Source of the DNA: a virus
Lineage: Duplodnaviria > Caudoviricetes
Length of the DNA: 64,000 nt
Direction: 5' to 3' (one strand)
Virus record (IMG/VR): IMGVR_UViG_3300020576_006344
Span: 30,646 to 94,645 of that record
The notes under the pieces were generated by a model. That model was not told the origin of the DNA. It saw nothing but the letters and a program-made list of their open reading frames with translations, and ran no database searches. Both the position numbers and the translations under genes were made by a program. This document shows, one piece after another, positions 1 through 64,000 of the stretch (its first letter is position 1; the number at the start of each line of letters is the position of its first letter).

Positions 1-511
1 GATATACGTTGGTGGAGGTGTAATTGTTTCCCACCCCAACGCCTCTTGCTCTATCGGCTAAGCTCTTGACCCCTTTAACTGGCTCTGCACCAGAGAGGTA
101 CATCTTGTACATGGAAGCACCTCGTTCGATGCTGAACACCTGACGTTGCTCATGAAAGGCTTGCAGCACCCCTGTATTATCATACTGCCACTGGAACCGT
201 TTGGTGGGCGCCTGAAGAGAGTCAAGCAAGGCCTTACGCTTCTCGGCGGCCTGCTCCTTTTTGTTCATCTCACGCATCCTCCTCTTTGCCATGGCCATCG
301 ACTCCGCAGTCTGTCTCTCGCTCTTGGCGAATGCCTCCTCCAGCTTCTTCTTGGCCCGACGCTTCACTTCGGCCTCCGCCTGCTCTTTCAGTGTTTTGGC
401 CTGCTGCTCCTCATCGGCGACCTCGGTATTCTTGGTCTTCTTCTTGGCCTTCTTGGCGTCCATTTCGCCCTTGAGTATGTCGCCCAGCAATATGTCGAAC
501 AAGCTCTTCAT
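1..511 (-). CDS. Hypothetical protein, K/E-rich coiled-coil N-terminus (partial; runs off the window start)
   Basis: Not in the ORF track. ATG at 511 overlaps the Rad50 TGA (ATGA). Manual translation MKSLFDILLGDILKGEMDAKKAKKK...GVGNNYTSTNVY stays open to position 1. Confidence 0.8.
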   Translation of the reverse strand, partial: MKSLFDILLGDILKGEMDAKKAKKKTKNTEVADEEQQAKTLKEQAEAEVKRRAKKKLEEAFAKSERQTAESMAMAKRRMREMNKKEQAAEKRKALLDSLQAPTKRFQWQYDNTGVLQAFHEQRQVFSIERGASMYKMYLSGAEPVKGVKSLADRARGVGVGNNYTSTNVY

Positions 512-3345
512 CGGCGTACATGCAATCTGGTGACCCCGGCGCGCTCGTCCCGGTCGTGGGCGCTGTCCATTATGATGTTGCGGTCGCGGATGGCCTCTAT
601 CACATGATCGGCCCCCTCTTTCACTTCATCAAGGTGTGTGATGATGACCACGTTCTGGTACTTGCCCTTCAAGTACTCAAGCATGGTCATGATGTTCTCG
701 CGTAGCTCATTGCCGAGCGTGCCGAAGCCTTCATCGATCATCATGATGGATGGCTGCACGATGGAGCGCTTGCTGACGTAGTTCAAAGCATCCTTGATGG
801 CGATCGATGCGATGAACTGCTGGGAGCCGGACCCGCTGTTGAGCGGAAGCGCATCCCACTTGCTCTCGGTGTTGTAGAACAACTCCGTGATGTTGCCTTT
901 CATGTCGATGGAGAACTCCATTTTGAATCCGACGATGGTCTGCAAGATGGAGTTGATCTTGTTGTTGAGCATCGGAAGCCGCTTCTTGATCACCATGGCT
1001 GGTATCCCGCTGCGCTCCACGGCTTGCAGGTAGATGGAGTACAGCTTGTACATCTTGTCCCCGGTCTTCACCTCATTGAGCTTCTTGACCTTATCATCCA
1101 TTGCATTGCCCAATAGGCGGACATCAGCGGCAAGGCTCATCAATTGGGTCTGTTGTCCATGCATGGACAGCTTGTAGGTCTTGATCAGTGCTTGCAGGGT
1201 TTCTATCTCCGCCTCCAGCAGCTTGTTGTTCGCCTTGGCTTGAACAACACTGTCGTACTTGGCGATCTTCTCATCCAACTTGACAAGTTCACGCTGGCCG
1301 AGTTCATGCGATATTTTCCACATCTTGACTTCCTGACGCTTGCGCTCGATGATGCGGTTCAATTCGATGAACTCCTTGTTCTTCTTGAAGTTCTCCATCT
1401 CCAACTTGATGGACTCGATGATCTTGCTGCGCGACTCCAAGGACACCTTCAGGGCATCCAGTTGGACCTGCTTGGTGTCGAAGCTGCGGTTCCACTCTTT
1501 GACCGTGTTGAACGATTCGATGGATTGGCGATAGCGCGTGATCGCATTGTTGCCCTCGGTGATCAAGGCGTCCATGTCGGAAACGCCCTTGGGGTCCGGT
1601 TTGCTGATGGCCTGCTTGCACGTGGGGCAATCCTTGCCGAGGAAAGTCTGGCGTTTGTTCTGATAGTCCCGAAGATTCCGGTTCAACTCGTCTATGCGCG
1701 CCTGCGTAGCGGTGACATCAATGTTGGGCAGTTCCTTCTTGGGGTTGTCCTCCAACCACTTCTTGTTCGTGAGGTACTTCTGCTTGTCGGTCGCGAACAC
1801 AGAGCGGACCTCAGCGAGTTCGGCCTCCAATATCTCAGTGGTCCTCTTGGGGTCAACCTCAAGTTCGCGCAGGACGTTCTTGTCGAGCCACTCATCATGG
1901 AGGTCAATGGCCGACTTGAGCGTCGTCTGGGAGGTGAGCTTCGTGGCGTGGTCGGCGATGATGGCGTCCTTGCTGTCGTACCCGAGGTCCTCCACTTTAT
2001 GGAGACTCCGCGTGAGTTCCAGCACCTTGCTCTGTGCATCCTCCTGCTTTTGTGTCCACATCCGACGCTCCTCCTCAAGGGTCGACACCATCTTCTCCTT
2101 GTCCTCTATCTGTAACTTGAGGCTCTTGATGTCCAACTCTATGTCGACCGACTCACCGAGCAGCTTCTGCTTTGTGCGAAGCTCATTGTATGGCTTCTTC
2201 ACATATTCATGACGATCACGATAGGTGTGTAGATTTAGGTAGCGCGCAATGAGGTCATTCTTCTCCTGCTGCTCCAAGTTGAGGTATCCGTCCTTCTCGT
2301 TCTGGGCGTGCAGGCTGACCTTCATGAAGTCATCGTATGTTCCGAGCGCATCGGCTATCATGTTCTTCACCTCCGTGTTATCGGCGGTGGAGTTGTCAGA
2401 CATGGTGTTGCACCACCTGTACTCCATGGCGCCATCGGGGCCCATGGCCTCGCGGAAGACCTCGAATTTGGTCGGATAGCTGTTGCTGGACTTTCCCTTG
2501 TGTACCTCCCGCGTGCTTCGGTATCGGATGCCGTCTATGTCGTAGGTGTTGCGGACATAGCCTTTGTCGGATTTTGTGTAGATGTTGATCAAGTACTTCG
2601 CGTGCGCACCACCGATGATGTACTGGAACATGCCCCACACCACCGCCTTGATCAGGTTGGACTTGCCGCAATAGTTCTCGCCGAATATACCGGTGAGGCC
2701 ACGCATGTGGTCCCAGTTGATGGTGGTGGGCTCCACAGGGAAGGAGAACACGTTGCTGACCTCCGTGGTCAACAGGGTATACCTCCTGTTCTCCTTGTGC
2801 GTCTGCTTGATGTCGATCTCCCGTTCCAGCTTGAGGGCGAACTCGATGATCTCCCGGCGCTCATCCTCATCGACGTCGAAGTCGTTCTCGTCGAGGAACA
2901 TGTTGAACATGCGCTCGATGTCATTGGGATCGATCTCGTCTTGATCGACCTCCTCGGGATTGAGCGTCTGCTTGTCCAGTTCACGGAACTCCACGTGGAT
3001 GCTCTCGCACCCATGTTTGTCCTTGACCAACTGCTTGATCTGATTGAGGCGTTCGATCGAATAGCTCTCCTCGAAGTCCTCGTACACGATGTGGACCTTG
3101 GTCTTCCGCTTGTTGTGGCTGAACTGCAAGTGCGATAGGCGCTCCTCGATGTTCTCCCCGCGTGAGATGGTCATCTTGCACCACCCATAGTCGTTGGGGA
3201 TCAGTCGGCGCTCGTTCGACACCTCCTGACCATCGATGTGCCACAGCAGGTAGCCCTTGTCAAGGGATTCTCCATACCCCTGCTGCAAAAGTGATCCTGA
3301 ATAACCGGCAGACGGTATTTTTTTTCTGAGCTTAACGGTTGCCAT
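508..3345 (-). CDS. sbcC: Rad50/SbcC (gp46-like) ATPase carrying the C-terminal part of the Mre11/SbcD nuclease at its N-terminus
   Basis: Walker A GENYCGKS, coiled coil with Zn-hook CPTC, signature SGSGSQ, Walker B MMIDEGFGTL, H-loop IITH. N-terminal GYSGSLLQQGYGESLDKGYLLW is the SbcD-type terminal phosphoesterase motif. Confidence 0.93.
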   Translation of the reverse strand: MATVKLRKKIPSAGYSGSLLQQGYGESLDKGYLLWHIDGQEVSNERRLIPNDYGWCKMTISRGENIEERLSHLQFSHNKRKTKVHIVYEDFEESYSIERLNQIKQLVKDKHGCESIHVEFRELDKQTLNPEEVDQDEIDPNDIERMFNMFLDENDFDVDEDERREIIEFALKLEREIDIKQTHKENRRYTLLTTEVSNVFSFPVEPTTINWDHMRGLTGIFGENYCGKSNLIKAVVWGMFQYIIGGAHAKYLINIYTKSDKGYVRNTYDIDGIRYRSTREVHKGKSSNSYPTKFEVFREAMGPDGAMEYRWCNTMSDNSTADNTEVKNMIADALGTYDDFMKVSLHAQNEKDGYLNLEQQEKNDLIARYLNLHTYRDRHEYVKKPYNELRTKQKLLGESVDIELDIKSLKLQIEDKEKMVSTLEEERRMWTQKQEDAQSKVLELTRSLHKVEDLGYDSKDAIIADHATKLTSQTTLKSAIDLHDEWLDKNVLRELEVDPKRTTEILEAELAEVRSVFATDKQKYLTNKKWLEDNPKKELPNIDVTATQARIDELNRNLRDYQNKRQTFLGKDCPTCKQAISKPDPKGVSDMDALITEGNNAITRYRQSIESFNTVKEWNRSFDTKQVQLDALKVSLESRSKIIESIKLEMENFKKNKEFIELNRIIERKRQEVKMWKISHELGQRELVKLDEKIAKYDSVVQAKANNKLLEAEIETLQALIKTYKLSMHGQQTQLMSLAADVRLLGNAMDDKVKKLNEVKTGDKMYKLYSIYLQAVERSGIPAMVIKKRLPMLNNKINSILQTIVGFKMEFSIDMKGNITELFYNTESKWDALPLNSGSGSQQFIASIAIKDALNYVSKRSIVQPSIMMIDEGFGTLGNELRENIMTMLEYLKGKYQNVVIITHLDEVKEGADHVIEAIRDRNIIMDSAHDRDERAGVTRLHVRR

Positions 3346-3348
3346 GAT

Positions 3349-4086
3349 TCAGACAGCCACTCTGGCCGTTACGGGTTCCCATCCTTCTTGGATGTATTGC
3401 TGTACGTCCTCCTCATCCACTTCGATGAAGTGATCGCGCTCGAATGTCTGGTGCTCATGGATGTCGCCCATGAGGACAGCGTCGAATCCGGCGAACGTCG
3501 ATAGCTTCACAAGTTCATCGCCGGAGGCATCGTAGCCGTTGTCCATCTTGCAGCCGTAGAGCATGCCATGCCACAAGGCCACATAGGTCTTGCCGGGCTC
3601 CTTGTTCTCCAACTTCAGCAACTTGTTGTCCTTACAGGAGAACACCCCATACACCAGTTTGTCGCTGATGTCGAAGAAACCCGTGTTGGGGAAGTAGTAG
3701 ATGGCCCTGCGGCTGAAGTCGATTAGGGATTTGTTCTCATCGGTGACCACTACGGCCTTGTCCTCCCTTCCAAGGCGACGCGCTATCTCGAATATGGGCG
3801 ATAGCGCGTCGCCTTGCTCCAGTTGCTTGAGGTTCAGGTCATGATTGCCAAGAATGACATCCGTGGGCGCTATCTCAGCGAGTTCGAACATGAACTTGGA
3901 TACCAAGTCAATGGAGGATGGCGACAGCTTCACCTTGTCATGGAAGATGTCGCCCGCCAGTACAATGCGATCGGGTCGGCGCTCAGCGAGGTCTTTGAGT
4001 GTTCTGGTGAACACCGTCTGGAACTCATCGTGCCTCTTACCGTACCGTACCTGAATGTCAGCTATGTGGGCTATGGAGACGCTCAT
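3349..4086 (-). CDS. sbcD: Mre11/SbcD (gp47-like) metallophosphoesterase nuclease, N-terminal part
   Basis: Motifs HIADIQ, GDIFH, GNHD, WHG, GDIHEHQ. Start moved to ATG 4086 (MSVSIAH), just downstream of a TACGTTTG element. Confidence 0.92.
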   Translation of the reverse strand: MSVSIAHIADIQVRYGKRHDEFQTVFTRTLKDLAERRPDRIVLAGDIFHDKVKLSPSSIDLVSKFMFELAEIAPTDVILGNHDLNLKQLEQGDALSPIFEIARRLGREDKAVVVTDENKSLIDFSRRAIYYFPNTGFFDISDKLVYGVFSCKDNKLLKLENKEPGKTYVALWHGMLYGCKMDNGYDASGDELVKLSTFAGFDAVLMGDIHEHQTFERDHFIEVDEEDVQQYIQEGWEPVTARVAV

Positions 4087-4092
4087 CAACCG

Positions 4093-4100
4093 CAAACGTA
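4093..4100 (-). promoter_or_regulatory. Bacteroidota-type -7 promoter element (TACGTTTG)
   Basis: Matches TAnnTTTG 6 nt upstream of the sbcD start. No clear -33 TTTG. Confidence 0.55.
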
Positions 4101-4129
4101 CACATTTTTATGCGTACGCTATCATAAGT

Positions 4130-4738
4130 TCACTGAGAAGACTGATTCGCTTCCAGAAGCTCCTCCTGCTTGATGACGTTCAGGATGTGGCACGTCCCCA
4201 CGATGTAGGCGTCTACCATGTCGTAGCTCTCGTCGATGAGTTTGCGACTCTTGGGTCCATACTGCCAGTTGATCTGGGGTTCCATGCGGGACACCCTCTT
4301 CCAAACCTCTTGCTTGGCGCTGGTCTCACTGGACTTCGGCAATCCCGGCAGGACCGTGCTGCGAGCGTGGTTCACATTGTAATGGACCGGTTTGACCCCG
4401 AACAAGCGGAAACACCTGTCACTGATGATGCCGTTGAAGAAGTTGAGCAGGCCTATGGTGGCTGCTGAGCTATGCTTCCCCTGCACGCGGAGCAAAGGTT
4501 CTTCGATGGCCACGAACTGGACCTTCACGGGCTCGCCTTCGATGACAAGCTCATTGATATAGGACACCTTCTTCTCGAAGAGGTCGGCCTTCTCAAAGAG
4601 GTCCTGCTCCTTGTTGGACCCGAACTTGATGTAGTCCATCGAGAGCAGGTCGCCGTTCTCATTGAACAGGCATATGCCGATGACGGAAGTGGATACGTCC
4701 AGCGCGAGAGTGGTCTTGTTTATCATGGGTGTTCCCAT
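4130..4738 (-). CDS. RuvC-like Holliday junction resolvase
   Basis: RNase H-fold motifs LALDVSTSVIG, VAIEEP, SAKQEV, DMVDAYIVG. Confidence 0.85.
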   Translation of the reverse strand: MGTPMINKTTLALDVSTSVIGICLFNENGDLLSMDYIKFGSNKEQDLFEKADLFEKKVSYINELVIEGEPVKVQFVAIEEPLLRVQGKHSSAATIGLLNFFNGIISDRCFRLFGVKPVHYNVNHARSTVLPGLPKSSETSAKQEVWKRVSRMEPQINWQYGPKSRKLIDESYDMVDAYIVGTCHILNVIKQEELLEANQSSQ

Positions 4739-4782
4739 GAAATATCAACAAAAACGACCCGGAAATCAAGTCGCTGCCGACC

Positions 4783-5868
4783 TTACACGTCTATCTGCAA
4801 GGAGAACGTGAGCACGCCCGTGTATCCCTTGAGCTTTGGTCGGTCCAACTTGGCGATGGCGATTAGCTCATCGTTGCGGTTGTACAGGCCTATCTCCGTG
4901 ACGTAGGTGTCGGTGTAGTTGTTCGACCCAAGCTGGTACTCGCTCAGGTTCGCATCAAAGTCCCATGTGGGGTTGCTGCTGAAGTAGAACTCGCCCGGAA
5001 GCGCGGTTGTTACGACGGTCGTCTTGTACTCCACGTCAATGTCGTAGAAGGTGATACCACAGCCGTTCCCGGAGAAGACGATGTTGGTGGTGTCACCACC
5101 GACGTTGTTGGTGACGGTGGCCCTGACCATCTGTCCTTGTGTCCATGTGATGGCTGTCACGATAGCGGGGTGCGTGATCACCACGAAGCCCTTATCCAAG
5201 GCTATGAACCCGATGGGTATGTCGTAATTGTATCCTTGGTTGGTGTTGGTGGGATACGTATATGGCATGACGACCGCCCGATTGATCGATGCGTTGGTAC
5301 GCTGGTCGGTGTACACGTCGTTCGCTTGCAAGTTCTGGTAGGACACGGCCGCTGGTCTGTCCAGATAACTGCTTGCTGACCAACTTGTGACCGTAGCTCT
5401 GCTGACGGAACCACCATCCGTTGTACCGGTGTATGGACGATTGATGGTGTCAGCGAACAAGAAAGCTATGTTCTTGCCAAGCAGGGCATTGTCCTCCGAC
5501 TTGGCCAAGACGTTATAGGTGGACGACAAGCATGTTACGCCATTGGGAGTAACAAGAACGACCGAGCGTCCATCGATCATCTCATTGTAGTGGTCGGGAT
5601 GGATGGATGCCAGCAGGAATGAGCCGGTATTGAGTTGCTGAAGCTCGGGATAGGCGAGCGAAAGCGTAGAGGCGCTTGAGAACGCATCACGCTCGAATGG
5701 AAGATTGAAAGAAGACGTGTAGTTCGTCTCCCACGCTGTCAGGTCGGTACGCGTTACCAAGGTCCACAAGAGCCCTGTGAGGCTCGCGGTGTTCACCGTA
5801 ACGGGCGCCAATGTCTCTTTTCTCGTGGAGATGACACTTTGTACTGGCTTATGGAAATTGCTTGGCAT
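4783..5868 (-). CDS. Virion protein with the C-terminal half of a tail-collar-fibre-like domain
   Basis: C-terminal YVTEIGLYNRNDELIAIAKLDRPKLK; T/S/N-rich beta composition. Confidence 0.7.
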   Translation of the reverse strand: MPSNFHKPVQSVISTRKETLAPVTVNTASLTGLLWTLVTRTDLTAWETNYTSSFNLPFERDAFSSASTLSLAYPELQQLNTGSFLLASIHPDHYNEMIDGRSVVLVTPNGVTCLSSTYNVLAKSEDNALLGKNIAFLFADTINRPYTGTTDGGSVSRATVTSWSASSYLDRPAAVSYQNLQANDVYTDQRTNASINRAVVMPYTYPTNTNQGYNYDIPIGFIALDKGFVVITHPAIVTAITWTQGQMVRATVTNNVGGDTTNIVFSGNGCGITFYDIDVEYKTTVVTTALPGEFYFSSNPTWDFDANLSEYQLGSNNYTDTYVTEIGLYNRNDELIAIAKLDRPKLKGYTGVLTFSLQIDV

Positions 5869-6491
5869 TACCTGACGGTGTTAATGTTGTTGACGTTACC
5901 GCTCGTGTTGGTGTTGTTGGGGTTGTTTGGCCCGAACGTCACATTGCCATTGTTCATCTCAACAATGTTGCTGTTGTTATTGCTGTTGTTGCCAACATTG
6001 GCACCACGATAGTTGAACCTTATTTCGAAGCTCACTGCATTGTTTGCCTGAGCGGTATCTGAGCCGTAACCGGTAAAGCTCAATTTGCGATAGCGGATAA
6101 CACCGGAGGTCGATGGCGCTCTACCGTTGTCGATCCACTTCTTCATGGCCGTCACGTATGCCGCTGGCACGCGCTGCATATAGTCTTTATACCCATCGTC
6201 ATAGGTGTTGTTCTTGGTGCAGAACGTCACATACATGGTCTTGTTGACCAACGCATTGTTGCTAGAAGTGTTGGGGTAGTGCAGCTTGATGAAGAACGAA
6301 CCTTCTCCGGTCTCCGTAGTCAATGGAATGACGGCCTTGTCTCCCGTCCTGAGGCGTGTGATGCGTATTCCCTGAGCGTAGGGACCGAAAACTTGGAATG
6401 GCTCATTTATCACGTTGCCATTCGTGCTGTTCACAGTGGCGAAGATGATACGCCTGTTCAATATGGTCGATGGTGCGGGATTCGTTGCCAT
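5868..6491 (-). CDS. Hypothetical virion protein with Asn-rich tail
   Basis: 207 aa ORF, coupled by TAATG overlaps on both sides. Confidence 0.7.
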   Translation of the reverse strand: MATNPAPSTILNRRIIFATVNSTNGNVINEPFQVFGPYAQGIRITRLRTGDKAVIPLTTETGEGSFFIKLHYPNTSSNNALVNKTMYVTFCTKNNTYDDGYKDYMQRVPAAYVTAMKKWIDNGRAPSTSGVIRYRKLSFTGYGSDTAQANNAVSFEIRFNYRGANVGNNSNNNSNIVEMNNGNVTFGPNNPNNTNTSGNVNNINTVR

Positions 6492-7018
6492 TATCTTACT
6501 GGATCAATGTTGGTGACATTGCCACCTGTGTTATTGTTGCCGTTGTTCAGAACGGAAACCACGTTGCCACCGGGGTCTAGGGTCACCAGCGGACGGTTAT
6601 TTCCTCCACCGCCGCCTCCGCCGCCTGTGTTGCCATCCACGCCAACCGGTATGTCTCCATCGTTAAGATTGACGTTCACGTTGAGGATGTTCCCGTTCGC
6701 GTCAGTTGTATAATCGATGTTGTTGCCTACGACTTGATCGAAGTTCTCGAAGAACAGAAGATTCCTCTGTTCGTAGTCCAAGGCTGTCTTCAAACAACTG
6801 TCGTACGTTCCGCTCAGGTCCGGTACTCCTCCTTCCGGAAGGACCTCCGAGGTGAGATAGTTCACATCCGGGTCGCCCAGAGTGAAGGTCTTGATCTCGA
6901 AAAGGTCTTGACCCAAGTTGTTGAATCGTATGTTCCCGTTGTTGAACAGGTACTCCCTGCCTCTACCGGTAAGATAGGCTCTCGCGTATATTGTCGATGC
7001 TGAAGCTAGGTAACCCAT
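6491..7018 (-). CDS. Virion protein with the N-terminal half of a tail-collar-fibre-like domain
   Basis: N-terminal AYLTGRGREYL...IKTFTLGDPD; Gly/Asn-rich tail; TATTTA motif upstream. Confidence 0.7.
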   Translation of the reverse strand: MGYLASASTIYARAYLTGRGREYLFNNGNIRFNNLGQDLFEIKTFTLGDPDVNYLTSEVLPEGGVPDLSGTYDSCLKTALDYEQRNLLFFENFDQVVGNNIDYTTDANGNILNVNVNLNDGDIPVGVDGNTGGGGGGGGNNRPLVTLDPGGNVVSVLNNGNNNTGGNVTNIDPVR

Positions 7019-7050
7019 ACTTGTCGCGTTTTTCTTAAATAGCTATGGTG

Positions 7051-9072
7051 TCAAAAATCCAGATGCAACTGGATGATGAGATATAGGGTGTCATTCTTGA
7101 GCGTTGGCTTGGTCAGCTTTCCTACGGCCACCAATCGATCGTCGTCGTCCAATATCCCTATCTCGGTGAAATACGTGTTGGTATCCACTCCCGTATAGAA
7201 GGTCGGGTTCAATGAAGAGTTGAACTCGGAGTTCTGAGCCTGTAGGGTGATCACCGTTGTATAGGTGGTCCGCATGAGCGACGCCTTGACATTGCCATAG
7301 AAGAAGGCCTCGTTACCGAAGGTCATGTCCAGCGTGTTCCCGCTGGCTTGATAATCGATGCGCTCGGTGAAGGCGGTGTCGAGTGTATAGGTAGTGGCAC
7401 TGTCGACATCCGATTGGTCGACAATGAACTCATTGAGCAGAGCGTAGGACGGGTTGATGGTGTTGCCGCCATCTTCGCCTCCAACGTAATAGCCGCCCCC
7501 TGTTCCTATGAGCTTCCATCCATCAGAACCCACATGGTCCACTCCCAAGTCAGCATCCGTGTCGATCTCCTTGATCAGGATGGCCATGGAGTTGGCGTTC
7601 CAACCTGTACCAGAGTATGTCGTCATTCCAACATCGCTCCTGAGGTAAGGAAATGCGGGCGCGGAGAACCTCGCAGAGAGGTATGGCGAATAGCCGTCAG
7701 AATCCGTGTATCCTGATATTTTCTGTATGTAACCGCAGTGGAGCGCTGGCTGGTACCCAAAAGAGGTGTTCGCCGCCCATTGATTGTCCATCGCTGGCAG
7801 GTAGGTCACATAGTAGGTTTTGCCATCCACTAGGCATCCGCTCACATCATTGATGGTCAGTCCCGCGCGAGGCGTGGAACGATAGTTAAGGTTCAACGGA
7901 GGTAACGTCCAGTTCCTGTTGCTCTTGTATGAGAGAGCCGTTAGAAGTTCGGGGTCCGTTATGGCGATGAGTTTCAGATTTGGATATACACGCCCCACAG
8001 TGAAGCCGCTTTGCGGAGCATCCATGAGCAGCGTATATGTTGTTCCGGCGATGGGGTCATAGAACACGGGGCTGTTGTTGTCGGTGAACCGTTGACCCGC
8101 ATGTTCTCCCTCTCCAGCAACAGCCGCGTTCCTGTGCCATAACAAATGGGGCATGTCGACCTCCACGCTACCCGGTACAAGTTGCTCACCGTAGGTGTTG
8201 CCCGTGTACTCGTTAGTGTAGTGAAGGAAACCTATCTGACGATAGTGGTCGTCAAACCCTAGAAAGTGCTTTTGGCCATTGTAGTCAGTGGACCCGTAAG
8301 TGGTATAGCCGCTGTCGCCCAAGGCAGTGCCGATCTCGGAACTGGAGCGTACGATGTTGAGGTTCCAAACCTTGGTGTCCATACTGCTCCCGGACCCGTA
8401 GTACTCCATGATGCCGTTCCATGGATAATGGTGCATCCTGCTTGATTCTGATGAGCCAGCGGTGCTGAAATCAGGAAAATTGCGATCGGCAGTTACGCTG
8501 CTCGTACTACCTGTTATCCTGTACCACAACGCTACGAATGGCGCATCAGAGGTGATTGCGGCATCGCCTCCTCCGGATGGGTTGCTGAAGACCACAAAAG
8601 CCAGATTGCCCGGTCCGGGAGAGTATGAACTGCTGGTGATTGCGGCCACGTTGGTGCCATCGAAATTGCCAGCGTTGGTGTTCCCCAATCCCAGTCTCTG
8701 GGTTCCAGAGATAACATAATCATTGACGCTGGGTATGGTGTCTCCGGTGACGCTGGTACCTCCGGAATAGAACCCCATGGATTGGCATGTCGCCGTTACG
8801 CTATGAACACCGCCAAGCAATTGGCTCAAGAGGGGAGTGGCTGGAGTGCCATCAAAATGGAACGGAGGCAATCTTGGCTGGTCGTCTTTTGGCGCCATGA
8901 CGCGATTGAGAAGAATGCTGTACTGTCCCGAGCGGTCGATGGAGTAGTCGATCTCCCTATCGGAGAACACGGCCTTCTTGTAGGTCAATTGTCCGAGCGA
9001 GAGCAGTCTTCTTCCGGTGTCAGTCAGTTTGATATTGACGAACGTGGTGGGCTCTTGCACCAAAAATGACAT
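7051..9072 (-). CDS. Large virion protein with tail-collar-like N- and C-terminal motifs
   Basis: IKLTDTGRRLL...AVFSD at the N-terminus and YFTEIGILDDDDRLVAVGKL at the C-terminus. Confidence 0.72.
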   Translation of the reverse strand: MSFLVQEPTTFVNIKLTDTGRRLLSLGQLTYKKAVFSDREIDYSIDRSGQYSILLNRVMAPKDDQPRLPPFHFDGTPATPLLSQLLGGVHSVTATCQSMGFYSGGTSVTGDTIPSVNDYVISGTQRLGLGNTNAGNFDGTNVAAITSSSYSPGPGNLAFVVFSNPSGGGDAAITSDAPFVALWYRITGSTSSVTADRNFPDFSTAGSSESSRMHHYPWNGIMEYYGSGSSMDTKVWNLNIVRSSSEIGTALGDSGYTTYGSTDYNGQKHFLGFDDHYRQIGFLHYTNEYTGNTYGEQLVPGSVEVDMPHLLWHRNAAVAGEGEHAGQRFTDNNSPVFYDPIAGTTYTLLMDAPQSGFTVGRVYPNLKLIAITDPELLTALSYKSNRNWTLPPLNLNYRSTPRAGLTINDVSGCLVDGKTYYVTYLPAMDNQWAANTSFGYQPALHCGYIQKISGYTDSDGYSPYLSARFSAPAFPYLRSDVGMTTYSGTGWNANSMAILIKEIDTDADLGVDHVGSDGWKLIGTGGGYYVGGEDGGNTINPSYALLNEFIVDQSDVDSATTYTLDTAFTERIDYQASGNTLDMTFGNEAFFYGNVKASLMRTTYTTVITLQAQNSEFNSSLNPTFYTGVDTNTYFTEIGILDDDDRLVAVGKLTKPTLKNDTLYLIIQLHLDF

Positions 9073-9088
9073 CGCAGCGTGTTTAACC

Positions 9089-9196
9089 TAAATAAGACTG
9101 GTCAAAATTTACTGGCCAGTCCGTTGAAAACAAACGGTTAACGAAGATGTGGGGTGATGAGGCACTTTGCTTCAAAAACGTTGTGTCTCTTATTTA
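9089..9196. promoter_or_regulatory. Divergent pair of TATTTA putative late promoters
   Basis: TAAATA at 9089-9094 serves the 9072 gene; TATTTA at 9191-9196 serves ATG 9217. Confidence 0.65.
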
Positions 9197-9216
9197 TTGG
9201 AAACGCTCTCAGCAGA

Positions 9217-11664
9217 ATGCCCTTCGGACAACCGAGTTCGGCCAACACTCTTTCAGTCCGGATAAGGCCGGGCGAGGACCTGCGTACCTTTCCGACTGCG
9301 TCCCAATCGGTCTTCACGCATGGGGCCTTCAGAATAGAGAGAGACTTCAGTGACAACTTCATCTCGGCCGACACCACGAGTTTGAGGTTCGACGGCTATG
9401 AGAGCTTGAGTAGCATGAACATGTCCGGTGTCACCGAGAGCGACACCACATTTGTTCATGCCAATGAGTTGAACCTCACCGACAGGGAGCTAACCAGCTA
9501 TGTCTACTTCGGTTCGCTCAAAATGGAGGTCGGCGTTGCGATGAACAATATCATCGACAACTGGCCATATGCGGTGCTTGCCAACAACTTCTCCCAGAAC
9601 GGACAGAACGGGACAGGCATAACCGCATACAGTTACACCGCATTGACAGCGGGACAGTCAGGCATAGGCAGTCAGGTGTCGGTATTCCGCATTCCATATA
9701 CCGCCATCACCAACATGGGCGGCATCATCCTGACATCGGGGTCCACGCGCCAAGGCAGAAGCCTGCTGATGGACACGCAGGATTTCGTGGTGCAACTCAG
9801 CGGCGGCTCCTCCCAGCACGCCATTGTGAACTATTCGTTCTCCGCTGGCCTATACTTGGAGTTCACCGTGATGGGCTACTTGTTCAGTAGCTCCACCACA
9901 GCCTCCACCACCAACATATACATCAGGCCGAACGACAAGGTGATAGCGAACTTCAAGGAGTCACTATCCCCATTGGAGTATCAGATTCTGTACCGTGGAA
10001 CATGGTTGATGCCCAATCCGTATTATGACGATGGCTCTACCATCCCGGTGACCTATACATGGCCTATGGAGGTCGACGGCTTCAACCCCGACATATTCGG
10101 AGATGCCTTCGATGAATACCAGAACGACTTGATCGATTTCTCCGACAGGATGGACAGGGAGAAGACCGATGTGCTAATCAGGTCCGTGGTGCCGGAGAAC
10201 TACTTGGAGCTTGACTCCGAGCAATCGGTATACAGGAACATCGTTCAGGCATACGCGCACCAGTTCGACATCATCAAGCGGTACATTGATGGACTGGCCT
10301 TCGGGCACACTGTTTCATACAACGGCGAGAACAACGTACCGGACAAGTTCCTGCACAAGCTGACCCAACTTCTTGGCCTGCAACTGCCAAGGGGGTTCAA
10401 CGAGCTTGATCTCTTCAATTACCTATCGGGGGATGAGGACGAAGATGGCAACTCGCTGGGTTACTACAACCTTCAGGTGTGGAGAAGAATACTGGTGAAC
10501 ATCATTTGGCTCTTCAAGAAGAAGGGCACTCGTGATGCGCTCATGTTCATCTTCCGCCTCATCGGCGCTCCGGACTGCTTGATCAGGCTGAACGAGTTCG
10601 TCTATGATATCGAGAGAACAGTTGATGCGTCGGTCATCTACGATGAGTTCAGCGGCGCCACCATACTGTCGACCCAGAAGATAAACGCTGATGGGTTCGT
10701 AGAGTACGATGCCAGTGTGTTCAAGTTTCAAGAGGGCGGCAAAGGAAGAGGCGATGGACGGAAGTATATCGACCAGTGGAGGCCTGAGTTTGACCCTGTG
10801 ATAAGGGTCGACAACATAAAGACACAGACGGGCGACACCGTGTACTTCATGACCGATAGCATCATGAACACGAAAGAGATTGACTGCGCTCTTGATCCGG
10901 CGAAGGCTATTGAGTGCGACGTGTTCACCTACTACCAACTCAGCGGAACATGCTGGGTATGGGGCTCTGGGCTGCCTTTCCAGTTCGAGAACATGAACGT
11001 TCCGTTCGAGTACGCCATAGAGGATTGCGATCTGGTGAACCCGGACTTCATAACCGGCATGACTCTGGCGCAGTACGTGGACTTCATCTACAGGTCGAAC
11101 GTTCATGTTCCATCGCGAAAGACGGCCATTGGAAACCACACGGCATACCACTACCCGGAGTTACGCAGGATCTACATGAACTACTACCTCATGAGCGAGC
11201 CTGACTCCAACAGCTTGAACATGAGAAAGTTGGAGGCGTTCCTTCAACTCATAGAGTCGAATTTCTTTGTCTATTCAGAGCAGTTCATTCCCGCCACGAC
11301 CATCCTTAGAACGCAAGGAACAGTGTACAGGAATACCGTCTACAACAGGCAGAGGTTCGTTTACAGGCAAGGCATAAATGCGGGAAGTGAATTCCAAGTT
11401 GAGCTTCCAGTGTCGCCCCCATGCACGGGATTGACCGCCACGGTCACTGGCACGCTTGAGGATTTCCCCACAGCCGTTATCGCCCCTGTGACTGTGGATG
11501 CTATAATCGAATCCGCGATAATGGTTTCCATCGTGCCAGTGACGGTGACCATAGACGTATTCGAGAACATCGCCGCATCGATCGACGTGGTGAACGTGGA
11601 AATGGTGGTAGGACCTACGGATGAGGTGCAGGAGTACTTGGAAACGGTCGAACAGCGCGTCTGA
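9217..11664 (+). CDS. Baseplate wedge/tail protein (P2 gpI/T4 gp7-like region)
   Basis: VPDKFLHKLTQLLG...WLFKKKGTRDALMFIFRLIG motif. Start reassigned to ATG 9217 after TATTTA. Confidence 0.7.
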   Translation: MPFGQPSSANTLSVRIRPGEDLRTFPTASQSVFTHGAFRIERDFSDNFISADTTSLRFDGYESLSSMNMSGVTESDTTFVHANELNLTDRELTSYVYFGSLKMEVGVAMNNIIDNWPYAVLANNFSQNGQNGTGITAYSYTALTAGQSGIGSQVSVFRIPYTAITNMGGIILTSGSTRQGRSLLMDTQDFVVQLSGGSSQHAIVNYSFSAGLYLEFTVMGYLFSSSTTASTTNIYIRPNDKVIANFKESLSPLEYQILYRGTWLMPNPYYDDGSTIPVTYTWPMEVDGFNPDIFGDAFDEYQNDLIDFSDRMDREKTDVLIRSVVPENYLELDSEQSVYRNIVQAYAHQFDIIKRYIDGLAFGHTVSYNGENNVPDKFLHKLTQLLGLQLPRGFNELDLFNYLSGDEDEDGNSLGYYNLQVWRRILVNIIWLFKKKGTRDALMFIFRLIGAPDCLIRLNEFVYDIERTVDASVIYDEFSGATILSTQKINADGFVEYDASVFKFQEGGKGRGDGRKYIDQWRPEFDPVIRVDNIKTQTGDTVYFMTDSIMNTKEIDCALDPAKAIECDVFTYYQLSGTCWVWGSGLPFQFENMNVPFEYAIEDCDLVNPDFITGMTLAQYVDFIYRSNVHVPSRKTAIGNHTAYHYPELRRIYMNYYLMSEPDSNSLNMRKLEAFLQLIESNFFVYSEQFIPATTILRTQGTVYRNTVYNRQRFVYRQGINAGSEFQVELPVSPPCTGLTATVTGTLEDFPTAVIAPVTVDAIIESAIMVSIVPVTVTIDVFENIAASIDVVNVEMVVGPTDEVQEYLETVEQRV

Positions 11665-12540
11665 TCAGATGCCTTGTGAGATGTCGTCGAACGTCTGATC
11701 GAGATTGATATCCTTGATCTCCTGACGAATGTCGAGGTTGCCGTTGGTGAAGGTGCTCTTTCTGGTCATCAACAAGTACTGCTTGTACAGGTTGCCTTGA
11801 TCGTCGAACACGGAGTACTCTCCGGTCTCCAGATTCCTTACTGAATTGCCTCCCAACTGCCACGACAGGGTCTCAAGCGTCTGATCTACCATCTCCACCT
11901 CTATCATGGTGGGGTCGAAGAAGGTGTTTGAGATGAGTATGGTCTGTCCTGCGCTGCCAAGGTCGGCCTTTTGCTGGCTTGAGATGAGACTGGCTTCATC
12001 CGGGGTCAACGTCAAGAACAGGTTGTTCCCATTGGGATTCAGCACATAGCTGGTGGAGTTGGCGTTACCGTTGTTATTGTTGGTACTCACGGACACTATC
12101 TCACTTGATGTGATGATGCGATGGAAGTTCTTGATCTTCACTCCATTGCCGTCAAAGTACTCCACCTGATAGCCGATAAGGCTACCACTGCTTTGGAATT
12201 GCAGTTTGGGTATGACGATGCCTTTTTTGGATATCTGAATTTCCGTGTCGGTATTGGTGACCACGAAAGAGCAGTCGACTATCTCCGTCTTGAAGCTCTT
12301 GGGCTTGATCAGGATCAGGTAGAAGCCCAACTTGTTGAAAACAGACGCTGGCAACTTCAGCTTGTAGCCACCATCAGCGCCCAGTATCCTGCGGAACTCA
12401 GCTTCGGTGGTACTGCCGTATAAAGGAGTGAACTGGATGTCGCCTAGCTCCTCGCGCGATGACGAATAGGAGTACAGGGTGTCGACATCATTGAAGTCGA
12501 CCGACGCGAGACGCTTGTTACCGTAAATGCCTACCGACAT
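11665..12540 (-). CDS. Hypothetical virion protein
   Basis: 291 aa ORF in the structural module; TATTTA 18 nt upstream. Confidence 0.7.
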   Translation of the reverse strand: MSVGIYGNKRLASVDFNDVDTLYSYSSSREELGDIQFTPLYGSTTEAEFRRILGADGGYKLKLPASVFNKLGFYLILIKPKSFKTEIVDCSFVVTNTDTEIQISKKGIVIPKLQFQSSGSLIGYQVEYFDGNGVKIKNFHRIITSSEIVSVSTNNNNGNANSTSYVLNPNGNNLFLTLTPDEASLISSQQKADLGSAGQTILISNTFFDPTMIEVEMVDQTLETLSWQLGGNSVRNLETGEYSVFDDQGNLYKQYLLMTRKSTFTNGNLDIRQEIKDINLDQTFDDISQGI

Positions 12541-12570
12541 GCGACAGTTGCTTTAGAGTAAATAATAGTG

Positions 12571-14385
12571 TCAGAGGATTTCGAAAGGAATAGATATCCA
12601 AGGAAGATTGTTCAGGTTGCCAGTGGAGGCTCCACAGATGGGGGTGAAGTCATCGCGCAGCCCTATTTCGTGGGTCATGTAGTCGGAAGCCAAACTGTTC
12701 TGGCTCAACAGGATCAAACCGTGCATCCTGACGTTGTGAACCTTGTTCGGGCCCATGAACGTGGTGGTGCAGGTGGTGGTATCGAACCTCGTTCTCATGT
12801 TGCTGTAGCTGGAGAAGAGAGCCAAGGCGTTGTTGGTGGCCTGAGCAGTGGTGGAATGGCCCGATAGGGTGAACTCCCCTATGAAGTAGGTGTTCGGTTC
12901 ATCACTGAACGTCTTGAGTTGGAATCCATGGGGCCCTGACGTCTGGGAAGTGCCAACGATGTTGAACTCCGGAATGGAAGCATACAGTTCGAACTTGTAC
13001 TTCGACTCCACGAACGTGTCATCTTCCAATGTTATGTTGTCCGATGCCAGCGTACTGCCCGCTGGCTGAAGCCCGTTGTTCGTTGGAAGCGTGATGGTGG
13101 TGGCGTCCCTTCCAAGGAGTATGTTGAAAGTAGATCCCGCTGGGATGATGGATCCGTTGTAGGTTATTTCCCCCGCTCCTTGATTGGTCACCTTGAGGAC
13201 CACCCCGGAGTCGTTGCCAATGGAGTCGACTCCAAAATAATATGTGGGCCAATCCGCATAATTCAGCGACTCGGAGATGCCTGCCGTATTCTGTTGGTCC
13301 GTATAGATGGTGCCCATCTCCACCAGCCAATACAGGGAGAATGTGGTGGTTGTCTGTCCATCGGCTATGGACATCAGGTAGAGTTCCTGTTCTGTGTGGT
13401 TGGGGTCATAACCAGACAGAACAGAGCCACGCTGCTTGAATATCCTGCCAAAGTCTATGGTAGTGAACCTACGCGCTATAGGAGGGTCTTGTATCAGTAT
13501 TTGGACCCTCCTGATGGACTCAGGAAGGAACTTCACACTGTCAGGGTTGGTCAACTCAAGGATGATGCGACGTGTACCGTCCAGAAGATTGTTGAGGCTC
13601 GCATTGATGGTCAATGTCTTGATCTGCTCTCCGATAGCCCATTCCAATCGCGCTGAGTTCAGCACCACGAATGATGTTGGGTCTAGGTCGAAGTTGCTCA
13701 TACCGTTGATGATGGACACATCGACTTTCTCGACGCCGTATTGACTTGGTTGGTCGAGCGACACGGTGATGTTCACCTGCTCTCCCTCCACGACCAAGTA
13801 TGACTGTAGTGCTGCGCTCGAATTGACCACACTGGAGGTGAACACAGAAGCGTTGGGCCTGCTGCTGGTCACCGAGTCCACGACGACTATCGAGTCGTTG
13901 CTGTTCACAAGTGGTCGAGTGTTGGTGCTCGCTTCGATGATGGAGACCGAGCGAAGCTCGGTCGTATCCAATATCATGACGTTGGACTGCACGAGAGGGC
14001 CCGGCAACAGGTTGACCATATTGGTGATCCCCAATATGAGTTCCTCGTCGCTTTCCTCCAAGAAGTCACGGAGTGCTGGGACGATGATCACCTTTTCCTG
14101 TTCGCCTATCTCCCACCGCACATGTACCGGGAATCCAGCCACATCTACATCCCCATCAGTGGTGCTCACATGCGAAAGAACGATGTCAGCCTCTTCAGCG
14201 CCAGTGGTGCTCGGGGAGTTCAGGGAAACGATCACTGATACCGTGTTGGCTTCGTCCACCGTATAATAGGCCGTTATGAATGAGACGCTCAGTATCTGGA
14301 CGTCATATGGGAACATCTCGTTGGTTTCGAGGTTCATGTCTACGAAACACTTCAATATGGTGTTGACCTTTGCGGATTCTTCCAT
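12571..14385 (-). CDS. Virion protein with two Calx-beta-like domains
   Basis: Two repeats of YxVxE..VxVSL..PS..G....W.IGEQ.K...I.....D/L...E...L.LTN. Confidence 0.72.
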   Translation of the reverse strand: MEESAKVNTILKCFVDMNLETNEMFPYDVQILSVSFITAYYTVDEANTVSVIVSLNSPSTTGAEEADIVLSHVSTTDGDVDVAGFPVHVRWEIGEQEKVIIVPALRDFLEESDEELILGITNMVNLLPGPLVQSNVMILDTTELRSVSIIEASTNTRPLVNSNDSIVVVDSVTSSRPNASVFTSSVVNSSAALQSYLVVEGEQVNITVSLDQPSQYGVEKVDVSIINGMSNFDLDPTSFVVLNSARLEWAIGEQIKTLTINASLNNLLDGTRRIILELTNPDSVKFLPESIRRVQILIQDPPIARRFTTIDFGRIFKQRGSVLSGYDPNHTEQELYLMSIADGQTTTTFSLYWLVEMGTIYTDQQNTAGISESLNYADWPTYYFGVDSIGNDSGVVLKVTNQGAGEITYNGSIIPAGSTFNILLGRDATTITLPTNNGLQPAGSTLASDNITLEDDTFVESKYKFELYASIPEFNIVGTSQTSGPHGFQLKTFSDEPNTYFIGEFTLSGHSTTAQATNNALALFSSYSNMRTRFDTTTCTTTFMGPNKVHNVRMHGLILLSQNSLASDYMTHEIGLRDDFTPICGASTGNLNNLPWISIPFEIL

Positions 14386-14388
14386 GCG

Positions 14389-15354
14389 TCAGTTTGCGTT
14401 TAGACATGAGTAGACCTCTGGACGGACAGGGTATCCGTTCATGGAAAGCTCCTGAACAAGAACGGAGAGCACGTCACTGGAGGAGAACCCGTTGGTGGTG
14501 TCACCGAGCATGTCCTGTATATGCTGGCTATCAATGGCGTTGATCTCCATCATCCTTCGATGCGAGAAGTACAGCAGATCGCAATGCCGATTGTCCATGC
14601 ATTGGGAACCATAGCATCTGGCTATCAACTCCTGCGCTGAGGCACTGAAATCATTTACGTTGAATACACTCGTGCTTCTTCGCAGTCGCTCTGATGGCAG
14701 AATGGTGACTTCGGCTCTACCAATGCGCTCGGTTTCTATGGTGGTATCAACCTCAACGAACACTTCTGGATTCATGAGTTGACTGATCCGGTTAGGACAG
14801 TCATCGTACTTGTCCTTGCCATCTTGCAGATACGTTCTCGTAATGAAAACGGATATGTAGTATCCGGGCGCAAGGTCGTACTTGATGGTGGTGTTCATCG
14901 CTTCTTGCGATCTGTCAGATTGGTCGACCGACAATGGGATGTTCTCCAGTGCCGCCGTGGGAGCCTCGCCGTTCCACAGGTGATCGGCCTCCATCGTCTG
15001 TACGGTAACCGTTTGGACAAGGCTGTTCTCCACGACGTTGGATGGAGTTTGTGTCCCCGCGAGCACGGTGATCTCATAGAATTGATTGAATACGTTGGCA
15101 AGCTCCTCATTGCTTCCCACTATCTGAACATATTCCGACTGCGTTGTGTTACCGGTGAGATAAGCTAGGAAATCCATGGCTATGACATTGTTCCTAGGAT
15201 CGTTCAAGAACGTACGTACGTTGAACGGTGTCACCGTGGAGCCGCCTATGGAGTTGCCATAGACATAGTATCCGTTGAAATCGCGCAGGGCGGTTGTCGT
15301 CACTGACGGCGTTCCGGACAAGGACCTGTCTAGGAGAAGTCGGTGATACTGCAT
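14389..15354 (-). CDS. Hypothetical virion protein
   Basis: 321 aa ORF, coupled to its neighbours. Confidence 0.7.
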   Translation of the reverse strand: MQYHRLLLDRSLSGTPSVTTTALRDFNGYYVYGNSIGGSTVTPFNVRTFLNDPRNNVIAMDFLAYLTGNTTQSEYVQIVGSNEELANVFNQFYEITVLAGTQTPSNVVENSLVQTVTVQTMEADHLWNGEAPTAALENIPLSVDQSDRSQEAMNTTIKYDLAPGYYISVFITRTYLQDGKDKYDDCPNRISQLMNPEVFVEVDTTIETERIGRAEVTILPSERLRRSTSVFNVNDFSASAQELIARCYGSQCMDNRHCDLLYFSHRRMMEINAIDSQHIQDMLGDTTNGFSSSDVLSVLVQELSMNGYPVRPEVYSCLNAN

Positions 15355-15869
15355 TACTTCTGGATGTCTATGTTGAGCAATTTGGCCTTAGACACGATGC
15401 TCGTGAGCATGACCTGCGAGGTCTCTATCTCATCAATAGTGACCTTGGTGCCATCAGGAGCGGTCCATGGCAATTCGTTCTTGCCGACATAATCGAACCA
15501 GTTCCTGACCTCCGTGTTGGAGGACCCTTGCAGGTCCGCCCTCACGGAGAAGATGAAGTTGATCATGGTGTCGGTAAGGTCATATCCATTGTTCACCTTG
15601 TTCCTCAGGATGTTGTCGAAAAAAGCGTACTCCAGATAAAACGGGTTGACCTCCTGTCTCTCTATCTTCTGTATGCGGTTGTCCTTCTGCACATCAACAT
15701 AATCCATGACCTGATAGGTCTTATAGAGAGGGATGTTGAGGTAGAAGTCGTTGAACGGTATGTCGGATATGCTTCCATTGCGGAAAAAGGCGTACCCCTG
15801 TGTGTATGCGCTTGTGGGGCGCACATCGACATAGATGGTGGTCTTTATGAAGTCTCCCTCAGCGTACAT
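15354..15869 (-). CDS. Hypothetical virion protein
   Basis: 171 aa ORF; TATTTA 9 nt upstream. Confidence 0.7.
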   Translation of the reverse strand: MYAEGDFIKTTIYVDVRPTSAYTQGYAFFRNGSISDIPFNDFYLNIPLYKTYQVMDYVDVQKDNRIQKIERQEVNPFYLEYAFFDNILRNKVNNGYDLTDTMINFIFSVRADLQGSSNTEVRNWFDYVGKNELPWTAPDGTKVTIDEIETSQVMLTSIVSKAKLLNIDIQK

Positions 15870-15893
15870 GGCTTCTCATAAATACACCATCTC

Positions 15894-18740
15894 TCATAAC
15901 GAGATGGCGAAGCCTCCTAGGCCGTTGTTGCCGAGATTGTAGTCACCCTCCTGTTGGTTGGGCACTACGTCCGTTTTGATGATCCTACCTGTAGTGTAGG
16001 CGTCAACATAATTGACGATGTTCTCCACATAGTATGGCACACCAGCGACTTTGGCCGTGAACCGGATCACATTGTTGCTGAGGAGTTGCCCATAAACCGG
16101 ACCCTCGTCGATGGAGTTGTCCGAATTGCCGGTATCTAGGCGTTCCTGTAGAGTAGATGCTGGCAATGAAGTGCCATTTTGATCCACTGCTGGCACGTTG
16201 TTGGTCCACCACCACTCCGCTAGGTTTCTCAGGCCATAAAGGTTGCCTCCGAAAGTGTATACCGTCTCGTTGCCAGAGCTACCATATCTGAAATCGAATG
16301 ATCGTGAGTACGGGGGTGTGTAAGGGTTGTGTGCGTATATGGCGAGTTCTACTGTCTTGAACGTTGGTGTGATGACTATCGTCTCGAACGTATTGGTCAG
16401 CGGTGTCACTCTCTGCGGCAAGAACCCAGCCGTGAAAAGATCTTCACCGAGTCCGTAATTGGTTAGATTCTCCTTGGTGTCATGAATGATGTTGTCGGCG
16501 AGGAAACATATTCCGTTGACGAATGCCGATCCGCGTTCCATATAGGATGGTTGCACTTGGTTGACTTGCCAATACTGTAGAAATTGGTCATCTATAGTTG
16601 AGCCAGAGCCATAATATGGCTGCCCAAGGTCTTGATAGTAAGGGCGTAAAATGGACCCATAGCTGGTCACCAGATAGTACGGAATTGGTGTTTCGGACGC
16701 GTCAAGTTCGGTGCGTGGGATGAGAAGGGAACGGAATCCGTTCTTCTCAAGTGTGAATGAATAAGATGCCTTGGTATTCTCTTCGGAGTTTGCCAGAAGC
16801 TGGATGTTGTACTCTTCTTGTTCCTTTTCGTAGAAACCCACTAGTGTTGTCGCAGTGATAGACGGATCTGTCGTGCGGAAATCAAGCTTCACTCCGGGAC
16901 TCTTGGAGGTCAGCACCACGGTCAACCCGGTGTCATTGAATACGGCATCGAATGGCTGCTCTATCTGGTAATACTGATAGGCATCGTATTCTGGCGTGCC
17001 AATGCATCGCTTGAACGTGCTGTATCCAAGGTATCCGTTATTGCCGATGAACCGATGGAACCCGTTGATGGTGTATCTCAGGGTTTGGTTTCCGTTGTTG
17101 GTAGACCATTCAGAATTTATGCCAGCAAAGACACCGAAATTCACCGGGAATTGCAACTTGATGGAGTGTCGTTGTGGCCCTATGAACCTTGTAGGCAGAG
17201 AAAACGACTTTACCTCGCCTATGTCGAATATGCTTTCCTGCTCTACTCCGAGCAGCGGGTTCATAGGAAATAGCGTTCTATTGCCTTCGTTCTTTATCTT
17301 GAGCCTGTATCCGGATGATGGATAGAACTCTTCACCTCTTCCTTCATACCTGTATCCGTTGCGAAGAACAGAATAGCTGGGGAGGGTTTGTGTCGCCAAT
17401 ATGGTCTGCTGATAGAAAGTCCTGCCCGTGAAGTATACACTGTTCTCATATGTCGGTCCTAAAAACAGTGACACATAGTTGCGTGTTGTCGTATCGTCGA
17501 AGACAATGCGGCTCTCGACGAATCTGCCGGGCTCACAGTAAAGAAGGTCCCTTAGCCCAAGATCCACGTATTCAGTGAACTCTATCTCGAAATCCGTGTT
17601 GGCGCTGAATGACAGGAGCTTGATCTGTTCGTTCTGCTGCCAGTACAGGTTGACGGGAAGGTCGATGACTGATCCATTCATGCTGAACGTGATGTCGGGC
17701 GATGAGCCAGCACGGTAATCCATGGGCACATTGTTTGTTCCGGAAGTATCATAGTTCACGTCTAGTATCACCTGATACAGATCGGAGTGTGGTTCTATGA
17801 TGGCCGAGAAACTGCTGACGATCGTATGGGGCCCGACATAGCTTCCGGTGAGCACTTTGAAATCCACACCAGCCGATATCAAGTGAACATTTTCCAGTGG
17901 CACCTGCACAAGAAATGTCATTCTGCCAGCATAAGGTCCATCGGGTATGGACTTGATTATGTCGTTGCCTTGTCCCACATCATTGAACGTGGACCCAAGG
18001 AAGAAACCCGCTGTTGAGCTTGACTCCAGACATTTCAATGTGAGGACCTCAAGGCCGAATGGGCTTGGTTTGTCCAGTGATATGAGCAATTGACCGCTCT
18101 CGCCTTCAGATAGTTGCTGTTGTGTTATGTCAAAGGTGACCTTTGCCTTTTTTTCCTCTATGATGTTATAGTCGTTCCTTATCCAGTGCTTGTTGAAGAA
18201 GAACGGGAAGTCGTTCTCTATCAAAGATGTTTCTCCATCCGAATTGATGTCTATGGTCGCGCTCCCATACGGAACGATGGTGCCATCGGCATCATAGAAA
18301 ACGACGCGCTGTTCCCATTCCTGATCCCGATACGTGAGATTGTTGGATTCTATCCTGAAGTAGACGACGTCGTATTTGTAATTGCTGAGCTTTATGTAGT
18401 ATTTGCCACTGTGTTTGCCGAAGATGTTTGGTTTGTCATAGGCGATCGTACTGGGCTCTATGATAGCTATCTGATGCTGTCTACCGGCATCGCGATATAC
18501 GCGAATGGAAAGTCCGGGACAATCTACCACAGTGGAATCCAACACTCCATAGATGATGAAGTTGCGCGATGTATTTCTCTCCTTAATGAACTGGGCGGCA
18601 AGGTCGAAGTCGTTGTCGAAGCGCTCTTTTTTGAATTCATCGAATTGCCTGCGCAGGTCAACATTGAGGAACATGTCTACATCCTCGCCGGTTACCCTTC
18701 TCTTGCTGGGTAGCAGTATTTTGATCCTGTTATCCATCAT
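15894..18740 (-). CDS. Large virion protein with an interrupted Calx-beta-like domain
   Basis: LSEGESGQLLISLDKPSPFG ... (insert) ... LYWQQNEQIKLLSFSANTDFEIEFTE resembles the repeats in 12571..14385. Confidence 0.7.
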   Translation of the reverse strand: MMDNRIKILLPSKRRVTGEDVDMFLNVDLRRQFDEFKKERFDNDFDLAAQFIKERNTSRNFIIYGVLDSTVVDCPGLSIRVYRDAGRQHQIAIIEPSTIAYDKPNIFGKHSGKYYIKLSNYKYDVVYFRIESNNLTYRDQEWEQRVVFYDADGTIVPYGSATIDINSDGETSLIENDFPFFFNKHWIRNDYNIIEEKKAKVTFDITQQQLSEGESGQLLISLDKPSPFGLEVLTLKCLESSSTAGFFLGSTFNDVGQGNDIIKSIPDGPYAGRMTFLVQVPLENVHLISAGVDFKVLTGSYVGPHTIVSSFSAIIEPHSDLYQVILDVNYDTSGTNNVPMDYRAGSSPDITFSMNGSVIDLPVNLYWQQNEQIKLLSFSANTDFEIEFTEYVDLGLRDLLYCEPGRFVESRIVFDDTTTRNYVSLFLGPTYENSVYFTGRTFYQQTILATQTLPSYSVLRNGYRYEGRGEEFYPSSGYRLKIKNEGNRTLFPMNPLLGVEQESIFDIGEVKSFSLPTRFIGPQRHSIKLQFPVNFGVFAGINSEWSTNNGNQTLRYTINGFHRFIGNNGYLGYSTFKRCIGTPEYDAYQYYQIEQPFDAVFNDTGLTVVLTSKSPGVKLDFRTTDPSITATTLVGFYEKEQEEYNIQLLANSEENTKASYSFTLEKNGFRSLLIPRTELDASETPIPYYLVTSYGSILRPYYQDLGQPYYGSGSTIDDQFLQYWQVNQVQPSYMERGSAFVNGICFLADNIIHDTKENLTNYGLGEDLFTAGFLPQRVTPLTNTFETIVITPTFKTVELAIYAHNPYTPPYSRSFDFRYGSSGNETVYTFGGNLYGLRNLAEWWWTNNVPAVDQNGTSLPASTLQERLDTGNSDNSIDEGPVYGQLLSNNVIRFTAKVAGVPYYVENIVNYVDAYTTGRIIKTDVVPNQQEGDYNLGNNGLGGFAISL

Positions 18741-21709
18741 TCTCCATTGCTATCTTCCCTGTATGGAACTCCGTATGGGCATGTAATATCAACCTGCCAA
18801 GGCCAGAACCTTGCCCCCCAGAAAGGATCTCCACGGCCACCGCGCTGGTCAGGCTGGGCGAACGCCATGCCCGGAACTATGACCGTGGCTCTGCCATCAC
18901 ATGCCGTGTTAACGTTGGTCAGATATGATCTTATCCAATACATGGGTACGTTGGACTCTGGACCGGCATTCGATGAGTACACGAACAGCGCTCTGTCATG
19001 GGTAGGCCCCTCCTGTTGCGCTTCTCCTGCGAAGAATCCACCTTCGCCATTGTAGAGCTTTACGTTCTGGAAAACGAATTCATATCGCGCTTCACGGTAC
19101 CTGAACAACTCATAGTCGAAATTGAGGTTGCCGGGCAGTCGCAAGACGGCATTCTCGAACGTGGTGGATGTTTCGCTCAACTCTGATCCATAGAATGTTG
19201 CGGCGGCTCCGGGTGCAAGGCGTCTGCCAAGTATCTCTACGGTAACTACGCCCATATTGCGTATCCTGAGAGTCATTTCGTTGATGGACATTTCCCAACC
19301 AACACCTCCGGTGGACCAGAACAGATTGCCACCGCCACCACCGCTGTTCTGAATGCCCATGAAGGTTCTGGCGCCACGTCCTCTATGGAAGAACATTCGG
19401 TTGAAGTTGTAGTCCGTATAGGTGGGAGTGACGGCTGGTATCGCCAAATTGAGGTTCTTAGGACTTGGGTCCACTATCCTGTAAATGTCGAGGCCACCCT
19501 CCTTCATCTCCGTCTCCGAACCAAGGTCCAAGAACAGCTTTTTCCCAGCGGGAGTGCTTAGGAATTGGAACGCCGTCTGATAGTTGTAGGACGAGTGCAG
19601 CGGTTCATTGGAACCATTGACCATGGCTGGGGTGACGACCGTGTGCGGGTTCTTGGTGTCGAACGGGTATATCGCCTCTGAGCCATCATTGTTGGTGTAG
19701 TGCGCTATGCGTGGCCATCCTTCAGGCCTCAGCCAATAGCCATATCCGCATTCCACGCGCTGGTATTTTTCACCGCCCACCACAGAAGAAGAGCCGGGTT
19801 GAATCGGGAAGTCAGGGTTGTTGGGCATGTATCCCACTGCGTACTTTGAGTTGGGGTCCTCTGAGTTCTCGTACCGGTACATGTAGTTCATGGTGACATA
19901 CTTGGAGAAGTCTGTCTTGAACCACTCATTGTTCGTCTCATCTATGGCCGCTCCGTATCCACCGGTCCCCCCATAGATGTTATCGATGTTTAGGAATTGA
20001 TGGAATGGGTTGCCGATCAGTTCTCCATCCAAGAACTTGGGACGCTCCAGCCATCTCTTGCCAGCATTGTTGAGGACATCGAAGTCGGGATTCAACATGC
20101 TGGGCACCTTCGGTATGTCGTACGGCTCAGGATAGATGTGGTCCCACTTCCGCTCGTATGGGAACGCTCCTCCGATGGGTTGTGCTGCGGAGTTCTGCGT
20201 CGCCATGTCAGCGTTGTTCTTGTTGAGGTTGAAGTGGTCCCTCGTAACATAAGATCCACTTTCGAACACGAACTTGCTGGAGCCCGTGTTGCGGAAGAAC
20301 TGCGTCTGGTCTGAATAGTACATCGACAACTGATATCCGGCCAACCAGACTCCTTTCGACCCCATAGGCTCTCCATTCTGGTCGGTCTTCCTGCCAACCG
20401 GGTCGTACATGTTGGCGGGAAGCTTGAACGCGTGATAGCCATCGGTGTAGAATTGTGCTTTGGGCTTCAATTGCACGAATTCACCATCCCATAGAAGAAC
20501 ATGGTCGCTGTCGCGGAACAGCATGTCCGGCACCTCCATGATCTGTACTTTGGTCCTTGGGAAGCCGTCGCGTGCCATGTTGCGGATGGCAATGGTCAGT
20601 GGAGTGATGAACCCGCGTCGTTGAAGCTCCTCGAAGTCCAGTTCATTGAAGGAGACCTGCTCTATGAAGTACGTTGCCCACTTCCTGAGATCAAGTTCGA
20701 CCTTGATGTTGACCTCAGTGTATCCCGTCTGTAGGGTACCCCACGTGGGCACTACATCGATGGGGAACTGGCGAAAGAAAAGGTTGGGCAACCCGTCGAT
20801 GTTCGGAGAATCATCCGCAGGGAACGGATAGAAGTTGAGCGCTATCTCATCTTGCGTGAGCCCCTGCTTGAACAGGTCCACTTCGAAGAACAGTGTTTGT
20901 GTTCCTGTCGGAACATTGTGGATGACGAACTCACCCTCATCATTGGTGGTGGTGACATACTTGTAGTAGGCTGGTACGGCCGTGAACTCTCTTCCTGAGT
21001 GAAGATAGTTTGTAGTATCCGCCGTATACGACTGGATATTGAAGTAGTCAGCGGCTCTGGCGGCCTCGCTCAAGTTCAGGGTTATGCGGTTCCCGTTCTC
21101 ATCGGAACTGGCCGGAGACGGGAACTCATCCGTTGGATTGAACACCCCCACCGGGACGTTCCTCAGGGGAATGGTGATGTTGTTCCCGTTGACATCAATG
21201 ATCTTCTGGAGAGCCACCAGTCGTCCGAACACGGTGCCTGTGGGGGATTCCTGAGATGGAAAGCTGTTGACGAGGTTGTTGTAGATGCTCAGGGTATCGA
21301 GCGTGCCGAACGTTCTGTGGAGCGCCACATCGATGAACATGTCGTTCAGCAAGATGTCCCTGAAGAACGTATAGGATGTTGACTGGCCGCTGAACATGAT
21401 GTTCATGCTCTGCTGCCACTTTGTGTCTATCCTCAAGCGCTGTGTGCTGTTCAGGGAGTACTGAAGGTCCTCGAAGCGCGTAACACCCGTGATGAACGGC
21501 ATGTTGAGGTTGGACAGCGGGACAAGACTGTTGTCGGTGTCTCTCCACATGGGGGTCACCTCGAACGTGTCGACGTGTACCGGCTGGTTGTTCTGGTTGA
21601 ACAGGACGTACGCAGGGAACGTCGTGACCCCATCAGGTTCAAGGTGAGTGTTGAAGAAAGTGACTGTCGTGCCTGAGCGCGACGTTTTCAGCTTGATCTG
21701 TTCCTGCAT
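18737..21709 (-). CDS. Large virion protein with a carboxypeptidase-regulatory/transthyretin-like domain
   Basis: GTVFGRLV...PLRNVPVGV...TTTNDEGEFVIHNVPTGTQTL pattern; TATTTA 8 nt upstream. Confidence 0.68.
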   Translation of the reverse strand: MQEQIKLKTSRSGTTVTFFNTHLEPDGVTTFPAYVLFNQNNQPVHVDTFEVTPMWRDTDNSLVPLSNLNMPFITGVTRFEDLQYSLNSTQRLRIDTKWQQSMNIMFSGQSTSYTFFRDILLNDMFIDVALHRTFGTLDTLSIYNNLVNSFPSQESPTGTVFGRLVALQKIIDVNGNNITIPLRNVPVGVFNPTDEFPSPASSDENGNRITLNLSEAARAADYFNIQSYTADTTNYLHSGREFTAVPAYYKYVTTTNDEGEFVIHNVPTGTQTLFFEVDLFKQGLTQDEIALNFYPFPADDSPNIDGLPNLFFRQFPIDVVPTWGTLQTGYTEVNIKVELDLRKWATYFIEQVSFNELDFEELQRRGFITPLTIAIRNMARDGFPRTKVQIMEVPDMLFRDSDHVLLWDGEFVQLKPKAQFYTDGYHAFKLPANMYDPVGRKTDQNGEPMGSKGVWLAGYQLSMYYSDQTQFFRNTGSSKFVFESGSYVTRDHFNLNKNNADMATQNSAAQPIGGAFPYERKWDHIYPEPYDIPKVPSMLNPDFDVLNNAGKRWLERPKFLDGELIGNPFHQFLNIDNIYGGTGGYGAAIDETNNEWFKTDFSKYVTMNYMYRYENSEDPNSKYAVGYMPNNPDFPIQPGSSSVVGGEKYQRVECGYGYWLRPEGWPRIAHYTNNDGSEAIYPFDTKNPHTVVTPAMVNGSNEPLHSSYNYQTAFQFLSTPAGKKLFLDLGSETEMKEGGLDIYRIVDPSPKNLNLAIPAVTPTYTDYNFNRMFFHRGRGARTFMGIQNSGGGGGNLFWSTGGVGWEMSINEMTLRIRNMGVVTVEILGRRLAPGAAATFYGSELSETSTTFENAVLRLPGNLNFDYELFRYREARYEFVFQNVKLYNGEGGFFAGEAQQEGPTHDRALFVYSSNAGPESNVPMYWIRSYLTNVNTACDGRATVIVPGMAFAQPDQRGGRGDPFWGARFWPWQVDITCPYGVPYREDSNGE

Positions 21710-21755
21710 GTCCCCAATAAATATGGGGCTTCAGAATTGAGAAAGAAACAGTGTT

Positions 21756-22745
21756 TCAACCTCTTGGGTGGTGGGCTATCTCTTCGATGACCTCTGGGGC
21801 GAAAAGGGATTCAATGACCGCAAGCTCTTCGTCATAGAAAGATGCATTAGAGAAGAACTCCGTGACCTCCACGCAGAACTCGGGACGGATCGGCGTTTTC
21901 GGTTTCCTTTTCGGCTTGATCGGCTCAAACAACACTACGCTCTTATATGATAGCATGAATGCGAACGCTGAGGCCATATCTCCTCGCAAGGCGGGTCCGA
22001 ACCTCTTTTCCTTCATGGATGCCGTGTGATGCTGCTCTATGGCAAACCTAGCTGCGCCGATGGTGTCGAACCGGTCTAAGTTCTGCCAATTGTAAACACT
22101 CTCCATGTGCTTGTCCACAAGCACTTTGGTGTAGAACTGTGATGTTCCGTCAGCTAACACCTTCTGTATTATGCGGTACTTATCGAGGGTCTTGTCCATC
22201 TTGCTATCACTATATGCAGCGAGAGCTTGGGCGTTGTAGTATGGAGACGACCCTCTTACGAATGCGTATACGACTGGCGTGCTTCCGTACACCACTATGA
22301 TGTTAGAGAGGAGTTCATCGCACTCGAATGTGTACGGGGGCTTGGACGTCAACTTCATGTGGTCCTTGAACACAGGGTGGCAGATGATCTTGATGTCGTT
22401 GACCTCGAATTCCAACCTGTTGGTGCGATGATGTCGTAGCAGTTCAGAGAAGAGGTCACGATATGCGTGGCTCTGATCTGATATTTCAACTGCGCGCATT
22501 TCGATGCGCTTGTCCGACTTCAGCAAGGACATGACCACGTACTTAGTGGTCTCGCTGCTACTGGAGAAGAAGATGGAGTTGTAATCGATGTCGCTTATCG
22601 AGAGACCTTTTTGTTGCCTGTCCTTGTTCACGAGGTCGATCAGGTACTGGCTGATCGATGAGTACTCCATGGAGGACATATACCCAAGGTAGTTCTTGAG
22701 TTCTTCGGGGAGATTGAAATTGAACTGCTTGGTCTCCTGTTTCAT
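21756..22745 (-). CDS. Protein with an N-terminal ribbon-helix-helix (CopG/Arc-like) DNA-binding domain
   Basis: KQFNFNLPEELKNYL...SSISQYLIDLVNKD fits the RHH pattern; the remainder is unrecognised. Confidence 0.62.
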   Translation of the reverse strand: MKQETKQFNFNLPEELKNYLGYMSSMEYSSISQYLIDLVNKDRQQKGLSISDIDYNSIFFSSSSETTKYVVMSLLKSDKRIEMRAVEISDQSHAYRDLFSELLRHHRTNRLEFEVNDIKIICHPVFKDHMKLTSKPPYTFECDELLSNIIVVYGSTPVVYAFVRGSSPYYNAQALAAYSDSKMDKTLDKYRIIQKVLADGTSQFYTKVLVDKHMESVYNWQNLDRFDTIGAARFAIEQHHTASMKEKRFGPALRGDMASAFAFMLSYKSVVLFEPIKPKRKPKTPIRPEFCVEVTEFFSNASFYDEELAVIESLFAPEVIEEIAHHPRG

Positions 22746-22750
22746 ATCAA

Positions 22751-22767
22751 TACATATACAATATGTA
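22751..22767. promoter_or_regulatory. Perfect inverted repeat TACATAT-N3-ATATGTA, putative operator
   Basis: Lies 5 nt upstream of the RHH gene start codon. Confidence 0.55.
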
Positions 22768-22885
22768 GGTCGGAAAACCTATTTGCAGGTCCTAGCGCAA
22801 GATTCTCGTTGATTTGGCATATACGGCGTATAGCCCCACCAATGGTGTGGGAACGCGTGTCACGTAATGTGATTCAGCAGGAAGA

Positions 22886-24748
22886 TTAGGCGACCCTTAT
22901 GCGGATGTCACGCGCAGGATTCCGAATTTCTACCATACTGATGGGAGTCGAAAAAATGGTGTTGTCCATCAATTCGATCTTGGTTCTGAAGCCTCCCGTC
23001 TCCGGTATTTGTTTTCTGTCGCCCAAGGCTTGGGAGATGAGCGTGGAGGAATATCCGCCTCCTTCTAGGTTGTAGAACTCGATGTTCACCACGTTTATCA
23101 CGCCCGGAACTTCCCTCAGCACATCCACCAGTTGAGAGACATAGATGTGCTGGTTCATCTGCCAGCGCTCCACGTCCATGAAGTCGCGGATGACGTTCGC
23201 GGCGGCCAGCTTCACCTCGCGTGGGCTGAAGGCGTTCCTGTCGATGTGCAGGTCAACGTTGATCTCTATGTTGATCACGCGACCGTCATTGATCTCGATG
23301 AAGTCGTTGATCATGCGATAGCGGGACATGTAGGTCACAAGGTTCTCCTTGATGGTGCTGGTGGAGGACGAAACGAGCTTGCCATTACCGTCTCGGGTAA
23401 GGATGTACATCTTGACCTTGTTGTCCTCCACTGTGGCATGTATCCTGAAGGGTCCTCCGAATTTGCCGGGCAATTGGTAAGCGCGCGAGATGTAGTCGTT
23501 CAAGGTCACGCAGCGGTCTTGAGCAGCGTGGTTGGCGGCGATGTTGTAGCGTATTTCCTCCACCGATGGCAATCCCTTGCCGCCCAAGGCGGGGATGGGG
23601 TTGTTGGACCGAGTGGACGAAATGACGAGGTTGTTCTGTGCGCTGTCGGGTCCGTTGATCTCAGGATTGACGTTGCTGACCTCCGTCAGGGTGTTAGCTC
23701 CCACGTTGCTCAGCGTGCCCCCTCCAACCCTGTACTGCACGAATATGGTGCAGTTCCTAGGTATCTTGTGGCCCAAGGCGGTGTTGTCGAGGATATCGGA
23801 GATGTTGAGGTTGGTATTGTTCCTGCATACATCTTCTCCCGATAGGAAAGACAAATACGTGTTGTAGGTGTCGTAGTTCTCATCTCCACCGCCGAAGGTG
23901 AGCACGCAGCTACCATCGGACTTGAACTCCTTCTCGAAGCGCTTGCGCACTGTGAGCCACTGCCCTGTATGAACGCCATTGATGGAGGCTACCGTATCAT
24001 CCTCAATGAAGATACGGTCGTTGGGAAGATAATCAACCTCGTAGTACCGTATGTCATCGTCATGAAAGTCGCTGTAGGTAGGTACGGTCGTCACGTTCGT
24101 AGAGTCCATCACGATGACGCTGACGATATCCAACACGTTCTTCTGTGGAAGCTCAAGCTGAAAGAACGGCACCCCGCCTTGTTCTCCAATGACCGCCTTG
24201 TGTATCACGGTTGTCCCCGCCTTGATCTTCTCGCGCTTCAGTATCCTGTACTTGATAAGCTGCTGGTTCCCGTTCAGGATCGGCTCTATGGTCCTGTTGG
24301 CTACTCCTTCATCGGAGAAGTCGCTGGAAAAGTCGATGTCATCAATGGTCTCGAACACCTGACCTGCACCCTTTACCTGAACGCCCTTGCGGTATACTGG
24401 TAGGTAGTTCGGGTCAGGACCATCGGCCGTCACCGGAACTTCTATGATGATGTCCGACAACGAAAGGGCGGGACGAACACCCGGAACCTTGTAGCCTTTT
24501 GTCTTGGCCAAACGATAGACGCTCTCACGACTAAGGGCGCCATCGATGAACATCTCGATGAACTTCTTATCGGCTACGTGGCTCATGAGGTCGGCCACAT
24601 AAGCGTTCATTTCGAGAAGCGACATGCCCGGAGAGGCTACGTTGAAATCCTGCCACTGGTCCGGAAAGAATGTCCTTAGGTAGTCAATGAGGTCTCTTCT
24701 GACCGTATTGAAGTCCCTATCAAGATAATTGACTTGTACGTTTGGCAT
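22886..24748 (-). CDS. Baseplate wedge subunit (T4 gp6-like)
   Basis: NYLDRDF...LIDYLR...DFNVASPG..LLE..AYVAD, QYRVGGG..SNV, QDRCVTLNDY motifs. Confidence 0.88.
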   Translation of the reverse strand: MPNVQVNYLDRDFNTVRRDLIDYLRTFFPDQWQDFNVASPGMSLLEMNAYVADLMSHVADKKFIEMFIDGALSRESVYRLAKTKGYKVPGVRPALSLSDIIIEVPVTADGPDPNYLPVYRKGVQVKGAGQVFETIDDIDFSSDFSDEGVANRTIEPILNGNQQLIKYRILKREKIKAGTTVIHKAVIGEQGGVPFFQLELPQKNVLDIVSVIVMDSTNVTTVPTYSDFHDDDIRYYEVDYLPNDRIFIEDDTVASINGVHTGQWLTVRKRFEKEFKSDGSCVLTFGGGDENYDTYNTYLSFLSGEDVCRNNTNLNISDILDNTALGHKIPRNCTIFVQYRVGGGTLSNVGANTLTEVSNVNPEINGPDSAQNNLVISSTRSNNPIPALGGKGLPSVEEIRYNIAANHAAQDRCVTLNDYISRAYQLPGKFGGPFRIHATVEDNKVKMYILTRDGNGKLVSSSTSTIKENLVTYMSRYRMINDFIEINDGRVINIEINVDLHIDRNAFSPREVKLAAANVIRDFMDVERWQMNQHIYVSQLVDVLREVPGVINVVNIEFYNLEGGGYSSTLISQALGDRKQIPETGGFRTKIELMDNTIFSTPISMVEIRNPARDIRIRVA

Positions 24749-24750
24749 GA

Positions 24751-25134
24751 TCAGGTTTGACTGGTATCGAATTGCATCTTCACGCTATCGGACAGACTGC
24801 CGAACGACGGTATGGAATAGACTATCTCCACTTCTAGTGCATTCTCTTCCTCGTTGGGCGTCAGTACGATATCCTTCAGTTCTATCTCGGGAAAGTACTT
24901 CTTCAATTTGGCATCGACGGCCTCGATTATCTCCTTCTCGGCAATGGCGTCCAATGGCTCGAAGATGAAGTCGTACAATGGTGAATAGAGGTCATTGTGC
25001 ATAGGCCTTTGCCCCCGCCTGAGGGTGAGGAAGGCGATCAGGTCGCTCTTGGTGGACTCGCGCGTTGTCTGAGTGGGCTTTATTACGCCACCAATGTCGG
25101 TGTCCTTGAAGGGAAAATACAGTCCAATAGCCAT
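24751..25134 (-). CDS. Baseplate wedge subunit / sheath initiator (gp25/GpW family)
   Basis: GLYFPF...IAFLTLRRGQRPM...LYDFIFEP...KYFPEI. Confidence 0.88.
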   Translation of the reverse strand: MAIGLYFPFKDTDIGGVIKPTQTTRESTKSDLIAFLTLRRGQRPMHNDLYSPLYDFIFEPLDAIAEKEIIEAVDAKLKKYFPEIELKDIVLTPNEEENALEVEIVYSIPSFGSLSDSVKMQFDTSQT

Positions 25135-25149
25135 ATCAGAGCTTTCATC

Positions 25150-25184
25150 TAAATAGGAATGTCAACCAAATTGAGTCATATTTA
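25150..25184. promoter_or_regulatory. Divergent pair of TATTTA putative late promoters
   Basis: TAAATA 25150-25155 and TATTTA 25179-25184, each 15 nt from an ATG. Confidence 0.65.
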
Positions 25185-25199
25185 GAGGGAAAGCAACAC

Positions 25200-26618
25200 A
25201 TGTCGCGGCTCAGGATCTATCCTACCAAGGAAAACACGATAGCGTCGGGCATTTACGCCCCATACAACAGCAGCCAGAACGCTGTCGCTGACCTCTGGTA
25301 TGGCGGCGGCGTGAGCACCGGTAGTGATTTCCGCAACTCCATAAGCCGCCACCTCATGTACTTTGACCTGAGCGGGCTTTCAGCCAAGATAGCGGCATGC
25401 GAGGTCAATACGGCCCTGACGGTCACCTATCGATTGCGCATGAAGAACGCTGTTCCATCCGACAAGGTGTTGGATAAGGAGCAAGAGTTCCATCGGATGC
25501 AGAAGGCCATAGCCTCCTCCTTTGACCTGATCGCGTTCCCTGTGAACATGGCGTGGGATGAGGGTCGCGGATTCGATCTGCTCAAGGAGAAGAATCTGGT
25601 CAACCAATTGAGCAGTCCTCGACTATCAGGGTACTCCAACTGGGACCGCGCCACATCAGTTATTCCATGGACGGAATCGGGGGTATTCACTGACCCCACG
25701 GCCAGCACGACCTACCATGCCACACAGCACTTTGCCATTGGAGGGGAGGACATGGATATGGACGTTACGTCCATTGTCGAGGACTGGCTGAGCGGAGGCA
25801 CCACCAACAATGGTATCGCCATCGCCTATAGGAGAGACTACGAACTTCTCAGTGGTGACACAAGGTACATCTCTACGTTCTTCACCAACAATACCAATTT
25901 CTCCCACAAGCCGTATCTGGAGGTCATCTTCGATGAGCAGAGGATAATGGACGACCGATTGCAGGTGAGCAACAACAGAAGGTGCAGGCTGTTCCTGTAC
26001 ACATTCAGTGGCCACTCTGCGGCCAACTACGCCTCAGCATCAACGGTAAGCATTCTGGACTCCACCAATACGGTGATCACGTCGGGACTTGTGCCGACAC
26101 AGCTTGAGAAGGGCGTGTATTACGTTGATGTCTTCATGTCAGGCGCATCGCGTGGTCAGAAGTACAAGGATGTGTGGAACGGCGTGTCGTTCGACCCTCC
26201 CTACGACCAGCAGAACATAACCCAGACATTCTCAATACAGGACAATTACTACACCTCCAATCTGCCAGACCTGAATGAGTACGCGCTCGATGTGTACGGC
26301 CTGACCAATGGGGACACATACTCCAATGACGAGGTCATTCGTGTATACTGCGACATGAGGGTGAATTACAGCCTCAACGCCCCAGTGAAGAATTACAACC
26401 TCAAATACAGGGTCGTCATGAACCACCAAGAGGAGGTTATTCCATGGACCGCTGTGAATCAGGCTGTTATAGGCGGAAAGAAGACCAACTACTTTTTGCT
26501 CGACACCTCTTGGCTACTGCATAATCAGACCTACAATGTGGAGTTCAAGATAGAGGAGCTTGGTACCAGCAGGATAATGCCGGTGGCGCACACCTTCAAG
26601 GTGCTCAGGCCGTTTTAG
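25200..26618 (+). CDS. Virion protein, DNRLRE-like N-terminal domain plus Ig-like C-terminal domains
   Basis: SRHLMYFDL...WDEG.G...MDVTSIVEDW....NNGI...KPYLEV pattern. Confidence 0.6.
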   Translation: MSRLRIYPTKENTIASGIYAPYNSSQNAVADLWYGGGVSTGSDFRNSISRHLMYFDLSGLSAKIAACEVNTALTVTYRLRMKNAVPSDKVLDKEQEFHRMQKAIASSFDLIAFPVNMAWDEGRGFDLLKEKNLVNQLSSPRLSGYSNWDRATSVIPWTESGVFTDPTASTTYHATQHFAIGGEDMDMDVTSIVEDWLSGGTTNNGIAIAYRRDYELLSGDTRYISTFFTNNTNFSHKPYLEVIFDEQRIMDDRLQVSNNRRCRLFLYTFSGHSAANYASASTVSILDSTNTVITSGLVPTQLEKGVYYVDVFMSGASRGQKYKDVWNGVSFDPPYDQQNITQTFSIQDNYYTSNLPDLNEYALDVYGLTNGDTYSNDEVIRVYCDMRVNYSLNAPVKNYNLKYRVVMNHQEEVIPWTAVNQAVIGGKKTNYFLLDTSWLLHNQTYNVEFKIEELGTSRIMPVAHTFKVLRPF

Positions 26619-27586
26619 TTAAGCCTGATGTGATTCGACAGGATGTCCTGTAGTTTGCCGCTGACGGTGTATTCCTCAAGCCTCTTCAAGAGCGGGCCCG
26701 GAACAGGTGGGTTCTGTGGCGTGTGAACGTGCGTTCTCATGAACTGCACCATCAGGTCAAGCAGTTTGACTAGCTCGTCTCCCAATACGGCTGGATGCAG
26801 GGTCAAGGCCGTCTCTCCGAAGTTCTGTAGATCAGGGTTTACCTCGAATCGCTGCGAGTCGCTTTTTCTGAACTTGCCTCTTGGAGAGTAGAGGTTGACG
26901 TTCGTGGACACCAGATTCGTCTGGCTGTACTCGATAGGGTTGGTGTTGAACTGGCCATCCGGCTTTACATCGAACTGCCTCATCTGAAGAAAGCTGGGGT
27001 GTTCCAGATTTGGGTCGAACGTGCCCTTCTTGAATGTGCCTGAGTTGATGTACACCTCTCGCGGCTTCAGCAGGACCATGGAGTCATCCCTGCCCATCAG
27101 AGCCACGTCGGACTTCTCCGGCCAGCTTCTGGAGGGACTTGGGCGGCTGCTTATGTTCTGGTTGACCCCGAAACGCGTGTAATCGAATATCTTGATGGCC
27201 TCCCTGTAGGATTGGTACTTGAGCTTGAGCTTCGAATTGATCAAGGGACCTATCCAATACCGTGGAGATGTGTTGATCTCAGGATTTTCCATAACGAGTA
27301 TGACCATCTCACCTTCAAGGGGGGTGACGTGGAAGAATCCGGGTACCAACGGCACGGCGAACGGCAACTTGTCATCCGGAGTGTCCTTGTCTCGTCCGCC
27401 ACGCATGTTACCGGCTTCATCCAAGCTCACTATCCTCGCGATGATGCGCCCTTGTTCAAGCGGGTCATCCGCACGGACCACGACGGCAGGGTACGTGGTA
27501 CGCTTGACCTGTCCACCTTCCTGTGCGGTCCTGTTCTGCTGGATGTCGCCCATGAGCGACTTGGCCAAATCATCAAACCCGCCCAT
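26615..27586 (-). CDS. Baseplate hub/spike protein (gp5-like N-terminal OB fold)
   Basis: AVVVRADDPLEQGRIIARI...P.EGE.V...RYWIG; C-terminal VLGDELV...HVHT metal-binding tip motif. Confidence 0.78.
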   Translation of the reverse strand: MGGFDDLAKSLMGDIQQNRTAQEGGQVKRTTYPAVVVRADDPLEQGRIIARIVSLDEAGNMRGGRDKDTPDDKLPFAVPLVPGFFHVTPLEGEMVILVMENPEINTSPRYWIGPLINSKLKLKYQSYREAIKIFDYTRFGVNQNISSRPSPSRSWPEKSDVALMGRDDSMVLLKPREVYINSGTFKKGTFDPNLEHPSFLQMRQFDVKPDGQFNTNPIEYSQTNLVSTNVNLYSPRGKFRKSDSQRFEVNPDLQNFGETALTLHPAVLGDELVKLLDLMVQFMRTHVHTPQNPPVPGPLLKRLEEYTVSGKLQDILSNHIRLN

Positions 27587-27794
27587 CGTATTCGCTTATT
27601 TTGTTCAACAGTTCGTTATAGATGGTCTCGGCATCCGATAGTCTGTCTTCGGTCTCGATGATGGCCAGACGTATCTTCTCCTTGTCCAACACGTCGGTAG
27701 CACGGTCCATGTCATCGCACATCTCCAGAATTGAATCCTTGAGACCAGAAATGACCACGACGGTCTGCTTTAGTTGGTCTATCAGTTCGGTCAT
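27573..27794 (-). CDS. Small helical hypothetical protein
   Basis: 73 aa, overlapping both neighbours. Confidence 0.65.
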   Translation of the reverse strand: MTELIDQLKQTVVVISGLKDSILEMCDDMDRATDVLDKEKIRLAIIETEDRLSDAETIYNELLNKISEYDGRV

Positions 27795-28207
27795 CTTGCT
27801 ACGCCTATCCCGGTGTGTGGTTTGAGCGTGGTATTGGTGGTGATGATGGGACCTCCGGCGTTGGCGCCCATTCCCTGTCCGATAATGCCGGGGTCGACAG
27901 CTATGTCGACACGCATGTCGTTCTGCAAGGCATCGACTATCTCCTCGCAGAAGAACTTGACGAACTGCTCCATCGAGTTGGGGAACCCATCACTGAGCGG
28001 CCCGTTCGGTATGCCAGCCTCGGGGAAGCGGCTGATGATGCGGGACGCCATCTGTTCTGCACTAAGTCCGGGACGCGCCTTGGCCAAAAGAAGTTGTGGC
28101 AGGGAGAGCTTGGGCACAGGTATTCTGTCCTCGTTCAGAAGGAACAGGAGGAAGTCGGCTATCTCCTCCGACTTGTTGTTGTCGTCATCAATGGGTATGA
28201 GCGCCAT
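27791..28207 (-). CDS. Hypothetical baseplate-associated protein
   Basis: 138 aa, coupled genes; ends GANAGGPIITT. Confidence 0.7.
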   Translation of the reverse strand: MALIPIDDDNNKSEEIADFLLFLLNEDRIPVPKLSLPQLLLAKARPGLSAEQMASRIISRFPEAGIPNGPLSDGFPNSMEQFVKFFCEEIVDALQNDMRVDIAVDPGIIGQGMGANAGGPIITTNTTLKPHTGIGVAR

Positions 28208-29478
28208 TATGTATCGGGATTTAGGAGGCTATTGAGTGAGGATAGCGCGGCGGCGTATTTCTCAGCTTTCTTCGCTGTTGCCTTGACATCTTCGAACACC
28301 TTGAACTTCTGTCGTATTTTCTCTGACTTCCTCTTTTGCTTCTCAAGAGCGATCTTTGCATAGTAGTTGGCCACCAGCTTCTTGAACTCTCTGATCAGGA
28401 AAGTCAGCATGATGGCCAGCAGCATCTTGAACATGCGGTTCGACAATTTGCGCGTGAAGGTCTTCTTCTCCTCGTTTTCGGGGTCGTTGAGAACATCGCA
28501 AGTGGAGTGAACGAGATCGTCCTGCGTGTAGTTGGAGCCCGCTGGTGTGGCATTTATGCCTGTCATGATGGGTCCTAGGAAAGGGGTCACCAGTGATGTC
28601 ATGTGGCTGATCATCCGTTCAACCATTATCTCAAAGAAGCTCCGGCCGCCAGATTCTCGGTTCGCCTCGGAGTTGATCGTTTGGACTTGGTTGCCCACGT
28701 GTTGGACAACGAAATTCAAGCTCTGTGCTGGTGTGATCACCTGTCCGGGAACGGTGAACTGGCCTCCACCTTCGAAGATGATGGATGGGTCTTGTGGGAG
28801 CGCCACATGCACATCCTGACAACTGATGGTGAACATGACCTTGCCACGCTCAAGCTGTCTTGCCAAGGCCACGCGGTTGTACTCTAGGTCTTGTTCTTGA
28901 ACGATGGGCTCATTGCTCATGGAGAAGGCGAACGCGCTGCAAATGGCCTCATCTATCAGACGCTGCCGTTGTACAGGGTCCGGATTCAGGTATTCAGCCG
29001 CTGGGCCGTCTTTCGGTCCGAAGAGCATGATGACTAGGTCTTTCGCGATCCGCTGCTTCACCACCGAGAGGAAGTTTGCTGGCAGCCCCATTTGGGAGCG
29101 CATGTACACGAGATTCTGCTCTTCGTACTGCTTTGTGAGGACCGGCGTCATGTCGGCCGTGGGTGTGTTCGTGTTGGGCAGGAGAGTGCCTTTTCTGGCC
29201 AGCGAGGCGGCCATGCCGCGCAGTACTTCCTTCTCCAAGAAATCCCCCGCCACATCGAACACCTTGTTCACGAACAGGAGGAACAACGGTTCCAACGTGA
29301 AGCCCATGGTGTTGATGATCTTCTTAAGGTAATCGTAGCTTGATACCTGCGCTGATTTGGGCACGCGCATCTTCTTCGCAGAGGTCAACGTGAGCAAGCT
29401 CTTCATGGAGCTTACCTTGGCGTTGAGTTCGCTCTGGGATTCGGTCAGCGGCGTTCCTACAGGCAGTTTCAGGGCCAT
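28207..29478 (-). CDS. Hypothetical virion protein
   Basis: 423 aa, coupled genes. Confidence 0.72.
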   Translation of the reverse strand: MALKLPVGTPLTESQSELNAKVSSMKSLLTLTSAKKMRVPKSAQVSSYDYLKKIINTMGFTLEPLFLLFVNKVFDVAGDFLEKEVLRGMAASLARKGTLLPNTNTPTADMTPVLTKQYEEQNLVYMRSQMGLPANFLSVVKQRIAKDLVIMLFGPKDGPAAEYLNPDPVQRQRLIDEAICSAFAFSMSNEPIVQEQDLEYNRVALARQLERGKVMFTISCQDVHVALPQDPSIIFEGGGQFTVPGQVITPAQSLNFVVQHVGNQVQTINSEANRESGGRSFFEIMVERMISHMTSLVTPFLGPIMTGINATPAGSNYTQDDLVHSTCDVLNDPENEEKKTFTRKLSNRMFKMLLAIMLTFLIREFKKLVANYYAKIALEKQKRKSEKIRQKFKVFEDVKATAKKAEKYAAALSSLNSLLNPDT

Positions 29479-29888
29479 CAGCTATCGGTCTTATCGTTCG
29501 GATTCTCGATCGGAGGCAGCTTCTTCCTGCGCTCGCCTAGGACGTTCAGGGCACGCATGGCGATCTCCTTCTTCTCATCATCGCTCAGCAGCCCCCCTAC
29601 CACTCCGGCCGTGGAACCATCATTGTAGGCCAATTTCATGATATCCTTGACCATATCACCCAAGTAGTTCGATGACTTGCAGGCAGAGTCCAGATACATG
29701 ATCGATGTCTTGCCTTTGAGCCAGAAATCGTCCTCGCCCATCTCTTCATTGGAGCGCTTGAACCTGTCAAGAGCAAGGTCTCTTTCCTCCATTTTGAATG
29801 AGGCGACCTTGCTCAGCATTTTCAGAACGGCGTCTTTGTTGACCTCTATCTGAGGGAAACCGTTCTTGTATTCATCGTTGTCTTCCAT
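29478..29888 (-). CDS. Hypothetical protein
   Basis: 136 aa; TATTTA 17 nt upstream. Confidence 0.7.
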   Translation of the reverse strand: MEDNDEYKNGFPQIEVNKDAVLKMLSKVASFKMEERDLALDRFKRSNEEMGEDDFWLKGKTSIMYLDSACKSSNYLGDMVKDIMKLAYNDGSTAGVVGGLLSDDEKKEIAMRALNVLGERRKKLPPIENPNDKTDS

Positions 29889-29925
29889 GCACTTTTCGTT
29901 TCAAGTAAATAGGAAAGCCACGAAT

Positions 29926-30300
29926 TCAGGGGGTAAACAGGTATCCTTGCTTGATATCCTGAAAGTCCCCAACGGCGCGTTCCATGGCCTCTTCAACGAA
30001 TGTCAGATGCAATCCGGTGCGCTCCCCGACGAAGACCCTGAAGTTGTCAGGGTTCTGCGCCAGCAGAAGAAGCAGGGCCGTATCATACATGTGGAAATAA
30101 GACAGCGTGTGGATGATGCTCCCCACTACGAAGTAGTCGTCGCTATCATTGTTGACGTGCATTTCTGCGCGCACTTCAAGGCTTTCAAGCAAAAAGAGAT
30201 AGAAGCCGATGAGCTTCTCGTCTTCAATATCTTCACATTCATCGAAGAAGATGGACCTCAACAGGTATCGGAACGCCTTTTTCCTGTCATCGATGCTCAA
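29926..30300 (-). CDS. Hypothetical protein
   Basis: 124 aa; TTG start overlapping the upstream TGA. Confidence 0.6.
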   Translation of the reverse strand: MSIDDRKKAFRYLLRSIFFDECEDIEDEKLIGFYLFLLESLEVRAEMHVNNDSDDYFVVGSIIHTLSYFHMYDTALLLLLAQNPDNFRVFVGERTGLHLTFVEEAMERAVGDFQDIKQGYLFTP

Positions 30301-31265
30301 CTCTTGTCCTTGTTGTAGAAATCCTTCTTCTTTTCCTTGTAGAGGTTGCGCAGTTTGGTGAGGCTCTTGCTCATATCCTCTTTGGAGAGTTTGGACCTGT
30401 CTGCGATGAAGTCCAAGATGTTCCCTTTGCTGTATCGATTGTCGTCAATGCTGGCGTCGAACCTCTGAGCACCAGATATGGCGTGCTTCGCGCTGTTGGT
30501 CTTTCTCAACTCTTCCAGTTCATCGGAGGTCAACTTCTGGTCACCATGGCCCTTGAACAGAACGAGAATGGAATCTAGGACCTTCTTGTCGTTGTCGTTC
30601 AACGCCTTGTTGTTCATGTTCTTCTCAAAGGCGATCACCATGTGATTGAACAGGTCCATCATCTCATCGGACTCGGCCGTATCACCTAGCTCGTAGTTCT
30701 CGCGTTCATCCACCTCCTCCATGTGGTCATCGTAGTTCAAGTTGATGGACTTGAGCATATCAAGGTCCTTCTTCTTGTTCTGCAAATAGTGTTTGGCGAT
30801 GGTGCCGAAATACGAGAACGACTTCGTGTTCTGGTCTGGGTCGAACTTGTAGAACTTCTCGTATACATGAGACATGCAATCGTTGTGCAGTGTCTTCACG
30901 TCTATGTCGTAGCGGAACAGCTTGAAGCTGAATATGATGTTCTCTATCAATCGGTTCAGCGGGGTACGTATCTTCTTCCTGAAGATAAGCTCCTTCTTGT
31001 GCTGGGTCCTGTCCGAGCGGCTCTTCCGGATCTTGGATTCCAATTCGGCGACGTGGCCATCTTCAATAGAAGAGTCATACTTGTCAGACTCCCTCAGGGT
31101 CTTCAAATAGTTCGCCAGCTTGCTGCTGAGATGATCGAAGTCCATGGAAAGATACTCTTTGACGGCCGCTTCCGTCTCATCGTTCCAGTATATCTTCTGT
31201 TTCTTCTCTAGCTCAACTGTAAGTGCGAGTGTATTACCGGTTCTTATCTCAATTTGCAGGCTCAT
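30297..31265 (-). CDS. Phage RNA polymerase sigma-factor-like protein (candidate gp55-type late sigma)
   Basis: Region-2-like LNRLIENII...LHNDC...KFYKFDPDQNTKSFSYFGTIAKHYL; C-terminal HTH-like segment. Confidence 0.68.
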   Translation of the reverse strand: MSLQIEIRTGNTLALTVELEKKQKIYWNDETEAAVKEYLSMDFDHLSSKLANYLKTLRESDKYDSSIEDGHVAELESKIRKSRSDRTQHKKELIFRKKIRTPLNRLIENIIFSFKLFRYDIDVKTLHNDCMSHVYEKFYKFDPDQNTKSFSYFGTIAKHYLQNKKKDLDMLKSINLNYDDHMEEVDERENYELGDTAESDEMMDLFNHMVIAFEKNMNNKALNDNDKKVLDSILVLFKGHGDQKLTSDELEELRKTNSAKHAISGAQRFDASIDDNRYSKGNILDFIADRSKLSKEDMSKSLTKLRNLYKEKKKDFYNKDKS

Positions 31266-32229
31266 ACTTTATCTCACTGTTATCCTCCTCCATGAAGTAT
31301 GCGTCAGTAGCGTACTTGCCCCAGAACTGTGCTTCCTCGGCAGAAAGCCCTCCCTTGTCGGCCGGAAGGCTGAGCAGGGTGTGGGGTATCTTGCTTGAGC
31401 GTTGATCATAGCTCTGGAGTTCCACCACGCGCATCTCATATCCGATGCGCGGGATGTTCATCATCTTGTTGTCGTTGTAGGCAGACCGCAGGAAGAACTC
31501 GTAATAGTTGAACAGCTTGATGCTGTGCTTCATCGGGTATAGGAGTCCGTCCGCCTTCGTCTCATAGGCCGCAGAACCTTTGAGCATGTTATCGATCACG
31601 CATGTTGCTCCCAGCGGATGTGCGGCGAAGTTGAACTTGAGCAGAAGATTGTTGTCATACTTGCCGACCTCCTCGGCCATTCCATCTGCCCAGCATGATT
31701 CGTTCATGAACCCATGGAACGCACCGAAGTTCATGTGCTTGATCAATGGGAAGAACATGCTGATCTCGGGGTTCTCGTCGTGCCACGTCTCAACGAGTTC
31801 GAACCATCTCAAGGAATACACGTCTTCCGGCTCCGTAATGGACGCATACTTGTATCCGTGTTCAACAGCGGCTTGGAACACCTTGTTGAAGACGTCCGAG
31901 AAGTTCGATGCTTCGACCTTTTCGACCACATAGTTCAGGACATTGGTGGCGCTCTCGGTGACGATCTCCTCTTTTTCCGTCTCCGTGCCATCCTCGTTCT
32001 TGACCTTGATCTTGTTCTTGGTCCGCATCTGCACTGTCGGGTTCTTGGCTATAGCGTGCAGTTTCTCCACATCAGCATCGGACAGGTCCGAATGAAGAAT
32101 GAGAAGGTTCACGGGCGAGTTCTGCATGGCAATGCTGAACAACGACTCGTTCAAGAAGCCTGCGTGTTCGATGTTCCTTACGAACATCCCCACGAGGATA
32201 TCACTGTTTTTTAGATCTTTCAAGCTCAT
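31249..32229 (-). CDS. GT-A (GT2-like) glycosyltransferase, divergent
   Basis: LNESLFSIAMQ...YASITEPEDVY..WF...YEFFLR; start reassigned to ATG 32229. Confidence 0.65.
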   Translation of the reverse strand: MSLKDLKNSDILVGMFVRNIEHAGFLNESLFSIAMQNSPVNLLILHSDLSDADVEKLHAIAKNPTVQMRTKNKIKVKNEDGTETEKEEIVTESATNVLNYVVEKVEASNFSDVFNKVFQAAVEHGYKYASITEPEDVYSLRWFELVETWHDENPEISMFFPLIKHMNFGAFHGFMNESCWADGMAEEVGKYDNNLLLKFNFAAHPLGATCVIDNMLKGSAAYETKADGLLYPMKHSIKLFNYYEFFLRSAYNDNKMMNIPRIGYEMRVVELQSYDQRSSKIPHTLLSLPADKGGLSAEEAQFWGKYATDAYFMEEDNSEIKYEPAN

Positions 32230-33415
32230 GTACTCTCTGTGTTTTGTATTCTTCAACAATCTCAATGATGCGGTTCTTCTCGCCTTCCACCGTGTACCTC
32301 TTGAGTACTTCTTCATAGGTAGACTGCGTGTCTTCCATGTCCATTTCTCCGCTCAACCATTTGTCGAGTGCTACGCCGATCATTTCGCTCATTTGGAAAA
32401 CGTCGCCGTTGTTGCACCAGTATCCGTTGTTGTGCTCGATGTACTCCTTGCTGCCGAACGCCGCCCATCCGATGACGTGCGTGCCGCAGGCCATGGCTTC
32501 CAGAGGAAGCGTGCCGAACCCGGCCACGTCATCCGCGTAGAGAACGAACGCACAGGATTTGATGCGCTCAGCGAACTCCTCGCGGCTCAGATTCGATAGC
32601 TCAACGAACTTTACCCATCGGAAGTGCGGGCAGGTGTTGGCGAACATCTTCATCATGTTCACCAGCTTCATCTGACCGATCGAATCACGCGCGTTGACGT
32701 AACCGATGCATGGGTATTTCTCCGACTTCTTTGATGGTGGTCGGAATATCTCCCGGTTGATACCTTGATGGATACGCTTGATGTTCATGCCCGGCATTAC
32801 CGTGTCGATGAACTCAGTGATGGCGTCGGACACGCTGATCACATCCTTGATGCCGAAGTTCTGCCATGTCTGGCCATACTGCATGCCGGACAAGATGTAT
32901 AGCCAGCTTTGTGCGAGGACGATACGTTTGCATGACACCTGTGCGGTCTTCTCCATGATGTTGGGGAATCCCTCAGGGATGATGAACAGGTCCTGTGTGT
33001 CCACTTTCAGTGGATGTGTGCTCTGCGTCTCACCGTTGGTGAACAGGACCGACCCGTTCTCATCTCCAAGGGGAACGAAATCGATGTCGGCAATGCTGAA
33101 GTCCACCCACGTGGGGTGGAACTTATCGAAGATGTCCACGCGTTTCTTGGCCTTGTTGGAGGCGTCCATGCTGGCCTTCTGGTCGAACCGTGGCTCATAC
33201 CAGATCTTCACTCGTGTGCCATTGTCCTTCAGGGACCGCGCCAAACGAAGCAAGACGCCGATGCCACCGCTTGGGGTGTTCATGGCCGGAGAATAGAAGT
33301 GTACAGTGAAGTCATTGCCCTTCACCTTCTCTATCACCGTATCAATAAAGTCGTTATGAGACTTCTCTTTTGGGGCCTCAACTTGTTGCTCGACAGCTTC
33401 CAAATTCTCTTCCAT
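32201..33415 (-). CDS. GT-B (GT4-like) glycosyltransferase
   Basis: PSGGIGVL, IIPEG, INREIF.P, GFGTLPLEAMACG. Confidence 0.85.
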   Translation of the reverse strand: MEENLEAVEQQVEAPKEKSHNDFIDTVIEKVKGNDFTVHFYSPAMNTPSGGIGVLLRLARSLKDNGTRVKIWYEPRFDQKASMDASNKAKKRVDIFDKFHPTWVDFSIADIDFVPLGDENGSVLFTNGETQSTHPLKVDTQDLFIIPEGFPNIMEKTAQVSCKRIVLAQSWLYILSGMQYGQTWQNFGIKDVISVSDAITEFIDTVMPGMNIKRIHQGINREIFRPPSKKSEKYPCIGYVNARDSIGQMKLVNMMKMFANTCPHFRWVKFVELSNLSREEFAERIKSCAFVLYADDVAGFGTLPLEAMACGTHVIGWAAFGSKEYIEHNNGYWCNNGDVFQMSEMIGVALDKWLSGEMDMEDTQSTYEEVLKRYTVEGEKNRIIEIVEEYKTQRVHELERSKKQ

Positions 33416-33431
33416 ATTTACTGGCTTTGAT

Positions 33432-33462
33432 TAAACATATCCCTGTTGCTGTTGAAAACAAA
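33432..33462 (-). promoter_or_regulatory. Bacteroidota-type promoter TTTG-N19-TATGTTTA
   Basis: Both elements are present upstream of ATG 33415, with one mismatch in the -7 box. Confidence 0.5.
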
Positions 33463-33470
33463 CTAACATC

Positions 33471-33506
33471 AACAAAAAGAGGAGACTTTCGCCTCCTCTT
33501 TGTTTG
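33471..33506 (-). terminator. Intrinsic terminator after the vWA gene
   Basis: AAAGAGGAG/CTCCTCTTT stem flanked by A/T tracts. Confidence 0.75.
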
Positions 33507-33518
33507 AATGAAGTTCGA

Positions 33519-34370
33519 TCACTTGTTCGTCGTGGTCGTCGTGTTGTCAACCACGTTAGTGGTTATGCTGGGTGCGCTGTTGTTTGTTGTGCTGGACTGC
33601 TGGCTCTTGGAGTCTATGTCCGACAGGTCCAGTTCCTCCTTGAGCATACCGGAACCATCAGACACGAACGACATGTAATCGTTCGTATCGAGTTCAACAC
33701 CGCGCGTCTTGGAGAATGCCCTACGTGCGTGAATGTTGCCAAGAGCCACAGAAGCAGTGTACATACCAGAATTCGAATAACTTGCGTTGGCAATGTTGCC
33801 TGAGGCCACGCCGTAAGACTTCGCCTCAAGAACCGACTTTTCGTTGGCTCCAACGAACATCACGGACCAGTTCTTCTTGGCGTTGGCTTCATTCACCAAA
33901 GTCTTGAGCTTCTCGGCCGTGTACTCCTTGGAAGCGTTCTCTTCTCCATCGGTGAGAACCACGATGCAAGCCTCTGTGCTGTCTTTCTTTTCCTCAAGGA
34001 TGGCTCCGTGCTTGATCTTCAGGTTTGCGATGGCCATACCCATTGCGTCGCGCAGAGCGGTCATGCCGCGTGGCACGTATGTGTGCTCGGTCAATGGCTG
34101 AACATCATCCACTGGCTTGTTGTCGATGACGGTCTCAATGATATCATCGAATATCACCAGAGAAACGATGTACTTCTGATCGGGGTATTCCTTCTGTAGG
34201 CGCTTCAGTGTGCCGATCTGCTCATTGTAGTTGTCGATGGTGGCCTTTTGGATGCCAGACATCGAACCGCTCCGGTCTAACACGAACACATAGTAGGTGG
34301 TGTCCTTCTTTGCAACAATGTCCTCTACCGTAGTTACTACTGTAGTTGTTGTTGTCGTCTTCTTGCTCAT
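33519..34370 (-). CDS. von Willebrand factor A (vWA) domain protein
   Basis: MIDAS DRSGSM, GMTALRDA, LTDGEENAS; Thr-rich termini; start likely ATG 34370. Confidence 0.88.
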   Translation of the reverse strand: MSKKTTTTTTVVTTVEDIVAKKDTTYYVFVLDRSGSMSGIQKATIDNYNEQIGTLKRLQKEYPDQKYIVSLVIFDDIIETVIDNKPVDDVQPLTEHTYVPRGMTALRDAMGMAIANLKIKHGAILEEKKDSTEACIVVLTDGEENASKEYTAEKLKTLVNEANAKKNWSVMFVGANEKSVLEAKSYGVASGNIANASYSNSGMYTASVALGNIHARRAFSKTRGVELDTNDYMSFVSDGSGMLKEELDLSDIDSKSQQSSTTNNSAPSITTNVVDNTTTTTNK

Positions 34371-34396
34371 TTCTATACTTGGTTTGGTTATATCTA

Positions 34397-35167
34397 TCAC
34401 TTGAAAAGTTTATCGAGGATTCCGGACGACATGACCTCCTTGAGCCCACTATAGGTGTACTCGATATTGTCGTATTGGTTCCAGTCGCGCAGAATGCGGA
34501 TGACGAACTTGTCGCTGGGAACAGCCTGAAGAGCACGTGCGCTGGCGTCAATGAGCACATCGCAGTAGTCCCACTTGTCCTCCTCGCGGTCCACGAATTG
34601 GATAGACCTTGACCGCGCATGATGCTTGGCTAGAAAGTTGAAGGTGGCCGGAATGGCCTGCTTCTGTGCAGTGGCGATCAACACGGTGTTGAAGAGGCCT
34701 TTTTGCTTGCCATACCCTTGAATGCGGTTGAACATCTCGGTGGCGCCATCGTACTCCTGCGCTCCGGCAAAGATCTGGAAGGGATAATCGTCATAGATGA
34801 ACTTCTGTAGTGCCTGCTTGGGCGTAAGCACCATCTCATCGTCCTTACCGTCGACCGTCTTCATGAAGTCCATGCGCTGCTCATCGAACCGATAGTGGTT
34901 GAGCAGGTCTTCGCTGGTCACCGGTAACGATATGAGTTCCCGTTCCTTCTTGCCGATCATCTCCTCGATGAGCTTTTCCTCATCCTCCGTCCGGCTCTGA
35001 ACAACGAAGTCTTTGTCGTCCATGCCGTTGACTATCGCATCGGTGTGCGATGGGATGCTGGCGTTCACCAACGAGTCGTTGTGGATGAACGTCTTTACGT
35101 AGGTCTTGTGGAATTGCGTGTTGAAATCCCTAATAACACCATCTATAGCTATTCCTAATGTTCTCAT
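34397..35167 (-). CDS. HAD-family 5'(3')-nucleotidase-like protein with a degenerate motif I
   Basis: GIAIDGVIRDF (DxD first Asp replaced by Ala), CDVLIDA, RDWNQ. Confidence 0.62.
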   Translation of the reverse strand: MRTLGIAIDGVIRDFNTQFHKTYVKTFIHNDSLVNASIPSHTDAIVNGMDDKDFVVQSRTEDEEKLIEEMIGKKERELISLPVTSEDLLNHYRFDEQRMDFMKTVDGKDDEMVLTPKQALQKFIYDDYPFQIFAGAQEYDGATEMFNRIQGYGKQKGLFNTVLIATAQKQAIPATFNFLAKHHARSRSIQFVDREEDKWDYCDVLIDASARALQAVPSDKFVIRILRDWNQYDNIEYTYSGLKEVMSSGILDKLFK

Positions 35168-35203
35168 GATACAATCTAATGAATTAGGACGCTCTTTTCC
35201 AAA

Positions 35204-35905
35204 TCACTCTGGAGGCCTCCCGTAGATGGTTTCGAAATCCGCATGTATCTGCGCAACCTTGTTGCCATGAATCGGGTCGAACACCCCTTTGCCCGAGTAG
35301 TGTATCATGTGCGAGGCGAACCTGTTGGGGAATCCGTTCCACTGCTCATAGAACATGCCCATGTGGTTGAAGGTGAATGGAAGCTCTTGTATTTTGTGGC
35401 CCAACTGGTGGATCCTGTAGGCCATATGCACATCATCAAAGCCGAACTCATTCCATACCTCGCCATTGATCTCTTGAAACACATCGGCGTGCTTTTTGGA
35501 GAATACGATGCAGCCACTGTTGATGTATCCTTCTCTCCATCCGACATCACCCCATCTTTTCTGGGAAGCAGCGATCATTTGGCGACGATGGTCCTGCCTG
35601 CTGCCTTTGTCCTCAAGCACCGTCCCTATGCAGTCCTCATCAACGACATCGAACACGCTTGGGGCGTTCTTGTTGATCATGATGTCGGCGTCCAAGTTGA
35701 GCACCCTATCATAAGTGTTCAGGAGGTTGGCGATTTCGAATATACGGTAGTGGAAATGCCCGTCTCCAACCGTATTCTCGTAGTTGTGACTGAGCAACTG
35801 GAAATCGGCGCCAACCTTCTTGGCGTACTCCATTATGAGCGGGAGCGTAACGTTGGTGTAACTTCCGATGTTCTTGTCGGCGCGGACAGTAATGAGTTTC
35901 TTCAT
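35204..35905 (-). CDS. GT8-like glycosyltransferase
   Basis: YDRVLNLDADIMI, YINSGCIV, MIHYSG. Confidence 0.8.
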   Translation of the reverse strand: MKKLITVRADKNIGSYTNVTLPLIMEYAKKVGADFQLLSHNYENTVGDGHFHYRIFEIANLLNTYDRVLNLDADIMINKNAPSVFDVVDEDCIGTVLEDKGSRQDHRRQMIAASQKRWGDVGWREGYINSGCIVFSKKHADVFQEINGEVWNEFGFDDVHMAYRIHQLGHKIQELPFTFNHMGMFYEQWNGFPNRFASHMIHYSGKGVFDPIHGNKVAQIHADFETIYGRPPE

Positions 35906-36528
35906 TTTGCAAAGTAGTGTTCGTTCTTGGGAAATTCCTGATGGGAGAATCCCGCTCTCGCCATTCTCTCTATAAGCGCCTTGTTCTTTCCGTCAGTGTG
36001 CAACTCTACCGATATCTGTTTGATCCTTTGAAGGTAAGTATCATCAAGGTTTTGCAGAACATCATACTCAGCATCCTCGATGTCCATTTTCAGATAGTCA
36101 ACGTGTTGAATGGAGTATTGGTCCATCAACAGGTCAAGTCGCGTCGTTTCCACTTCGTAATCCAACATGCCAACACCGGCACCTCTTTGGGACAGGAACG
36201 GCTTGTGATGCCCATATATGTTACCCCACTCAAAATATCCATCAGTGCCTTGTGCAGGATCGCCGAAGTACTCAGTATAAGTTATGCTGCTCTGATCGGT
36301 GCCCACCAGTGCCTTATGGATAAGCGTTATATTGCTGAAGTCGGCATTGCCGATGTGTACTATATTGGACTTGGAGCATTCTATGCAGAAGATATGGCAA
36401 TTGTAGAATTTCCGCATCTTCTTTACGAATCCTCCACGACCAGCGCCTGCATCTATCATGACTGACCCATTGTTGATGAGATCCATGTCAATGACATGGT
36501 TCAGCCCTTCGTGTAATATGGTGATCAT
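35902..36528 (-). CDS. FkbM-family methyltransferase
   Basis: IDAGAGRG, DYLKMDIEDAEY, QISVELH; start at ATG 36528 (ATGA overlap). Confidence 0.88.
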   Translation of the reverse strand: MITILHEGLNHVIDMDLINNGSVMIDAGAGRGGFVKKMRKFYNCHIFCIECSKSNIVHIGNADFSNITLIHKALVGTDQSSITYTEYFGDPAQGTDGYFEWGNIYGHHKPFLSQRGAGVGMLDYEVETTRLDLLMDQYSIQHVDYLKMDIEDAEYDVLQNLDDTYLQRIKQISVELHTDGKNKALIERMARAGFSHQEFPKNEHYFAK

Positions 36529-37070
36529 TTCTTCAGGAACGTGATTTGCAAATACCCACAATCTTGTACAAATTTATGCTCGCTTGTTAGTCTGGCCGCA
36601 GATGCAAGACCAGCAAGGTCATAGTAGCCGTGCCCGAATATGGAGGAGGTATCGCGCTTGGTCTCGTCGACCACTATCACCATACCTCCGTCGTTCAATA
36701 GGTCCTTGCACTTGACCAGAAGGTCCGGCATGAGAGTAATGAGCAAATAGAACGTGCCGAACAGCAAGAGAGTGTCGTACTTGTCCTCTGTTTGGAACTC
36801 GCCGAAACTGCTCCTGATATAGGTGATATTATCACGCCTGTACGCATCATGAGGGTCCCTGTAAGCGTCTATGGCAGTGACTTTTTCCACGTATTGTGAC
36901 AGTTCACAAGCGAATCTTCCGTTGCCGCATCCGACATCCAAAAGGGTTTTTCTTGGACCCAACCGTTCCAGAACGGAGGGCAGGATCTCTTTGCGGAACG
37001 TATCCAGACTGTTCGGATGTCTGGTGTCCAGATCATCGTCGCCGTATCGCTGTATTCCAATGTCGCTCAT
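36525..37070 (-). CDS. Class I SAM-dependent methyltransferase
   Basis: LLDVGCGNG, LNDGG. Confidence 0.88.
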   Translation of the reverse strand: MSDIGIQRYGDDDLDTRHPNSLDTFRKEILPSVLERLGPRKTLLDVGCGNGRFACELSQYVEKVTAIDAYRDPHDAYRRDNITYIRSSFGEFQTEDKYDTLLLFGTFYLLITLMPDLLVKCKDLLNDGGMVIVVDETKRDTSSIFGHGYYDLAGLASAARLTSEHKFVQDCGYLQITFLKK

Positions 37071-37666
37071 TGGTGGTAAATAGGAAATTTTGACAGGTCA
37101 GGATAGTCGGGGTTCTCCTCAAGGTCCTCGTTGTTCTGCGGCATGGCGCTCATGAGCCATAGGCCTCTTGCGGCCTGTTCTGGGGACATATAGACGTTCC
37201 ATCCGAGCATTGTGAACTCATCGTCCACCAGAGCGCATTCCGACCTTCCATCAAACCTCGCTTTCTTTAGCCATTTATAGGCCTGCTCATCATCGGTCAG
37301 GATTATGCCGCCGCGACCTATCTTGAGATGCTTCTTGTGGTGGAATGACAGACAATGAAGCGTGTCCTTGATGTACATGTCCTTGGTGAAGCGCTTAGCT
37401 CCATCAACGATGCCTACTGGGTCCAATGTGTACACGCCTTTCCAAGCGTAGTCCTTGAACTTCACCTTGGCTCCAGCGTGAATGATGGCACATGGAACGG
37501 AAGGATATGTCCTTGATGGCATTTCTATCTCCATTCCCTTCACGTTCCTGTACATCAGGGACAGGAATATGGCATTACTGCAACTGTCGACCGATACGGC
37601 GTACTTGCTTCCGGCATAGGAAGCCACCGTCTCCTCGAACTTACGCACTACGTCAAACGCAACCAT
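37067..37666 (-). CDS. Short DegT/DnrJ/EryC1/StrS sugar aminotransferase
   Basis: FEETVASYAG..YAV.VDSCSNA, LSFHHKKHLKIGRGG; only 199 aa. Confidence 0.85.
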   Translation of the reverse strand: MVAFDVVRKFEETVASYAGSKYAVSVDSCSNAIFLSLMYRNVKGMEIEMPSRTYPSVPCAIIHAGAKVKFKDYAWKGVYTLDPVGIVDGAKRFTKDMYIKDTLHCLSFHHKKHLKIGRGGIILTDDEQAYKWLKKARFDGRSECALVDDEFTMLGWNVYMSPEQAARGLWLMSAMPQNNEDLEENPDYPDLSKFPIYHQ

Positions 37667-39419
37667 TTCTATTGAGTTGAAGTCCTATAACATCATAGAA
37701 CTCGCTTACCTTCATACCAGTCAATGACTGGAAGTACTGTCCGCCTCTTCCATCATAAGGAATAGGATGCTTCTTCGTGTTCAAGCTCACAGCGTGGTAC
37801 ACGAATGCTCTCTTTGAGTTGATGAACTTGAAGCCCTCGTGCAGTTTGTACAATCTGTAGGCGTACCAGTCATCCAAAGCTCGTCCCTGAGCATCCACCC
37901 ACTTCATGTCCATGCCATCAGAATATCCGTTGATGGCCAAAAAATCCTCTGTCCTGCACAGGATGGGATGGTTGTACCTGACGTCCTCTTTGGTGGCATA
38001 TTTGCCGCTTTGTACGTTACGGACGAACAATTCATGAGCCCCGCTGGAGAAAAAATCGATACTGTCATAGAGGTCCCAACCGTTCAAAATGGGCTCCACC
38101 AGACACGCCGAGGCAGAGGCGGGATAGTTAGCTTCTACATCGTCTATCAAAGCTGTGTCCCATCCATCGGAATACAACATGTCGGAGGACACCACCGAAA
38201 CATAGCGATGACCCTGCTCCTTGATGTACGGAATGGCCAGATCAAGTCCGCTAACGTTGAGATTTTCTGGGTGATCAATGTGTTTCACTCCGAGCGCATC
38301 CAAATACGCGATGGACTCGGGGTCCGCCTCGTTCAGGATGACGATCAACTCCGAGTCCTTGCTGGAGGACGCCAAAAGGGACGGCACGCACACCCTGAGC
38401 AGTTCTGGCGCTTTCCAGCAAGGCAGTAGAATGGCATGTTTGCGGGAGGTTTTCTCCTTCCAGTAATCGATGACCTCCTGAATGATCTCATCGATACCCT
38501 TGGTGGGCCTCCATCCAAGACGCAGTTCAATCTTGTTGGAATTGGCTATCTTCTCAGGTGCCTCCTCGAACAATTTGCCGTGAAGGTCCTTGGGGTCCAC
38601 ATGGACAACGTTGGACGAGGAGTCGGTCAACTCCTTCACGCGCACAGCGAGGTCCTTGATGCTTTGTTCGTTGTTCTTGTTGCCGATGTTCCACTCCTGA
38701 TTCCACTGAGCGGGAGGCGCAACGGAGGTCAGGTAAATACCATCGACCACGTCATTCACCCACGTGAAACTGCGTATCTGGTCACCACTGTAGTACACTG
38801 TGATGTCCTCTCCACGCAAGGCTTGCAGGACAAAGCGTGGAAGAACGAACCCGTTGTCAGGGGTCTGGTATCGGCCAGTGATGTTGAATGGGCGTATCAA
38901 TTGGTACTTGAACTCGCTCTTGACCTTACCTGTGTTGGAAATAACGATCTCACCTAACATCTTGGCCACAGAGTATTCGCCGCGCACGGTGAAATCCCCG
39001 TGGGTGACCTTGTCATCATGCTCCTGCAAGTATGACTTCTCCTTTCTCCAGCCGTATATCTCACTTGTGGAGATGAAGATGACTGGACAATCGTTCTTGA
39101 GCGCGCCATCGACTACCCAGTACACATCCTTCAAGATGGTGTTGGCCATGTTCCCCGCATGCTTCAGAACGCCTACTGGACCGACAATGGAAGCATAGTG
39201 GAGAATGAGGTCGAACTTCGGAAGATCATCCCACTTCACATCCACTATGTCACTGATGATGACGTCAGCCCCGGAACATGCCGGGTGGCTCTTGCCGACT
39301 ACGTTGGAGCTAAGATTGTCAATAACCGTGATGTCCCAGCCGTTGGAACGCCATTTTTCTATTGAATGAACACCAAGGAATCCAAGTCCACCAGTGATCA
39401 GAACGCGTTTTTTGTGCAT
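37653..39419 (-). CDS. NAD-dependent epimerase/dehydratase fused to a GT2-like domain
   Basis: ITGGLGFLG, STSEIYG, YSVAK, RPFNITG; C-terminal AILLPCW...SSDM domain. Confidence 0.85.
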   Translation of the reverse strand: MHKKRVLITGGLGFLGVHSIEKWRSNGWDITVIDNLSSNVVGKSHPACSGADVIISDIVDVKWDDLPKFDLILHYASIVGPVGVLKHAGNMANTILKDVYWVVDGALKNDCPVIFISTSEIYGWRKEKSYLQEHDDKVTHGDFTVRGEYSVAKMLGEIVISNTGKVKSEFKYQLIRPFNITGRYQTPDNGFVLPRFVLQALRGEDITVYYSGDQIRSFTWVNDVVDGIYLTSVAPPAQWNQEWNIGNKNNEQSIKDLAVRVKELTDSSSNVVHVDPKDLHGKLFEEAPEKIANSNKIELRLGWRPTKGIDEIIQEVIDYWKEKTSRKHAILLPCWKAPELLRVCVPSLLASSSKDSELIVILNEADPESIAYLDALGVKHIDHPENLNVSGLDLAIPYIKEQGHRYVSVVSSDMLYSDGWDTALIDDVEANYPASASACLVEPILNGWDLYDSIDFFSSGAHELFVRNVQSGKYATKEDVRYNHPILCRTEDFLAINGYSDGMDMKWVDAQGRALDDWYAYRLYKLHEGFKFINSKRAFVYHAVSLNTKKHPIPYDGRGGQYFQSLTGMKVSEFYDVIGLQLNRNGCV

Positions 39420-39420
39420 A

Positions 39421-40299
39421 TCATGACTGACGCTCTATTACAAAGGGTGTGGACTTGTCTATTATCTGCGCTGCCCAATTGATCCTACTGAATTTTTGTA
39501 CTGTATTCCGACCGTGTTCGGCTATGCTCTTTCTTTCCTCATCATGCGCGAGATAGTACTCTATCTTTTCCCTTAATTCATCAGCATCAAGGAATATAGC
39601 GAAGTCCTTTCCCACTTCAAAATCTTGCTCCATGTTGGGCCATGGTTCAGTAAGCAAGAAGCCTCCGCTGGCAAGCACCTTGTACACTCGATCGGAACAG
39701 CCCCCTTCGGTGAAGTTCAGATTGATCTTCGTGGAACACACAGCGCGTGAGTGGTCCTCGCCATATGCGTTATGGACCACAGGAAAGCCTATCTTTTGAT
39801 GGTAATCCGCGCGCTTCTGGGAGCGCAGGTTGCCTATGAATGAAATGTCCTTGACGGGCCAGTCGGTCTCTATGGGGAAGTTCTGCAAGTGGTCATATCC
39901 CTCTTGCAGGAAGTGTGAGTTGACATTGATGCGCAGTGAGTGTTGATAAGGGTCCCATAGTCCACAGAACACCACATCGCTGTGTTTCACGCGTTGCTCT
40001 ATGTCATAGCTGTAGTTGCTCATGGGGTCCATGTACCAATAGGACACGACCGACCCCATGTCCTTTATGGCGCTCCATGCCCTAAGCTCTATCTCGTGAC
40101 ACTTGGAGAACAGCACGATGTCGGGCTTCTCTTCTCGTACGATATCAAGCAGCTTGTCGCAAGTTGCTGGCCACCCTATATGCGGCGCAAAGTCCCTGAG
40201 AGGGAAGCGTATCACTTCATGTCCCAATTGCTCGAAGCCACCGGCTTGGGCATAATTCGTTGATGCCTTGGTGAATACGGCTGAAAATAGAACCTTCAT
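39421..40299 (-). CDS. CgeB-like GT-B glycosyltransferase
   Basis: DISFIGN, KINLNF...SDRVYKVLASGGFLLTE. Confidence 0.85.
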   Translation of the reverse strand: MKVLFSAVFTKASTNYAQAGGFEQLGHEVIRFPLRDFAPHIGWPATCDKLLDIVREEKPDIVLFSKCHEIELRAWSAIKDMGSVVSYWYMDPMSNYSYDIEQRVKHSDVVFCGLWDPYQHSLRINVNSHFLQEGYDHLQNFPIETDWPVKDISFIGNLRSQKRADYHQKIGFPVVHNAYGEDHSRAVCSTKINLNFTEGGCSDRVYKVLASGGFLLTEPWPNMEQDFEVGKDFAIFLDADELREKIEYYLAHDEERKSIAEHGRNTVQKFSRINWAAQIIDKSTPFVIERQS

Positions 40300-40934
40300 T
40301 CGAATGCGTATACTATGCTTGTTTCAAGATAATCTGCTCTTGAGTTTATCCATTTGGCATCGAACTGCCCGCCGATGTATGAGAGATACGCTGTCACGGC
40401 CGGGAAGTTCCTCTTCTGATAGTCGTGCCATATGATGAGGCCTCCTTCCCTGAGCATTTTCACGGCATTCTCCGTGTCGGCGCTGATCTCGCTCCATTCG
40501 TGCCCTCCGTCGATCAACACCGCATCGAACGTGCCCAGCATGTCTTCGCTTGGAACATAGTCCTTGGAGTCCACAAGCACCTCTGTGATACGATCGTAAA
40601 CACCCATGGACTTCCATCTATCATGCGACACGGCGCTGTTGGATGTCTCATAGGTCTTCAGAGGAGTGGGCAGGTCCAGAGTCCAGATGTGGGCCTCGGG
40701 ATTGGACGCTGCCAATTGTAACGTGGTCATACCATCACATCTGCCGAACTCGAAGATCCTCTTGGGCTTCATGCATTGCACCATTCTCGATACGATGCTC
40801 AGTTCAAGCATCGACATCTGACCATACGATTGGGGCATGTCATGCAACAAGCTTACAGAGCGTTGCGCGAATCCATCAAAATCAACGTTGAGTTGGCTAT
40901 AGCTTACTTCCTTAGGTTTGGTCAGGTGCATCAT
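40296..40934 (-). CDS. Class I SAM methyltransferase (Methyltransf_24-like)
   Basis: IFEFGRCDG, FDAVLIDGGH, GGLIIWHD. Confidence 0.85.
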   Translation of the reverse strand: MMHLTKPKEVSYSQLNVDFDGFAQRSVSLLHDMPQSYGQMSMLELSIVSRMVQCMKPKRIFEFGRCDGMTTLQLAASNPEAHIWTLDLPTPLKTYETSNSAVSHDRWKSMGVYDRITEVLVDSKDYVPSEDMLGTFDAVLIDGGHEWSEISADTENAVKMLREGGLIIWHDYQKRNFPAVTAYLSYIGGQFDAKWINSRADYLETSIVYAFE

Positions 40935-41766
40935 CAATATACGGGTGCTTCAAAAATTCATCGATAGAATCAACTATGCTCTCCACTGGCGGGTCCCATC
41001 CAGAGAACAGGCTCATATCATCACTCGCTACAAGAATGCATTTCGTGTCGAATGGATTCCACCACTTCTCATATCTCAAGCGATTGATCCCGGATGTCCA
41101 CACAAGATGCGGGGCGCCGCAGAGCGATGCCAAATGCATTGGTCCGCTGCTGGGGCCCACAACGAGTCTTGAGTTGCACATGTGAGATACGAGCATTGAC
41201 AAGGGTATGTTCCGCAAGTCGATCGTGTTGTCGAATTCCGGGACATCCTTGTTACCAATGATAGCGACGGAGTATCGTAAACTCAATGAGGCTATACATT
41301 CCTCCCACTTCTCTTTGCTCCAGTTGCGGTGCGTGTCCTGAGGTTTGTTGCGGGGATGCAGGAGGATGTCTATCTTCTCTGTCGGGAGCGACGCAGTGTA
41401 CTTGTGGAAGACCTGTTTCTCGAAGAGTCCGTAGGGGTCATAGGCGTTGTGGCCGTCGTACTTGGCTCCTATGTTGAACTGGCCAGAGAAGTAGACATCG
41501 GCTTTGATAGAGTTGATCAACTCATCTGGCGATGCCTTCATGTTGTTGCACATGTGCAGAGAGGTATGGTTGCCTTGCGGGTCAAACTCATAGAATTTCG
41601 TTGCAAAGTCAGCATACAACACATCGTGTCCGGGGCGGGATATCACGTGCGTCTCCTTGTAAGACTGTGATAGATACCGCAGATAGGCTTGCCAACCGAA
41701 CAGTTCCCAACCGAACTCGCCTACCCATGGACCGGCGAGCAGTATCTTGTCTTTCTTGTCCTCCAT
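40912..41766 (-). CDS. GT9 (heptosyltransferase)-like glycosyltransferase
   Basis: RNWSKEKW, IDLR, VVGPSSGPMHLASLCG; start reassigned to ATG 41766. Confidence 0.75.
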   Translation of the reverse strand: MEDKKDKILLAGPWVGEFGWELFGWQAYLRYLSQSYKETHVISRPGHDVLYADFATKFYEFDPQGNHTSLHMCNNMKASPDELINSIKADVYFSGQFNIGAKYDGHNAYDPYGLFEKQVFHKYTASLPTEKIDILLHPRNKPQDTHRNWSKEKWEECIASLSLRYSVAIIGNKDVPEFDNTIDLRNIPLSMLVSHMCNSRLVVGPSSGPMHLASLCGAPHLVWTSGINRLRYEKWWNPFDTKCILVASDDMSLFSGWDPPVESIVDSIDEFLKHPYIDDAPDQT

Positions 41767-41768
41767 AT

Positions 41769-42692
41769 TCAGTTCATAGTGGCATGCTTCAGGATGCCGA
41801 GTTCTGTTAGTTTGCGGTCGACCAAGCTTTCCAGTAGATGGAACTTGCTGCCTTCTTTGGGCTTCTTGTGACGCCAAGAGGTATTGTGCCAATGCCAAGC
41901 GAACGCCTCCACAAAGAGATGGGTGTCGTCCTTGATGGGCGCATCGAACCATGTCGCTTGTATCTCATTGGCCTTGCCCTTGTACTTCACGTTGATACAC
42001 CACTCGGTGTTGAAGAAAGTGCTTGGTAGCACCGGGAACGGCTTCTCACGGTACATGCGGGCGAACATGTCCTTGCCCCAGCACGTTGTGCCGCCTTGTG
42101 CGGGGCTCTCGGTTATCGCATGCAGCAAACGTGTGCTGAACTCGCTCTGCTTGTGGCAACTGAGCACCGTAGCACACGCACCCTCCTTTCGGAAGTCCGT
42201 CTCGCTACCCCACATGTACATGTACTCCTGATCGAGCAGCGGGCGAAAATCGCGCAAAAGCACGATGTCCATGTCTATGAACACTCCGCCGTATTTGTGG
42301 CATACAAGGATGCGCATGAGATCGCTCTGGAGGTAATGCTTTTCATCCTTGGCGTTCAATAGCTGCCTTCCTTCCATGAGGGTCCCAACAGCTTCCTCAT
42401 GAGGTCGATAGGCGCGTAGCTCTATCAGGTCCTTGAAGGGGGCTACGAACTTGTTGTTCGACAGGTCCATGTCGCTCCACAATATGAGCTTTGTAGCCTT
42501 CAAGTCCTGCGTGGCCAGATACGACTTGATGCACAAGGCCTCTTTGGGGCTCTTCATGTCGGAATAGACATGGAAGTTCACGACATCATCTGGAAGCGGA
42601 TACTCATTGGCATTGATACCGCGCAAGAACTCTAAGCATGCTTCGTAGTCATGATAGAGCGTAGGATGTGTGGAATAGTCGATGTCTATCAT
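41769..42692 (-). CDS. GT32-like (OCH1/DxD sugar-binding) glycosyltransferase
   Basis: SDLMRIL..KYGGVFIDMD, AWHWHN; start ATG 42692. Confidence 0.82.
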   Translation of the reverse strand: MIDIDYSTHPTLYHDYEACLEFLRGINANEYPLPDDVVNFHVYSDMKSPKEALCIKSYLATQDLKATKLILWSDMDLSNNKFVAPFKDLIELRAYRPHEEAVGTLMEGRQLLNAKDEKHYLQSDLMRILVCHKYGGVFIDMDIVLLRDFRPLLDQEYMYMWGSETDFRKEGACATVLSCHKQSEFSTRLLHAITESPAQGGTTCWGKDMFARMYREKPFPVLPSTFFNTEWCINVKYKGKANEIQATWFDAPIKDDTHLFVEAFAWHWHNTSWRHKKPKEGSKFHLLESLVDRKLTELGILKHATMN

Positions 42693-43519
42693 ATGAAGTG
42701 TGACATGATTGATTTGGCTGCACCTTGGAAATGCAAACTGTGGAACTTTATGTCTTCTTCGCGGTCGAGATTCAGACAAAATGGTATGCCGTTTACCATC
42801 CGTACGCTCTTGATTGATAATGTACCATAAGGGCTTGCAACCTCGCGCATCTCGTATTCATCCTTCAAGGAGTTCTCCGATGAATTGATGTTGTGGTCGA
42901 ACGTGGTGTTGTCGATGACCGAGCACAGTGGGGTCACCTCATGCTTCCGTGAAAACAGGTACAGGAGCGTCATGTCGCATACCCCTCCCGGAGCACCGCT
43001 GGTGAGATGGTGCTTATACTTGCTCTTCAGTTCAAAGAACGTTTCCGTCTTGTTCTCGTATGTCTTCATGATGAATCTCCACAGGTCACACAATACGTCA
43101 TAGGTGAACATGGATACATGAGCACTTGCGCTCCACCTGAATTCCGGCTGCTCTATGGGGGTCGAGTAGGCCGCCCCGGTCTCTGGCATGGAGTTCACGT
43201 TCACGTATAGCAACACGTCAGAGTCACAATAGAATACACGGTCATACCTGTTCACCTCCATCAACTTCTTCATGATGCCCCAACGCAGGAAGCACTTCAG
43301 TTCGAAGTCGATGGGGTTCTTGCTCAGATGATGGTACACCTTGATGAACGGCTGAACCTCTTGCTGAAGGTCTTCCATGGCCACCACGGTGACCCCATCC
43401 ATTTCGACCTCTTGGTCGGTCACAAGCACAACGTCCTGATTGAACTTTTTGGCCTGCCTGATGGCCATACGCAGGTATTCCGGAACGGCTCCGTAGTGAA
43501 TGAAAACAACTGGTGTCAT
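42689..43519 (-). CDS. GT-A-like glycosyltransferase
   Basis: CFLRW, VFYCDSDVLLY, CDMT, SLHFQG. Confidence 0.65.
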   Translation of the reverse strand: MTPVVFIHYGAVPEYLRMAIRQAKKFNQDVVLVTDQEVEMDGVTVVAMEDLQQEVQPFIKVYHHLSKNPIDFELKCFLRWGIMKKLMEVNRYDRVFYCDSDVLLYVNVNSMPETGAAYSTPIEQPEFRWSASAHVSMFTYDVLCDLWRFIMKTYENKTETFFELKSKYKHHLTSGAPGGVCDMTLLYLFSRKHEVTPLCSVIDNTTFDHNINSSENSLKDEYEMREVASPYGTLSIKSVRMVNGIPFCLNLDREEDIKFHSLHFQGAAKSIMSHFI

Positions 43520-44334
43520 AGCATCAATTCTATTGAACGTTCGAACCGCTCTGGAGAGAAATACTCCTCATAGGTCTCCGTCATGCGCGTACGCATGGCG
43601 CGTATCTTGTCTTTGGTGAAGCTCTGCGTGAGCGACTGGCCTATCTTGGAAATGCGATTGCTCGGCACTGATATGGATATCTGCGACCAGTCGACCTTCG
43701 TGTGCAGAGGCGGCTTGTAACCATCGGCGATGATGATGGGAATGGCACCCATGGCCATTGATTCGAAGAGGCGGACACTGGAGATGCCGGTGCCTCTTGG
43801 GCACATGGAGAACTCAGAGTCCCCCAACATCTCAATGTAGCGCGCACGATGAGCCTCTTTATCGACGATTGTGGGATCGAGCCCCCAGAGGTGGCCTGAA
43901 TCGAAGCAGTTCTTGGGATACAGGATGGTGAGGCCGCGACGTATCTCATGGGTCTGAACGGACCCCATGAAGGAGAACAGCATGCTGCGCTCCTCCTTCA
44001 TCTTGGATTTGTCCACACAGACCGGAAAGTGGGGTATGGAGATGTAGCCGCTGCCGATGGTGGCATGCGGGGTCGCCACTATCGAATCCTTGTCGAACTT
44101 GAGCCGCTCGGTCAGGATGTGCTGGCACACGAACAGCTTCTTGCCTTCTACGTGGACCTTCTCTATCTCTGCTTGAGTTCCCGGCACCCCGAGCGTGTTG
44201 ATCATGTGGGTCAACGGAAGAGCGCATAGGGTGTACTCGTCGCTCAGGACATTGGACTCCAGCAGGCGATGGAACATCGTCTCCTCGGTGGGTATGTTGG
44301 GGTCGAGCGCGAACTCGCTTGCGTAATACTTCAT
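43516..44334 (-). CDS. Exostosin (GT47) family glycosyltransferase
   Basis: LFSFMGS, SEFSMCPRG...SVRLFESMAMGAIPIIIAD; start ATG 44334. Confidence 0.85.
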   Translation of the reverse strand: MKYYASEFALDPNIPTEETMFHRLLESNVLSDEYTLCALPLTHMINTLGVPGTQAEIEKVHVEGKKLFVCQHILTERLKFDKDSIVATPHATIGSGYISIPHFPVCVDKSKMKEERSMLFSFMGSVQTHEIRRGLTILYPKNCFDSGHLWGLDPTIVDKEAHRARYIEMLGDSEFSMCPRGTGISSVRLFESMAMGAIPIIIADGYKPPLHTKVDWSQISISVPSNRISKIGQSLTQSFTKDKIRAMRTRMTETYEEYFSPERFERSIELML

Positions 44335-45683
44335 GACTTCAATTGGAATGTGAATTCTGTCCCCTGCGAGTTCTTGTCGAGTATTTCGTAACCACTGGAT
44401 ATCAGCTTCTTTATGCAACGATTGGTGTCGTTGATGCTGATGCCGTTGATGCAGAAGTGATGGAACTCCACACAGAGTTGCCGCACACCGATGCACTCAT
44501 CGAGCACATCGTATTCTGCGCCCTCGATGTCCATCTTGATGAGGCTGATGTTGGGATATTGTCGACGTAGCTCGGCAATGCTCATGCACTCCACGTCATA
44601 GCTGTCGTTGGTGACGGATGCATGCCCGGTGAGGAGGGATTCACTGACATGTGATGGATTGGCATTGCGGTACATCTTGACCGTGGTCGTTCCATCTTTG
44701 GCGACCGCCTTCTTGATGAGTTTCAATGGCGGAGCAGGCAAGGCCTCCACATAGTGGTGGCTCTTCTCCGTGGGGTCCACTCCGATGATTGTTACGTCCC
44801 GTTTGGAGGCGAGGTCTTGGCTGAACGAGATGTCCTCTCCGAGCCCAAGGTCGAGCACGACATCGCCGGGATTGACGGCGTTCAGGTTGATGGTCCACCC
44901 GCCGTAATCAGAACCCATGTGGACCTTGTCGTTGGCGGGATTCTTGGTGGCCATGATGAATTGGTCGATGCCCAGTTCGGATGGGAACTCCATGGCGAAC
45001 TTGCTTTGAAGAAGCGGTTCCATACCCACAGGCAAAGGACGATAGCTCTCACTTACCTTCTTGGCCACCACATCCATCAACTCCAACTTCTTCTGGGGCC
45101 CAACAACGTAGTTCGCGTGGTGCATGAACGTCTTCTTGGGCGGCATGAACTTGGTGTCGCCATCCCACACCTTGCCTCCGTTCACATTGCCGATGGTGAA
45201 GTAGGAGTATGGAAGTAGTTGATGGCTGAAGTTGCCCTTAAGCGCATTGAGAGCAAGCTGGTCATTACCGACGCGGTCCATGATCTTCAACACTTCTTGG
45301 AACACCACGCGCATACGTTCATTGGAACGGCAGGCGAAGAACCCAGCGCACAACGTTCCACTATCGCTTTGGGCCACGAGGTCATATTTCGCAATGCGGG
45401 GCTCCATGTCAGGCAGAATGTCAGCGAAGAACTGTATGTCACAATCGGCGTGTATGAACCAGCCACCGAAAGTCTCTTCAATGCTCTCCAGAACATACTC
45501 CACCTTCTTGCGCATGGTCTTGTTCCAGCCTTCCTCCATGAAGTTGCCGGAGCTTTCCTGATCGAACTTCTTGGTCACGAGGTCGAACGAGTTACCCAAA
45601 CGGAACCTGTTGAAAGTCAGAAGGAACCTGTCATACAATTCCTTGTGCGTATCAGTGTAGAAGGTGTATATCTTGGGTTTCAT
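44331..45683 (-). CDS. GT77-like nucleotide-diphospho-sugar transferase fused to a FkbM methyltransferase
   Basis: FIHADCDIQF, LCAGFF, NDQ.ALN, HHANY; then YGGW, LGLGEDISF, KMDIEGAEY; start ATG 45683. Confidence 0.82.
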   Translation of the reverse strand: MKPKIYTFYTDTHKELYDRFLLTFNRFRLGNSFDLVTKKFDQESSGNFMEEGWNKTMRKKVEYVLESIEETFGGWFIHADCDIQFFADILPDMEPRIAKYDLVAQSDSGTLCAGFFACRSNERMRVVFQEVLKIMDRVGNDQLALNALKGNFSHQLLPYSYFTIGNVNGGKVWDGDTKFMPPKKTFMHHANYVVGPQKKLELMDVVAKKVSESYRPLPVGMEPLLQSKFAMEFPSELGIDQFIMATKNPANDKVHMGSDYGGWTINLNAVNPGDVVLDLGLGEDISFSQDLASKRDVTIIGVDPTEKSHHYVEALPAPPLKLIKKAVAKDGTTTVKMYRNANPSHVSESLLTGHASVTNDSYDVECMSIAELRRQYPNISLIKMDIEGAEYDVLDECIGVRQLCVEFHHFCINGISINDTNRCIKKLISSGYEILDKNSQGTEFTFQLKS

Positions 45684-46054
45684 CGATAAAGCATGTCTCT
45701 TAGGTGGCATACGTAGATGCCGACCTCGTCCTCTGGAAATCCGTTCTTCTCGGTCCAATGCACCAGAGAGAACATCGCTCTGCCATTGCTGTCGCACACG
45801 GCAAGTCCGGGGGCACCCTTGTCGATGCCTTGCAGGTTATGGAACCCCAGTTCCTCTATGGGGCATGTGAACACGCAGTGCGGCTCGCCGCCTTCCTCCA
45901 ATCGGATGAACAGGCGGCATTCGCGGATTGACTGCATGATATCGGTCGGAGACATGGAGGTGTATCCGACTAGGTCATTGTCCATCTCAAAGAACACGCG
46001 TGCTCTTTCTCCGCTGACGAACTCAATAAGATTGTCTACGCTTGTATCGTTCAT
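45680..46054 (-). CDS. Hypothetical protein
   Basis: 124 aa, ATGA-coupled on both sides. Confidence 0.65.
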   Translation of the reverse strand: MNDTSVDNLIEFVSGERARVFFEMDNDLVGYTSMSPTDIMQSIRECRLFIRLEEGGEPHCVFTCPIEELGFHNLQGIDKGAPGLAVCDSNGRAMFSLVHWTEKNGFPEDEVGIYVCHLRDMLYR

Positions 46055-47541
46055 GACAGTTGAAGTTCTTTGGCCAATCCGAAGTCTTCGGCCAACCTCT
46101 TCTGGAACAGATCGTGGTCGTCTTTGATGTATTCCTCGTTCTTCGTGTAGAGGTCATCCATCTCGCCATATCCCCATGCCCAATGCTGGTGTTCTATGAT
46201 GCACAATGAGTTATAGTGGACCTTGCCCAAACGCTTGGACACCTCCATGAAGTCGTTGTCACAGTAGAGACTCTTGTATCCGGGCCAATAGATGTGGCCG
46301 AATCGGTCGTAGTAGGTTTTGCCGAGGATGCACAGCGTGTTCAGTTCTGCGCCCTTATGACCATCGTTGTACCACAGTACGCCATCGAGGTCAGGGAAGT
46401 GGTTCTTCATGTCCTTGCGGATGAGCATGTCGAAACCCTTCATTTTGGGGATCATGTCGTCGCTCACGAGCACCACGATGTCCCACGGGTCAGCTTGATC
46501 CATGTCGCGATTGACCGCGTGTATCTTCCCCTGCGAGGTTCCCGCCACCAGCTTGGTATTGGGGAAGGCATCGACGGCCGCCTTGATCGCATCCGTATTG
46601 AGGATGTCATCGTCCTCATCGATGCTTATGAGGAACTGGAAGTCATCCTTGTTGATGAGGTTCTCGTGGTACTTCTTCAGCGTCGATAGGAACTTCTCCT
46701 CGCGTCCGCGAGCCGGATACTTGAACAGGATCCTCTGTTTCTTCCATTGGTTTATCTCGGTGATCATGTCCTTGAATGGATAGAAGTGCAATTCTGGTTG
46801 GGGCCCATCCAGCACGATGGGCAATGGATTGTCGCTCATAAGAGCATCATGCGCGCGCTGCATGACGGCCGCACGTTCGTTCGGTATCAACAAAGGGTCA
46901 ATCGATACGGCGCGGCTCTCGACGAAGGACGACATGAGTTTCTTCGGGAAGTTCATGTAGACCTGAAGACCCTCCTCCAGTTCATCGTAGGAATGGATCT
47001 GGCCGAGCTTTTTGATCATCCGGTACATGTCCTTGACCCGGAAGTAGTGGCCATGGACCGACAAGGGTCCGGAAAAGTCCACGTAGTGCTTGTCCCAATC
47101 CCACTTCATGGTGTGCTCGTTCTCCGATAACGGGACGACCTTGTTGTTCATCCCCACCATGGAGTTGCGAACGATGTTCTTGCCCAACCTCAACGAGAAC
47201 GAGAACATCATGGGGTCCTTGAACTCCTCCTCAATGGCACCCTCATCGACATCCGACACCAGCATCTCGTCGGTCGTCAATAGGCACACGAGATCTTCGG
47301 GTTCGTGCTTCTCCAAAAGCGACAGGACCCTGTCGGACAAACAACCTTCGGATATGAACTCTTTGACGCAGCGATTGTCAGGGTCAAAGAGGTTGGCGGC
47401 CCTGTTGTAGGGCACACAATCAAGGGCATCGCGCACAGGAATGAGCACATGGTACTTGACGGGGAGATGCTTCTCCGCTCGGAGCATGAACTCCTTGAGC
47501 TTGAAGGCCTCGTACTCAGAGAATAGGATATGCCGTATCAT
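46051..47541 (-). CDS. Two-domain GT2-like glycosyltransferase
   Basis: C-terminal KYPARGR...ISIDEDD...GKIHAVNR...SDDM...YCDND; N-terminal divergent GT-A domain (TTDEM). Confidence 0.8.
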   Translation of the reverse strand: MIRHILFSEYEAFKLKEFMLRAEKHLPVKYHVLIPVRDALDCVPYNRAANLFDPDNRCVKEFISEGCLSDRVLSLLEKHEPEDLVCLLTTDEMLVSDVDEGAIEEEFKDPMMFSFSLRLGKNIVRNSMVGMNNKVVPLSENEHTMKWDWDKHYVDFSGPLSVHGHYFRVKDMYRMIKKLGQIHSYDELEEGLQVYMNFPKKLMSSFVESRAVSIDPLLIPNERAAVMQRAHDALMSDNPLPIVLDGPQPELHFYPFKDMITEINQWKKQRILFKYPARGREEKFLSTLKKYHENLINKDDFQFLISIDEDDDILNTDAIKAAVDAFPNTKLVAGTSQGKIHAVNRDMDQADPWDIVVLVSDDMIPKMKGFDMLIRKDMKNHFPDLDGVLWYNDGHKGAELNTLCILGKTYYDRFGHIYWPGYKSLYCDNDFMEVSKRLGKVHYNSLCIIEHQHWAWGYGEMDDLYTKNEEYIKDDHDLFQKRLAEDFGLAKELQLS

Positions 47542-47553
47542 ACGTATACGGCT

Positions 47554-47561
47554 CAAATATA
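47554..47561 (-). promoter_or_regulatory. Bacteroidota-type -7 element TATATTTG heading the glycosylation cluster
   Basis: Exact TAnnTTTG 12 nt upstream of ATG 47541. Confidence 0.55.
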
Positions 47562-47589
47562 GGAAGAAAAGAAAGAATAATCTAGCTCC

Positions 47590-47919
47590 TCAGTTCAGAA
47601 GAGGATCGATGATAGCACTGAGCTTTTCCAAGTTCTGTATGCCCACCAACCGCTCCTTCACTTCTCCGTTCTTGATGAAGAACAGGTTAGGGATGCCCTT
47701 CACGTTGTAGGGTGGTGTGCGGCCGAGTTCCCCGTTCTTGTCGACATCGACCTTCACCACGATGATGTCCTCGTACTTCTCGGCGAGCTTGTCTATCACG
47801 GGGGACAGGTTCCGGCAAGGGCCGCACCAATCAGCGTAGAAATCAACGATTATGACCTTGTCCTGAGTATCCACCAGTTCTTGAAAGTTGGCTGATGTAC
47901 CCTGAAAGAGATTGTCCAT
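47590..47919 (-). CDS. trxA: Thioredoxin
   Basis: DFYADWCGPC, GIP; TATTTA 20 nt upstream. Confidence 0.95.
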   Translation of the reverse strand: MDNLFQGTSANFQELVDTQDKVIIVDFYADWCGPCRNLSPVIDKLAEKYEDIIVVKVDVDKNGELGRTPPYNVKGIPNLFFIKNGEVKERLVGIQNLEKLSAIIDPLLN

Positions 47920-48097
47920 AAGATTCGGGATTGTGACGATAAATAGCGTTCACGGTCTATGGACCTATCATGTCATGAAAATATGCAATACAGCACTCTT
48001 GTCTGCTATTTACCATAGCCCGTGATGCACTTCAAAGTTAGTGCGGACGAAGGTCAAATCGGGTTTTTGGGTGTATTTATTTGAAACTCAGGTCAGC

Positions 48098-48466
48098 ATG
48101 ATCAAGAAAATCAGTCCAAGGCTTGTTGAGGAAGCCATCATGGCGGAAGCCAAGGCCATCAAGCGTAAGAAAGAGATCTTCAGCGAACTGAAGAAGTTCG
48201 AAGAGGAACTCTCCGCACTCAACGAGGTCGGTATGGTCGGATCCTTCGGGTTCGAAGCGCCGGGCGACAGAAGCAGCGTAACGAAGACGGGATTCGTCGG
48301 CACTCAGGAACTATCATACGTCAAGCAATTGATGGATGAGTTCCAAGAAGAGGCCAAGACAGATGAGAACATCGATGCCGAGGCAACCAAGGCATTGAAG
48401 GAAGAGAACGAGAGCTTGAAGACCGAGCTTGAGGCACTGAAGAAGAAGCTTACTCCAGCCGCCTAA
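48098..48466 (+). CDS. Hypothetical acidic/coiled-coil protein, probably head-associated
   Basis: Start at ATG 48098 after TATTTA 48074. Confidence 0.72.
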   Translation: MIKKISPRLVEEAIMAEAKAIKRKKEIFSELKKFEEELSALNEVGMVGSFGFEAPGDRSSVTKTGFVGTQELSYVKQLMDEFQEEAKTDENIDAEATKALKEENESLKTELEALKKKLTPAA

Positions 48467-48483
48467 CCAACAACAAGACCATC

Positions 48484-49230
48484 ATGACAAACAAGAAGAA
48501 CATCATCAAGATATCCGACATTGATCGCATGATCATGGAGGAGATCACGCGTCTGAAGAAGATAGACGAGATCACCTCACGACTTGCCGTTGTGACCGAA
48601 GAGTTGAGCAGGCTCAAGGAAGAAGAGGGTATCGAGGAAGTATCCGTTGGCGGAACACGCAACGGAGATGAGTGGTACGAGAAGGGTGTACCCGTGGCCA
48701 AATTCGAGAAGAAGGGCTCACACCTCAAAGAAGAAGACCCCATCGATGGTGCTGAAGAATTGCCATCCGATGACATGGGCGGAGCGGATATCGGAGGTGA
48801 CATGGGTGATGAGACGATCGAAGTCGGTGACGACATGGAGGTCGGAGCGCCCGAGACGTTCGAGGAAAAGCTTGCCGCTGTAGGTCGCGAACTTGACATG
48901 AAGCTCGCCGGTGCTGGCGCCGTGGGAGATACATCAGACGAAATGATGGACGCTCCCTCAGAGGAAACTCCTGCTGAGGAAGAGCCTGAGATCGAAGCCG
49001 GTGATGCTGGCGAAGAAAAGGAAAAGGATTCCGATGAGATCGAGATCGACGAGGTTGACGCCTCGATGGATACCGATGAGACCGAGGAGTGTGACACCAC
49101 TATGGAGGAATCCAAGGAAGAGGTCGCTCCCATCAACGAATCCGTTGATCGCTTGGGACGCAAGGCGAACCCCATCCTTGAGAAGGAACTGAAGAGGGCA
49201 CAATATCTCGCTGGCCTCTCAGAGGAGTAA
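48484..49230 (+). CDS. Highly acidic putative internal head/core protein
   Basis: N-terminal IKISDIDRMIMEEI; C-terminal KRAQYLAGL resembles the scaffold terminus. Confidence 0.72.
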   Translation: MTNKKNIIKISDIDRMIMEEITRLKKIDEITSRLAVVTEELSRLKEEEGIEEVSVGGTRNGDEWYEKGVPVAKFEKKGSHLKEEDPIDGAEELPSDDMGGADIGGDMGDETIEVGDDMEVGAPETFEEKLAAVGRELDMKLAGAGAVGDTSDEMMDAPSEETPAEEEPEIEAGDAGEEKEKDSDEIEIDEVDASMDTDETEECDTTMEESKEEVAPINESVDRLGRKANPILEKELKRAQYLAGLSEE

Positions 49231-49252
49231 GCCAGAAACGAACGATAAAGAA

Positions 49253-49276
49253 GAAGGGGGCCCATGGGCCCCCTTC
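49253..49276. terminator. GC-rich hairpin between convergent genes
   Basis: GAAGGGGGCCC-AT-GGGCCCCCTTC. Confidence 0.7.
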
Positions 49277-49297
49277 GTCGTTCTATAGGAATGTTGT

Positions 49298-49453
49298 TCA
49301 GTCCAGCAATTCCTTGCCGTCCTCGGTGTACACACGCTGGTCCTTCCGCTCGATGATGTCGTTCTTCTTTTTGGTGATGACCTTCTTGGGGTCGATCGAC
49401 TCAGCAGGAGGAGCAGCGGGTTGGTTGGGATTGATCAAGCCGTCTTGGTTCAT
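49298..49453 (-). CDS. Small hypothetical protein (51 aa)
   Basis: MNQDG...IIERKDQRVYTEDGKELLD; TATTTA 16 nt upstream. Confidence 0.65.
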   Translation of the reverse strand: MNQDGLINPNQPAAPPAESIDPKKVITKKKNDIIERKDQRVYTEDGKELLD

Positions 49454-49498
49454 GGTACGATATTTCACATAAATACCTGCCATTTCCCGAAACAGGAA

Positions 49499-51358
49499 TC
49501 ACTTCTTGTAGCACTTCATGAGCGCGATGAGAATGTCGCTGCGTACGATGTCATCCTCTGTGAATTCGAAGAAGTCCACGCCGGGCACTCCTTTGAACCG
49601 CGTGAAGGCATCACTGAGACCATGCTGATCATTGCCTCGCAACATAAGGTCAGACTGGTCGCTGTCACCGATAATGATCATCTTGGAACCTTGTCCTATG
49701 CGGGACAGGAACAGCTTCATAGCTATCATGGTGGTGTTCTGGGCTTCATCCAGAATGGATATGGACCTGCGGAACGTGTTGCCCCTTATGTAGGGCAGGG
49801 GCACCGACTCGATGATCCCGTTGGCGATGAAGTCACGTGTGGCCACCTTGCCGATCAACTCCTGTATGTTGTCGATGAACGACTTCATGTAGGGGTCCGT
49901 CTTTTCCTCTATCCCACCGGGCAGGAATCCGATGGACTCGCCCGCCTCAACGATGGGCTTGGTGAGCATGATCTTGTTGATGCCAGCGGTATTGTCCTTG
50001 AGCACCTCCAGTGCCGCCTTGAGCGCCATGAACGTGTTGTGTGTCACAATGAAATCCCTAGTCAGATAAAGCGATGAAGGATGGTCAACCATTATACATT
50101 GAGCCTCCTTTTCGCCAATCAACGTTACGTTCGATATGAACTTTCTGTAATAGTGCTTCTTTGCGTGATAACGAGAAGACTTTCGCGAGAGCTTGAACGG
50201 TTTTATTTCATCACTGTAAAAGTTGATGGTTACGATGTATGACGACTCTCCTTCCACAACATCGCCATTCTTGTTTCTGTATTTTGGAACCTTAGTTGTA
50301 GTGCAGGCAATACCTCCGAGTGATCGCACTAAAGTGCTTATTCCATTGGCCAATTTGATTGATGTGGACGAGAAAGAAGAGACACCGTTCTTGTCACATG
50401 TTCCATCAGAATCCATCAATCCTTGCAACAATAACTGCCTGTTATACACGTTATTGTACAGATAATCATCCGGAATAAACTTGTCCTTTGAGCCACATCC
50501 GTTCAATCCATATTCGACTATTGCATTGCGTATGTAGTTTCTACCGTGCGCACCACTTTTCTTTCCTGTTGACAATGCGTAGTCGCAGCCTTCTTTATGC
50601 TTAAGACTAACACCAGAATGAAGAGTGGACTGTACTGATTCTAGGATTTCGTCATCAATTGTCGACAGCGTCACTCCTCCGTATTTGATACAACCATCAC
50701 CTAAAAGAATACCCATGGTGTATGGGTCAATTGGTACATTACGCTTACTGAATTCAACTGGATCGCAAAGAGGAATAGAGTGATTCAATCGACCATCATG
50801 CCCATATAAAGTCCGCATGATATCCGTGGTGCTTTTAACCGTAGCTGGTCTTGGACTCGGGTAGGCAATGCCGTTCTTCTTCTTTCTTGCGCTTCTGTCC
50901 AGTTCTGTTTGAGTTGACCACAAATGTTCAGCACAGCATTCAGTGTGTGTTCCGTCAGAAAAGTCAACACGGTATATCGGCTTGACTCCCTGAGGAAATA
51001 CGCCGATGATCTTCGTGGCCGTACCATCTACAGATATTACTTCATCACCCACATTGAGAGACCCCATTGGCACAAAGCCTTGTGGAGTGAGAATCGGCTC
51101 CTCAAGAGGTTGAGCCTTGCCCGTACCCGCTGCGCCTTTTACGAACACTATCTGGTTCGCGTGTATGGACTTCACGAGATCCTTCTGTTTGGAGTTCTTG
51201 TACTTGATCTCCTTGTTGATGGAGATGCGGTTGATGATGTCAGCTTTGAAGTCGTCCTCCTTCTGTTCGGCTGATCTGACGATGTTATCAAGTTGCTCAT
51301 CCTCAAACTGCTGCTTGACTGACCGCTTTTCCTTCGCTCGGCTTCTATGTTTCGACAT
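49499..51358 (-). CDS. phoH: PhoH-family ATPase interrupted by an intein
   Basis: GAAGTGK|T P-loop, TKPIVEAGESIGFLPG, YIRGNTF, LDEAQN, GDSDQSD, IVRS. Confidence 0.95.
   Translation of the reverse strand: MSKHRSRAKEKRSVKQQFEDEQLDNIVRSAEQKEDDFKADIINRISINKEIKYKNSKQKDLVKSIHANQIVFVKGAAGTGKAQPLEEPILTPQGFVPMGSLNVGDEVISVDGTATKIIGVFPQGVKPIYRVDFSDGTHTECCAEHLWSTQTELDRSARKKKNGIAYPSPRPATVKSTTDIMRTLYGHDGRLNHSIPLCDPVEFSKRNVPIDPYTMGILLGDGCIKYGGVTLSTIDDEILESVQSTLHSGVSLKHKEGCDYALSTGKKSGAHGRNYIRNAIVEYGLNGCGSKDKFIPDDYLYNNVYNRQLLLQGLMDSDGTCDKNGVSSFSSTSIKLANGISTLVRSLGGIACTTTKVPKYRNKNGDVVEGESSYIVTINFYSDEIKPFKLSRKSSRYHAKKHYYRKFISNVTLIGEKEAQCIMVDHPSSLYLTRDFIVTHNTFMALKAALEVLKDNTAGINKIMLTKPIVEAGESIGFLPGGIEEKTDPYMKSFIDNIQELIGKVATRDFIANGIIESVPLPYIRGNTFRRSISILDEAQNTTMIAMKLFLSRIGQGSKMIIIGDSDQSDLMLRGNDQHGLSDAFTRFKGVPGVDFFEFTEDDIVRSDILIALMKCYKK
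50036..51115 (-). mobile_element. 360-aa class 3 intein with LAGLIDADG endonuclease in the PhoH P-loop
   Basis: Starts AQPL (Ala1); block B EHLW; block F AQCI; ends VTHN/T; endonuclease motifs GILLGDG and LQGLMDSDG. Confidence 0.9.
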
Positions 51359-51378
51359 TCGATGATCCCTGTTGCATC

Positions 51379-51415
51379 TAAATATGGGATACTCCATGAC
51401 AAAACGGTCTATTTA
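51379..51415. promoter_or_regulatory. Divergent pair of TATTTA putative late promoters
   Basis: TAAATA 51379-51384 and TATTTA 51410-51415. Confidence 0.65.
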
Positions 51416-51429
51416 TTGAAAAGTCCGGA

Positions 51430-52389
51430 ATGAAGATCAGCGACGACCAACTAGGCACCATCATTGCCGATCAGATACGCAAGAGTGGTTTGAACGACAT
51501 CTTCGATGATTCCGTCATGGAGTCCATCAAGCAGAAACTGAAGGATGAATACAGGCGTATGAAGTCGCTTCCTGAGGAACTGATACCGGAGGGAGAGGCA
51601 CTTCCAGCGACCAACTCCTTTCCCTACGAGGAAGAGCAGGACACCATGATGACAACCCCTGTCGCCGTGGCTGTAGAACCAGCCTTGGAGGCTGGCGCTG
51701 AACCGACTGGTCAGGCATACCCGCCGAAGGTCTTCACCCCTGAACTACCGGATGTGCTCAGGAACGTAGAGGCGGAGAAACTGGTGGTGATGGAACTCAA
51801 CGACATCACCGAGAACGGCGAGAACCTCTCCAACAAGCCCTTCAGGTCAATGGACAACATTGATGAGAAAAGCAGCATGTTGGACCTTTGGAAGAGCAAA
51901 GGATGTTCAAAGGCTGAGGTCTACATCATCAAGTTCGAGAAGGCGGGGGATATAACCTTCGACTATGCCAATGGCACCTCTGTTTTCACCCCATCATCTC
52001 AAGTGGACCACGTGGATGTCTCCACCAGCGGAGAGTTCAAGGATAACCCTTACAAGGATGCCAATCCGAACGGACCCAGCAACAGCGTGGGGCCCAGCGC
52101 CTCGGAGATCGAGGCCTATGTCAAGAGCGCGGTGAACGTGGAGGATGTGGTCAAGAAGGTCACGATAGACCTGTTGGCCAAGGCCCATGATGAGAAAGTG
52201 GCTCAGGACGCCAAGGGAGACATGATGCTCAGTGAGCCATCTGGATTGCCAGCGCCTGTCTATGAGGCCTTTATGATGGGCAATAGCGTGAAAGACGTCA
52301 AGTTCCTCAGGAAGACCGGTGACTTCACCCACTATTCCTACAAGGACCAACATTACATCATCAGCGACAACTACCGTCCGTCACGCTGA
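51430..52389 (+). CDS. Hypothetical acidic protein, probably head-associated
   Basis: N-terminal MKISDDQLGTIIADQI motif. Confidence 0.72.
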   Translation: MKISDDQLGTIIADQIRKSGLNDIFDDSVMESIKQKLKDEYRRMKSLPEELIPEGEALPATNSFPYEEEQDTMMTTPVAVAVEPALEAGAEPTGQAYPPKVFTPELPDVLRNVEAEKLVVMELNDITENGENLSNKPFRSMDNIDEKSSMLDLWKSKGCSKAEVYIIKFEKAGDITFDYANGTSVFTPSSQVDHVDVSTSGEFKDNPYKDANPNGPSNSVGPSASEIEAYVKSAVNVEDVVKKVTIDLLAKAHDEKVAQDAKGDMMLSEPSGLPAPVYEAFMMGNSVKDVKFLRKTGDFTHYSYKDQHYIISDNYRPSR

Positions 52390-52421
52390 TTTGCATGGAA
52401 AGAGAGAAAACACTAAATTTG
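52390..52421 (+). promoter_or_regulatory. Canonical Bacteroidota sigma-A promoter TTTG-N20-TAAATTTG
   Basis: TTTG 52390-52393, TAAATTTG 52414-52421, ATG at 52429. Confidence 0.75.
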
Positions 52422-52428
52422 TAATCAT

Positions 52429-52716
52429 ATGAGCATGTACTGGAAAGTAACCAATCGACAGACTGTCCCCACGAAGGTCGCCGTAGCCACCGCCAGCAAT
52501 GGATCGGTAGGCGTCATCCTTCAACCGAACCAGTTCTGTCTCTGCACCACGCAGATGACCAAGATGTTGGACGCTCAGTCCAAGCGCGGATTCGTGTCCA
52601 TCGATCAGAACTATGACAATGAATATGGGTTCGAGACCGGCGTCGCCATAGACGAAGGGTTCATTCCGGAGTCTTACGCACAGAAGAGCGTCAAGGAGTT
52701 CAAGTCTGGAAACTGA
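52429..52716 (+). CDS. Hypothetical protein
   Basis: 95 aa ORF with its own promoter and terminator. Confidence 0.72.
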   Translation: MSMYWKVTNRQTVPTKVAVATASNGSVGVILQPNQFCLCTTQMTKMLDAQSKRGFVSIDQNYDNEYGFETGVAIDEGFIPESYAQKSVKEFKSGN

Positions 52717-52750
52717 TGTAGTTCGCGTCCCCTAGCGCGTTCTGCATTTC

Positions 52751-52782
52751 ATCGGGCCCTGAAAAGGGCCCGATTTGTTTTG
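52751..52782 (+). terminator. Intrinsic terminator
   Basis: ATCGGGCCCT-GAAA-AGGGCCCGAT followed by TTGTTTTG. Confidence 0.8.
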
Positions 52783-52810
52783 TGGTGGGTCCGGGTTTAT
52801 GTTTTCTGTG

Positions 52811-53581
52811 ATGCGACGTACGCAAGCACAGATACGCGGGGAAGAATTACTGTACCGTGTCCACGAGGTGGACGGGAGGTGGTGTGGAACTCGCCTATGT
52901 AAATCATGTCGCACTGAGGTAAATCAGACCGCGAAGGAGAAGTGCGTCCTCATTAGAAACATGAGGAGCACCTTGCAGTGCAAGCACTGTAGTCGAAAAG
53001 GTAAGAACAACGGATTCTTTGGGAAGAAGCACTCCACTACGTCCAAGGCAAAGGTGTCCAAAAACCGCATAGGTAAAGGCGTGGGTGAGAATAATTCCAT
53101 GGCCAAGGCGGAACACCGCGCTAAGGTGTCATCGCAACTGAAGAAGAAGTATGCCAGCGGCGACCTCGACTTCCTGAGAGAGATACAGCGTAAGAACGCG
53201 ACAGCGAATCAGGCTAACGGGAAACTGGCCACTGCGCCAGTGTCCAAGGAAGAGAAGCAGCTTAAGGCGGCGCTGGAGGCGCACGGACTGGTGGTGGAAT
53301 CGCAGTTCCGCATTGGGTCGCTCAAGTACGACCTCATGATACCCGACCGCAAAGTGATAGTGGAGTTCCATGACGACTACTGGCATTGCAATCCAAAGCA
53401 GTACGCGCCGGACTATGTTAACAAAAAGAAGTTACTGTATGCACATGAGATATGGGCACACGACGCACGCAAGAAGTCGGCTGCCGAGTCGGCAGGCTAC
53501 AGGGTCATCTGCGTGTGGGACTCAGAGTACAAGAAGAACAAGAACTACATAACAGAACTGATCGATGCAATCAAAGATTAA
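52811..53581 (+). mobile_element. Free-standing putative homing endonuclease (Zn finger + NUMOD3 + Vsr/DUF559-like nuclease)
   Basis: CKSC...CKHC, NGFFGKKHSTTSKAKVS, YDL...VEFHDDYWHCNP...HDARK...GYRVICVWDSE. Confidence 0.8.
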
Positions 53582-54905
53582 GGTATTATTTTGTCCTAGC
53601 GATCGTGCCGGAGTTGGGCACTTCAGGTCTATCTGGCCAGCACAACACCTCAAGCGCAATCACTCTGATGAGTTCGAGGTACACATTGATGCGAGCCCGA
53701 ACGTGGAGAACATCAATGAACTCGCCAAGTACGACATCATCCACTTCCACAGGATGCTCGGGCCGTACGAGACGTCCGAGAAGGTCTTCAAGGCATTGAA
53801 GGAGCGTGGCGTGACGTTGATCTTGGACATCGACGATTACTGGATGCCACCATCGACCCACCATCTTTACCCCATCATCGTGTCGGAGAAGATGGACAAG
53901 AAGATAGAGAACAACATTCGGTTGGCTGACATGATCACCTGCACCACCGACATCTTCGCCAACGAAATAAGGAAGATCAATCCCAACGTCAGCATCATTC
54001 CAAATGCGCTCAACATGGATGAGCAAATGTGGAGTTCCACGGCGGCTCCGGACCCACATGGACGCGTTCGTGTTTCATGGATAGGAGGGAGTTCTCACCT
54101 GCATGACCTGAAGAAGGTCAGCGACTCGATGGCCATGCTCTCCAACGACAATACGCTCAAAGGAAAGTTCCAGTTCATCATGTGCGGGTTCGATACGCGC
54201 GGGTCCATCACCGAGATAGATCAGAACAACAACAAGCGCGTGCGGGCCATCGAGAAGGATGAGACCGTATGGATCGATTTCGAGAAGATATTCACCAACA
54301 ACTACCAACTTGTCGATGACAAAGAGTACAGAGAGTGGCTACAGAAGATAGAGAACAAGGTCTATCCCGGCATGTACGACAAGAACTACGTTCGCAGGTG
54401 GACATTACCGCTGACCCAATACGGTAAGCACTACGACTACTGCGATGTATGCTTGGCGCCTCTCGCTGAGGTTTATGAGCATCGTGGACCTACGAACCCC
54501 AAGACGGGCGCTCCCGGTCCGATGTCCTACAAGGAGAACATGTTCAACAAGTGCAAGAGTGAACTGAAGATCATCGAGAGCGGCATGAAGAAGAAGGTGC
54601 TCATCGCTCAGGATTTCGGCATCTACCGGGAACTCATCGAGGATGGAGTCACTGGCATATTGGTGAACAAGGATGATGATCGCAAGGGTTGGTACAAGGC
54701 CATAAAATCCGTGATCAACAACGAGCAACTCCGGACCGACTTGGCCAACAACTTGCACGAGTTCGTCAAGGACAGGTACAACATCGGGGCGGTCAACCTT
54801 GGCCGGGTCGAATTCTACAAGTCTATCATGTCACAAAAGAGCGCGCCCGTGGACATCGACGACCAAGTGGACAAGTACATGGATGCCATCGAAGGAAAAG
54901 CCTGA
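53565..54905 (+). CDS. GT-B glycosyltransferase
   Basis: GVGHFR, LDIDDYW, IIPNA, WIGGSSH, LAPL, FNKCKSELKIIE. Confidence 0.85.
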   Translation: MQSKIKVLFCPSDRAGVGHFRSIWPAQHLKRNHSDEFEVHIDASPNVENINELAKYDIIHFHRMLGPYETSEKVFKALKERGVTLILDIDDYWMPPSTHHLYPIIVSEKMDKKIENNIRLADMITCTTDIFANEIRKINPNVSIIPNALNMDEQMWSSTAAPDPHGRVRVSWIGGSSHLHDLKKVSDSMAMLSNDNTLKGKFQFIMCGFDTRGSITEIDQNNNKRVRAIEKDETVWIDFEKIFTNNYQLVDDKEYREWLQKIENKVYPGMYDKNYVRRWTLPLTQYGKHYDYCDVCLAPLAEVYEHRGPTNPKTGAPGPMSYKENMFNKCKSELKIIESGMKKKVLIAQDFGIYRELIEDGVTGILVNKDDDRKGWYKAIKSVINNEQLRTDLANNLHEFVKDRYNIGAVNLGRVEFYKSIMSQKSAPVDIDDQVDKYMDAIEGKA

Positions 54906-54920
54906 TCGTCGGACACAACA

Positions 54921-54948
54921 AGAAGGGGGACTTACGGGTCCCCCTTCT
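54921..54948. terminator. Hairpin between convergent genes
   Basis: AGAAGGGGGAC-TTACGG-GTCCCCCTTCT. Confidence 0.75.
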
Positions 54949-54967
54949 CATTTCGCACCCAGCATTG

Positions 54968-57310
54968 TCAGACCTTGATGGTCTCCAGTTTGTCCTCGAT
55001 GATGAACTTGCGCTCTTCACCCTCGATCTCCAACAGCATTTCCTTGTCATCGCGGCCATCAAGATCACTGAACCATGATTTGCCTACGATGGTGGCGAAC
55101 TTCGTGCGCGAGATGTCGTTCATGAGCTTGGATTTCTCCTTGCGGATGTCGGCGCTGCGCGCGGTGAGCCACTTCTCGATGATCATCTTGCGGTCTTCAT
55201 CCTTCAGGCCATCATTGAGCTTCTCGAACGCCTTGAACTCCTTGATGGGTCCCTCCAACAGTTTCTCACGAGGGGTCAGGCCCATGCCCTTGTCCATCTT
55301 CGTCATGATGGCTTCGAAGTCCTTCTTTGTGTTGGGGATGGTCATCTTGTCGATCTTCACCTCCAAGGTGTTCACGAGCGCTTCCTCCGTGGATGGCTCA
55401 AGCGTGACACGCGGAGCGAACCCGTTCGGTGTGATGCCCAACTCCTTCAGCCACGCTGCGGCCTCCTCGCCATACTTGGCGGCGAAATCGATCGACACAT
55501 TGTCGAAATAAGCCTTCTTCAGGTGATTGAACACCGTGTTCCGCGCCTGTAGCTTCGCCAGTTTGAACTGGTTCTGGAACAACTCTTTGGCGCTCACTTG
55601 GCTCACCATCTTCTGGTTGATCACCGGAAGGGAAGAGAAGTCGAGGATGTACATCTTGCCTTCCTCGTAGGTCTCACCCTGCAAGAGGTCGTTCTTCTGG
55701 AGCTTGTCGAAGGTCGCCTTGTTGAGCGACACAGGCAGGCGGTAGGTGTTGATGATACCGTCCTTGATGATGGTGAAGTTCCTGAAGCGCTTCGTATCAA
55801 AGACTTTTGGCAACCCGAGAGTGTTGTCAGGAAGCTCCACGGTTCCCTCGAACAACACTTGGACCGACAGGTTGGCGCGCGAGTTGTTCCACACGAGGTT
55901 GTAGATGGGATGGCCCTTGGCCTTGTCCTTGTACTCGAACTTCAGCGCACTTGGTTCCTCAAGCTCTTGCAGCTTCTGGATGGCGCCAGCGGTGTTGTTC
56001 TTCTCGATAAGGAGCTTGATGGCGTCCTTGTCCTCCTTTGAGGCCTTCTTGCCCGCCAGTACGGCCTTGCGACCGATACGCTGGTAGGAAAAAGCCGGGT
56101 CCAATGGGTACCACAGGTTGTCCTCATGCTCCATCAGGTCATCAATCATGTCCATAACACAATAGGCGTCTTCCTTGGGCTCCAACTTCGGGTTGTAGCC
56201 CTCCACGAACATGGAGTTCGCGTCATTGGCGGCCTGTAAGAACTCCGCTTCCAACTCGTTGATCTTCTGGGTGCCGAAGGTGTTGGCCTTCTTGCGGATG
56301 AAATAGGCGTCACCAACCGTGCGCAGAATGTCGCTGATGGTGGCGTAGTCGCTTTTTCTGGAGAAGGCGAACATCGCCACGTATGCGCCTTGTACCAAGG
56401 CGATGTGCTCGGGGTCAGCGTTGCCTTGCTCTACCTCTTGGACGATGCGCGCCGCGCTTGTGCGCGACAGTCGCTCTGCGTCCTCGATGCCCTTGGACGC
56501 TACCGGGGTGTCCAGATAGAAGATGTCTCCGGCATCCACGTCGATGAAGGCGTTCCCGTCATCACCGACCTTGTAAACGATGGCAGCATCTCCACTACGG
56601 GCGAAGACGATGTCCCCGTGGACCTTGCCGAACTGGACCTTCTTGCGCTCCGAGCGAACACTTTGTTCGAACTGTTTCTTCAGGTAGGGCTCATAGTCCT
56701 GAAAATCCGAAGAGAACACGTGGACTCCACCGACTTCCATGCTCATGTCGCTGAGCAGTCTGCGGTTGCAGTAGTAGCCATATTCAACGATGGCAGCGCT
56801 CACCAATAGAGGCTTCAACTCGCTGATGGATGCGATGATCTCCTTCTCCGAGTACTGGTTGTCATGACCATCGGTGAGGAAGAAGAGCGAATGGACCAAG
56901 TCCTTGTTCTTCTCGCTCGTACGGGCGATGATCTTCTTGGCCTCCACGAGGGGGTCCTTGAAGGCTGTCAGCCCACGAGGGCGTAGCTCCCGCTCGATGA
57001 CATCACGCAGCTTGTTGAGGCTGGCGTCCGACTTCAACCGGAAATCCTCCACGAGCACACCGAATTCGCCCCGTGAGGAGAACCAGATGATGGTGACGGA
57101 GTCCTCGGGCTTCATGAGCGTCGAGATCTTGTTGTACAGGTCGGTCCTGATCTGACCAAGCTGATGGTACATCGACCCCGAACAATCAAGGATGAAGATG
57201 TGGTGGACCTGTTTGATCGGCTGGTCCACTTGGCTGACTTTGGTGTCAGCGGCCGTTGCTCTTACGAGGCGGTACTTTCCCAGATTTAGACTGGCTATCT
57301 CCTGTAACAT
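54968..57310 (-). CDS. Large vWA domain protein
   Basis: MIDAS ILDCSGSM, GLTAF, FLTDG; long unrecognised C-terminal region; TATATTTG at 57334-57341 upstream. Confidence 0.85.
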   Translation of the reverse strand: MLQEIASLNLGKYRLVRATAADTKVSQVDQPIKQVHHIFILDCSGSMYHQLGQIRTDLYNKISTLMKPEDSVTIIWFSSRGEFGVLVEDFRLKSDASLNKLRDVIERELRPRGLTAFKDPLVEAKKIIARTSEKNKDLVHSLFFLTDGHDNQYSEKEIIASISELKPLLVSAAIVEYGYYCNRRLLSDMSMEVGGVHVFSSDFQDYEPYLKKQFEQSVRSERKKVQFGKVHGDIVFARSGDAAIVYKVGDDGNAFIDVDAGDIFYLDTPVASKGIEDAERLSRTSAARIVQEVEQGNADPEHIALVQGAYVAMFAFSRKSDYATISDILRTVGDAYFIRKKANTFGTQKINELEAEFLQAANDANSMFVEGYNPKLEPKEDAYCVMDMIDDLMEHEDNLWYPLDPAFSYQRIGRKAVLAGKKASKEDKDAIKLLIEKNNTAGAIQKLQELEEPSALKFEYKDKAKGHPIYNLVWNNSRANLSVQVLFEGTVELPDNTLGLPKVFDTKRFRNFTIIKDGIINTYRLPVSLNKATFDKLQKNDLLQGETYEEGKMYILDFSSLPVINQKMVSQVSAKELFQNQFKLAKLQARNTVFNHLKKAYFDNVSIDFAAKYGEEAAAWLKELGITPNGFAPRVTLEPSTEEALVNTLEVKIDKMTIPNTKKDFEAIMTKMDKGMGLTPREKLLEGPIKEFKAFEKLNDGLKDEDRKMIIEKWLTARSADIRKEKSKLMNDISRTKFATIVGKSWFSDLDGRDDKEMLLEIEGEERKFIIEDKLETIKV

Positions 57311-57416
57311 AAGTGTAGGGTATTTGTGAGGTACAAATATAACACTTTACACTGACAAAACAGCATGTATGTAACCTGTTGAAAGCCTGTGCTATTTATG
57401 GGAAAGACGAGCACCA

Positions 57417-58232
57417 ATGAAGACTACCCTCAACTTCGGAGCACTGAAGGACACGATCACCAAGAAGGCGGCCATCGAATTGGCCCAAGAGAACAAGAAG
57501 TCCACATTGGTGGATTTCATGGAGAGCGTGCGGACCAGCCCGGTGCTGAAGAAGCAGTTCCTCGTTTACAAGAACTTCGAGAAGACAAAGCCTTTTGAGC
57601 ACACGCGTCTGGCTGAGCGGTTCATCGAACAGAACCTCCAAGCCCTCAGGGACGTACAGTGGGAGGACCTCATGGAACAGAACGCAAAATTGCGTCAGAG
57701 CCTCTTGGGAGGCCCCGATCAATGCACCGTCATGGCCAGCAAGGGCAATGAGGAGTTGTTCGAGAACATCAACACCATCATCGAGTCGAAGCTCAACAAG
57801 AGATTCACCAACATCGACGCCGACGTAAAGGCCTATGGCGCCTTGATAGAGCACCTCACACGCAAAGTGGAGGCCACGGAGATGAATGAGGAGAAGGAGC
57901 GCCCCAAGGCCAACAGGTTCTGGAAGTACATCACACAGAACGCGTTGGGGTATTTCAACGAACGCTTTGAGGCGTTGGACCCGGCTGAAAGAGATCTGTT
58001 CAAGATGATGATCAGCGAGCACAAGGAGAAGCACGAGGGTGTGATCAAACTGCGCGAGGACCTCATCAAGCTCATCGAGGAGAAGATAGCAGCCTCCAAG
58101 AGCAGGGAAGATGTGGTGATACTGGAGTCATTCAGGCAAAAAGTGGACAAGCAGGTCGGTGAGGACAAGATGATGAGCGATGAGTACATCATGTCTTGTT
58201 TCGAATTGAAGAAGGCTTTGATGGAGCGCTGA
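57417..58232 (+). CDS. Hypothetical helical protein of the head module
   Basis: 271 aa; TATTTA 18 nt upstream. Confidence 0.75.
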   Translation: MKTTLNFGALKDTITKKAAIELAQENKKSTLVDFMESVRTSPVLKKQFLVYKNFEKTKPFEHTRLAERFIEQNLQALRDVQWEDLMEQNAKLRQSLLGGPDQCTVMASKGNEELFENINTIIESKLNKRFTNIDADVKAYGALIEHLTRKVEATEMNEEKERPKANRFWKYITQNALGYFNERFEALDPAERDLFKMMISEHKEKHEGVIKLREDLIKLIEEKIAASKSREDVVILESFRQKVDKQVGEDKMMSDEYIMSCFELKKALMER

Positions 58233-58278
58233 CTTGGTTGCGGAGGCGTTTGTTCGTATATTTTACAAACGCATAAGC

Positions 58279-58761
58279 ATGGCAAGGTCAGCGAGGGATA
58301 TCAAGGTCAAGAAAGAAGAGTTGTCGAACGACAGGGTCGCCGTACAGATAGGGGCCATGGAACGTCGCGATTCTCCCAATACGATATACATATCGATGGG
58401 CTTCTGGACCAAGCCGATAAGTGAGACGCTGAACGCGCGCACTGTATTGCACAACGAGATCATTGAGTGCTACGACAGGATCAATGATGCTCATCTCTCC
58501 AATGACACGATGTTCCCCAACAAGGTCAACAACATCTTCATCGTGAACCTGCCGGAGAACTTCAACTACAACGAGAAGCGCAACTACGTCAACGTGGAGT
58601 TGTACCTGCACACGAGGAACATCCGTGGCGCTGGAATACCTCTGGTGGCGAAGAAGGAAAACGAACTGTACGCATCAGCGTTGAGAGTGGCCGAGGCGTT
58701 CGTCAGCAGTGATCTCATGACGGAACAACGTGGCTTCGAAGTACGGCGGTCCAACCGCTGA
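58279..58761 (+). CDS. Hypothetical protein
   Basis: Start ATG 58279, preceded by TTG-N20-TATATTTT. Confidence 0.72.
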   Translation: MARSARDIKVKKEELSNDRVAVQIGAMERRDSPNTIYISMGFWTKPISETLNARTVLHNEIIECYDRINDAHLSNDTMFPNKVNNIFIVNLPENFNYNEKRNYVNVELYLHTRNIRGAGIPLVAKKENELYASALRVAEAFVSSDLMTEQRGFEVRRSNR

Positions 58762-58790
58762 TGTAGTCCCAACATAGCCCCGCGTGCATG

Positions 58791-58820
58791 AAGGCCCCGT
58801 CAATGGGGTCTTTTCCTTTC
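58791..58820 (+). terminator. Intrinsic terminator
   Basis: AAGGCCCC-GTCAAT-GGGGTCTT followed by a T-rich tract. Confidence 0.7.
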
Positions 58821-58843
58821 TATTTAGAGGAAAGCTATAGTGC

Positions 58844-60691
58844 ATGAACATTTTTGTTGACGACGGCATGGCCAAGAACGTGATTGGTGACTCCGACAAG
58901 TACATCATCAGCGAGTTCTACGAATTCGGCGCATCGCGCGAGATGATCATGGAGGCTGAAAAGAACTTCCAGCCCATCATCATGCAGGGCATCATGCAAA
59001 AGGCCAACGTGCTCAATCGCAATGGTCGTGTGTATCCCCGTGAGATACTGGAACGCGAGGTTAACAAGTACATGGAGTCCGTCCGCAAGAACATCGCCAC
59101 AGGCGAGCTTGACCACCCAGACTGCCAAAGTCCTGATTCTCAGATACTTACATCACATGGATGGAAATTTTGGAAGGATGTTTCCGATGATGAGGTCGTT
59201 GCCACATTGAACGTCGACACCAGCCAGATCGAGTACCAGAAGATCGAAAAGAAAATCGATACTCCTTACAAAGGAGAGATGTTCCACTTCAAAGGAAAGA
59301 ACATCGATCAGATGGTTACACCGAACCATCGATTTCTTATCGAGGACAGACGTGGCAAGCGCTTCTACAAGACTGCCGCTGAACTGTTCGACTATCGCGA
59401 CAACAAGTGGAAGATCCCGAAGAAGGGAGAGTGGGTAGGCGAGGAAATGGACGCCTTCACCATCCCTTCTGTTAAACCACACAGCAATTTTCCGCCGACA
59501 TGGTTCTCAGATAAGTGTGATGAATCCATATCCGTAAAGGCGGAAGATTGGTTCGAGTTCATGGGGTGGTACTTGTCGGAAGGAACCTCATCTGGTGTAG
59601 ATGGAGGAGACTTCAAGCAAGGAAGACAGTATATCTCCAAGATCACTCAGAAAAAAGAGAGTACCAAAACAGAGATAAAAGCCTTGTTCGACAGGTTGCC
59701 ATTTGATAAGCGCATTGTGGATTATGGCGATGGAAAAGTAGACTTTGTCTTTACGGACTTGCGCCTACATTCTTACCTGTACGCGCTCGGCAACTCCCAC
59801 AACAAGTACATCCCAGAAGAGATGAAGCAAGCTTCGCCTCGCTTGCTGAAAATCCTCTTCGATGCCTTCATGAAGGGCGACGGCAGGAATGTGAGGCAGG
59901 GGCAAAATGGAGAATGGACGAAGAAATCCGTGTTCTCAACATCTGAACGCCTGATCCACGACCTGCATGAGATCCTGTTGAAGATCGGCGGTTGCGGTAA
60001 CATAAGCGAATGGCAGCCGAAGGACCGTGTGATCAATGAGTGGAAACAGGTCGAGCAGGAGGTCGATAATGGCGATGGTACACTGTCGCTTGTGATCATC
60101 AAACAAAAGGTAGCACGCGTGATCAATGCGGAAAGCTCGGTCAAGCAATACAATCTGAACCTATCATCGACTGATTACATATATCTCGACAAGAGAATGA
60201 TGACGATTGAAAAGGTTGACTATGATGATCGTGTTTACTGTGTGCGTGTCAAGAACGGCAATTTCTACACCATGCGTAATGGCAAGGCGCATTGGACCGG
60301 AAACTCCGCTATCGTATCACTATCGAACGTATCGCACAAGGTCACCGAGCTATGGTGGGAAGGCGATACGCTATATGGCAAGGTCCAGATAGCTGAGACA
60401 CCATCCGGAAACATACTCAAGGGGCTGCTCAAGTCGGGCATCCAATTGGGTATCTCAAGCCGTGGTGTCGGGTCAGTGAAAGAACATGGTGACAAAGCTG
60501 TTGTTCAGGAGGACTTTGAACTCATCGCATTCGACTTCGTGTCTTCACCATCCACGCCCGGTGCATGGCTGTTCCGCGAGTCAAAGCTCATGCGCCCATT
60601 GAAGGTCGGAGACGACAAGCACGTGGCCATGATGGCCAAGTACGCAGACCTCAAAGAACTACAGGGTAACAATTTCTGGAAAAACCTGTAA
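58844..60691 (+). CDS. Prohead core protease (T4 gp21-like) interrupted by an intein
   Basis: NRNGRVYP, GELDHPD|S, VSH, TPSG, GISSRGVGS, DFVSSPSTPGA. Confidence 0.95.
   Translation: MNIFVDDGMAKNVIGDSDKYIISEFYEFGASREMIMEAEKNFQPIIMQGIMQKANVLNRNGRVYPREILEREVNKYMESVRKNIATGELDHPDCQSPDSQILTSHGWKFWKDVSDDEVVATLNVDTSQIEYQKIEKKIDTPYKGEMFHFKGKNIDQMVTPNHRFLIEDRRGKRFYKTAAELFDYRDNKWKIPKKGEWVGEEMDAFTIPSVKPHSNFPPTWFSDKCDESISVKAEDWFEFMGWYLSEGTSSGVDGGDFKQGRQYISKITQKKESTKTEIKALFDRLPFDKRIVDYGDGKVDFVFTDLRLHSYLYALGNSHNKYIPEEMKQASPRLLKILFDAFMKGDGRNVRQGQNGEWTKKSVFSTSERLIHDLHEILLKIGGCGNISEWQPKDRVINEWKQVEQEVDNGDGTLSLVIIKQKVARVINAESSVKQYNLNLSSTDYIYLDKRMMTIEKVDYDDRVYCVRVKNGNFYTMRNGKAHWTGNSAIVSLSNVSHKVTELWWEGDTLYGKVQIAETPSGNILKGLLKSGIQLGISSRGVGSVKEHGDKAVVQEDFELIAFDFVSSPSTPGAWLFRESKLMRPLKVGDDKHVAMMAKYADLKELQGNNFWKNL
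59123..60304 (+). mobile_element. 394-aa class 1 intein with LAGLIDADG endonuclease
   Basis: Starts CQSPD; block B VTPNHR; FMGWYLSEG and FMKGDG; ends VYCV...WTGN/S. Confidence 0.9.
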
Positions 60692-60745
60692 CTGAACCGG
60701 AAAAGCAGTTTTGACCCTTATTTATTGAAAATCGACGAAATCGGT

Positions 60746-62083
60746 ATGAGCAGTAAGGACGCTATCAACAGAGCCAAACTGGAATTCGATTCCATCGTGA
60801 AGCTTGCTCAGGACAACATTCTGAGAGAGAGTGAAGAGAGGATCAACAAGATGATCGAAGAGGCCATCGATGAGGTGCAGAAGGAGGAAACGGCTGATGC
60901 TGTTGACGCCAAAACCGAGTCCGTTGAGCCCATCAACGAGATGATCAAGGTTGAGACCGACACCCAAAAGGTGACCATCGATGATGATGGATCCATCAAG
61001 AACGAATACAAGGAAAAAGAAGAGGGCGAGGAAGGTGCAGCGCCTGTTGATGCTGTAACGCAAAAGCCGGTTGACGCCGCGCCTGTCGTATCGACCCCGG
61101 CTGCCGACACCACTGTGGTGGACGCCGCTTCCGATGACGAAGAGATAGAGATCACCTCTGACGAAGATCCTATAGAAATCGCTGCTGAGGCAGATAACCC
61201 ACAACCTGACATGGACCAGAACACTCCTGCTGCGCCAGCGCCTGAGGCGACTCCGGCACCCGCTGCCGCCCCAGAAGCCGCCCCGGCTCAAGGGGGAGAC
61301 CTCGCACAGCAACTCGCTGACATCATCAATCAGATGATCGCACAAGCTACCGGTGGTGATGCCGCCAGTGGTGATGGCGTTGACATCGTTGATGATGAGA
61401 CTGGAGCACCCGCTCCCGCAGCAGCGGCCCCCGCTCCAGCGCCAGCACCTGCTCCAGCAATGGAAGAGGTGGTGGAATTGACCGAGGATGAGGAATTGGT
61501 CGAACTCGAACTCGAAGAGGACGAGGCGGTCATGGACGAAGTAAAGGCTATGGGCCAGTCCCATACCCTCAACAGGACGGCAGGTCCTCACACGGCCCCA
61601 GCGGTCGCGGTGAAGAACCGTACCCGTACCGGTGCAAAAGTGAATGAAAGTACTGATCAGAACAAGGCTCAATATGAGGCGAGCATCGCCGAGCTAAAAA
61701 AGGAAAACGCTAGTTTGAAGGGTCAGATAGGCGAGTATAAGACCGCCTTCATCGAGCTAAGGGAGCACGTGCATGAAGTCCAAGACTTCAGCAAGAAACT
61801 CTCTTTCGCTTACCGCGCTACCATGAATGGCGTGTGGACGGAAAAGGAAAAGCAACGCATCTCTGAGCGCTTCGAAGCTGCTCGTGACGCGGAGGAAGCT
61901 GCCAAGATCTACAAGGAGATTATGAGCGAGAACAAGACCACTCAAGACAAAGGAGTGATCAAGTCTTCTATCATTCCGGTAGTGAAACCGAAAACCGAAG
62001 CTATTTACGAAAGTGCCGAAGTAAAGCGTGCCAAGAGATTGGCAGGCATCGATGGCCCAGACCCCGACTCACTGATCGGATAA
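60746..62083 (+). CDS. Prohead scaffold/core protein (gp22-like position)
   Basis: Acidic, Ala/Pro-rich, with a C-terminal coiled coil; lies between protease and MCP; start ATG 60746. Confidence 0.8.
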   Translation: MSSKDAINRAKLEFDSIVKLAQDNILRESEERINKMIEEAIDEVQKEETADAVDAKTESVEPINEMIKVETDTQKVTIDDDGSIKNEYKEKEEGEEGAAPVDAVTQKPVDAAPVVSTPAADTTVVDAASDDEEIEITSDEDPIEIAAEADNPQPDMDQNTPAAPAPEATPAPAAAPEAAPAQGGDLAQQLADIINQMIAQATGGDAASGDGVDIVDDETGAPAPAAAAPAPAPAPAPAMEEVVELTEDEELVELELEEDEAVMDEVKAMGQSHTLNRTAGPHTAPAVAVKNRTRTGAKVNESTDQNKAQYEASIAELKKENASLKGQIGEYKTAFIELREHVHEVQDFSKKLSFAYRATMNGVWTEKEKQRISERFEAARDAEEAAKIYKEIMSENKTTQDKGVIKSSIIPVVKPKTEAIYESAEVKRAKRLAGIDGPDPDSLIG

Positions 62084-62109
62084 ACTCAGAGTAAAACAGA
62101 ATATCAACT

Positions 62110-63753
62110 ATGGAACTTTTAAGAACAGGTAAGGTCGGACTGACCACCCTAAAGAACCTCGCCGAGCAGCGTAACGCTATCGTCGCGAACTGGGAAGAGT
62201 CCGGACTGCTGAAGGGTCTGAAGGGCCCCAAGAAGTCGAACATCGCGCAGTTGCTGGAATCACAGGCTGCCTCGATGCTGAATGAGGTGACCCTCGACGC
62301 TTCGGCTGGTCGCTTCGACACGGTGGCATTCCCCATCGTTCGTCGTGTATTCTCACGTCTGTTGGCCAATGAACTGGTCTCGGTGCAGCCTTTGGCTCTC
62401 CCGACTGGTCTGTTGTTCTACATGGACGCGAGAGTGTCATGGAACGGTTCGGACAACACGTTCGACACGCCCATCACGCGTGCTCAGGAAGTCGCACGTG
62501 CAAGCAAGGTGAACCCGAAGAACACGGCCAACAACCAAGGCGGCCCGACCTTCGCTGACACGACTGCCTACGAGCGTTTCTATAACAACCGTGGCTTCGA
62601 CTTGTCGTTCGGCACGGGTGAGACGGCTCTTGGCACCGCCAAGACCATGACCGTCGACAACTTCACGGGTGGTGTTTACGATCCCGGAGCGTTCACGCTC
62701 ACCGGTTTTGAAACGTCCAAGCAACAGTCTTCAGCTACGCTGAGGTTCTCCGCTGGAACGGCCATCTACTACAGCGCTGGTTCATCCAACATCTTGGTGG
62801 TAGCTGCGGGTGGAAACATCCCATTCTACTCCAACATCCAGTCATGGGGACTCGACCAATATGCAAGCTCCACGGCCAACGTGGTTCTTGACCTGCGCCC
62901 TGCCAGCGTATACGGCTCTGATTTCAACGCCTCGATGTTGAACAACGGCTCCGGCTCGTTCGGCGCATCGTACACGTTGACGGTGACCCCTGCCTTCGAA
63001 GTCTTCAACGACCTCGAAGCGAAGGGTGAGATGTCTGAGATCAGCATCCGCTTTTCCAGTGTGACGGTCAACACCATCACCAGAAAGCTGCGTGCTCACT
63101 GGACGCCTGAATTGGCCCAAGACCTTGAGGCCTACCACAGCATCGACGCTGAGGCTGAGCTTACGGCTCTTCTCTCCGAGCACGTTGCTGCTGAGATCGA
63201 CCGCGAGATCCTCACGGACCTCATCAACGGCGCACCGTTCCGCGCTCGTTGGGACTACCAAGGTTTGCAGAACAACGCGAACTTCTTCGGTACGCAGAAA
63301 GACTGGAACCAGACCCTCATCACTCGTGTGAACGAGTTGAGCGCCCAGATCCACAAGGCTACGCTGAGAGGCGGTGCGAACTGGATCGTGTGCTCCGCTG
63401 AGGCCGGTGCCATCTTCGACGACTTGGAGTACTTCCATGTTGACGGTAGCGCTTCTCCTGAGAACGAGAAGTACAACCTCGGAATCGAAAAGATCGGACA
63501 GTTGGGTAGCCGCTATGTGGTCTACAAGGACCCGTACCTCCCTGCGCAGATCGTCCTCCTCGGACACAAGGGTAACACCTTCCTTGAGGCTGGTTACATC
63601 TACGCACCGTACATCCCGCTGCAACTGACCCAGACGATCTACGACCCGAATGACTTCACTCCCCGCAAGGGCATCATGACTCGCTACGCGAAGAAGATGG
63701 TGAACAACAGGTTCTACGGAGTCGTGTACATCGACAACATCAACACCTACTAA
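62110..63753 (+). CDS. Major capsid protein (T4 gp23-like)
   Basis: FPIVRRVF...VSVQP..PTGLLFY, RKLRA.WTPELAQDL.A.H.IDAEAEL, YAPYIPL, FTPRKGIMTRY. Confidence 0.97.
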   Translation: MELLRTGKVGLTTLKNLAEQRNAIVANWEESGLLKGLKGPKKSNIAQLLESQAASMLNEVTLDASAGRFDTVAFPIVRRVFSRLLANELVSVQPLALPTGLLFYMDARVSWNGSDNTFDTPITRAQEVARASKVNPKNTANNQGGPTFADTTAYERFYNNRGFDLSFGTGETALGTAKTMTVDNFTGGVYDPGAFTLTGFETSKQQSSATLRFSAGTAIYYSAGSSNILVVAAGGNIPFYSNIQSWGLDQYASSTANVVLDLRPASVYGSDFNASMLNNGSGSFGASYTLTVTPAFEVFNDLEAKGEMSEISIRFSSVTVNTITRKLRAHWTPELAQDLEAYHSIDAEAELTALLSEHVAAEIDREILTDLINGAPFRARWDYQGLQNNANFFGTQKDWNQTLITRVNELSAQIHKATLRGGANWIVCSAEAGAIFDDLEYFHVDGSASPENEKYNLGIEKIGQLGSRYVVYKDPYLPAQIVLLGHKGNTFLEAGYIYAPYIPLQLTQTIYDPNDFTPRKGIMTRYAKKMVNNRFYGVVYIDNINTY

Positions 63754-63780
63754 GCGAAAGCTGAACGGCAAGACTAGAGG

Positions 63781-63808
63781 GAGCCCCGGCAACGGGGCTT
63801 CTTCTTTT
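63781..63808 (+). terminator. Intrinsic terminator after MCP
   Basis: GAGCCCCG-GCAA-CGGGGCTT plus CTTCTTTT. Confidence 0.85.
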
Positions 63809-63848
63809 GCCCTAATGTTCCTGCCAATTACTGCATCTATTTAGACAC

Positions 63849-64000
63849 ATGAGACTTAGATCTATCATACGAAGGATGCTTGCTGAGGCATACGGCAGTG
63901 TAGAATTTGAGACCGGGGCCAAAACCAGTGAGGCCAACCAACTCATCATGTTCGCCGACAACGATAAGGAAGTGTATGACTTCGCGTTGAGGAACCGTGG
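63849..64000 (+). CDS. Hypothetical protein (partial; runs off the window end)
   Basis: MRLRSIIRRMLAEAYGSVEF... open to the end; TATTTA 5 nt upstream. Confidence 0.7.
   Translation, partial: MRLRSIIRRMLAEAYGSVEFETGAKTSEANQLIMFADNDKEVYDFALRNR

Follow-up and report, generated by a model that had tools for sequence, protein, structure and literature searches.

A Mre11-Rad50 fusion gene of a tailed phage split inside its nuclease domain into two ORFs with oppositely charged ends

In the 64,000-nucleotide stretch of viral DNA analysed here (the window), two minus-strand ORFs follow each other in one frame, and the ORF list and the translation of the window agree that nothing but TGA-ATC-ATG parts them. 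The upstream ORF (N-piece) has the look of an Mre11/SbcD nuclease lacking its end, and the downstream ORF (C-piece) carries that end and then a Rad50/SbcC ATPase (Table 1). Is this one long protein made through a stop codon, a gene in decay, or a working gene in two pieces, and how did a break come to lie within the nuclease? The first-pass annotation had described the two same-frame ORFs, had placed the break after GDIHEHQ with the end of the nuclease on the Rad50 ORF, and had remarked on an acidic tail and a basic head at the break; the ORFs and profile searches confirm the layout and the place of the break, and the computed charges agree with the third observation. Judging from the sequence, we think it likely that the locus is a fractured (genes-in-pieces) Mre11-Rad50 fusion gene yielding two polypeptides.

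Table 1. Coordinates of the two ORFs, their motifs and the junction in the window.
Feature	Position	Strand	Remarks
N-piece gene, 245 aa + TGA	3349..4086	-	Mre11/SbcD phosphoesterase motifs I-V and acidic tail; from ORF list, Pfam, PHROGs
Motif I ADIQ	4062-4051	-	N-piece
Motif II GDIFHD	3954-3937	-	N-piece
Motif III GNHD	3849-3838	-	N-piece
Motif IV WHG	3573-3565	-	N-piece
Motif V GDIHEHQ	3448..3468	-	last canonical nuclease motif ahead of the inserted module
Acidic C-terminal tail, N-piece residues 214-245	3352..3447	-	first strand, helix and loop stub of the module; sequence after GDIHEHQ (3468-3448) is TFERDHFIEVDEEDVQQYIQEGWEPVTARVAV
Junction	3343..3351	-	TGA 3351-3349, spacer ATC 3348-3346, ATG 3345-3343, in frame
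C-piece gene, 945 aa	508..3345	-	head, end of nuclease domain, capping domain, linker helices, Rad50/SbcC ATPase with coiled coil and zinc hook
Basic N-terminal head MATVKLRKKIPSAG	3304..3345	-	second strand of the inserted module
YSGSLLQQGYGE	3268..3303	-	follows motif V as a conserved strand in all Mre11/SbcD relatives; in the window, part of the second polypeptide
Walker A GENYCGKS	2682-2659	-	C-piece
Zinc hook CPTC	1629-1618	-	C-piece
Signature motif SGSGSQ	837-820	-	C-piece
Walker B/D-loop MMIDEGFG	744-721	-	C-piece

The N-piece was matched to Pfam Metallophos (3.9e-12) and to the SbcD-like phrog_100 (5.6e-13), and a profile search of the PDB retrieved the Mre11 proteins of T. maritima (5.6e-10) and P. 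furiosus (7e-9), with motif V aligned to GhiH of the former. Four of the five phosphoesterase motifs are canonical (II GDIFHD, III GNHD, IV WHG, V GDIH); motif I reads D-I-Q where D-x-H is expected, a Gln thus replacing the metal-ligand His, and this replacement is clade-wide (30 of 39 sequences in set A2 and 22 of 47 in set A4). The C-piece begins with ATG and MATVKLRKKIPSAG, continues into YSGSLLQQGYGE (3303-3268) and later KGY in the frame of the N-piece, and was matched to the SbcC-like phrog_77 (8.7e-45); its Pfam SMC_N and SbcC_Walker_B matches fall under the curated cut-offs, and the Walker A, signature, Walker B/D-loop and CPTC hook motifs of Rad50/SbcC all lie where expected. An AlphaFold2 (AF2) model of the sequence read through the stop resembles, over residues 1-437, the nuclease and capping domains of SbcD/Mre11, and Foldseek searches with the readthrough model retrieved E. 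coli SbcD (7yzo_A, 1.8e-13) and 3qg5_D (2.9e-13). Single-chain Mre11/Rad50 fusions of viruses and plasmids, abundant in aquatic viral metagenomes, were described by Yoshida, Claverie and Ogata 2011 (Virol J 8:427; PMC3175470). The window shares their order, Mre11-like nuclease and then Rad50-like ATPase, but the TGA keeps the two domains off a single polypeptide, and the cut is within the nuclease rather than at the Mre11/Rad50 boundary: the gene is a fractured derivative of this family, most relatives being single chains of ~1030-1250 aa (for example P0001, P0045-P0129 and most IMG/VR loci).

Between motif V and the YxGS strand lies an insertion, which the break interrupts after ~35 residues, and the GDIH-to-GS spacing is 57 codons in the window versus 16-24 residues in uninterrupted relatives without the insertion. 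The extra ends, absent from intact homologues, are opposite in charge: the tail (~32 residues) has a net charge of -7 and a pI of 4.1, and the head (~14 residues) a net charge of +4 and a pI of 11.3. Relatives occur in three states. Most have no module; close relatives of ~1190 aa (1184-1213 aa) carry an unbroken ~36-aa strand-helix-loop-strand module; and in dozens of lineages the module is split in its loop. The contiguous form (P0045-P0054, with 53-55 residues from GDIH to GS, P0083 and P0348) is rare, appearing in 3 of the top 150 50%-identity clusters of an exhaustive profile search, of which ~19 are split N-pieces. We found 40 N-piece homologues of 222-280 aa (98-34% identity), all of which stop just past the same tail motif, E.E[VI]DE.ELE.Y...GWE being conserved across 39 split N-pieces; the heads of split relatives follow M..[VI][KR][LI][RK][KR]K..P, and an ATG, GTG or TTG with a basic head is always found in split forms. 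Near-identical backbones can be set apart solely by a clean 108-nt indel, and in N-domain trees the split state requires at least 14 changes. Tail conservation roughly follows flank conservation, which leaves horizontal spread of the module as a suggestion, not as proven.

In principle a lone in-frame stop might have been miscalled, and bypass cassettes are known alongside endonuclease-split phage genes, but we give next to no credence to a sequencing or assembly error, or to a T4 gene-60-type translational bypass, at this junction. An independent IMG/VR contig (L003), 97% identical to the window (105 of 3579 positions differ, with no indels), has the same stop among different flanking bases (GTA TGA ACC ATG, the spacer codon being ACC versus ATC in the window); the cluster of identical N-pieces counts 6 member sequences; the inserted sequence is conserved as protein rather than skipped; and by inspection no in-frame take-off/landing codon pair matches around the junction. 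It is also very improbable that a recent nonsense mutation inactivated the gene and left a decaying pseudogene or a single working piece. Uninterrupted close homologues do exist, but the codon differences between the window and L003 are 89 synonymous to 12 non-synonymous (23/4 in the N core, 6/0 in the tail, 0/0 in the head and 60/8 in the rest of the C-piece), the N-piece retains its catalytic motifs, motif I with the clade-wide Gln noted above, and the C-piece has an intact set of Rad50 motifs, and a split with a conserved start is common to dozens of diverged lineages. Judged by these substitutions, both pieces are under strong purifying selection, and the TGA is neither an error nor the mark of a pseudogene, since L003 keeps it and differs mostly at synonymous sites. 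The first-pass annotation would have given up its reading had the TGA been an error, which L003 contradicts, or had close homologues been uninterrupted with no conserved ATG after the break; such homologues were indeed found, but the split forms conserve the start. The locus thus has what marks a gene in pieces, namely adjacent same-strand ORFs that can be started separately, a conserved cut site and selection on both.

Programmed or leaky readthrough of the TGA would make a single-chain Mre11-Rad50 of ~1192 aa the functional product and the downstream ATG irrelevant. The ORFs are in frame with one codon between stop and ATG, the natural contiguous relatives share the module and are collinear codon for codon with the window, and the readthrough sequence folds confidently in AF2. 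Nevertheless, we regard this as improbable. Among 12 split lineages, 4 have a frame offset of 0, 2 an offset of 1 and 6 an offset of 2, which is the chance level, and by these counts the in-frame arrangement in the window is no more than chance. The L084 junction has consecutive stops (TAA-TAG), stop and start overlap as TGATG in L004, the starts overlap in L068, L071 and L088, and the frame shifts in other lineages, while every split form retains the start and the basic head; additionally, the spacer codon is not the same in the window and in L003, although the two genomes are otherwise under strong constraint. Among ordinary stops TGA is the most frequent, ending 30 of the 43 long ORFs in the window, and no tRNA or suppressor was found in the window or in the whole 94.6-kb contig, so that neither the conserved frame and stop nor the non-routine stop or suppressor tRNA of programmed recoding is seen. 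Given the chance offsets, the double stops and overlapping starts, the routine use of TGA and the missing tRNA, two polypeptides are the general solution and readthrough is not; the ~1190-aa readthrough fusion that the first-pass annotation had offered as one of two alternatives is unsupported as the working mechanism, though some UGA-A readthrough may occur and give a product like the natural 1190-aa relatives.

Under the two-polypeptide reading, the C-piece would be translated from its own ATG 3 nt past the TGA, most likely by termination-reinitiation coupling; genes of this phage generally lack Shine-Dalgarno sequences. The tail and head would form one module that extends the beta-hairpin between motif V and the YxGS strand, with the break in the flexible tip loop, and the chains would reassemble non-covalently, the tail strand pairing with the head strand with the help of their opposite charges and the beta-sandwich of the nuclease core being completed across both chains. 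In the AF2 model of the readthrough sequence (pLDDT 88.8), a strand (213-224), a helix (225-233) and a second strand (250-262) are predicted, and the loop holding the break (at 246) is of low confidence (pLDDT about 61). When the N-piece is folded alone the tail strand is gone, and the pLDDT of residues 211-220 drops from 95 to 60. Strand pairing was taken from the DSSP assignments and pLDDT of these single-chain models. That the tail and head are halves of one small module, broken in its loop, fits the evidence from modelling, and its two halves, one acidic and one basic, probably clasp the pieces to each other. The other alternative of the first-pass annotation, an inserted beta-alpha-beta module split in two that would zip the nuclease back together non-covalently and without intein motifs, is thus consistent with both the contiguous relatives and the model, and the alignment of homologues it had proposed came out in favour of this alternative, as relatives keep the place of the split, the acidic tail, the basic head and the ATG but differ in frame offset. 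We also considered a split intein and rejected it: the 32 + 14 = 46 extra residues are far below the about 100 or more needed, block A/B and F/G motifs are missing on inspection, as is any HN-C/S/T ahead of YSGS, and the residue after the extein, where the tail starts, is not Cys or Ser. As intein blocks are lacking, no protein splicing is expected and the chains should stay separate.

Judging by the ORFs in their gaps, insertion of homing endonucleases goes hand in hand with the split in relatives, a point absent from the first-pass annotation. The gap ORFs of L085 and L087 encode free-standing Vsr/PvuRts1I-like endonucleases that are 42% identical and match "homing endonuclease" PHROGs, with domains like those of the Vsr-like I-Bth0305I-type homing endonucleases (Taylor et al. 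2011, PMC3239194). The gap ORF of L002 encodes a zinc-ribbon and TnsA-like homing endonuclease, and the 69-nt gap of L017 is a remnant, the 3' end of an L085-type endonuclease gene, the sequence before the ATG being identical. On inspection of the junction, the 3-nt gap of the window holds neither an endonuclease gene nor a recognisable remnant of one. We propose that a free-standing Vsr-like homing endonuclease cassette brought in or disseminated the fracture and tails; the cassette is still found in some lineages and would have been lost from that of the window. Within the clade to which the window belongs, point substitutions would turn split modules into contiguous ("healed") ones and back. 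An origin without an endonuclease is possible for the window lineage, by a nonsense mutation plus an ATG, because the junction is collinear codon for codon with that of the contiguous sister P0045/L101 (V-*-I-M-A-T versus A-Q-T-G-T-T). Under such an origin the two-chain mechanism would be the same, but a nonsense mutation ahead of a Met already present in the loop would have split a contiguous 36-aa insertion, in a lineage that never had the endonuclease. The contiguous P0046, P0047 and P0054 already have Met at the head position, split and contiguous forms are interleaved in the 28-row clade, and the clean gap of the window would suit this origin as well; we nonetheless consider it rather unlikely, as beyond the clade hardly any modules are unbroken and endonuclease genes or their remnants frequently accompany the split, contiguous forms being as scarce as counted above, and the clade's outgroups P0016-P0018 are split. 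The direction of change between split and contiguous is not fixed, since phage recombination shuffles alleles. Returning to the cassette-based origin, we suggest, tentatively and with slightly more doubt than belief, that the cassette-delivered tails are now a permanent structural element, a 36-aa hairpin-plus-helix that toggles between broken and healed by single point substitutions, with absent, split and healed alleles circulating among close phages.

The arrangement itself has precedents. Dassa, London, Stoddard and Pietrokovski 2009 (Nucleic Acids Res 37:2560; PMC2677866) described an intein-less SbcD-like gene in the Lake Gatun GOS metagenome that is fractured by a Vsr-like ORF, with extra ends of 25 aa (C-terminal) and 9 aa (N-terminal) missing from intact homologues, and with the 3' end of the endonuclease ORF overlapping the start of the downstream ORF. 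Similar to that locus, the window has an SbcD/Mre11-like gene in adjacent same-strand ORFs, cut between consecutive conserved motifs and without an intein, a correspondence at the level of the motif interval. L085 and L087 reproduce the arrangement with its endonuclease; the window, in contrast, has no gap endonuclease, a 3-nt spacer and pieces that are in frame. The 2009 report concerned a single locus, and neither the contiguous module nor endonuclease-free descendants were reported there. The split-intein fractured genes of the same report have the same layout of N-fragment, free-standing endonuclease and C-fragment, and electrostatic complementarity of the fragment ends was proposed for them too. 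Crona et al. 2010 (Nucleic Acids Res 39:1381; PMC3045599) found oppositely charged tails to be essential in the mobE-split NrdA of Aeromonas phage Aeh1. Like the essential NrdA-a/NrdA-b, the window gene encodes a phage enzyme fragmented at a conserved site, with short oppositely charged tails missing from intact homologues. In Aeh1 the polypeptides are translated independently and the restoration of function by the tails was shown biochemically, whereas for the window the role of the tails is inferred from models. The polarity is reversed, with the basic tail upstream and the acidic tail downstream in Aeh1; the enzyme differs; the Aeh1 tails promote dimerisation of heterodimers rather than primary association; and, unlike those of Aeh1, the two tails in the window can be shown to make up a single module, which occurs in unbroken form as well. 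The T4 topoisomerase gp39/gp60, split by a mobA cassette and discussed in PMC3045599, likewise has tail-like extensions of opposite charge on its products, although T4 gene 60 adds a 50-nt ribosomal bypass and nothing similar is indicated in the window. The principle that charged tails rescue endonuclease-split phage enzymes was thus published in 2009-2010, and the first-pass annotation overrated the novelty of the locus: it is a well-supported example of a known arrangement, here minus the endonuclease gene usual in the gap.

As such, the locus would represent a clean, endonuclease-free end state of gene fracture, and together with its relatives it spans a series of intact gene, endonuclease-bearing split, endonuclease remnant, bare split and re-fused module. 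It points to a position in the Mre11 nuclease fold where nature dispenses with backbone continuity, which may be useful for split-protein engineering and for thinking about Mre11-Rad50 assembly. If the toggling-module reading is true, the scar of a selfish element is on its way to becoming new structure in a protein, and nature has validated the tip of the hairpin as a neutral point at which the Mre11 fold can be broken. Annotation pipelines can be expected to report the 245-aa ORF wrongly, as a truncated phosphoesterase, and to label the 945-aa ORF a plain SbcC.

The gene lies on the minus strand as two ORFs (see table). The upstream one (N-piece) belongs to the SbcD/Mre11 type of calcineurin-like phosphoesterases (Pfam Metallophos, 3.9e-12; PHROGs phrog_100), and the downstream one (C-piece) is SbcC/Rad50-like (PHROGs phrog_77, 8.7e-45). 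After nuclease motif V (GDIHEHQ), the C-terminus of the N-piece carries an acidic tail of 32 extra residues with a net charge of -7. The C-piece opens with a basic head of 14 residues (+4), followed by YSGSLLQQGYGE, which is the strand directly after motif V in every relative. The layout reported in the first-pass annotation, a same-frame ORF pair with a TGA-ATC-ATG gap, broken past GDIHEHQ and bearing acidic and basic ends, was present in full in the ORF list, the translation and the charge computation. A megablast search of the locus against the phage collection returned no match.

Features of the split Mre11-Rad50 gene in the window
Feature	Position	Strand	Basis
N-piece ORF, 245 codons	ATG 4086 to TGA 3351-3349	minus	ORF list and translation
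Junction	TGA 3351-3349, ATC, ATG 3345-3343	minus	same frame on both sides
C-piece ORF, 945 codons	ATG 3345-3343, end 508	minus	ORF list and translation

Nuclease motif I (window 4051-4062, minus strand) reads A-D-I-Q instead of D-x-H, with Gln in place of the metal-ligand His. This Gln is found across the clade, in 30 of the 39 split N-pieces and in 22 of the 47 rows of a mixed alignment, and is independent of the split; the His is kept in more distant relatives.

L003, an independent contig from IMG/VR, shows 105 differences to the window over 3579 positions, none of them an indel, and its junction reads GTA TGA ACC ATG. Synonymous and non-synonymous codon differences between the two number 23 and 4 in the N-piece core, 6 and 0 in the tail, 0 and 0 in the head, and 60 and 8 in the rest of the C-piece. 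The recurrence of the TGA in an independent contig rules out a sequencing error, and the mostly synonymous differences without indels rule out a decaying pseudogene; the same codon comparison shows the tail to be under selection as protein. An intron was also rejected, given the insert's length of about 105 nt and its conservation as protein sequence; so was an intein, the motifs of which are absent.

The relatives of this gene occur in three states. No module lies between motif V and the next strand in Microcystis phage Mel-JY01, whose uninterrupted Mre11-Rad50 fusion (1066 aa) has only 18 residues separating GDIH from GS, and about 75 of the 80 IMG/VR loci found by a profile search with the N-piece are uninterrupted, with 16-24 residues in that interval. 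A search restricted to proteins of similar length retrieved 40 split N-piece homologues (222-280 aa; 98-34% identity), all of which terminate shortly past the tail motif E.E[VI]DE.ELE.Y...GWE. A search among longer proteins retrieved close relatives of about 1190 aa (P0045-P0054; 62-78% identity), plus P0083; these carry the extra sequence in one uninterrupted piece, and GDIH and GS are 53-55 residues apart. When 1.84 billion representatives were searched exhaustively with a profile, 5875 hits resulted, and the best 150 clusters of these comprised about 19 split forms with tails, 3 contiguous forms, and a remainder without the module. One protein inside the window's clade, P0058, may carry a partly deleted module, with just 25 residues separating GDIH from GS (FEREHENSQKFHS...). 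In a distant clade, P0348 (1099 aa) has a contiguous 51-residue insertion at the same site with a different sequence.

The readthrough translation of the window gene (residues 1-437) was modeled by AF2 with the mixed alignment, giving a pLDDT of 88.8. The model matches the SbcD/Mre11 nuclease and capping domains of E. coli, S. aureus, T. maritima, and P. furiosus (Foldseek E ~1e-13), and a sequence profile search found the same PDB entries. It contains a strand (213-224), a helix (225-233), and a second strand (250-262), with a loop in which the 241-250 block, containing the break at 246, falls to a pLDDT of 61. When the N-piece was folded alone with an alignment of split N-pieces, the helix was kept and strand 213-224 was lost, the pLDDT of residues 211-220 dropping from 95 to 60. 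From these models we infer that the module extends the hairpin joining motif V to the YxGS strand, with the helix near its tip and the break in the tip loop, and that the tail strand would need the head strand in order to fold.

The first-pass annotation had offered two explanations for the split: a beta-alpha-beta module that is divided between two chains and zips non-covalently, with no intein motifs, or TGA readthrough producing a fusion of about 1190 aa. Junction geometry was tabulated for 12 split lineages. The frame offset is 0 in four (the window, L084, L017, and L089), 1 in two, and 2 in six, which is the chance expectation, while the split position, the tail motif, and a start codon with the basic head are kept; the head motif M..[VI][KR][LI][RK][KR]K follows a start codon in every split lineage tabulated. 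The L084 junction is a double stop (TAA TAG ATG), that of L004 is a TGATG overlap, and in L068, L071, and L088 the C-piece start overlaps the upstream stop. TGA is also the dominant stop in the window (30 TGA, 12 TAA, and 1 TAG among 43 long ORFs), on which ground an alternative genetic code was rejected, and a search for tRNA genes in the window and the whole 94.6-kb contig found none. Together, the chance offsets, the double stop and overlaps, the constant start and head, the ordinary use of TGA, and the lack of a tRNA argue against readthrough and indicate that the general solution of the split lineages is two polypeptides. Minor UGA readthrough may occur in the window, with a product resembling the natural contiguous relatives, but nothing requires it. 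For the two-chain reading, the C-piece would be translated by reinitiation 3 nt after the N-piece TGA, which is unremarkable given that this phage's genes are tightly packed and generally lack Shine-Dalgarno sequences. The split-module explanation is essentially right, with the two chains presumably binding each other, and readthrough is disfavored.

An N-domain tree of 113 rows requires at least 14 changes of the split state, with at least 8 of these forced by well-supported branches, and a tree of 195 rows requires 34 changes for the three states together. The split locus L084 and the module-less locus L006 share flanking DNA that is about 85% identical; the difference between them is a clean 108-nt indel, stops and ATG included. 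Tail-versus-flank identity was ambiguous as a test of horizontal transfer, the tail exceeding flank conservation only in the most divergent pairs. Within the 28-row window clade, 17 split, 10 contiguous, and 1 module-less members are interleaved, and the window's sisters are the contiguous P0045 and P0046 and the split P0006. (The contig of another relative, P0007, extends only 61 nt beyond the N-piece, and these do not match the C-piece head.) The window junction, V-*-I-M-A-T, and that of the contiguous P0045 (contig L101), A-Q-T-G-T-T, are collinear codon for codon, which is why the window's TGA is in frame, and three contiguous relatives have Met at the head position. This interleaving, collinearity, and Met argue that split and contiguous forms interconvert by point substitutions in this clade. 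A contiguous ancestor that acquired a nonsense mutation is a conceivable but rather doubtful origin for the window's split. In relatives outside this clade almost every copy of the module is split, often with endonucleases, which favors the contiguous module being the "healing" of an endonuclease-made fracture.

The huge phage LR756508 has the same split, its tail and head resemble those of the window, and its gap holds a 305-aa ORF with a zinc ribbon and a TnsA-like endonuclease domain. The gap ORFs of loci L085 (289 aa) and L087 (295 aa) are 42% identical to each other (3e-66), contain DUF7487 and Vsr/PvuRts1I-like domains, and match "homing endonuclease" PHROGs; the N-pieces hosting them are only 40% identical to each other. 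L017 is related to L085 but lacks the endonuclease; its 69-nt gap retains the last codons of an L085-type endonuclease gene, and the 12 nt preceding the ATG are identical in the two loci. On this sequence evidence the L017 gap is a direct deletion remnant of the endonuclease gene. Gaps can hold other genes: in L086 (4200-4823) a ClpP protease gene (Pfam CLP_protease, 2.4e-22), not an endonuclease; in L065 (5659-6600) a 313-aa ORF with no match in Pfam or PHROG; and in L089 a 77-aa ORF. The L085/L087 endonuclease alignment, run against IMG/VR to find further Mre11-embedded loci, retrieved only distant relatives in unrelated contexts.

In the Lake Gatun GOS locus described by Dassa et al. 2009 (PMC2677866), a Vsr-like ORF splits an SbcD-like gene and no intein is present; the upstream ORF carries 25 residues extra at its C-terminus and the downstream ORF 9 at its N-terminus, and the 3' end of the endonuclease overlaps the start of the downstream ORF. 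The likeness to the window is drawn on ORF layout and extra ends, and unlike that locus, with its Vsr-like ORF between the pieces, the window's split is endonuclease-free. The I-Bth0305I paper (PMC3239194) later reported that the Vsr-like family comprises active homing endonucleases. Crona et al. 2010 (PMC3045599) reported that mobE insertion created oppositely charged tails that are essential in the split Aeh1 NrdA and predicted such tails in other fractured genes, and Yoshida et al. 2011 (PMC3175470) reported single-chain Mre11/Rad50 fusions in aquatic viruses. The window gene is an endonuclease-free example of this already published fractured-gene type; neither the contiguous form of the module nor the point-mutational toggling between split and contiguous forms in the window's clade is explicit in the papers cited.

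Elsewhere in the window, a free-standing 268-aa ORF (52775-53581, plus strand), directly upstream of a glycosyltransferase gene, has a NUMOD3 motif and a Vsr/DUF559/MTES_1575-like PD-(D/E)XK domain and has a D..WH.NP region in common with the endonuclease in the L085 gap (BLASTP 1e-7); it is a predicted homing endonuclease of the same general type. On L101, an IS605 OrfB/TnpB (Cas12f-like) gene (6154-6573) lies about 1 kb downstream of the contiguous Mre11-Rad50 gene. Several window start codons have a TATTTA motif about 10-20 nt upstream, which may be a phage promoter element, and starts are poor in Shine-Dalgarno sequences, for example near 7018, 9072, 12540, 21709, 25200, 51430, and 58844. 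Lastly, in a 632-aa ORF (49499-51397, minus strand) a C-terminal PhoH-like domain (2e-57) follows an N-terminal P-loop region that matches terminase-large-subunit, DnaC-like, and primase PHROGs, an unusual fusion.
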